A stretch of 19,112 nt of DNA from Oculatellaceae cyanobacterium bins.114. Lineage in GTDB: Bacteria > Cyanobacteriota > Cyanobacteriia > Elainellales > Elainellaceae. The stretch spans positions 1 to 19,112 of the forward strand of contig JANRJA010000054.1 in NCBI GenBank assembly GCA_033764315.1, written 5' to 3'. The position numbers were made by a program, and so were the translations under genes. The notes under the pieces were generated by a model. That model worked only from the letters and a program-made list of their open reading frames with translations. It was not told the DNA's origin and did not search any database. Below are positions 1 through 19,112 of the stretch, one piece after another (position 1 is the stretch's first letter; every line of letters starts with the position of its first letter).

Positions 1-1973
1 TGATCAGCCACGATCGCTAGCGTTGCCAAATCAAACTGATTGCCAATACAGGCGGCCAACTTCAACACGGTCTGGGTAGAGGGGGGCAGTTTTTGCAACT
101 GCTGTGCCATAAACAGCGCGACATCTTCACTGATCGCCAAGGGTTTGATCTGCGCTAAATCACATTCCCAATAGCCCAATTCTCGATTAAAAATAATCAA
201 TCCGTCGCTGTGCAATGCCTTGAGAAACTGGTTAGTGAAAAACGGATTCCCTTGTGTTTTCTGATAGACCAGTTGAGCCAGTGGCAGAGCGGTTTCCACC
301 GAACAACTCAGCGTCTCTGCTATCAGATCATTCATATCCTGCGGCAAGAGGGGCCCCAGGATGAGGGTGTGAGCGATCGCCGGATCGACCTCCTGTAGCG
401 TTAGCATTAAGGGATGACCGGGAGACACTTCGTTATCTCGATAGGCTCCAATGAGCAACAGATGAGAGATGTTTGCCTCAGTTAGCAGCAGTTTAATCAG
501 CGTCAGCGAAGCAGAATCAGCCCATTGTAAATCGTCCAAAAACATCACCAGAGGGTGATCTGGGGTGGTGAGTGCCTGAATGAACTTCTGAAATAGCAGG
601 TTGAATCGGTTTTGGGCTGCCATCCCAGCCAACTCTGGCACAGACGGTTGATCACCAATGATTTGCTCTAATTCTGGAATCACATCCATCAAGACCTGGC
701 TGTTCTCCCCCAGAGCAGTTAAGATGCGGGTGCGCCACTGTTGCAGTTGGGTGTCACTATCACTGAGAATCTGCTGCATCAAGTCTCGTAACGCCTGCAC
801 CAGAGCCGAAAAGGGAATATTGCGTTGGAACTGATCATACTTTCCCTTAATGAAATAGCCCCGCTGACGCACAATCGGCTTGTGTATCTCATTGACCACC
901 GCTGTTTTGCCAATGCCAGAGAAGCCCGCCACTAACACCAACTCGCTGCGGGGTGCTGTCACCTTGCCTGACTGGGCAACCCGATTAAAGGCAGCCAACA
1001 ACTCAGTGACTTCTGCTTGCCGTCCATAAAGCTTTTCTGGAATCACGAAGCGATCGCACAGATCTCGCTGCCCCAACGCAAAAGAGGCGATCGCTCCCGT
1101 TGTTTCCCAAGCGTGTAGACAGGTTGCCAAATCATGTTTCAAGCCTAAAGCACTCTGATAGCGGTCTTCTGCATTTTTCGCCATCAACTTTAAGACAATG
1201 TTTGAAACAGCAGTCGGAATGTTGGTTGTTGAATAGGGCAGGTTAATTTGATCTAGCGGGATGGGCTGCTTAGCCAAGTGACAGTGCACCAATTCCATCA
1301 AATCATCTGAGGGAAAAGGCACCTGCCCCGTCAAAAGTTCATAAAGTGTCACCCCAAATGAGTAAAAATCGGTGCGATAGTCAATCCCTCGATTCATTCG
1401 CCCGGTTTGCTCTGGCGACATGTAAGCCAGCGTGCCTTCTAACCGACTTGGATTTTGAATCTCCTGAGTCTCTCTAGACAACAGGGAAGCAATGGAGAAG
1501 TCAATTAACTTCACCTGATGGGTGTCGGGGTTAATCAGAATATTGGCGGGCTTGATGTCTTTGTGAATGACGCGATATTGATACAGATCATGGAGAATGT
1601 CGGCCATTTGCAGGGCGATCGCTAACACCTCAGTTAACCCTAACGACCACTGCTCAATGTACTGCTCTAGAGAAACGCCACCTACATCTTCCATCACCAG
1701 GGCATAGCCGCTTCCCAGGGGTTCTAAGCTCAAAGGTTGGACGATTCCAGCAACGGGAAGATTTTTGGCGATCGCATATTGATTGTGAAACTGCACCAAT
1801 TCACCAAAGCTTGGATATTCCCGGCGCAACACCTTAATCACCACAGAACGCTGTTGGGCGGTCTGCACCGCGCGATAAACAGCGGTTCTAGACCCCACAT
1901 ACAGTTGCTCAGTGATGGAATAGCCGTCAATGTGAGGTGATGAATGAGAATGGAAGCTCATCGGCAATGTCAT
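1..1973 (-). CDS. 5' part of a multi-domain Ser/Thr protein kinase + AAA ATPase (HstK-like kinase/ATPase/sensor protein); runs off the left edge
   Basis: Not in the ORF track (no stop in window). Read by hand from ATG 1973 (alternative 1961): MTLPMSFHSHSSPHIDGYSITEQLYVGSRTAVYRA...VVIKVL; kinase motifs IHKDIKPANILI, VKLIDFSIA, GTLAYMSPEQTGRMNRGIDYRTDFYS; then P-loop GFSGIGKT and LVMFLDDLQWAD; same frame at the window edge (LAACIGNQFDLATLAIVAD). Confidence 0.93.
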   Translation of the reverse strand, partial: MTLPMSFHSHSSPHIDGYSITEQLYVGSRTAVYRAVQTAQQRSVVIKVLRREYPSFGELVQFHNQYAIAKNLPVAGIVQPLSLEPLGSGYALVMEDVGGVSLEQYIEQWSLGLTEVLAIALQMADILHDLYQYRVIHKDIKPANILINPDTHQVKLIDFSIASLLSRETQEIQNPSRLEGTLAYMSPEQTGRMNRGIDYRTDFYSFGVTLYELLTGQVPFPSDDLMELVHCHLAKQPIPLDQINLPYSTTNIPTAVSNIVLKLMAKNAEDRYQSALGLKHDLATCLHAWETTGAIASFALGQRDLCDRFVIPEKLYGRQAEVTELLAAFNRVAQSGKVTAPRSELVLVAGFSGIGKTAVVNEIHKPIVRQRGYFIKGKYDQFQRNIPFSALVQALRDLMQQILSDSDTQLQQWRTRILTALGENSQVLMDVIPELEQIIGDQPSVPELAGMAAQNRFNLLFQKFIQALTTPDHPLVMFLDDLQWADSASLTLIKLLLTEANISHLLLIGAYRDNEVSPGHPLMLTLQEVDPAIAHTLILGPLLPQDMNDLIAETLSCSVETALPLAQLVYQKTQGNPFFTNQFLKALHSDGLIIFNRELGYWECDLAQIKPLAISEDVALFMAQQLQKLPPSTQTVLKLAACIGNQFDLATLAIVAD

Positions 1974-2786
1974 AACTTTGGACGGGTGACATTAAAATCA
2001 ACGGTATGCTTCCCTGAGATCTTGTGCGATCGAACCATATCTTACCAGTCAACGGATTACTCAGCGGTACAATAGCTACATTCAGCAGTTGCAAATAACT
2101 CTAACTTAGCATCAATAAATTTGTTGAGTCCGTTGCACCGCAATTGCTATAGAGCGTTAATCCTTACTCTGCTCTTAGTTGCCAGTTCTCCACCTCCTAA
2201 AATAAGTATCAGATATTACAAAAGAAGACTGATTGTACGGGGACAGAGGCTTGTTTACTTCATACAAAAAAACAGTAACCCCGTTCCACCTCACAAGGCT
2301 GTTGTCTACCCGATGTGCGCTACCCAATGTGCGACTATTCCAGCTCCCCGGTTTTTAGGGATGTAACGAGGCATCTCTCAGTCAGCTTTAACGAGAAACC
2401 GAGGATTTAAACCCCTAAATTGCACATCGCGTGTTGTTGATAAACAACCTTTGAGTCTCACCTAGTTCTTAAATTCACTCTGGTCAGAGCAGTTTCAGGA
2501 TCACACCCCAATATTGCGTTATCCACAGCCGCGTTATCTATAGCCCCACAATCAACTCTCACAAAATCTGCTTGAGTTTCACCCTGCCTGTTTTGCACCA
2601 TAGCACAACTCATCCAGTTCAACGGCTTGAGAGACGACAGGAATGTTTGAATGAGTGTAGAGACCAGGGAGTAGGGTATGCAGACTGAGGGAGTTGAGCC
2701 GAGAGAATAGTCAGCGATCGCCCAATTCCAATCAGTGCAACCATCAAAACCACCGTTTTATGGAACTTTATGCAACAAAGTAAATG

Positions 2787-3734
2787 TCAAGGCTTGCGTC
2801 CCACAAGGGTGCGATGGCGAGGATCACTGGGAACGGTGATAATCTGCTTAAACCCGATCGCTTGCAAAGTGGCTTCGAGGTTAAAGGTGTAGTAATCATC
2901 TGACCAGGGTTCTGTGCTCTTCATCAGCGTAAACAGGACAGGCGGCAGATTTTGAATCACAGGGGATTGAGGGTTGTTATCCACGATCGCCAAGCATCCA
3001 CCCGGACGTAAAAGGCGAAACGCTTCCTGAAAGATCGCCGTTGTCGCATGACCGGGCAATTCATGGGTAACAAATTGCAGAGTCACTAAATCAAAAGAGC
3101 AATTGGGCAGGTCAGTCGCTTCCGCATTGGCATGAATCCATTGTGCAATTTCATGGTCTACATCGCGATGCTGAGCAACCGTCAACATGTAAGGAGATAG
3201 ATCTAAACCAACCGTGTGCACAGGGATATCTTGTCTACTCTGGTAGAAGCGATGCACTGCCAAAGTGGAGATGCCAACAGAGCAACCGATATCGAGAATA
3301 TTGTGTACAGGTGACGGGATGAATTGCGCCAGAACGTCATGAAAACTCTGACGAAGTCGCTCTTGTGCAGTCTGCCAGGTTAATGCTTCATTCTTCCAAA
3401 CTCGCAATGCCATCGCGTATGTTGCTGATTCTGCTTCAAAGGCGGCCTGCCAACAGAGATTTCCCTGCTCATAGGCGTGGAATGGTACTTGATAATAGTC
3501 GGGATAGGAAACGGTCGGATTCGTGACTTGAGCCATCTGCTGCTGAATTCCCGATGCTTCCAGTTCCTCATAGTGTTTGCGCCAGGGAACCCCATTTTTT
3601 TCAGCCGTCTGAATTAACACCTGCCGTGCCTGCTGTTTCATCAACGCGTAGAGCGGTTTAGTCTGAATCAAAAGATTGACACAGCGAGAAAGCAAATCAT
3701 CTCCCGCCCAGGCAGGTTTACTCTGAAGAGTCAT
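2787..3734 (-). CDS. Class I SAM-dependent methyltransferase
   Basis: Motif I ILDIGCSVG, VGLDLSPYML, SFDLVT, and LLRPGG post-motif; 315 aa. Confidence 0.9.
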   Translation of the reverse strand: MTLQSKPAWAGDDLLSRCVNLLIQTKPLYALMKQQARQVLIQTAEKNGVPWRKHYEELEASGIQQQMAQVTNPTVSYPDYYQVPFHAYEQGNLCWQAAFEAESATYAMALRVWKNEALTWQTAQERLRQSFHDVLAQFIPSPVHNILDIGCSVGISTLAVHRFYQSRQDIPVHTVGLDLSPYMLTVAQHRDVDHEIAQWIHANAEATDLPNCSFDLVTLQFVTHELPGHATTAIFQEAFRLLRPGGCLAIVDNNPQSPVIQNLPPVLFTLMKSTEPWSDDYYTFNLEATLQAIGFKQIITVPSDPRHRTLVGRKP

Positions 3735-3838
3735 AGCAGCACGCCATAATCGGAACGTTCCCTATTTTAAGATGGGATGACGCTCTTGCTTGAAACTCTG
3801 GAATGCTAACGTTTCACCGTTCTCAACATCACTCAACG

Positions 3839-5227
3839 CTAAAGAGCTACCCAGGTGCCATGAAAGCCATAGGGAACCCGCTGTGGCATTTGAATACGAG
3901 CGATCGCCTCATCGGTCATAGCTTGAGGGTTAACAATGACCAACTCAGACCTGTCTTGCGTTTCGTCATGCACAAACGTCATCAACCAACCGTCATCTTC
4001 AGAGGTTGCCCCCGGACGTGGCACAAACACACCTTCTCCGCCATAACACCCTGCCCCAAATGAGTGAGCTTGAATACTCTGGTGATCAAAATCAAACTTG
4101 AGTAAGCCATCAAATTTTGGCATCTCTGTGGGCGCACTCTGGCCCGCATAGCCATAGCGGTTTCGCCGTCCTAAATACTGCTCATTAACGCGAGGAAATT
4201 CACAGGGGCGATCGCCCAATGGCTGCTCCTGCACATGTCCTGTTTTTAGATTAAACTGCCAGCGATAGAGCAGTGGCACATCACGCTGAATCTGACGATT
4301 ATCGCCTTCATGAGCACCAGGAGACGCACCTAAAACACTAGTGCTGCCCATGCGACAAGCGATCAAAACAATATCATCTCCTGCTTCATAGGCATTGAGC
4401 GTGTGAAAAACATAGCAACTCGACGCTTCAAACCAGCGAATCGATTGGTTGTCTCCGTGTCGGGGCAAAATGCCAAAGCGACTGGGGCGATCGCCCTCAA
4501 ACATAAACGCAGGCTCTCCCCGCTGAAGTCGTTCTAACCGAAAGGTGAGCGGCAAATCCATAAAAATGGTGTACTGCTCGGTGATGGCAAAGTCATGCAT
4601 CATCACCCCCACCGATAAATCGATCGGGACGGTTTGCAGCAGTTCTCCCTCAGCCGATACAGTGCTGTATTGCACATAGGGTGGCTGTGCCAGAGAGTAA
4701 CCAAAAAACATCATCTCTCCCGTCACCGGGTCAACTTTGGGATGGGCCGTTACCGGAGAAGCCAGCTTGCCATCAAAGGTATAACCTCCAAGCGTGGCTA
4801 GACTGGGCACCTCAATCTCGTGAGGCGCACCCCCTTCCCACAGAGCTAATAGACGGTTTTGCTGTGCTCCGCGACGCTCCACTAGAGCCGTATTCGCAAC
4901 ATTTTTAAAGCCTCCCTGCGTTGGTTCTAGCAACCCACCAAATAACGCTCGCCCAGCTTGCCGCTCTTGTTCAAACCCTTGAGTCCGAATGTAGCGATTG
5001 CGGTAGCTCGCTTTGCCATCTTGAATCTGAACACCATGAAGCATTCCATCTCCATCAAACCAGTGATAGCGACCTAAGGGTGGAAATTGGGGATTGGGGC
5101 CGTTGCGGACAAACATTCCACTCAGGTCAGGTGGCAACTCACCCAAGACTGGCAAGTCATCGACGGTTAACTCTGTTTGAACGGGAGCAAAGTTATCGGT
5201 GAGATAGGGGTTGGAGGTCGTTGTCAT
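3839..5227 (-). CDS. Carotenoid cleavage oxygenase family protein (RPE65/CCD/lignostilbene dioxygenase family)
   Basis: RNGPNP, HWFDGDGM, EFPRVN motifs and four Fe-ligand His contexts (TAHPK, MMHDF, VFHTL, GFHG); co-oriented just upstream of the methyltransferase. Confidence 0.93.
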   Translation of the reverse strand: MTTTSNPYLTDNFAPVQTELTVDDLPVLGELPPDLSGMFVRNGPNPQFPPLGRYHWFDGDGMLHGVQIQDGKASYRNRYIRTQGFEQERQAGRALFGGLLEPTQGGFKNVANTALVERRGAQQNRLLALWEGGAPHEIEVPSLATLGGYTFDGKLASPVTAHPKVDPVTGEMMFFGYSLAQPPYVQYSTVSAEGELLQTVPIDLSVGVMMHDFAITEQYTIFMDLPLTFRLERLQRGEPAFMFEGDRPSRFGILPRHGDNQSIRWFEASSCYVFHTLNAYEAGDDIVLIACRMGSTSVLGASPGAHEGDNRQIQRDVPLLYRWQFNLKTGHVQEQPLGDRPCEFPRVNEQYLGRRNRYGYAGQSAPTEMPKFDGLLKFDFDHQSIQAHSFGAGCYGGEGVFVPRPGATSEDDGWLMTFVHDETQDRSELVIVNPQAMTDEAIARIQMPQRVPYGFHGTWVAL

Positions 5228-5519
5228 GGGTTTGAGAAATAACCTGCTACTCCCTTGTAGCAGAAACCCCCATTTTCTGTGCCAGATTTACTAAAAAGCA
5301 GAGCTAACTGGAAGGATGAAGTCACCCCTAACCCGCGATTTTGTTCATTTCTAGGGCGATCGCCAAATCACTCCCACACCGTTCCTGGTCTGCTAGCCAC
5401 CCAAGCATCGTCACCGATGGGTATTAGCCAAAAAACCAAGAAACACTACAGTCGTTGTGCCTCGGCTCCGTCCCTAGTAGGCTAGAAAAGCCGACTTTTT
5501 GTTCAACGGTGTTCGATTC

Positions 5520-6023
5520 ATGCAAAAAACCCATGCCTTTGCGATCCTTGCTCCTGTCCCAGAGATGCATTTGATCTCAGGGTTAGAGGCGATCGCCACT
5601 CAACTCGACTCTGATGATCTGCCGCCCGATTACCTGCCCAAAGTTGCCTTTGGCAGCATGGATTTTGAGGTTTTTGGTGAGGTCGAAAAGCTGCGGGGAG
5701 GTAAAGCAATCGACGTTTTTATTTATGCGTCTCATGTCAAAGGGGATCAACCTCTAAATCCAGAAGCCACCTGGCGAGGCTTATACGTCGGCTATGTTGC
5801 CTCTCGTCGAGGTCGTTATCCCGGCAAATCGATTTATCGCCCTCAATCGACGGCTACCGATACTCCAACTTGGGCCGTTTTTTGGGAGGTGCAAGAGCTA
5901 GAGTTGCTAAAAACGCCGATTCCAATTGGAAATTTGCGAGGAAAGAATAAGAAAACCAACTATCAAGCTCGATTCATTCCAGAGGGGCCTGTTTTGATTG
6001 AATATCCAGCCATTCGTTCGTGA
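5520..6023 (+). CDS. Hypothetical protein (~167 aa)
   Basis: ORF 5499-6023 with likelier ATG at 5520 (MQKTHAFAILAPVPE...); globular protein-like composition; fills the gap and ends convergent with the kinase at 6038. Confidence 0.75.
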   Translation: MQKTHAFAILAPVPEMHLISGLEAIATQLDSDDLPPDYLPKVAFGSMDFEVFGEVEKLRGGKAIDVFIYASHVKGDQPLNPEATWRGLYVGYVASRRGRYPGKSIYRPQSTATDTPTWAVFWEVQELELLKTPIPIGNLRGKNKKTNYQARFIPEGPVLIEYPAIRS

Positions 6024-6037
6024 CGCGATTGGTGCCC

Positions 6038-7573
6038 TCACGACGACCGTTGAAACTCCGCCAATAGTGTGAATTCTTTTACAACCCCTGCATAAACCTG
6101 TTCATACACTGAGAATAGCTGTTGATAAGTGTGAAACGCCTTGAGGTCAGGGGAGTGGCGATCGCCCATTTGAATGAGTTTCTCTACATCTTCCAGGTGA
6201 GAGATAGCTTGCACCGCATACATCCCTAAAACGGCTGCGCCAAATGCGCTGCCCTCATACACATGGGGCACCAACACCTCAGACCCAAAGAGATCTGCCG
6301 CCATCTGTCGCCACGGTGCTGAGCGAGCAAACCCCCCTGCCGCTCGAATCTCTGGGGCAGTCCCCGCCAGATCTCGCAATGCCAATATGATGCTGTAAAC
6401 CGCAAACAGCACCCCTTCCATAACCGATCGAATGAAGTGAGCTTTGTGATGGTGCAACCCCACTCCAAAAAAAATGCCACGAGCATCTGGATTCCAATAG
6501 GGTGCTCGTTCTCCTGATAAGAAAGGCAAACAGATCAGCCCTTCTGCACCAGGAGCAATTTGGGTCGCGGCTTGCATCATCAAATCATACGGATCAATCC
6601 CTTGCTGTTGGGCTTGCTGCACCTCAAGAGGACAAAAGTTGTCCCGCAGCCAGCGCAAAACAATGCCCCCGTTATTAGAAGGGCCGCCAATCACCCAATG
6701 ATCTTCAGTCAGCGCATAGCAAAACGTTCGTCCCTTCTCATCGGTCAGCGGTTGAGGGATAACAGCACGAACGGCACTACTGGTGCCAATGGTGACCGCA
6801 ATTTGATGGGGTGCGATCGCCCCAACTCCCAAATTAGCCAGACATCCATCATTTGCCCCAACGACAACTGGCGTGTCAGCAGCAAGTCCCATAATCGCGG
6901 CATGCTCTGGTTTCATGCCACGTAAAATATGGGTGGTTGGCACTAATTCACTCAGTTGATCAGCCCGAATTCCTGCGGTCGCCAGGGCTGTTTCATCCCA
7001 CTGAAGTTGTCTTAGATTCAATAGCCCCATAGCAGAGGCGATCGAGTGATCAACTACAAAGCGATTGAGTAATTGATAGAGAACATATTCCTTGATTGAG
7101 ATAAATCGGACGGCACGGTTAAAGACCTCTGGATTCTCTTCTCGGAGCCACATCAGTTTGGGTAAAGGCGACATGGGGTGAATGGGAGTGCCCGTTTGCA
7201 GATAGAGAGAATGTCCTAAAGCGTCCTGTTTTAATCGGATTGTTTGGGCAATACTGCGATTATCTGCCCAGATTATGGCGTGATGCAGCGGATTGCCACT
7301 AGCATCGATCGCAATGACACTGTGCATGGCTCCACTAAAGCTGATGGCTGCAATCTGCGATCGCCCCACACCTGATTGACTCACAGCCTCTCGAATGGCT
7401 GCAATCACCGCTTGAAAAATGGCATTTGGGTCTTGTTCTGCCCAGCCCGGTTGAGGTACTAATAGCGAATAACCCTGGTTTCCCATGCCTTTGACAGCAC
7501 CTGTGGCAGAAAACACAATGGCCTTGGTGCTAGTAGTGCCAATATCAACGCCAATAAAGTAGTCGTGACTCAT
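6038..7573 (-). CDS. gntK: Gluconokinase (FGGY carbohydrate kinase family)
   Basis: IGVDIGTTSTKA, WADNRS, TGTPIHPMSP, GANDG, TIGTSSAVR, GRTFCY, PFLSGERAPYWN, GGFARS motifs typical of Bacillus-type GntK. Confidence 0.85.
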   Translation of the reverse strand: MSHDYFIGVDIGTTSTKAIVFSATGAVKGMGNQGYSLLVPQPGWAEQDPNAIFQAVIAAIREAVSQSGVGRSQIAAISFSGAMHSVIAIDASGNPLHHAIIWADNRSIAQTIRLKQDALGHSLYLQTGTPIHPMSPLPKLMWLREENPEVFNRAVRFISIKEYVLYQLLNRFVVDHSIASAMGLLNLRQLQWDETALATAGIRADQLSELVPTTHILRGMKPEHAAIMGLAADTPVVVGANDGCLANLGVGAIAPHQIAVTIGTSSAVRAVIPQPLTDEKGRTFCYALTEDHWVIGGPSNNGGIVLRWLRDNFCPLEVQQAQQQGIDPYDLMMQAATQIAPGAEGLICLPFLSGERAPYWNPDARGIFFGVGLHHHKAHFIRSVMEGVLFAVYSIILALRDLAGTAPEIRAAGGFARSAPWRQMAADLFGSEVLVPHVYEGSAFGAAVLGMYAVQAISHLEDVEKLIQMGDRHSPDLKAFHTYQQLFSVYEQVYAGVVKEFTLLAEFQRSS

Positions 7574-8164
7574 ATCAAATAAACAGGCTAATGATTAGAC
7601 CCACCAGGAATCCTACACTCCTCAAATGCTGCAACCGCACTATCGTCAGTGGTATCTGATTTTGGGAGACTTTGAGCCTTTGCCAAGGATCTTGCCCCCA
7701 CCTGAAACACCTGCATGGGGGAGATTCCCCCAATGCCTGTTTTCACACACTTGCAACAACTCTGCACCTCATTTACAAGGAAGCAGAGATCTGTTGTACA
7801 CAGTAGCTCTTTGGGAGAGAGTGAGGGCGGATGGCAATTCATGTCTCTGTTCAGCAACACCTTTTTCTCAAGTGAAATTTTAGTTCAGAGTTTAGTTAGC
7901 GAGAGCTACTTCAATAACTTAAAAATTTTGTTCGCACTAAAACTGGGATTCAATCAAGTAACCCCTCAAAATCTATCTCTAGATATAGAGCCAAAAAGCT
8001 CTCTTTAGAAATAAAGTCAGCACGTTGTGAGCAAATTGCGTTTTGGTTTGAAGACTTTAAGTGCTTTGAATGGGATGCCTGTTGAAGCATCAGGACAACG
8101 AATTGAACGCTAAATAAATAGTTTCACCTTCAACTAAACCCATACTTAGTTAATGAGGAATCTG

Positions 8165-8989
8165 ATGAGTACAATTACAACCCAAGACGGCACCCAGATC
8201 TATTACAAAGACTGGGGTACAGGACAGCCCATTGTCTTCAGTCATGGCTGGCCGCTCAACTCTGATAGCTGGGAAGCACAAATGCTTTTTCTGGCCGATC
8301 ACGGATTTCGGGCGATCGCTCACGACCGTCGAGGACATGGGCGATCGAGTCAGCCTTGGAATGGCAACGAGATGGATACCTACGCTGACGATCTGGCAAC
8401 CCTGATCGAAACGCTCGATTTAAAGGACGCTGCTGTATTTGGCTTTTCAACAGGGGGCGGCGAAGTTGCTCGTTATATCGGTCGCTATGGCACCGGACGC
8501 ATTGCCAAAGCTGGTTTGATTTCTGCTGTGCCACCGCTGATGCTAAAGACAGACACAAATCCTGATGGATTACCCATCGACGTATTTAACGGACTTCGTG
8601 CTGCCTCCCTCGCCGATCGCTCAAAGCTCTACCAAGATCTTGCTAATGGCCCGTTCTTCGGCTTCAATCGACCGGGTGCCACCATTTCACAGGGCATGAT
8701 CGACTGGTTTTGGATGCAGGGTATGCAAGCAGGGCACAAGAATGCATTTGATTGCATCAAAGCCTTTTCTGAAACTGATTTCACAGAAGATCTTAAAAAG
8801 TTCGATGTGCCCACGCTGATCATTCATGGTGATGATGACCAAATTGTGCCGATCGGCACCGCCGCTCTAGCAAGTGCAAAATTGGTACCCAATGCCACTC
8901 TAAAGGTTTATTCTGGGGCACCTCACGGTTTAACCGATACGCATAAAGAGCAACTGAATGCAGATCTCCTCTCCTTTCTTAAGGGCTAA
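8165..8989 (+). CDS. Non-heme haloperoxidase/perhydrolase-type alpha/beta hydrolase (Cpo family)
   Basis: [22 protein letters not shown], nucleophile elbow [16 protein letters not shown] and APHG give a Ser-Asp-His triad; ATG 8165 (alternative 8153). Confidence 0.92.
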
Positions 8990-9092
8990 CATCTACAGTG
9001 ATTTTCAAATTGATAAACCACAGTCAGGCGTAGATGGGTAGATGAGTCAGTAGGTGAAGCGGCTTTAAACTGACAGCCGCCGATCGTGGGTT

Positions 9093-9117
9093 GGGCTTGG
9101 CATACCAGGCCCTTCTT
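9093..9117 (+). terminator. Probable intrinsic terminator between convergent genes
   Basis: GGGCTTGG-cata-CCAGGCCC stem followed by TTCTT; a second hairpin GCGGCT-N10-AGCCGC lies just upstream at ~9059-9080. Confidence 0.5.
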
Positions 9118-9208
9118 AAAAAATTAGATTGAAAGAAGCCTTAACGCGATATCAGAGGCGATCGCTTCCTTTACAGACAATTGAGCTGTTGAAAGTATAG
9201 AGTCGTCA

Positions 9209-9736
9209 TCAAAGCTTTGTCGTAAATCGTAACCACCGCTGAATTCCCTGATTTAACCCGCGCGAAACGGGTTTGACCGGGTTGAGAGAGTAAGACTCTC
9301 GCCGAGTTGATTTTGCCACGGGTTCAGCTTTGAGGGGAATATCCAAAACAGTGACAAACGCCTGCCCCGAAGCTGCATTGGAGACAGCCGAGGCCGTGGT
9401 GGTTGAGGCCGTGGTGGTCGAGGCAGTGGTGATCGAGGCAGCCACTGTTGGGTCAGCAGGAATAGCCTTGAACAGCTTACTACATACCAGATCGGCAAAT
9501 TCACTGTCAAAGTGATGTTGTGGACGACCATTGAGATACCAATTCAATAAGATGTTATCGACCGAAGCAACCTTATAGCGTCCCTGAAAGATAGCTTCTA
9601 CTACTGCTGCGATCGCCCATTTAGGAGGATATTCCTCTAACCAGCCTTGTACAATCTGCTCAATGTCATATCCACCCAGATCAAAACTGTAGTAGCTCAA
9701 AAGCGCAGAAATAGATGCAGCAGGACTTCTAGACAT
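9209..9736 (-). CDS. Conserved cyanobacterial hypothetical protein, DnaD/DnaB_2-like helical domain (paralogue 1) with low-complexity tail
   Basis: YSFDL...W..EY...W...AVVEAIFQGRYKVASVDNILLNW...G.P..HFD.EFADLVC; 50 of the first 88 residues identical (ungapped, hand count) to the ORF at 12430. The DnaD-like call is inference. Confidence 0.8.
   Translation of the reverse strand: MSRSPAASISALLSYYSFDLGGYDIEQIVQGWLEEYPPKWAIAAVVEAIFQGRYKVASVDNILLNWYLNGRPQHHFDSEFADLVCSKLFKAIPADPTVAASITTASTTTASTTTASAVSNAASGQAFVTVLDIPLKAEPVAKSTRRESYSLNPVKPVSRGLNQGIQRWLRFTTKL
9390..9440. repeat. 15-bp tandem repeat (~3.4 units) encoding ASITT-ASTTT-ASTTT-AS
   Basis: GAGGCCGTGGTGGTT / GAGGCCGTGGTGGTC / GAGGCAGTGGTGATC / GAGGCA. 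Confidence 0.9.
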
Positions 9737-9843
9737 GGCTCTCTAATTGACTAAGTTAACCTTTCAAGATCAAATCGTTGAATAGCTGATTTGCCGTTAC
9801 TTGTCATTTGCAAACAACTCACGACCCATAACCCCTAACTACA

Positions 9844-10422
9844 CTACTCGTCGTACAACATGGCATGGCATTCCGGTGGAGAGTGGGGGCCTGTCAGCGT
9901 AAAAACATCGTAATCACTCTGGTCATAGTTGCGGTCAGGATAGTACAACACGACTGCTGATTCCTCAGGGCGGTTATTGGCGATCGCCATCACGCAATCG
10001 GGATCAAGCAATCGTTTGCGTTCAATATAGGCAATTTCTGGTCCCTCGTTGGTTTCAGTAAACACAACCGCTCCAGGGCCATAGTGTTTATAGCCTTTCC
10101 ACGAGAGTGCCAAAATTTGATCGCAATATCTCGCCACTTTTTGCATGAGATGTTGTGGGGCTGAGCTGGTTGCCGCTTCCTCCACCACAGGAGGGTTGAT
10201 GTCATCAGGCACCCACTCCAGCAAATCGCCTGGTTGACAGTTGAGAGCAGCACAAATTCCATTCAGGCGATCGGGAGCTAAGCGAGGCATTTCATCCACC
10301 TTGCGCAACCGATAAACAGAATTTTCAGTAATGTCTAACGCTTCTGCAAGATCTTTGTTGCGCACCCGGTTGCGTGCCATTACCTCATTGAGCTTCCAGC
10401 GGATCACGTCAAATTGCTGCAT
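9844..10422 (-). CDS. Xre/Cro-C1 family (HTH_26-type) transcriptional regulator with an extra C-terminal domain
   Basis: IRWKLNEVMARNRVRNKDLAEALDITENSVYRLRK...LNGICAALNCQPGDLLEW is a classic HTH_26 pattern; ATG 10422 (alternative TTG 10437); ~100-aa unrecognised C-terminal domain. Confidence 0.9.
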   Translation of the reverse strand: MQQFDVIRWKLNEVMARNRVRNKDLAEALDITENSVYRLRKVDEMPRLAPDRLNGICAALNCQPGDLLEWVPDDINPPVVEEAATSSAPQHLMQKVARYCDQILALSWKGYKHYGPGAVVFTETNEGPEIAYIERKRLLDPDCVMAIANNRPEESAVVLYYPDRNYDQSDYDVFTLTGPHSPPECHAMLYDE

Positions 10423-10464
10423 AGAAGTACGATTCAAGTTTACTATTCTCAGCCTAAAGTAGAT

Positions 10465-10493
10465 ACTCTACGTGAGATGACGATTTTTGTAAA
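10465..10493 (-). promoter_or_regulatory. Predicted sigma70-type promoter of the Xre gene
   Basis: Minus strand TTTACA-N17-TAGAGT; the spacer/-10 overlaps a degenerate operator copy (TCTACGT-gag-ATGACGA, 10467-10483). Confidence 0.6.
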
Positions 10494-10501
10494 TTATAAG
10501 G

Positions 10502-10533
10502 TTGACATTAATCTACGTTAGACGTAGATTAAT
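10502..10533 (+). promoter_or_regulatory. Sigma70-type promoter with overlapping perfect palindromic operator
   Basis: TTGACA (10502-10507)-N17-TAGATT (10525-10530); ATTAATCTACGT-tag-ACGTAGATTAAT (10507-10533) is a perfect 12-bp inverted repeat. Confidence 0.8.
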
Positions 10534-10607
10534 AAACATTAGACAGGCGGTTGGGTTTTCTACATCTGTGCGCCCCTAGCACTGCCTTCTAACTCACCCA
10601 ATATTCA

Positions 10608-11027
10608 ATGGAGTTTTATATGACATCTGCTCAGCCTACTCAGTCTGCGGCTCAAACGCGTGCGTCTGTTGATCTAACCGCGGCAACCCCTAACTCTTCG
10701 GTCTCTGCTGAGGTGACACAACCCCATCCTGGAAATCAAACTCATTTCAAATCGGCGGGAGAAGATCGAGGATCAGGTCGGGTGCAATTGGCGCAACCGA
10801 TTCCTTTATCTAAGTCGTGTCGCTCCAAAATAAAACAGCCTATGGACAATAATTCACTCAGATTGATTGCCATCGGTTCTCGACAAACCTTGATCAACAA
10901 CATGAAAATGCTTCACATGTTGAACTATGCCGAAATTGGAGCTTGGAGCAAACTCCAACGTGGTCCTAATCCTGGAGAGTTTATGAGTGTTTTAACCCTG
11001 CGATCGCCCCATCCCTGGATCTCATAA
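10608..11027 (+). CDS. Hypothetical protein with internal RGSGR motif and a cyanobacterial-type C-terminal domain
   Basis: 139 aa (alternative start 10620); EDRGSGR with RGSGR at 10767-10781; the C-terminal LIAIGS...LHMLNYAEIGAWSKLQRGPNPGEFMSVL resembles a small cyanobacterial family I recall lying divergent from Xre genes. Confidence 0.8.
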   Translation: MEFYMTSAQPTQSAAQTRASVDLTAATPNSSVSAEVTQPHPGNQTHFKSAGEDRGSGRVQLAQPIPLSKSCRSKIKQPMDNNSLRLIAIGSRQTLINNMKMLHMLNYAEIGAWSKLQRGPNPGEFMSVLTLRSPHPWIS

Positions 11028-11071
11028 CCTCAACGTTGATTAAAGTCCTTCAGTTGTGATGGAGCAAAGCA

Positions 11072-11668
11072 GTGCAATTCTTTTCTAACCGCCTTGGCAA
11101 CGTTTCCAATCCACACCAATCCTATGAATATGAGGATGCGTACCAGGATGAGGCCAGGTATGCCAATCACCACAGTCACTATAGCCATGATTACAACGCT
11201 AGCTATGACAATGGCTACAATAACAGGCCAGATGAGCATTACATGGGTGGTTCCTCCTATTCCAATAGACCGCACTATCAATCGGGTGATGCCAATACTT
11301 ATGCCAGGGGCGATTACCCGCCGCGATCGCCCTATCCCAATTCCACTACTCCGACACCGGGCAACCGTAGCTCAGGAGCAGCCAGCAAGTTTACTCACAT
11401 TGCCGAAGCAGGTCATCGAATCACTGAGGTATTGGTCATAGAACCCACTTCCTTTGAAGAAATACCGTCTGTGGTTCAAGCATTACGAGATTACAAATCT
11501 GTAGTGTTAAATCTAGCTGCCATGAGTCCAGACTATACACAACGGGCTATTGACTTTATCACAGGTGGTACTCATGCCATGGATGGAAATTATGAACGCA
11601 TTGGTGAAGGAATTTTTTTGTTCACCCCAAGTTGCGTTCAAGTTAGTACTCAAGCCCACTCCACTTAA
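11072..11668 (+). CDS. sepF: Cell division protein SepF family paralogue
   Basis: C-terminal EVLVIEPTSFEEIPSVVQALRDYKSVVLNL...QRAIDFITGGTHAMDGNYERIGEGIFLFTPSCVQVS is the SepF core; GTG start, short amphipathic N-terminus (MQFFSNRLGNV), long Y/H/N/D/S-rich linker. Confidence 0.88.
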   Translation: MQFFSNRLGNVSNPHQSYEYEDAYQDEARYANHHSHYSHDYNASYDNGYNNRPDEHYMGGSSYSNRPHYQSGDANTYARGDYPPRSPYPNSTTPTPGNRSSGAASKFTHIAEAGHRITEVLVIEPTSFEEIPSVVQALRDYKSVVLNLAAMSPDYTQRAIDFITGGTHAMDGNYERIGEGIFLFTPSCVQVSTQAHST

Positions 11669-11681
11669 GCAACGAATGAAT

Positions 11682-11717
11682 TTAGATCTCCAACTTGAGC
11701 AAAAGCTGGAGATCTAA
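11682..11717 (+). terminator. Stem-loop immediately after sepF (terminator or 3' stabilising hairpin)
   Basis: TTAGATCTCCA (11682-11692) / TGGAGATCTAA (11707-11717), perfect 11-bp arms plus inner CTT/AAG; no long U-tract. Confidence 0.6.
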
Positions 11718-12335
11718 GATAAACACTCTTGAAAGTGCTCTATATCTATCTCCTAACGCTCAAAAAACACGTCTTGATAGGGTGGTGAATCACTGAGATA
11801 TTGCTAAGTTAAAGCATAACTTTTGCAAAGGCATTTTACGCAATACGCTTACATTAAGCAATCAATCAGCATGAATTGCACAAATCAAATTAAGCTTATT
11901 CCATTTAGCAGAGCAAATTACTAACTGAATGGGTAGCTTTTTTCATTGACTCAGTTTTCTTTTTAGCCCCTATAGTAATTATTGCTATCGGAAGCAAAAT
12001 CATCGACTGCTTCTCCAAAAAATAATCAAACTCATTTTTATCAACTAAATTAAAACAGCTCTAGATCACAAAATTAGTTCTATTGTAAAAGACTTTATGC
12101 TGTACCTGTCAGAAGAATTGAAGGTTAATTATTTCACAGCATGAATTAGAGCAGGGTCAAAAAGTCGATTGGAAAGTAAGATGTTTTATGTATAGACACT
12201 TTACAATTTGAGGCAAAATGCGGGGCTGCGAGGAAAGATTCGTCGCTTAAAAATACAGAATGGCAGTACCATAAGTCTCCCCTGTCAAAGTTTTCGTAAC
12301 GGTTTAAACATAGAGTAAACACAACAGATTAGTAT

Positions 12336-12375
12336 GAGGGCTGATCCTCATATGGGGTGTCACCCTCTTTTTTTT
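12336..12375 (+). terminator. Intrinsic-terminator-like hairpin with T8 tract in the leader of the 12430-16903 gene run
   Basis: GAGGG-c-TGA-t-CCTC-atat-GGGG-tg-TCA-CCCTC followed by TTTTTTTT. Confidence 0.5.
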
Positions 12376-12429
12376 AAATAAGGATTTCCGTATTATCTAT
12401 CCACAAGTAAGACTTCATATATTCTCACT

Positions 12430-12762
12430 ATGCGACACAATCCATCTGCATCTACCTCCGTTCTACTAACCCATTACTGTTTTGATTTAGAAGAACAGAC
12501 AACTGAAGAAGTCGTGAGAAACTGGTTAGCTGAATATCCTGCTAAGTGGGTTCTCTCAGCAATTGTTGAAGCACTCTATCAAGGACGCTATAAAGTTGCA
12601 TCGGTTGAAAAAATTCTGTTTCATTGGCGTCTTCGGGGTCAGCCAACAAGCCATTTTGATCGAGAGTTTGCTGACTTGGTCTGTTGTAATTTGTTGCGTA
12701 GGGCACGATTAAGAGCACAGAAAATGAGAGCCAGACAGACCCTTTTAGACGCGATCGCCTAG
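12430..12762 (+). CDS. Conserved cyanobacterial hypothetical protein, DnaD/DnaB_2-like helical domain (paralogue 2)
   Basis: 110 aa; AIVEALYQGRYKVASVEKILFHWRLRGQPTSHFDREFADLVC; ~57% identical to 9209-9736 over 88 aa; basic C-terminal helix. Confidence 0.82.
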   Translation: MRHNPSASTSVLLTHYCFDLEEQTTEEVVRNWLAEYPAKWVLSAIVEALYQGRYKVASVEKILFHWRLRGQPTSHFDREFADLVCCNLLRRARLRAQKMRARQTLLDAIA

Positions 12763-12857
12763 CTTAACTCAAGCTAGCTCAGGCTGCTTCTTTGTTTGCA
12801 CTGTGGTTAGACTCTCTATTGTTTCAATGGACACCGTTTAGTTAATACTTTAATGCC

Positions 12858-13682
12858 ATGTCTACTTGTTCTGTGAGTCCATCTAATGTTGACATCGATA
12901 CCTATTTTGATACGCTGGATTTCGATGTCTATGATTTTGATGTAACAGCTACCTTAATTAAAGCGAGCAATTCTGACTGCAAATTTCGATTACCTGTCCC
13001 TGCCTATCCCGTTACTCATTCCGAAAGCAAAGCACCCCACCGACAACTTGCTTTAGAGCAGGCCGCCTATGAAGTCAGCTTACTCGCTCGACAGTTAGAC
13101 AGCTCACCCTTCATCCTTGAGCCTTTTGAAGACATCTATCGAGTTACAAATCCACACCGGGCTAAATCTCGGTCGGCTCTGCGCCATCTATCTGCTATTG
13201 TTTTAGGGCTGACCGTATCTATCCTCCCGGTGTATGCCTATTACAGTCACTGCTCAACAGCGATGTCGTGTCTCTATGGGGCTAAGCATCAACTGATGGG
13301 AGTGGTTAGCGGCGCGAAGCAGTTTCTCCGTTGGGGCGATCGCCCTCCAACCATGCAGGCACTATCCAACACGATCTCTAGTGCTCAAACACCTGTCCCC
13401 GTTAGTGATCCCTTCAGAGAAGCTGTCAACCAAGCCACACGAGCCGCTGAGCTAACCCAAACAGCAACCCAAGCAGCCGACTGGGAAACAGTCACCAACA
13501 GTTGGTTAGAAGCGATTCGATTGATGAACTTAACACCCTCTACCAATCCTCGATATAGTACAGCTGCACTCAAAGTTGAGGAATATGCCAAGAATCTAGC
13601 CTATGCTCAACGCCGCTTGAGAGAAGCCACTCACCTAACTGAAACCCAGACCACTTCATCTCCAGCCAAGCAGATTGAGTAA
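12858..13682 (+). CDS. Hypothetical single-pass membrane protein with C-terminal alpha-helical domain
   Basis: Hydrophobic segment LSAIVLGLTVSILPVYAYY; C-terminal DPFREAVNQATRAAELTQTA...W...W.EAI.LM...P...PRY..A..KV.EY..NL.YAQ, a pattern common in cyanobacterial hypothetical proteins. Confidence 0.78.
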   Translation: MSTCSVSPSNVDIDTYFDTLDFDVYDFDVTATLIKASNSDCKFRLPVPAYPVTHSESKAPHRQLALEQAAYEVSLLARQLDSSPFILEPFEDIYRVTNPHRAKSRSALRHLSAIVLGLTVSILPVYAYYSHCSTAMSCLYGAKHQLMGVVSGAKQFLRWGDRPPTMQALSNTISSAQTPVPVSDPFREAVNQATRAAELTQTATQAADWETVTNSWLEAIRLMNLTPSTNPRYSTAALKVEEYAKNLAYAQRRLREATHLTETQTTSSPAKQIE

Positions 13683-13710
13683 CACAGGTAGCTAATAAGC
13701 CAGCACATCC

Positions 13711-15825
13711 ATGAAATACCAACGAGCTATGTTATCAGGAGCAGATGTGGTCAAAACACTAGCCTTAAGCATTTTTCAAATGCTGTTTGAGTCTAGTAGC
13801 AGAGTACTCTATCAACTCAACGAATCACTCCAACAAGAAGTATTCAAAGCGTCTAATAAATACAACCAAAACTACTCTGAACGACACGGCACACTCAAGG
13901 TGTTGGGGATGCGAGAGCCAATTCCACTGGAATCGGTGTATATTGCAGTGCAGTTTTTAGACAACAACACGATTCGTCGGTTTGAAACCATCGAAGCGTT
14001 AGAGAATGTCTATCGTCAGGCACAGCAGCGAAGCCTTTATAACGGGGTGGGCAAGCGTAAATCTGGGCTAGAAGTAGCCAATCAAACCCAATATATGATG
14101 GTCTTGGGTGGACCTGGGATGGGGAAGTCTACTTTTTTACGCAAGGTGGGGCTAGAGATCTTGACCCACAATCAACCACCTTGTTTTCAACATGACTGCA
14201 TTCCTGTGTTGATTGAGCTAAAAGAGTTTCGGTTGAGCGACATCAACATTGAGGGGGCGATCGCCAACGAGTTTGAAACCTGCGGATTCCCATATCACCA
14301 AAAATTTACTCGGGCAGCCCTGGAGCAAGGAAAGCTACTCATTTTGTTAGATGGACTGGATGAAGTCCCTGCCGAACGGATGAGTGAAGCCATTGCTAAA
14401 ATTCGCAACTTTGTCGATCGCTATGACAAAAATCGCTTTATCATTTCCTGTCGGATCGCCGCTTATCGGCACAACTTTCGTCGGTTTACCGATGTTGAAA
14501 TTGCAAATTTTGACGATCAACAGATTTATCAGTTTATTCAACATTGGTTTGCTCACGATGCTTACAAAGGGCAAGAGTGTTGGACAAAGTTAGTGAGTAG
14601 TGACTATGCAGCCGCTAAAGAGTTAACCCATACACCGCTCTTATTAACCCTGACCTGTTTGCTCTATCAACGGGCAGGTCAGTTTCCGACTAATCGAGCC
14701 ACCCTCTACGAAAAAGCACTCCGCACTCTGTTAGAAGAGTGGTCTGGAGAGAAAGGGCTTCCTCAAGCCTCTCTGTATCGCGGACTCGATACAAAACGAA
14801 AGGAACTCATGATCTCTAAGATTGCCTATGATGCCTTTCAAAACAATCGTTTCTTTTTGTCTAGACGCGAGCTTGCCAGTCAAATTGAGCATCTGTTGAA
14901 AGAAATGCTGCCAGATGAACCCTTCATTGACGGGTATGCGGTTTTGAAGTCTATCGAAGTTCACCACGGTATTTTGGTAGAACGAGCTGAAGGCATCTAT
15001 TCGTTTTCTCACTTAACACTGCAAGAGTTTTTGACGGCTCAGCACATCATCGACACTCGACAAGATGTTCAAGAGGTGGTGGTGCAACATTTGGTAGATC
15101 ATCACTGGCGAGAGGTGTTTTTGTTATTAGCGGGATTGCAACAAGCTGATGAGTTGCTGGTCATGATGGAGAAACAGGCGACTAGTCTGATTCAGACACC
15201 CAATCTGCGTAACTTGCTAACCTGGGCAGATCAGATCACTACCGGATCTGAAGGAAGCTATAAACCTGTTGTCAAACGGGCGATCGCCATGTTCTTAGCA
15301 CTCGATTTGGCTCAAGCTTTAGCACTGGATCAGGCACGAGTCAGAGCTTTAAATTTGGATATCGATCGCGCTCGTAATCTTGCCCTGGCACTTGACCACA
15401 CCCTGACATTAAATCGGGCACTTGATTTGGCATTGGTGCGGGCACTCGACCTGTCTCGTGCGCTCGATCTAGTCATAGACATTGCCCATAAATTTGAAGA
15501 GATCAAAATTTTTCACCTGGTCAAATTTAATGTGCTAATTGCTTGGCTAGATGCACTAAAAGTTAAAGCTCCCCATTACCAAAAAACGTTGGCATCCCGT
15601 AAAGCATTTATTGAACAAGTTCATCAAACCTGGTTAAATGCACTCAATCTACATCGAGAATGGATCAATTTGTCACGCAGCGAAGTCACAGCCCTCGATC
15701 AATATCTTTTCGCAAATCTGTTAATAGTTCAGTGTAGGCGATCGGCTGTATGGGTTTCACCCCAAACCTGGGAAACGATTGAGGATAAAATCATGCGGGT
15801 TAGTGCAACCTATACTAATCTATAG
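13711..15825 (+). CDS. NACHT-domain STAND NTPase
   Basis: Walker A GGPGMGKST, Walker B LLILLDGLDE, ISCR, TPLLLTL, YSFSHLTLQEFLTA, WREVFLL; C-terminal (R)ALDLA-type repeats and helical domain. Confidence 0.93.
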   Translation: MKYQRAMLSGADVVKTLALSIFQMLFESSSRVLYQLNESLQQEVFKASNKYNQNYSERHGTLKVLGMREPIPLESVYIAVQFLDNNTIRRFETIEALENVYRQAQQRSLYNGVGKRKSGLEVANQTQYMMVLGGPGMGKSTFLRKVGLEILTHNQPPCFQHDCIPVLIELKEFRLSDINIEGAIANEFETCGFPYHQKFTRAALEQGKLLILLDGLDEVPAERMSEAIAKIRNFVDRYDKNRFIISCRIAAYRHNFRRFTDVEIANFDDQQIYQFIQHWFAHDAYKGQECWTKLVSSDYAAAKELTHTPLLLTLTCLLYQRAGQFPTNRATLYEKALRTLLEEWSGEKGLPQASLYRGLDTKRKELMISKIAYDAFQNNRFFLSRRELASQIEHLLKEMLPDEPFIDGYAVLKSIEVHHGILVERAEGIYSFSHLTLQEFLTAQHIIDTRQDVQEVVVQHLVDHHWREVFLLLAGLQQADELLVMMEKQATSLIQTPNLRNLLTWADQITTGSEGSYKPVVKRAIAMFLALDLAQALALDQARVRALNLDIDRARNLALALDHTLTLNRALDLALVRALDLSRALDLVIDIAHKFEEIKIFHLVKFNVLIAWLDALKVKAPHYQKTLASRKAFIEQVHQTWLNALNLHREWINLSRSEVTALDQYLFANLLIVQCRRSAVWVSPQTWETIEDKIMRVSATYTNL

Positions 15826-15912
15826 CAATCTCAAATGGGTTGTAAGAGGCGCATCCCTCAGGTGGTCGCCTCTCACAACTCACCCACCTCACAACTGATT
15901 TAGAACTGCTAT
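15821..15912. mobile_element. ~92-bp MITE-like dispersed repeat between the NACHT gene and hetR
   Basis: Imperfect terminal inverted repeats TATAGCAATCTCAAATGGGTTGTAAG / CTCACAACTGATTTAGAACTGCTAT, internal hairpin AGAGGCG...CGCCTCT; related ends recur at 18974-19092; supplies the NACHT TAG stop. Confidence 0.75.
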
Positions 15913-15946
15913 GTCGTGAGCGTTAAAATGTTTGTTTGTTATTAAA

Positions 15947-16903
15947 ATGTCAGACCAAATTTCGTATTCAAACTCTATATCTGGAAGGAACATCAATCAT
16001 TATACCAATCATGATTTGAAGGCTTTTGAGATCCCTAACTCCTGTGCAACCGATCAGATCTTGATCCGACTAGCAATTAATATCATGCAGGGTGGGGGAC
16101 ATCGCTATGGTGCTTTTTTAGATGCCGCTATGACGGCTGCAAAGTTTGCGATCTATACAACCTATCTCAGTGAAGGAAAAAACTTTCGCAAGACGGGGCT
16201 GTTGCACCACGTTGAACCCAAACGGGTGAAGACCATTGTTCAAGAAGTGGAGTCTGCCTTAACAGAAGGCAAATTGCTCAAAACCCTGGCCTCACAAGAG
16301 CCCTACTACTTAATTTGTCTTCCCCATCTGTGGTTAAAAAAGTATCCCTGGACTCCGGTTCAGCCTCGATTGCCGATGATTGGCTTAACACAGGAAGAAA
16401 AGTTGGAGGTTGAAGCGTCTCTGCCAGATAACTTACCAAACGCCTTGGTCACTACAGAGTTTCAATTTATGGAACTGATTGAACTGCTGCATTTAGAATC
16501 ACAGAAAGATTTACCAGATGCGCATCGCGTTCCCCTCAGCGATGCCCTAATTGAGCATATCAAGTTGCGGTTACTCTACTCTGGTACAGTAGTGCAAGTT
16601 CACTCGCCACGAGGGTTTCCCTTTTATTGTCTGGCACGCACCTCTTATTCTCCTCAAGATGAGCGAGAACGGATCTATACCATGTTTGAGGATGTAGACG
16701 GTTTTTTTCAACTCTTACAGGCTTGGGTTAATAAGGAGCCTGGGGTTTTACGAGGGTTAGAAGTCTTTGAAGTAGAGCTTGAGCGCAAAGACGAAGCCCT
16801 GCAAGAATTGGACAAACTCATTCAAGCCTGGGCCGACAAATATCATCAAGAAGGCGGACAGCCTATGGTTTTGCACTTAGCCGCAGGTACTATTACAAAG
16901 TAG
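15947..16903 (+). CDS. hetR: Divergent HetR-family transcriptional regulator (probable hetR paralogue)
   Basis: GHRYGAFLDAAMTAAK, HHVEPKRVK, EGKLLKTLASQEP, EHIKLRLLYSGTV, ELDKLIQAWADKYHQEGG align collinearly with HetR; ATG 15947 (ORF track TTG 15932); N-terminal extension relative to the 299-aa HetR. Confidence 0.93.
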   Translation: MSDQISYSNSISGRNINHYTNHDLKAFEIPNSCATDQILIRLAINIMQGGGHRYGAFLDAAMTAAKFAIYTTYLSEGKNFRKTGLLHHVEPKRVKTIVQEVESALTEGKLLKTLASQEPYYLICLPHLWLKKYPWTPVQPRLPMIGLTQEEKLEVEASLPDNLPNALVTTEFQFMELIELLHLESQKDLPDAHRVPLSDALIEHIKLRLLYSGTVVQVHSPRGFPFYCLARTSYSPQDERERIYTMFEDVDGFFQLLQAWVNKEPGVLRGLEVFEVELERKDEALQELDKLIQAWADKYHQEGGQPMVLHLAAGTITK

Positions 16904-16931
16904 AAGCAATATTATGTAGAAGCAATATTAT
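16900..16931. repeat. Perfect 16-bp tandem duplication over the hetR stop codon
   Basis: GTAGAAGCAATATTAT x2. Confidence 0.9.
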
Positions 16932-17190
16932 ATCGAGCGCAGGTTATCGGCTCACTCAAATCTTGCAATTGGCAGCAATGCCCTTGCAACAGTGGTAGCC
17001 CCTAAATCTTCCCGTCTTGAGACTTTGGGAATGAGAAGCCCCCCAACTTGAGAGAATCACTGCCAGCTTGACAGGTATAGCTTTGGTTAGAAAGCTTAAG
17101 GCAAAGGCAATGGCTCAAATCCTGATGCTGGGAAAGCTTTCTGACTCGCCTCCGCCCCATCGACTGTGGTCACGGCTATACTCCACTGGC

Positions 17191-17925
17191 TTATTCCTGA
17201 TATAGATCAGGAAACTGCTCTCGAAGCTGATCAATTTGGGGTAAGTCATGCAACACCACATAGAGATTGTGTGGATTGCGAGCAATGAAGTCTTGATGAT
17301 AGCTCTCAGCCGCATAGAACCCCTCTAAAGGAGTCAGTTGAGTCACAATTGAGTGATCAAAAACATGGGCTTGATTGAGTTGATCAATATAAGCTTGCGC
17401 CACTTGTCGCTGCTCAGGATTTGCAAAAAAGATAGCTGAGCGATATTGCGTTCCGACATCTGGCCCTTGTCGATTTAATTGCGTAGGATCATGGGCTACC
17501 GCAAAGTAAACCTTGAGCAACTCTCCATAGGAAACTTGTGATGGGTCATAGGTGATTTCTACTGATTCTGCATGGGTTGTCACTCCAGAACTAACATCTG
17601 GATAGTATGCCGAATCTGCACTCCCCCCGGCGTAACCTGTGACAACTTTGGACACTCCTTGCACATGCTCAAACACTCCTTCCATGCCCCAAAAACAACC
17701 CCCTGCAAAAACGGCTGTTTGTTCGGTTGTCTGTTCTCCTGCAACAGCCAGTGAAATACCAGTTGTAGGGTCAGGAAACGTCGCTGCCGTCGCAGAGCTA
17801 GATGCATTAGCCGTTAACCCCAACCGAATAACACTGTATGCCAGAGCGATCGCCATCAACGACAAGAGGGGTAAACGACGCAGCAGAAAATTGAAATTAG
17901 AAGGTGCAGAGCGGTGAACTGACAT
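17191..17925 (-). CDS. msrA: Peptide-methionine (S)-S-oxide reductase with N-terminal signal/anchor
   Basis: [50 protein letters not shown]; hydrophobic N-terminal segment after LLRRLP; ATG 17925 (alternative TTG 17946). Confidence 0.95.
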
Positions 17926-18029
17926 AGGGATAAAATTCTCCAACAATTGAACGATAGTGATATCAAAATCAAACTCAACGCAACAGGACAGATCGTCCTC
18001 TAAAAGTCATGAGTTTAATGCTGATAGAC

Positions 18030-18524
18030 TTATCCTGAAATAAATTGCAGAGCAATTCCATTCATGCAATAGCGTTTTCCAGTCGGTGCAGGACCATCAT
18101 CAAATACATGTCCTAAATGTCCACCACAACGACGACAATGTACCTCAATGCGCGTCATAAACAAAGAATAATCTTCAGAAGTGCGAACAGCATTTTCAAG
18201 GGGTGCATAGAAACTGGGCCAACCCGTACCACTATTAAATTTGGTGTTTGAAGAGAACAAAGGCAGGTCACAGCCCGCACAATTATAAGTACCCGGAGCG
18301 TATTGCTCAGCCAGTGGACTACTAAAAGGTAGCTCTGTACCTCTTTGTCGCAGCACATTGAACTGACTGGGTGTCAAAATTTCGCGCCATTCTGCTTCTG
18401 TCTTAGTAATCTCAAATCCTTCTCCCGAAGCGGTTTCAGCTTCTGCCCCTAAAATGCCAGAGCGAGATAGCAAGATCACGCCCACGGCTGCCGCCCCTGT
18501 TTGTAAGAAATAACGTTTCTTCAT
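18030..18524 (-). CDS. msrB: Peptide-methionine (R)-S-oxide reductase with Tat-like signal
   Basis: GTELPFS, Zn sites CAGC and CRRC, SGTGWPSF, HLGHVFDDGP, RYCMNG; N-terminus MKKRYFLQ followed by a hydrophobic stretch. Confidence 0.95.
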   Translation of the reverse strand: MKKRYFLQTGAAAVGVILLSRSGILGAEAETASGEGFEITKTEAEWREILTPSQFNVLRQRGTELPFSSPLAEQYAPGTYNCAGCDLPLFSSNTKFNSGTGWPSFYAPLENAVRTSEDYSLFMTRIEVHCRRCGGHLGHVFDDGPAPTGKRYCMNGIALQFISG

Positions 18525-18743
18525 TCATCAAAACCTTGATTTAATATCACAGTTAGCCGTTCTAAATAGAATTTATTTCTTTAAGTAGCTGGGTGAAATT
18601 AAAGTAAACTAAATGCCGGGTTTCGGCTCCGCTCAACTCTTCCTCTAGTAAGGATTTCAAGCATTAAGCGGCTTATCCTGAGTTAGGCAAATGGGAGTCA
18701 AAATGCGCCTTGCAAAAATTCCACCTTTTTACTTAAGTTCTAT

Positions 18744-18822
18744 GGTAGTCCTCTAAAAGTAATGATTTTTGAGTAAGGATATGCCGCACGGAGCGCAGCG
18801 TATCCTTTTGTTTAGGACTACC
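18744..18822. mobile_element. 79-bp MITE with 9-bp perfect TIRs and 8-bp target-site duplication
   Basis: AGTTCTAT[GGTAGTCCT...AGGACTACC]AGTTCTAT; internal hairpin AAGGATATGC/GCGTATCCTT. Confidence 0.85.
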
Positions 18823-18973
18823 AGTTCTATTTCTCTAAGTTAAATAACAATTATGAAATCTAGCTGAGTTTTGCATAAGGAAATATTGAGGGCATCGCGA
18901 AATCAACGGATTTGATTTATTGGCCTGCACTTTCGTTGGGAGCAGCTCTACATACCTCAGATCGATGAACCCA

Positions 18974-19092
18974 CTTACAACTGATTTAGGACTGCGATAT
19001 AGCAATCCCAAATGGGTTGTGAGAGGCGGACCCCAGGGGGGTGCGCCGCACACAAACCGCCCCAATAACAACAGGTGTTTGGCGGCGCTATA
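18974..19092. mobile_element. Abutting copies of the TATAGCAATC-type MITE-like repeat
   Basis: Right end CTTACAACTGATTTAGGACTGCGATA (18974-18999) joined through a shared TA to a ~95-bp copy TATAGCAATCCCAAATGGGTTGTGAGAGGCG...GTTTGGCGGCGCTATA (18998-19092); same family as 15821-15912. Confidence 0.75.
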
Positions 19093-19112
19093 TGTGTAAA
19101 GTGCTTTAAAAA

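Follow-up and report, generated by a model that had tools for sequence, protein, structure and literature searches.

A conserved cyanobacterial gene cluster with a divergent HetR homolog, a new kind of RGSGR-bearing protein and a SepF-like protein

Results

Gene content of the cluster

The window analyzed here is a 19,112-nt stretch of DNA from Oculatellaceae cyanobacterium bins.114 (contig JANRJA010000054.1), within which eight genes had been proposed to form a regulatory cluster at 9209-16903. All eight were found as open reading frames at the proposed positions, together with several candidate regulatory sites:

9209..9736, minus strand: DnaD-like protein A, 175 aa; 3' of xre, with which it shares the strand (sub-threshold Pfam DnaB_2 match, E 0.004)
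9844..10437, minus strand: Xre/Cro-C1-type HTH regulator, 197 aa (HTH_26, E 3.9e-19)
10465..10493, minus strand: xre promoter-like site TTTACA-17-TAGAGT (consensus scan), within the first 100 intergenic nt, which are conserved
10502-10530, plus strand: promoter-like site TTGACA-17-TAGATT (consensus scan)
10507-10533: perfect palindrome with 12-nt arms and a 3-nt spacer, a putative Xre operator; promoter and palindrome together span 10502..10533
10620..11027, plus strand (ORF 10608-11027): RGSGR protein, 135 aa; motif at nt 10767-10781, residues 50-54
11072..11668, plus strand: SepF-like protein, 198 aa (PF04472, E 6.4e-23)
11669..12429, no strand: AT-rich non-coding gap, 761 nt (GC 0.37-0.39)
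12354..12365, plus strand: GGGGT-N3-ACCC box, ~65 nt before the start codon of DnaD-like B
12430..12762, plus strand: DnaD-like protein B, 110 aa, paralog of A (DnaB_2, E 0.008)
12858..13682, plus strand: protein with one hydrophobic segment, 274 aa (Kyte-Doolittle); no family
13711..15825, plus strand: NACHT NTPase with C-terminal NCH2, 704 aa (Pfam NACHT and NCH2)
15947..16903, plus strand: HetR-like transcription factor, 318 aa; ATG at 15947, the ORF opening at TTG 15932

The window contains no integrase, transposase or tRNA gene and no Rfam family, its GC content is not atypical save in the non-coding gap, and PADLOC matched none of the eight cluster proteins.

Conservation of the locus

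The same eight genes, identical in order and orientation, were detected at a second locus, L001, in a metagenome-assembled genome labeled Crinalium sp. This locus is closely related to the window and is the sole one fetched with full synteny; 35 of the 36 hetR loci, which came from one contig scan with query-specific peptide patterns and are silent on canonical hetR in the same genomes, have none of the other seven cluster genes. For the window against L001, dS values are saturated or no lower than 1.27, and dN/dS ranges from 0.08 to 0.36 in the six genes for which it could be computed, including xre (0.081), DnaD-like A (0.087), DnaD-like B (0.089) and the one-segment protein (0.18). Identity to the L001 ortholog is 85% for the NACHT NTPase, 84% for Xre, 71% for DnaD-like A and 50% for the one-segment protein, and the flank downstream of hetR is unlike in the two genomes.

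Matching database records point to co-occurrence of cluster proteins in six further assemblies: the HetR-like, RGSGR and SepF-like proteins in two, the RGSGR and SepF-like proteins in three, and the HetR-like and RGSGR proteins in Oscillatoria sp. FACHB-1407, a strain for which no literature mention was found and which is absent from the supplements of PMC12756182. The cluster is thus a conserved unit in a few filamentous cyanobacteria and not a chance neighborhood, as the original prediction had supposed on gene content, given that all eight genes are syntenic in L001 at saturated dS and beside a different hetR-side flank. The predicted synteny around HetR homologs holds for L001 and fails at the other 35 loci, so that in the data at hand it is confined to a narrow lineage.

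A previously undescribed kind of RGSGR carrier

The RGSGR gene had been described as encoding a small protein that bears the motif. The motif is present, but its carrier is no small peptide like PatS or PatX; it is a two-part protein of 135 aa that belongs to a new family. Translation likely starts at ATG 10620, as indicated by a conserved GGAG and by the N-termini of homologs, and yields a disordered N-terminal arm that bears the motif, followed by a folded C-terminal domain of ~50 residues (residues ~79-128). In the structure model, pLDDT is 96-98 in the blocks covering residues 81-120 and 54-68 in those covering 1-80. The protein has no match in Pfam, NCBIfam, PADLOC or PHROG, and a Foldseek search of its model against the PDB gave no match at E <= 0.001; the best sub-threshold matches, an archaeal ribosome chain (9zni_BW, rank 1) and MinE, at E 0.07-0.13, are a mere lead.

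The motif is under strong constraint. It is invariant in 9/9 close relatives, though the N-terminal arm around it is only 15% identical and evolves at a dN/dS of ~0.7, and it remains so across a family reaching down to 23% identity. A profile search for the wider family recovered RG[ST]GR in 33 of 156 proteins; among the 36 motifs that these carry, the preceding residue is G, D or E in 32 and the following one L, V, I or F in 32. On a tree of the C-terminal domain the motif-bearing members group together, with 3 changes where shuffling gives 23.1. Six-frame translations of the window and the 36 hetR loci contain RG[ST]GR three times: in the window gene, in its L001 ortholog and in a PatX-like 80-aa ORF in L003. 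The presence of the motif in the window is therefore more than chance. Related ORFs consisting of the C-terminal domain only lie near integrase genes on both Nostocales plasmid regions inspected, where their neighborhoods give no functional hint.

PatS is a very short peptide with RGSGR at its end, and HetN has a short-chain dehydrogenase fold with an internal RGSGR. The cluster protein can be ruled out as either one, having 81 residues beyond the motif and no Pfam or NCBIfam domain, respectively. PatX has in addition to RG(S/T)GR a hydrophobic N-terminal signal sequence (PMC12756182) and, like PatS, an upstream DIF1 promoter element (PMC7377430). Here, the 9-residue hydropathy maximum over residues 1-45 is 0.86 and the 19-residue maximum 0.47, which argues against a Sec-type signal, and DIF1 (TCCGGA) has no site in the whole window; PatX is accordingly ruled out as well. 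We conclude that the protein is a previously undescribed kind of RGSGR carrier.

It could be argued that these genes are unrelated neighbors kept together by descent and that the RGSGR sequence plays a role unconnected with HetR, as full synteny is seen at just one other locus, and that in a related lineage. We consider this highly improbable. Gene order has stayed intact despite saturated dS and an altered flank, two of the three RG[ST]GR occurrences in the 37 loci fall in the RGSGR gene, the motif is invariant over a family with identities as low as 23%, and cluster proteins appear together in the six further assemblies suggested by matching records.

Divergent HetR-like and SepF-like proteins

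The HetR-like protein matches Peptidase_S48 (E 9e-66, 220.9 bits) and the hood domain HetR_C (E 4e-22, 78.3 bits) in Pfam, against a cut-off of 27, and it aligns to the solved HetR chain 4hri_B with 370 bits. On the NCBIfam equivalog 'master regulator HetR' it scores 383.1 bits, below the cut-off of 489, and calling it a divergent HetR was therefore fair. In our trees it falls outside the canonical HetR clade, which unites very different orders on short branches and has a support of 100 and a stem of 0.51-0.55. Residue roles taken from PMC4649674 allow the clade to be examined further: the DNA-contact residues R62, H69, E71, K73, R74 and K76 and the PatS6-binding residues R223, E253, D270 and D278 are kept in 6/6 members, E254 is V in all six, and D256 is E in five and N in one. 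According to the same source, single E254A or D256A substitutions weaken PatS6 binding but do not abolish it (PMC4649674).

The SepF-like gene starts 44 nt past the RGSGR gene, and its assignment is borne out by a PF04472 core domain at residues 120-191 (81.2 bits). In BLASTP, most canonical SepFs are 55-73% identical to it across 39-57% of the query. The N-terminal amphipathic helix of SepF is its membrane anchor. The corresponding motif, [IL]Fx[KR][ILV][KR]D, occurs in 104/112 canonical SepFs but in 0/8 of the cluster type, which have 3-4 hydrophobic residues at positions 2-14 compared to a canonical mean of 6.0; the N-terminal half is degenerate, fast-evolving and rich in Tyr, Asn and Asp. 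On the SepF tree these proteins form a separate clade with a support of 100. The trees thus place both the HetR-like and the SepF-like protein, as foreseen, in distinct, fast-evolving clades apart from the canonical ones.

An alternative explanation is that these are not paralogs at all, but the diverged, only HetR system and only SepF of the lineage, with the RGSGR protein as a lineage-specific replacement for PatX. Identity across HetR matches does fall gradually, from 64% to 54% without a clear step, and the HetR residues for DNA contact and the essential ones for PatS binding are kept. The well-supported canonical HetR clade nevertheless excludes the window clade. Crinalium epipsammum PCC 9333, a namesake of the genome labeled Crinalium sp. 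that carries L001, is listed with one hetR and two patX genes (PMC12756182, Table S3, with the columns ordered as we read them), and Leptolyngbya BL0902 is reported to have three hetR-like ORFs (PMC11298460), so HetR paralogy does occur. SepF is, moreover, described as essential in Anabaena (PMC12288457), yet the helix motif is missing from all eight cluster SepFs. Taken together, we regard an only-copy origin as unlikely, and both proteins may be paralogs, second copies as originally suggested.

Xre and candidate regulatory DNA

The Xre assignment holds (HTH_26, 69.1 bits); the protein also has an uncharacterized C-terminal domain of ~100 aa, and it matches PHROG repressor families at E 1e-4 to 1e-2. 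Its structure model is unusable (mean pLDDT 49.6). The palindrome upstream of xre overlaps the promoter-like site of RGSGR-sepF, an arrangement that conforms to Xre/Cro-C1 architecture. Its pattern is unique in the window (0.04 matches expected), and in L001 the arms are conserved and the center is different, so that, as judged from its sequence and position, it is a putative Xre operator.

Only the last ~130 nt of the 761-nt gap are conserved with L001. GGGGT-N3-ACCC has two exact matches in the window, compared to 0.11 expected, and one in L001, at the homologous place, compared to 0.04 expected. The core of the box at 12354 is identical to that of the hetP site shown in PMC4649674; the box can alternatively be read as a weak hairpin followed by T8 and would then fit a weak terminator. 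The second match lies within the NACHT gene, at 15752, and was set aside: it encodes the conserved VWVSPQTW, and coding accounts for the retention of its L001 counterpart. Plain GGGN5CCC shows no enrichment, with 5 occurrences in the window against 3.1 expected.

NACHT, DnaD-like and one-segment proteins

The NACHT NTPase is confirmed by Pfam matches to NACHT (E 8.6e-12; 45.6 bits, cut-off 26.7) and NCH2 (E 3.8e-12), by a Walker A motif, GGPGMGKS, at residue 133 and by a Walker B motif, LILLDG, at residue 210; no effector domain was recognized. Of the two DnaD-like proteins, the original prediction was right about their mutual likeness (49% identity in the alignment; 56-60% by tblastn across the initial 90 residues). 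The DnaD label itself is weakly supported: both fall below the DnaB_2 (PF07261) cut-off of 22 bits, at 17.2 for A and 16.3 for B, and in the Atlas structural comparison DnaB_2 families match at TM 0.51-0.58 and cyanobacterial clusters named 'putative DnaD domain' at 0.75. The 274-aa protein has a single hydrophobic segment at residues 107-125 (19-residue Kyte-Doolittle maximum 1.69) and no family match in Pfam.

Could the locus instead be a conflict or abortive-infection island, in which the NACHT protein senses an invader, mobile elements are the source of Xre and the DnaD-like proteins, and the HetR-like and SepF-like proteins have been recruited as effectors to halt growth or division? Several features fit such a scenario, including the NACHT-NCH2 combination and its match to NACHT-like PHROG families (E 9e-28), a weak match (56.9 bits) to EruA, which is an antiphage protein, an arrangement of Xre and operator that is typical of phage switches, the DnaD fold, which is common among phage replication proteins, a hetR-side flank that varies between genomes, and the plasmid-borne C-domain-only ORFs beside integrase genes. 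Against it, the EruA score is far under the cut-off of 1000, PADLOC recognizes none of the cluster proteins, the NACHT protein has no recognized effector domain, integrases, transposases and tRNAs are absent from the window, base composition is unremarkable outside the gap, and a search of 72,556 plasmids with the HetR-like protein returned no HetR homolog. We consider this scenario still less probable than an only-copy origin, although clearly more credible than a mere survival of unrelated neighbors.

Discussion

Starting from what was observed, namely the genes present, their synteny, the conserved residues and motifs, the clade placements and the DNA motifs, we infer the interactions, the direction of regulation and a role as a cell-fate or division switch as follows. 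The cluster would constitute a self-contained HetR-type regulatory module of two transcription units that couples HetR-like activity and cell division, a proposal to which we give even weight for and against. In the first unit, a divergent pair, xre (followed by dnaD-like A) would face the RGSGR-sepF operon and, because the palindrome read as its operator overlaps the operon promoter, Xre would keep that operon silent until repression is lifted by a signal that the Xre C-terminal domain may sense. The second unit would comprise dnaD-like B and the genes for the one-segment protein, the NACHT NTPase and the HetR-like protein and, with a conserved HetR-site-like box before it, may be controlled by the HetR-like protein itself.

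We envisage the HetR-like protein as a functional dimer that binds DNA and whose pocket for RGSGR is intact, with the RGSGR protein as its cognate inhibitor. The latter is predicted to be cytoplasmic, as it has no signal peptide, and the motif might be presented by, or released from, the disordered arm tethered to the small folded domain. Anabaena SepF is described as not only essential but also dose-critical, with over-expression stopping division, and as being shut off early in differentiating cells (PMC12288457). Because the SepF-like protein keeps the FtsZ-binding core but not the membrane helix, it could perturb Z-ring assembly and, since it appears to be co-transcribed with the RGSGR inhibitor, one decision would set HetR-like activity and cell division together.

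Several points count against this module. A cytosolic Nostoc PatX deprived of its signal sequence is reported neither to bind HetR in two-hybrid assays nor to inhibit differentiation (PMC12756182), and R223 of HetR faces the free C-terminal carboxylate of PatS6 (PMC4649674); by analogy, an RGSGR inside a protein may therefore depend on cleavage, and the cluster has no evident protease. In Leptolyngbya BL0902, the effects of PatX on transcription looked largely HetR-independent in the account of PMC11298460. The altered E254 and D256, the weak-terminator reading of the 12354 box, the lack of enrichment of plain GGGN5CCC and the restriction of full synteny to a single fetched locus weigh against the module as well, as does the fact that the NACHT, DnaD-like and one-segment proteins have no part in the explanation.

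It is tempting to speculate further that the RGSGR protein represents a fourth class, cytoplasmic and with its motif on a disordered arm, which together with a paralogous HetR and an anchor-less SepF forms an autonomous activator-inhibitor switch. We offer this stronger version as a doubtful but not fanciful idea. If true, such a switch would set cell fate and division in non-heterocystous filamentous cyanobacteria independently of canonical HetR/PatX, for instance by placing necridia, breakage points or dormant cells. The role of HetR and RGSGR in cyanobacteria without heterocysts has been called 'a mystery' (PMC11298460), and the cluster provides a compact system for studying how an ancient activator-inhibitor pair couples to cell division. 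In addition, the occurrence of RG[ST]GR before the same C-terminal domain in 33 of the 156 listed proteins suggests that a class of HetR ligands escapes current surveys, in which the inhibitors are defined as PatS, PatX and HetN.

A known system of this kind, HetR with PatS, PatX and HetN in Anabaena/Nostoc PCC 7120, resembles the cluster in having a HetR-family regulator with intact DNA-contact residues, and the cluster has a linked, invariant RGSGR, before which an acidic residue often stands, as it does in ERGSGR (PatS6), as well as a HetR-site-like box adjoining one operon. In contrast, the cluster HetR lies outside the canonical clade and under the equivalog cut-off. Its RGSGR carrier, unlike the PCC 7120 inhibitors, is devoid of signal peptide, DIF1 promoter and SDR domain, is 135 aa long with the motif mid-protein in a disordered arm before a folded domain, and would be co-transcribed with a SepF homolog under a putative Xre-type operator.

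Another parallel is the patX-hetR operon of Leptolyngbya sp. BL0902, where a HetR of the non-heterocystous type likewise has an RGSGR gene nearby and where the three hetR-like ORFs show that extra HetR copies exist (PMC11298460). As described there, however, patX directly precedes hetR, the two are transcribed together from a predicted DIF1 promoter, and patX fits the PatX definition (PMC11298460), whereas the cluster RGSGR gene is 5 kb from the hetR-like gene, in another operon, and departs from that definition.

The SepF-like protein shares the core domain of canonical cyanobacterial SepF, a Z-ring component, but differs in lacking the N-terminal helix motif and in being encoded outside the yggS/proC context. 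A tie between a HetR-centered program and Z-ring components, SepF included, is known from Anabaena PatA, PatD and PatU3/HetF (PMC12288457, PMC9457339). These are unrelated proteins that bind the divisome, whereas in the cluster a SepF paralog would itself be the tool.

Gene content and conservation of the cluster

Eight ORFs occupy positions 9209-16903 of the window: DnaD-like A and xre on the minus strand, followed by the RGSGR gene, the SepF-like gene, DnaD-like B, a gene for a 274-aa one-TM protein, the NACHT gene and the HetR-like gene. The gene list of the original prediction holds, and Pfam recognised the Xre-type regulator (HTH_26, E 3.9e-19), the SepF core (E 6.4e-23), the NTPase (NACHT plus an NCH2 domain) and HetR (Peptidase_S48, E 9e-66; HetR_C, E 4e-22); it placed neither the RGSGR protein nor the 274-aa protein in a family. 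The two small proteins that had been called paralogous and DnaD-like are present as paralogues, but their DnaB_2 matches stay below the Pfam threshold (E 0.004 and 0.008). Full-text literature searches turned up no description of the HetR-SepF cluster, in line with the earlier statement that none was known, and none of an RGSGR protein with this C-terminal domain (C-domain); Elhai and Khudyakov (2018) may bear on both.

The genes flanking the cluster are ordinary chromosomal ones (FGGY kinase, carotenoid oxygenase, methyltransferase, hydrolase, msrA and msrB), and no tRNA, integrase or transposase was found in the window. Between the genes for the carotenoid oxygenase and the FGGY kinase sits a 174-aa ORF (5499-6023, plus strand) that has no Pfam family. 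A gene cut by the left edge (3-1973, minus strand) encodes a Ser/Thr protein kinase with a fused AAA_16 ATPase domain; relatives of its kinase domain occur within a few kb of hetR in loci L021, L022, L023 and L028 of our genome scan.

That scan of genome contigs gave 36 hetR loci. The synteny in relatives on which the original prediction depended is complete in one of them, L001 (a contig of 18.4 kb from a MAG with the label Crinalium sp.), where all seven partner genes are kept in the order and orientation of the window, but the partner genes are missing from the other 35, bar L019, in which 73 residues match the C-terminal region of the 274-aa protein. Synonymous sites have reached saturation between the window and L001: dS is 1.27-2.35 where it can be computed, which excludes the NACHT and HetR genes, and the six remaining genes have dN/dS values of 0.08-0.36. 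Conservation extends to the NACHT, DnaD-like and one-TM genes. Downstream of hetR, msrA/msrB in the window stand against a hydrolase, mnmA and a sigma factor in L001.

Co-occurrence was also read from protein searches, in which equal longest-contig values among close relatives were taken as the same contigs. On that basis, relatives of the HetR-like, RGSGR and SepF-like proteins occur all together at values 178715 and 9041, HetR-like and RGSGR relatives at 411784 (Oscillatoria sp. FACHB-1407), and RGSGR and SepF-like relatives at 16081, 2825 and 4978.

Between the NACHT and hetR-like genes, L001 holds a non-coding, AT-rich stretch of about 1 kb (6996-8003) with no ORF of at least 60 aa; the same gap is 121 nt in the window. 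The NACHT protein carries a run of ALDLA-like five-residue repeats between its NACHT and NCH2 domains (window 15261-15450, residues ~518-580), near-identical in L001, which recalls pentapeptide repeats such as those of HetL.

The RGSGR protein and its wider family

A conserved GGAG and the N-termini of homologues place the start of the RGSGR protein at ATG 10620, giving 135 aa. Only eight close relatives were found in a set of 5.8 billion proteins, and RGSGR is invariant in all nine aligned sequences; the arm ahead of it shares 15% identity with its L001 counterpart (dN/dS about 0.7). AlphaFold modelled residues 79-128 as a beta-alpha-beta-beta domain (pLDDT 96-98) and gave residues 1-80, motif included, a pLDDT of 54-68; Foldseek found no PDB match for the model at E <= 0.001. 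The protein is without a hydrophobic N-terminus and TCCGGA has zero sites across the whole window, so that it does not qualify as a PatX by the criteria of PMC12756182 and PMC7377430.

Searched with a profile, 1.84 billion representatives yielded 204 proteins at E <= 0.001, of which the best 150, with the close family, make up the 156 proteins counted here. RG[ST]GR occurs in 33 of them, as 36 motifs (35 being RGSGR) with G, D or E at residue -1 in 32 and L, V, I or F at residue +1 in 32; the 123 without it are mostly 65-120 aa long and consist of just the C-domain. On a FastTree of 124 C-domains (30 of 154, in which the anchor pattern missed the domain, were left out), the motif requires 3 changes, against 23.1 by shuffling. 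Among 37 hetR loci the C-domain is confined to the window and L001, and RG[ST]GR to these two and one ORF of L003 (Mojavia pulchra; 1339-1581, minus strand). This 80-aa ORF, ~8.5 kb from hetR, has a hydrophobic N-terminus and HRGSGR near its C-terminus, and looks PatX-like.

Other variation was seen within the family. An extra conserved N-terminal module, GTRF..GHWWEV...C.P.C...RF, is present in P0266, P0267, P0272, P0280, P0290, P0310, P0353 and P0363, and P0256, P0263 and P0270 have two RGSGR copies each. Small C-domain-only ORFs also lie on large Nostocales plasmids (L037 3956-4219; L038 3953-4189), with tyrosine recombinase or integrase genes close by.

Regulatory DNA

Between xre and the RGSGR gene, conservation with L001 is about 90% over the first 100 nt of intergenic DNA, and this stretch contains two divergent promoter-like sites, one of which is overlapped by a palindrome that is unique in the window (0.04 matches expected):

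10507-10533, perfect palindrome, 12-nt arms, overlapping the spacer and -10 of the RGSGR promoter

After sepF comes a 761-nt AT-rich gap that can be aligned with L001 only over its last ~130 nt, where GGGGT-N3-ACCC occupies a homologous place in both. The box has the core of the hetP site gcgaggggtctaacccctcat and fits the GGGN5CCC consensus, which is indispensable according to PMC4649674; the same bases can also be read as a weak hairpin followed by T8. An inverted repeat just past the sepF-like stop (11685-11717; 9-nt arms, 15-nt loop, no T-run) is missing from L001. The GGGGT-N3-ACCC box recurs in four loci of Calothrix type, ~3.8 kb downstream of their canonical hetR, and may be a conserved HetR target there:

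L008, 13807-13818, GGGGT-N3-ACCC box
L013, 13805-13816, GGGGT-N3-ACCC box
L033, 13808-13819, GGGGT-N3-ACCC box
L035, 13755-13766, GGGGT-N3-ACCC box

A divergent HetR and a SepF of its own clade

The HetR-like protein scores 383 bits against the NCBIfam equivalog cut-off of 489 and is therefore a divergent HetR, as originally proposed. Its identity is 89% with an Oscillatoria sp. FACHB-1407 protein and 54-55% with Nostocales HetR, and it matches the solved HetR chain 4hri_B with 370 bits. In all six members of its clade, the DNA-contact residues R62, H69, E71, K73, R74 and K76 are intact, as are R223, E253, D270 and D278 among the PatS6-binding residues (R223, E253, E254, D256, D270 and D278; both sets from PMC4649674); position E254 is V throughout the clade, and D256 is replaced by E in five members and by N in the sixth.

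In unrooted trees with rows hand-picked from the best 120 of 1547 matches (84 rows in a quick tree, 46 in a careful one), this clade (support 100) falls outside the canonical HetR clade, alongside a small number of other divergent sequences. Short branches characterise the canonical clade, which has a stem of 0.51-0.55 (support 100) and brings together Nostocales, Elainellaceae, Phormidesmis, Geitlerinema PCC 7407 and Microcoleaceae. The tree position is an indirect hint of paralogy. Similarly indirect hints come from the Crinalium label of L001 taken with a single hetR and two patX in C. epipsammum (supplement table of PMC12756182, with the column order as we read it), from the three hetR-like ORFs of Leptolyngbya BL0902 (PMC11298460) and from the tandem hetR copies of Trichodesmium (PMC9189399).

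The SepF-like core shares mostly 55-73% identity with canonical cyanobacterial SepFs over 39-57% of the query. Eight cluster-type SepFs form one long-branched clade (support 100), separate from 112 canonical ones. The N-terminal helix [IL]Fx[KR][ILV][KR]D, which from Bacillus SepF work we take to be the membrane anchor, is present in none of the eight versus 104 of the 112.

Proposed mechanism and comparison with known systems

Our best reading is that the cluster pairs a HetR-type activator with a dedicated cytoplasmic RGSGR protein as putative inhibitor, and that this inhibitor and an anchor-less SepF would be co-expressed, with Xre as the switch. The cluster may instead be part of a defence island, but PADLOC returned no match to it. 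With regard to the SepF arm of the proposed activator-inhibitor switch, PMC12288457 reports that Anabaena SepF is essential, blocks division when over-expressed, is turned off early in differentiating cells and is bound by PatA. With regard to the inhibitor, a simple binding model is disfavoured, because in Nostoc a cytosolic form of PatX that lacked the signal sequence failed both to bind HetR and to inhibit differentiation (PMC12756182) and because R223 of HetR faces the free carboxylate of the peptide (PMC4649674). Given this last contact, the RGSGR protein may need to be processed.

Follow-up and report, generated by a model that had tools for sequence, protein, structure and literature searches.

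Results and discussion

Gene content of the locus

The window analyzed here, by which we mean the whole stretch of 19,112 nucleotides from Oculatellaceae cyanobacterium bins.114, contains a run of eight genes in the order DnaD-like, Xre, RGSGR carrier, SepF-like, DnaD-like, 274-aa protein, NACHT and HetR-like (Table 1). The genes on either side are ordinary and are not syntenic with those of the Crinalium locus described below. A hetR homologue at about 5 kb had been proposed in the first-pass annotation, and it is indeed present: the only HetR-family gene of the window encodes a protein with Peptidase_S48 and HetR_C domains, and starts 5.2 kb downstream of the RGSGR motif. The two DnaD-like genes flank xre, the carrier gene and the SepF-like gene, and their products, judged through their Crinalium counterparts, are about 55-60% identical over the first 90 residues; among the ESM Atlas neighbours of protein A is a cluster with the automatic name 'putative DnaD domain-containing protein'. 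The SepF-like gene is probably co-transcribed with the carrier gene. Its product has an N-terminal region of roughly 115 residues rich in Tyr, Asn, His and Pro, and the occurrence of a paralogue of a cell-division protein (SepF) within a HetR-like cluster is suggestive. None of the eight cluster proteins matches a defence model in PADLOC.

Table 1. Coordinates of the genes and sequence features of the window (L001 is the corresponding locus of a Crinalium genome bin)
Feature	Position	Strand	Remarks
Ser/Thr kinase fused to AAA_16 ATPase	3-1973	-	Runs off the window
Methyltransferase	2787-3734	-	Flank
RPE65-type carotenoid oxygenase	3839-5227	-	Flank
Putative 174-aa ORF	5499-6023	+	TTG start; no Pfam or NCBIfam match
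FGGY sugar kinase	6038-7573	-	Flank
Alpha/beta hydrolase	8153-8989	+	Flank
DnaD-like protein A	9209..9736	-	First gene of the cluster; weak Pfam DnaB_2 match, below cut-off; 71% identical in L001
Xre-type regulator	9844..10437	-	Divergently transcribed; Pfam HTH_26 (E 3.9e-19) and unassigned C-terminal half; 84% full-length identity in L001
Second small palindrome, GTAGATACTCTAC	10459..10471	.	TCTAC/GTAGA half-site in common with the 10507-10533 palindrome; identical in L001
Perfect palindrome ATTAATCTACGT-N3-ACGTAGATTAAT, candidate Xre operator	10507..10533	.	12-bp arms kept in L001, centre varies
RGSGR carrier gene	10620..11027	+	135 aa; mechanical ORF from 10608, 139 aa; homologues in protein searches
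EDRGSGR motif	10761..10781	+	Invariant RGSGR core at 10767-10781
Beta-alpha-beta C-terminal domain	10854..11003	+	Residues 83-132 (139-aa numbering); predicted by AlphaFold2
SepF-like protein	11072..11668	+	Pfam SepF (E 6.4e-23, residues 120-191); 44 nt downstream of the carrier gene; syntenic in L001
HetR-box-like palindrome GGGTGTCACCC, form GGGN5CCC	12355..12365	.	65-75 nt upstream of DnaD-like B; GGGGTGTCACCC at 12354-12365
DnaD-like protein B	12430..12762	+	Paralogue of A; kept in L001; Pfam DnaB_2 below cut-off
274-aa protein, no known family	12858..13682	+	No Pfam match even at E <= 1; 50% identical in L001
NACHT-type STAND NTPase	13711..15825	+	Pfam NACHT, NCH2; 85% identical in L001, best-conserved gene of the cluster
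HetR-like regulator	15932..16903	+	Likely start ATG 15947, 318 aa; Pfam Peptidase_S48 (E 9e-66), HetR_C (E 4e-22)
MsrA	17191-17946	-	Flank; MsrA/MsrB order as listed
MsrB	18030-18524	-	Flank; MsrA/MsrB order as listed

A scan of 185,579 species genomes, carried out with narrow patterns that probably missed distant carriers, recovered 20 loci. Only one of these, in the Crinalium genome bin (L001), encodes a carrier, and there the full set of eight genes is present in unchanged order, with 50-85% identity between the proteins (50% for the two carriers). The other 19 loci encode relatives of the C-terminal domain without the motif, and contain none of the cluster genes. The co-location with hetR to which the first-pass annotation drew attention is thus conserved synteny in a second genome and not coincidence. 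Further, P0080, P0082 and P0085, the closest HetR-like proteins among the best 120 of 1,547 HetR matches, share their longest-contig values (411784, 178715 and 9041) with the carriers P0003, P0007 and P0006, respectively, and both P0080 and P0003 (value 411784) are from Oscillatoria sp. FACHB-1407. For seven carriers on contigs of at least 10 kb (16081, 15930, 13620, 17312, 10645, 57228 and 15501), no HetR partner of equal contig value was present among the 120 of 1,547 HetR matches listed. The DNA context of the carriers described here comes from two loci, the window and L001, together with the three coincidences of contig size.

The RGSGR carrier

Translation of the ORF at 10608-11027 confirmed that the plus-strand codons GAA GAT CGA GGA TCA GGT CGG at 10761-10781 encode E-D-R-G-S-G-R, as had been read initially. 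In a six-frame scan of the whole window RGSGR occurs just this once and no other form of RG[ST]GR is found; across 22 fetched loci (six frames, 275,265 bases), the sole RG[ST]GR is that of the Crinalium orthologue of the carrier. Given the amino-acid composition of the 4,932 residues in the 16 annotated proteins, the expected number of chance occurrences of RGSGR is 0.0034, or 0.0004 with a preceding acidic residue, which agrees with the earlier rough estimate of near or below 1%.

The gene itself is real, and only the start originally assigned to it, 10608, needs revision: ATG 10620 is probably the correct one, because a GGAG at 10611-10614 and this ATG are both kept in Crinalium, in which the triplet corresponding to ATG 10608 is not in frame. 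The resulting 135-aa form is likewise that of the database's gene call (P0002). Both candidate starts lie upstream of the motif, which disposes of the objection, anticipated in the first-pass annotation, that the true start might lie downstream of it. Within the 135-aa protein the motif occupies residues 50-54 and is followed by 81 residues to the C-terminus. No hydrophobic N-terminal segment is apparent, the maximal 15-residue Kyte-Doolittle mean being 0.30 for segments starting in the first 40 residues, and neither this protein nor six other carriers produced any match to models from Pfam (E <= 0.01), NCBIfam or PADLOC.

Conservation of the motif across the carrier family

The first protein search recovered 8 proteins at E <= 0.01 from 11 candidates, one being the window's own. 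In an alignment of 9 close sequences RGSGR is invariant (9/9), the adjoining residues are variable and the C-terminal 55 residues are nearly identical. An exhaustive search of representatives enlarged the set to 72 proteins at E <= 0.001; the motif is present in 21 of them, including 18 of the 19 best, and the remaining 51 are mostly proteins of 67-120 aa that match the C-terminal domain alone. The motif-less exception among the 19 best, P0016, consists of two C-terminal domains in tandem. In alignment A2, which comprises 27 carriers, the mean column identity is 20%, with RGSGR invariant in 27/27 and every other invariant column located in the C-terminal domain. A profile search added 10 further carriers (P0200-P0209), in all of which RGSGR is again invariant. 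This profile search, the third of the protein database, returned 28 proteins and missed members of its own query alignment, and hence it undercounts the family.

All 40 motif instances in the 37 distinct carriers are exactly RGSGR. The residue preceding the motif is G, D or E in 37/40 and the one following it V, L or I in 34/40. The distance from the end of the motif (the last one, where there is more than one) to the C-terminal domain is 24-35 residues in 32/37 carriers, with no conservation of the linker sequence. Between the window and Crinalium synonymous differences affect three of the five motif codons, leaving the amino acids unchanged. The comparison of orthologues suggested in the first-pass annotation thus favors its proposal, in that RGSGR is retained without change in all close orthologues amidst diverging flanks. 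As judged from these alignments, the invariance of RGSGR, its variable flanks and the synonymous codon changes demonstrate strong purifying selection on the motif as a peptide. Three carriers (P0018, P0023 and P0075) have two copies of RGSGR, and a subgroup of 12 members (P0041, P0052 and P0200-P0209) carries an additional domain at the N-terminus in which Trp, Cys and His residues are conserved.

Domain architecture

An AlphaFold2 model of the carrier built on the 27-sequence alignment leaves residues 1-80 without secondary structure (mean pLDDT 54-70 per 10-residue block), consistent with the disordered N-terminal half assumed at the outset, and predicts a strand at 83-90, a helix at 92-104 and a second strand at 125-132, with pLDDT of 90-98 over 83-132. 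The carrier therefore displays the defining trait of the proposed family, namely a disordered segment with an invariant RGSGR, followed by a conserved beta-alpha-beta domain. A Foldseek search of the PDB with this model returned nothing at E <= 0.001. The C-terminal domain comes closest to MinE, a regulator of cell division, at a non-significant E of 0.058 (TM 0.24/0.40), and going by the model this is probably a generic beta-alpha-beta likeness.

In the ESM Atlas the C-terminal domain groups with short cyanobacterial hypothetical proteins; one of these clusters bears the automatic label 'peptide ABC transporter substrate-binding protein', for which we found no supporting evidence here. The short proteins form an unnamed cyanobacterial family of about 70-110 aa with the same beta-alpha-beta domain and the pattern IGS...LH.L.[YF]A...WS...GE.MS.L. 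Unlike the carrier, they are without the disordered extension and RGSGR (19/20 genome loci; 51/72 representatives) and lie outside the HetR-like cluster (19 loci). In 9 of these 19 loci the motif-less relative adjoins an HTH gene, five being divergent small HTH_3 genes and four DUF7662-HTH genes (e.g. L002, 889-1158 on the minus strand beside 1280-1534 on the plus strand). This domain family is thus repeatedly found paired with Xre-type regulators. A protein of roughly 700 aa with FG-GAP repeats follows in 9 motif-less loci (L002-L020). A plasmid protein search produced no HetR-like gene and only six motif-less relatives of the C-terminal domain, two of whose neighbourhoods were uninformative.

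Candidate regulatory DNA

Of the 180 bp that separate xre from the carrier gene, the stretch from the xre start to position 10540 is nearly the same in the window and Crinalium. The larger palindrome overlaps a promoter-like TTGACA-17-TAGATT (10502-10530, a 10-of-12 match), and the smaller one overlaps a promoter-like site of xre on the minus strand, TTTACA-17-TAGAGT (10493-10465). Because conserved palindromes lie over promoter-like sites, it is reasonable to infer that the carrier gene is under Xre control, so that the designation 'Xre-controlled' in the first-pass annotation is plausible.

A GGGnnnnnCCC requirement of HetR and the hetP box have been described (PMC4192349). The HetR-box-like palindrome upstream of DnaD-like B has a counterpart, GGGTCACACCC, at the equal relative place in Crinalium, in a conserved block (window 12334-12366; L001 3390-3420) with unconserved DNA upstream of it. 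GGGN5CCC is not enriched window-wide (5 found versus 3.1 expected, with 42 of 200 shuffles reaching 5), and only the positionally conserved site at 12355 was retained. In the window a palindrome of the form ATGAGG-N6-CCTCAT, half of which is conserved in Crinalium, precedes this site, and a following T-run gives it a weak terminator score. Another GGGN5CCC, at 15752-15762 in the 3' end of the NACHT gene and about 190 nt before the hetR-like gene, aligns with L001 6940-6950; its conservation may simply be coding. The DIF1 sequence TCCGGA has no match in the whole window.

The HetR-like neighbour as candidate target

The HetR-like protein of the window matches solved HetR structures with an E of 9e-110, and its two Pfam domains and its DNA- and PatS-contact residues mark it as a member of the HetR superfamily; its score of 383 bits against the NCBIfam HetR equivalog NF009718 is below the cut-off of 489 and places it outside that equivalog. 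To define its affinities we compared 120 sequences, comprising the window protein and 119 of the 120 matches listed (the best 120 of 1,547), with P0081, the shorter call of the window protein, left out. In this set 82 of the 120 are 75-99% identical to a Nostocaceae HetR, and the other 38 are 46-61% identical to it, the window protein being at 54%. A FastTree phylogeny (a quick method, with midpoint root) separates the canonical (82) and divergent (38) sets by one branch with a support of 100, and places the window protein in a six-member clade, also with a support of 100, outside the 82-member canonical clade. Hence the first-pass annotation was right as to family membership, and the protein is not canonical HetR. 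As the HetR homologue linked to the carrier lies outside the canonical clade, the target of the carrier is probably, on this comparison, the HetR paralogue rather than the master regulator HetR.

A comparison of functional positions showed that: 1) The DNA contacts R62, H69, K73 and R74 are kept in 38/38 divergent proteins. 2) R223, E253 and D278 are likewise kept in 38/38 and D270 in 37/38. In HetR both arginines of the PatS hexapeptide (PatS6) form bonds with E253, D270' and D278', the substitutions E253A or D270A/D278A abolish binding of PatS6, and R223W raises its Kd from 12 nM to 2.4 uM, about 200-fold weaker (PMC4649674). 3) The residues corresponding to the clamp of the free N-terminus of PatS6 differ: E254 is present in 79/82 canonical proteins versus 0/38 divergent ones, being V in the window protein, and D256 is replaced by E in the window clade. 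4) C48 is replaced in 30/38 divergent proteins, and S152 in 29/38 versus 1/82 canonical proteins. Thus the window protein resembles HetR in its two Pfam domains, its DNA-contact residues and the PatS-binding R223, E253, D270 and D278, and differs from it in overall identity, in the replacement of C48, S152 and E254, and in lying beyond the branch of support 100. When two HetR-like chains (residues 6-323, A4) were co-folded with two chains of the carrier (5-139, A2), without controls, the score was 0.00, which we count neither for nor against binding.

Relationship to known RGSGR proteins

The RGSGR carriers named in the literature consulted are PatS, PatX and HetN (PMC7761841, PMC12756182, PMC13342950, PMC5812504), all of them studied as inhibitors of a single master regulator, HetR. 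The carrier had initially been set apart from all three, and this distinction holds. With PatS it shares RGSGR, the part that binds the hood domain of HetR (PMC4649674, PMC7761841), and an acidic residue before the motif as in ERGSGR. PatS of Anabaena PCC 7120 has 17 aa and the motif at its C-terminus (PMC13342950), unlike the 135-aa carrier, where 81 residues, a folded domain among them, follow the internal motif. PatX, like the carrier, is a small protein with RG(S/T)GR; it occurs together with hetR in filamentous cyanobacteria, those without heterocysts included, and its gene is sometimes next to hetR (PMC7761841, PMC11298460). A Sec signal peptide and a DIF1 promoter are characteristic of PatX, which undergoes export and PatP cleavage (PMC12756182, PMC7377430); the carrier, by contrast, has no hydrophobic N-terminus, a candidate Xre operator in place of TCCGGA, and a motif far from its C-terminus. 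HetN resembles the carrier in that RGSGR is internal to a larger protein (PMC7761841). It is a putative ketoacyl reductase (PMC4649674), in contrast to the carrier, which has no Pfam family (E <= 0.01), no reductase fold and, as its sole fold, the 50-residue beta-alpha-beta domain.

Going by these sequence features, the carrier is a member of a previously undescribed, unnamed family of predicted cytoplasmic RGSGR proteins. Neither this family nor a hetR-paralogue cluster was found in the literature searched, and a prior mention in Elhai and Khudyakov 2018 (PubMed 29885033) is possible. The role of HetR and RGSGR proteins in non-heterocystous cyanobacteria is described as an open question (PMC12669612, PMC11298460). 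A fourth carrier family, with a new architecture and a link to a HetR paralogue, makes this question testable with a defined protein pair, operator and candidate target site, and offers a natural case for asking if RGSGR works as a tethered internal motif.

A proposed antagonist of the HetR paralogue and its alternatives

We favor, with moderate confidence, the interpretation that the protein is a fourth kind of RGSGR carrier, which acts as the cognate antagonist of the HetR paralogue and is gated by the Xre repressor. In its support are the selection on the motif, the shared gene order, and the retention of the pocket and the DNA-contact residues in the HetR-like protein; the operator-like palindrome over the promoter-like site, the HetR-box-like site of conserved position and the regular spacing of motif and domain also speak for it. 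We envisage the following mechanism: 1) The disordered N-terminal half would present RGSGR as a short linear motif about 24-35 residues before the folded domain. 2) The RGSGR segment would dock in the hood-domain cleft of the HetR-like dimer of the cluster. 3) Docking would release this dimer from GGGN5CCC sites, as PatS does with HetR. 4) One such site upstream of the operon ending in the hetR-like gene would give rise to an activator-inhibitor loop. 5) The Xre-type repressor, acting via the promoter palindrome, would set the timing of the inhibitor and of the SepF-like gene behind it. The whole carrier would then be a tethered, cell-autonomous ligand, although the domain may instead be required for processing. 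Both the conservation of the C-terminal domain and its nearly fixed distance from the motif point to such a tethered ligand rather than a PatS-like free peptide, and a tethered internal motif also accords with this spacing and with the absence of the clamp residue E254.

Several observations stand against an antagonist of this type. Extension of PatS6 at its N-terminus to at least 7 residues should hinder binding sterically (PMC4649674), and cytosolic full-length PatX gave no two-hybrid interaction with HetR, the PatX hexapeptide being reported to bind it (PMC12756182); hence an internal motif in a 135-aa protein may need processing, and the cluster contains no evident protease gene. The positions that clamp the N-terminus of PatS6 are also altered, with E254 lost throughout the divergent set and D256 changed to E. 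The restriction of the DNA context to two loci and three coincidences of contig size, the seven carriers on longer contigs with no partner of equal contig value among the 120 of 1,547 HetR matches listed, and the absence of TCCGGA from the window likewise count against it. It is conceivable that the carrier is a precursor cleaved to a short XRGSGR peptide, which diffuses along the filament as a morphogen acting on the HetR-like protein, canonical HetR or both, and that the domain serves for processing or stability only. The case made for a hexapeptide as the mature ligand, with poorer binding of peptides extended further at the N-terminus (PMC4649674), the dependence of PatX on PatP cleavage (PMC12756182), and the preferences at the two positions adjoining the motif, which could be cleavage determinants, agree with a precursor. 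We nevertheless regard it as unlikely, since the carrier has neither a signal peptide nor a hydrophobic N-terminus, no protease gene is evident and no exporter gene is present in the cluster, and a near-constant distance between motif and domain (32/37) is unexpected for simple excision.

The motif might also be unrelated to HetR, serving as a contact motif for Xre, the SepF-like protein or RNA, or as a modification site, with the pentapeptide shared by convergence. The motif-less domain family is widespread and found beside an HTH gene in 9/19 loci, which would make an Xre-type regulator its possible ancestral partner; PatX is largely HetR-independent in one non-heterocystous strain (PMC11298460); and the genomic context seen is that of the near carriers. 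An exact HetR-binding pentapeptide without a variant in 40 instances, a chance expectation of about 0.003 RGSGR per window, and a conserved cluster whose HetR-family protein has retained the RGSGR-binding pocket render this quite improbable in our assessment. A chance occurrence of RGSGR in a non-functional or mis-called ORF has nothing in its favor beyond the shortness of the motif. Its invariance in 37 distinct proteins with a mean identity of 20% rules this out for practical purposes, and the synonymous codon differences, the conserved ribosome-binding site and start codon, and the confidently folded domain in the same protein are equally at odds with it, so that we give it virtually no weight.

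Going beyond the favored interpretation of the carrier as an antagonist of the HetR paralogue, we tentatively raise the possibility, itself rather doubtful, that the cluster is a self-contained second activator-inhibitor module in some non-heterocystous filamentous cyanobacteria. In such a module a HetR paralogue auto-activated via the HetR-like box, and a dedicated non-diffusing inhibitor tethered by its folded domain, would be combined with a SepF paralogue, a NACHT NTPase and two DnaD-like proteins, and would control a non-heterocyst choice of cell fate or division, for example filament breakage or necridia. If so, the partnership of HetR and RGSGR would be a duplicable modular switch and not a single ancient pair. 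Three hetR-like ORFs have been noted in Leptolyngbya BL0902, and hence multiple copies do occur (PMC11298460).

Follow-up and report, generated by a model that had tools for sequence, protein, structure and literature searches.

A divergent HetR-type protein and a linked RGSGR-containing protein: family placement, inhibitor pocket and a possible private activator/inhibitor pair

HetR and the RGSGR peptides form the textbook bacterial activator/inhibitor patterning system. The locus described here encodes both a divergent HetR-type protein and, upstream of it, a protein carrying the RGSGR motif, and it raises the question of whether such a HetR can still be switched off by RGSGR and which RGSGR-bearing partner it would respond to. 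The preliminary description of this DNA took the protein for an RGSGR-insensitive or re-specified HetR. The reading that we prefer, and to which we give about even chances, is that of a functional, divergent paralogue-type HetR with a private cognate inhibitor in the form of the RGSGR protein. In the following, "the window" denotes the whole stretch of DNA that was analysed, 19,112 nucleotides in length.

The hetR-like gene and its place in the HetR family

The hetR-like open reading frame (15947..16903, forward strand, stop codon included) starts with ATG and encodes 318 amino acids. Its product covers both Pfam models for HetR at full length, i.e., Peptidase_S48 (PF03574, residues 73-221, E = 8.8e-66) and the hood domain HetR_C (PF18460, residues 238-314, E = 4e-22), and therefore belongs to the HetR family. 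When all PDB chains were searched with phmmer, HetR was the only protein matched (four distinct sequences), and residues 13-314 aligned without a single gap to HetR from Anabaena PCC 7120 (Alr2339; 4HRI and 4YRV, E = 8.3e-110; hood structures 4YNL/4LH9) as well as to that from Fischerella (3QOD, E = 1.8e-106; also 4IZZ), all of which have the same three-domain architecture. Residue numbers in the window protein equal those of Anabaena plus 19; the tagged PDB chain begins M-G-6xHis-M. The AF2 monomer model has a mean pLDDT of 73.6, a hood of the alpha-beta-alpha-beta type and a disordered stretch over the first 23 residues, and the Foldseek matches of this model at E ≤ 0.001 are HetR structures in ten out of ten cases (no fewer than 500 were obtained at E ≤ 10). 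A comparison with the orthologue from locus L001, which belongs to a metagenome-assembled genome (MAG) labelled 'Crinalium sp.', yielded a low dN of 0.128 with saturated synonymous sites (pS = 0.79), which indicates purifying selection. The hetR-like gene is thus intact, real and selected. In the database, the gene is called from an internal TTG (P0003, 280 aa); since a 19-residue N-terminal extension is common to the closest relatives, the ATG at 15947 is the likelier start.

Within the family, the protein falls below the cutoff for canonical HetR: it reaches 383.2 bits with the NCBIfam equivalog model NF009718 ('master regulator HetR') versus a required 489. A word-indexed search gave 1548 relatives, and the best 120 of these comprise five close ones, namely the protein of Oscillatoria sp. 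FACHB-1407 (89% identity), two metagenome proteins (85% and 78%), that of the 'Crinalium sp.' MAG (84%) and one at 68%; beyond these five, identity does not exceed 64%, with canonical HetRs at 54-57%. Only 40 proteins were retrieved at E ≤ 0.001 in an exhaustive search of representatives at 50% identity, so the HetR family is a small one. A careful maximum-likelihood tree was calculated, unrooted, from 57 rows chosen among the proteins and loci gathered. In this tree, 20 canonical HetRs form one clade (support 100/100) with a long stem of 0.66 and short inner branches; "canonical" here spans Nostocales, Geitlerinema PCC 7407, Microcoleaceae, Trichocoleus, Phormidesmis, Elainellaceae, Leptolyngbyaceae, Oculatella and others. 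The window protein resides in a separate clade of six rows (100/99) together with the proteins from FACHB-1407 and the 'Crinalium sp.' MAG, and this clade stands among several long-branched non-canonical groups. A quick tree of 75 rows gave the same split. Model score and phylogeny agree in placing the protein outside the canonical HetR clade, and the divergent character that had been suspected from the first reading is thereby borne out. The NCBI product name of the FACHB-1407 protein, the nearest relative from a cultured strain, is 'heterocyst differentiation control protein' and not 'master regulator HetR'. The clade is small and is found in non-heterocystous, Leptolyngbya/Elainellaceae-like cyanobacteria.

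For the comparison of individual residues, 160 HetR-family proteins were taken (P0003, P0122 and P0123 set aside), and the 134 that reach 260 aa were aligned with MAFFT, the 26 shorter ones being dropped. Every residue that had been listed as retained after alignment by hand is indeed kept (R62, H69, E71, K73, R74, K76, S179, R223, R250, E253, D270 and D278 in Anabaena numbering), as are D17 and G36. The first six contact DNA in the Anabaena HetR-DNA structure described by Hu et al. 2015 (PMC4649674) and correspond to R81, H88, E90, K92, R93 and K95 of the window protein (codons within 16187..16231, forward strand). The listed changes C48F, S130Q, S152E, E254V and D256E are equally present in the phmmer/PDB and MAFFT alignments, with L255F as a further change in the hood, and the estimate of about 66 identities per 100 over Anabaena residues 17-116 was matched by a hand count of 66 on the phmmer/PDB alignment. 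Identity with a canonical HetR of 299 aa (P0091) is 54% (162/299) overall; the DNA-binding domain (59%) and the flap (58%) lie above this value, and the hood, with 43%, is the most diverged domain.

Several of these changes lose their peculiarity when the whole family is considered. Position 48 is occupied by Cys in 92, Phe in 22 and Leu in 16 of the 134 sequences, position 130 by Ser in 80 and Pro in 21, besides others, and position 152 by Ser in 94, Leu in 13 and Glu in 10; judged from the alignment, residues other than Cys at 48 and other than Ser at 130 and 152 are common in non-canonical HetRs. S130, the Pkn22 site, is part of a TSLTS motif that is conserved only in heterocyst formers (PMC6985446), and the window protein has IGLTQ in its place. 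Because the lineage considered here is non-heterocystous, the lack of S130 is to be expected. At 32 positions, at least 95% of the canonical HetRs agree and all six clade members differ. Most of the clade residues are also the commonest ones in other non-canonical HetRs (e.g., H35Y, M63K, R198Q, L255F and R274Q); A232D and R233G in the hood helix are specific to the clade and not found in other non-canonical HetRs.

The RGSGR protein and its neighbourhood

The neighbouring RGSGR protein invoked in the preliminary description is real. Its gene (10620..11027, forward strand) encodes 135 amino acids when started, like its homologues, at the MTS.. of position 10620 (the longest reading frame begins at 10608), and the RGSGR codons (10767..10781, forward strand) lie in the single open reading frame of the window with an RG[ST]GR motif. 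Eight database relatives were found among 11 candidates. The motif is invariant in all nine family members and in each of them is preceded by (E/D)-D, within an otherwise poorly conserved half of the protein; over the C-terminal 55 residues, conservation is high. Of 1000 windows simulated with a Markov model, 6.6% contained at least one RGSGR, so the evidence resides in the conservation of the motif among orthologues and not in its occurrence. The AF2 model shows disorder for residues 1-80 (pLDDT about 45-55) and a confident beta-alpha-beta unit for residues 82-133 (about 90). Foldseek gave no match to this model at E ≤ 0.001, those to MinE and ribosomal proteins (E about 0.1) being non-significant, and the look-alikes retrieved from an atlas were exclusively unnamed cyanobacterial clusters with scores below 0.9. 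Pfam and NCBIfam yielded nothing at E ≤ 0.001, neither for this protein nor for the products of three neighbouring genes, orf110, orf175 and orf274. None of the eight database matches lies outside the clade. The RGSGR protein represents a previously undescribed, clade-restricted family. A hydrophobic N-terminal segment is lacking (maximum Kyte-Doolittle value 0.3-0.9 versus 2.13 for the PatX-like reading frame of locus L003), and the protein is therefore probably not exported.

The definition of PatX that Elhai and Khudyakov are said to have given in 2018 reportedly places RG(S/T)GR near the C-terminus. The RGSGR protein differs from PatX in that it has no hydrophobic or signal-like N-terminus, that its motif is internal and followed by a folded C-terminal domain, and that its gene is not next to hetR; a signal sequence at the N-terminus is among the PatX criteria stated by Xu et al. 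2025 (PMC12756182). With PatS, PatX and HetN it shares the invariant pentapeptide and an acidic residue before it, the motif of PatS and HetN being given as ERGSGR (PMC7761841). Unlike HetN, it does not contain a reductase domain, as judged by the lack of any Pfam match.

The gene order between positions 9209 and 16903 is orf175 (9209-9736, reverse strand, a paralogue of orf110), a gene for an XRE-type regulator (HTH_26, Pfam E = 3.9e-19; 9844..10437, reverse strand) that is divergent from the RGSGR gene, the RGSGR gene itself, the cell-division gene sepF (Pfam SepF, E = 6.4e-23; 11072..11668, forward strand), which begins 45 nt 3' of the RGSGR gene, the conserved genes orf110 (12430-12762, forward strand) and orf274 (12858-13682, forward strand), a gene for a NACHT NTPase with an NCH2 C-terminal domain (Pfam; 13711..15825, forward strand) directly upstream of hetR-like, and finally hetR-like. 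At the relaxed threshold of E ≤ 5, the RGSGR protein and the three orf products gave nothing beyond weak matches to DnaB_2, one in orf110 (E = 0.0078) and one in orf175 (E = 0.0043), the latter also matching CFAP300 (E = 0.19). This whole 7.7-kb block is syntenic with positions 233-8960 of L001, sepF included, with 84% and 85% amino acid identity for the XRE-type regulator and the NTPase, respectively, and the flanks differ. L001 thus carries both the RGSGR gene and the hetR-like gene. Four matches of the RGSGR family are on contigs with the same lengths as those of HetR-clade members (the window, 19112; P0002, 411784; P0004, 178715; P0007, 9041), and the RGSGR gene adjoins sepF 5-6 kb upstream of the clade HetR, with a distance of 5.2 kb and four intervening genes in the window. 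Of 36 loci and the window, only three have an RG[ST]GR reading frame, namely the window itself, L001 and L003. Some 15 of these loci are other non-canonical ones, the remainder being mostly of the canonical Nostocales type, and none of these 15 has an RG[ST]GR reading frame within the flanks compared; those from Nodosilinea, a Halomicronema-like organism and a Trichocoleus MAG have different gene neighbourhoods. A linked RGSGR gene is evidently dispensable for such paralogues.

The divergent promoter region between the XRE and RGSGR genes contains a perfect palindrome, ATTAATCTACG-N5-CGTAGATTAAT (10507..10533), which is conserved in L001, overlaps the promoter-like sequence TTGACA-17-TAGATT and probably serves the neighbouring XRE-type regulator as its operator. 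HetR-type sites (GAGGGG-N5-CCCCTC) with up to two mismatches are absent from the whole window. Eleven candidates, all with three mismatches (5.2 expected), were rejected. The DIF1 motif TCCGGA is likewise missing from the whole window, and positions 15826-15946 contain no RG[ST]GR reading frame, i.e., no patX directly upstream of hetR-like, such that the canonical module of patX near hetR with a DIF1 promoter is not present in the window. A repeat element that recurs at 18974-19072 takes up the 121 nt between the NTPase gene and hetR-like. Rfam and tRNA scans of the window gave no hits.

This arrangement lends itself to a reading in which the functions of the two proteins have nothing to do with each other; the RGSGR protein would belong to an XRE-sepF cell-division unit, with canonical HetR as its target or without any action on a HetR. 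The short distance to sepF and the divergent promoter with its conserved palindrome, common to the RGSGR gene and the XRE regulator, speak in its favour, as do the 5.2 kb that separate the RGSGR gene from hetR-like and the inclusion of MinE among the non-significant fold matches of the C-terminal domain (E = 0.1). We nevertheless regard it as unlikely, given that the phyletic range of the RGSGR family is that of the HetR clade, that the block has stayed syntenic in L001 though the flanks differ, and that the literature searched describes RGSGR solely as a HetR inhibitor motif. The distance of the RGSGR gene and its apparent control by an XRE-type operator of its own do count against the preferred reading, and so do the absence of HetR-type sites and of DIF1 from the window, the lack of RG[ST]GR reading frames at the other non-canonical loci compared, and a report on Leptolyngbya BL0902, where the effects of PatX on transcription looked largely HetR-independent (PMC11298460).

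The inhibitor pocket and sensitivity to RGSGR

The hood strand beta3 of the window protein reads LRGLEVFEV (residues 268-276, Anabaena 249-257; 16748..16774, forward strand). Formal alignment upheld the claim that E254 is not conserved: R250 and E253 are kept, and E254V, L255F and D256E are changed. What these exchanges may mean can be gauged from the structural and binding data that Hu et al. 2015 present for Anabaena HetR (PMC4649674). There, strand beta3 is the pairing partner of the hexapeptide PatS6; E253, D270' and D278' bind the two arginines of the peptide, and the role ascribed to E254 and D256 is solely that of holding its free N-terminal amino group. The dissociation constant for PatS6 rises from 12 nM in the wild type to 91 nM in E254A, 427 nM in D256A, 2252 nM in D270A, 1626 nM in D278A and 2353 nM in R223W; E253A and the double mutant D270A/D278A do not bind PatS6 and no longer release DNA (PMC4649674). 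The earlier statement that substitution of E254 impairs PatS binding therefore holds for affinity, which drops about 8-fold in E254A, and does not extend to the release of DNA, because E254A and D256A HetR still bind PatS6 and still release DNA upon its addition (PMC4649674).

In the window protein, the core of the RGSGR pocket (R223, E253, D270, D278) is kept and the clamp for the N-terminus, E254/D256, has become V/E, with D256E preserving the carboxylate. The core is nearly invariant throughout the family (R223 in 133, E253 in 132, D270 in 130 and D278 in 129 of the 134 sequences) and, together with R250, is kept in all six members of the window clade. Position 254, on the other hand, is Glu in 82, Val in 26, Ala in 10 and Thr in 9 of the 134 sequences. 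V254 and F255, as far as the alignment tells, are a trait common to non-canonical HetRs and not peculiar to the window protein. E256 is rarer, being present in 8 of 134 family members and in five of the six clade members (Asn in P0007).

The preliminary description had gone further and proposed that the pocket changes make this HetR insensitive to RGSGR or give it a new specificity, so that the RGSGR protein could silence canonical HetR while the window copy stays active, or that the window copy could act through heterodimers. The exchanges themselves are real and located in the most diverged domain (43% identity), the clade-specific A232D and R233G lie in the hood helix, and the affinity losses seen singly for E254A and D256A (91 and 427 versus 12 nM; PMC4649674) could add up. 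We consider this reading improbable all the same: the residues indispensable for RGSGR binding are kept in the whole clade, only the weakest contact is lost and the carboxylate at 256 persists, either single mutant still lets go of DNA in response to PatS6 (PMC4649674), and V, A or T at position 254 is shared by 45 of the 134 family members. The RGSGR family occurs only alongside the window clade, which is the pattern to be expected of a cognate pair and argues for sensitivity and not against it. RGSGR-insensitivity of the window HetR thus appears unlikely; an altered affinity or preference for flanking residues is possible, and affinity or specificity may well differ, since the hood is the most diverged domain. 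Most likely, judging by the residues retained, the protein still binds both DNA and RGSGR. E254, in consequence, is an unreliable marker of inhibitor sensitivity.

Compared with Anabaena and Fischerella HetR, the window protein thus keeps all DNA contacts, the RGSGR core R223, E253, D270 and D278, and S179. It differs from Anabaena HetR in its overall identity of about 54% (43% in the hood), its sub-cutoff score, its 19-residue N-terminal extension, its non-canonical clade, the exchanges E254V/L255F/D256E, C48F and S152E, and the absence of TSLTS/S130, of an upstream patX and of a DIF1 promoter.

Paralogy and a possible private circuit

Indirect evidence favours a paralogue rather than an orthologue of canonical HetR, the window being a whole contig of 19 kb. 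Xu et al. 2025 (PMC12756182) list sub-cutoff next to canonical HetRs in Table S3 for all four genomes checked: Halomicronema hongdechloris C2206 and Leptolyngbya sp. 7M each have one 'control protein' and one 'master regulator HetR', Leptolyngbya ohadii IS1 has two of the former and one of the latter, and Leptolyngbya BL0902 has three HetRs in total, two of them sub-cutoff 'control proteins'. The 'master regulator HetR' copies tabulated for these genomes measure 299-303 aa (PMC12756182). The sub-cutoff proteins of these organisms measure 300-351 aa in that table and bear the same product name as the FACHB-1407 relative. For BL0902, 'three ORFs similar to hetR' have also been reported elsewhere (PMC11298460), and hetR paralogues have been noted in Trichodesmium thiebautii as well (PMC9189399). 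Two canonical HetRs, P0257 and P0222, come from MAGs labelled 'Crinalium sp.' or 'Trichocoleus sp.', as L001 and L002 are, though possibly from other MAGs of these names. A plasmid tblastn gave no match, and a contig scan with 8-mers of the hetR-like query was uninformative on second copies, as these 8-mers are missing from most canonical HetRs outside Nostocales.

The alternative, in which the window protein is an orthologue from a rapidly evolving lineage and the sole HetR of its genome, could draw on the 19-kb length of the contig, on the lack of a canonical HetR of FACHB-1407 among the best 120 of 1564 matches to an Elainellaceae HetR query and on the 'control protein' rows for Phormidium tenue NIES-30, Nodosilinea sp. 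E11, Sphaerothrix and Vasconcelosia in Table S3 of Xu et al. (PMC12756182), yet it is a doubtful proposition in view of the tight canonical clade, which includes Elainellaceae and Oculatella and excludes the window clade, the two HetR types in four of four genomes checked in that table, the canonical HetRs under the MAG labels of L001 and L002, and the lack of a directly upstream patX and a DIF1 motif. Comparative considerations suggest that the source genome probably carries a canonical HetR/PatX pair as well.

We return to the preferred reading, a divergent paralogue-type HetR with its own cognate inhibitor. The window HetR would act as a dimeric HetR-type transcription factor on GGG-N5-CCC-like sites, and it could still be switched off by an RGSGR motif that docks on strand beta3 of the hood. 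E254V, L255F and D256E would touch only the clamp for the free N-terminus of a processed hexapeptide; the ligand in this case may be an internal motif and not a processed peptide, namely D-RGSGR on the disordered tail of a probably cytoplasmic protein. The 135-residue RGSGR protein would be the likeliest cognate inhibitor, and the two would constitute an activator/inhibitor pair of their own, separate from that of canonical HetR and PatX.

A more elaborate proposal, which we put forward tentatively and hold to be rather unlikely, is that non-heterocystous Leptolyngbya-like cyanobacteria possess a second, private HetR circuit made up of a clampless paralogue and a non-exported protein with an internal D-RGSGR on a disordered tail that is anchored to a small folded domain, the gene of this protein probably being transcribed together with sepF and switched by the XRE regulator. 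If this is true, the HetR inhibitor would be cell-autonomous rather than diffusible and tied to cell division, and the locus would show the duplication and mutual insulation of activator/inhibitor pairs.

Divergent extra copies of HetR have been counted in genome tables and are uncharacterised, with only passing mentions found in the literature. The clade described here, with its linked and differently built RGSGR protein, provides a concrete pair for asking whether HetR paralogues respond to RGSGR at all. The same pair bears on how duplicated circuits are insulated from each other and on a possible link between HetR signalling and cell division via sepF, and behind it stands the wider question of the role of HetR in cyanobacteria without heterocysts.

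Start codons of the hetR-like gene and the RGSGR gene

The annotated starts of the divergent hetR-like gene (window 15947-16063) and of the neighboring gene for the RGSGR motif protein (window 10608-10620) disagree with the likely ones. The database version of the hetR-like protein comprises 280 amino acids and starts at an internal TTG; it lacks an N-terminal extension that is conserved among relatives. For the RGSGR protein, the homologues begin where the second ATG lies (window 10620), which yields 135 amino acids.

The surroundings of hetR-like genes

Immediately 5' of the hetR-like gene lies a gene for a NACHT NTPase with an NCH2 domain (window 13711-15825). The encoded protein carries an Ala/Leu/Asp-rich repeat stretch, is 85% identical to its counterpart in L001, the syntenic 'Crinalium sp.' locus, and matches the antiphage EruA model weakly (57 bits, cutoff 1000). 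The spacer immediately 5' of hetR-like is occupied by a repeat some 90 nt long (window 15821-15912) with an internal hairpin, GAGAGGCG...CGCCTCTC, and a second copy is found 3.1 kb downstream (window 18974-19072; 75-88% identity). The repeat resembles the small MITE/REP-type elements of cyanobacteria. HIP1 (GCGATCGC) occurs 25 times within the window, and a minus-strand gene (window 3-1973) whose product combines a Ser/Thr protein kinase with an AAA_16 ATPase domain runs past the window end.

In two Halomicronema-like loci, a gene for an 820-residue prolyl-oligopeptidase (S9) immediately precedes the non-canonical hetR (L022, 7269-9740; L031, 3724-6186). The hetR neighbors in L002, L019 and L026 are genes for an aminotransferase, Fe-ADH and DUF2518 and an unknown ORF; comparison for L034 covered DUF2518 and the unknown ORF only.

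The HTH-RGSGR-sepF unit and its divergent promoter region

The unit formed by the XRE-type HTH gene (window 9844-10437, minus strand), the RGSGR gene and sepF is bracketed by two paralogues inverted to each other, orf175 (window 9209-9736, minus strand) and orf110 (window 12430-12762, plus strand), with inverted arms of 174 nt that are 71% complementary. L001 has the two paralogues as well, and Pfam searches with both returned nothing beyond weak DnaB_2 matches. In the product of sepF (window 11072-11668), a long, low-complexity, Tyr/Asn/Ser-rich linker joins a short N-terminal segment to the conserved SepF domain.

Between the divergent HTH and RGSGR genes, a perfect 11-bp inverted repeat, ATTAATCTACG-N5-CGTAGATTAAT (window 10507-10533), overlaps a promoter-like site, TTGACA-17-TAGATT. 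The inverted repeat, also kept in L001, is probably the operator of the XRE regulator.
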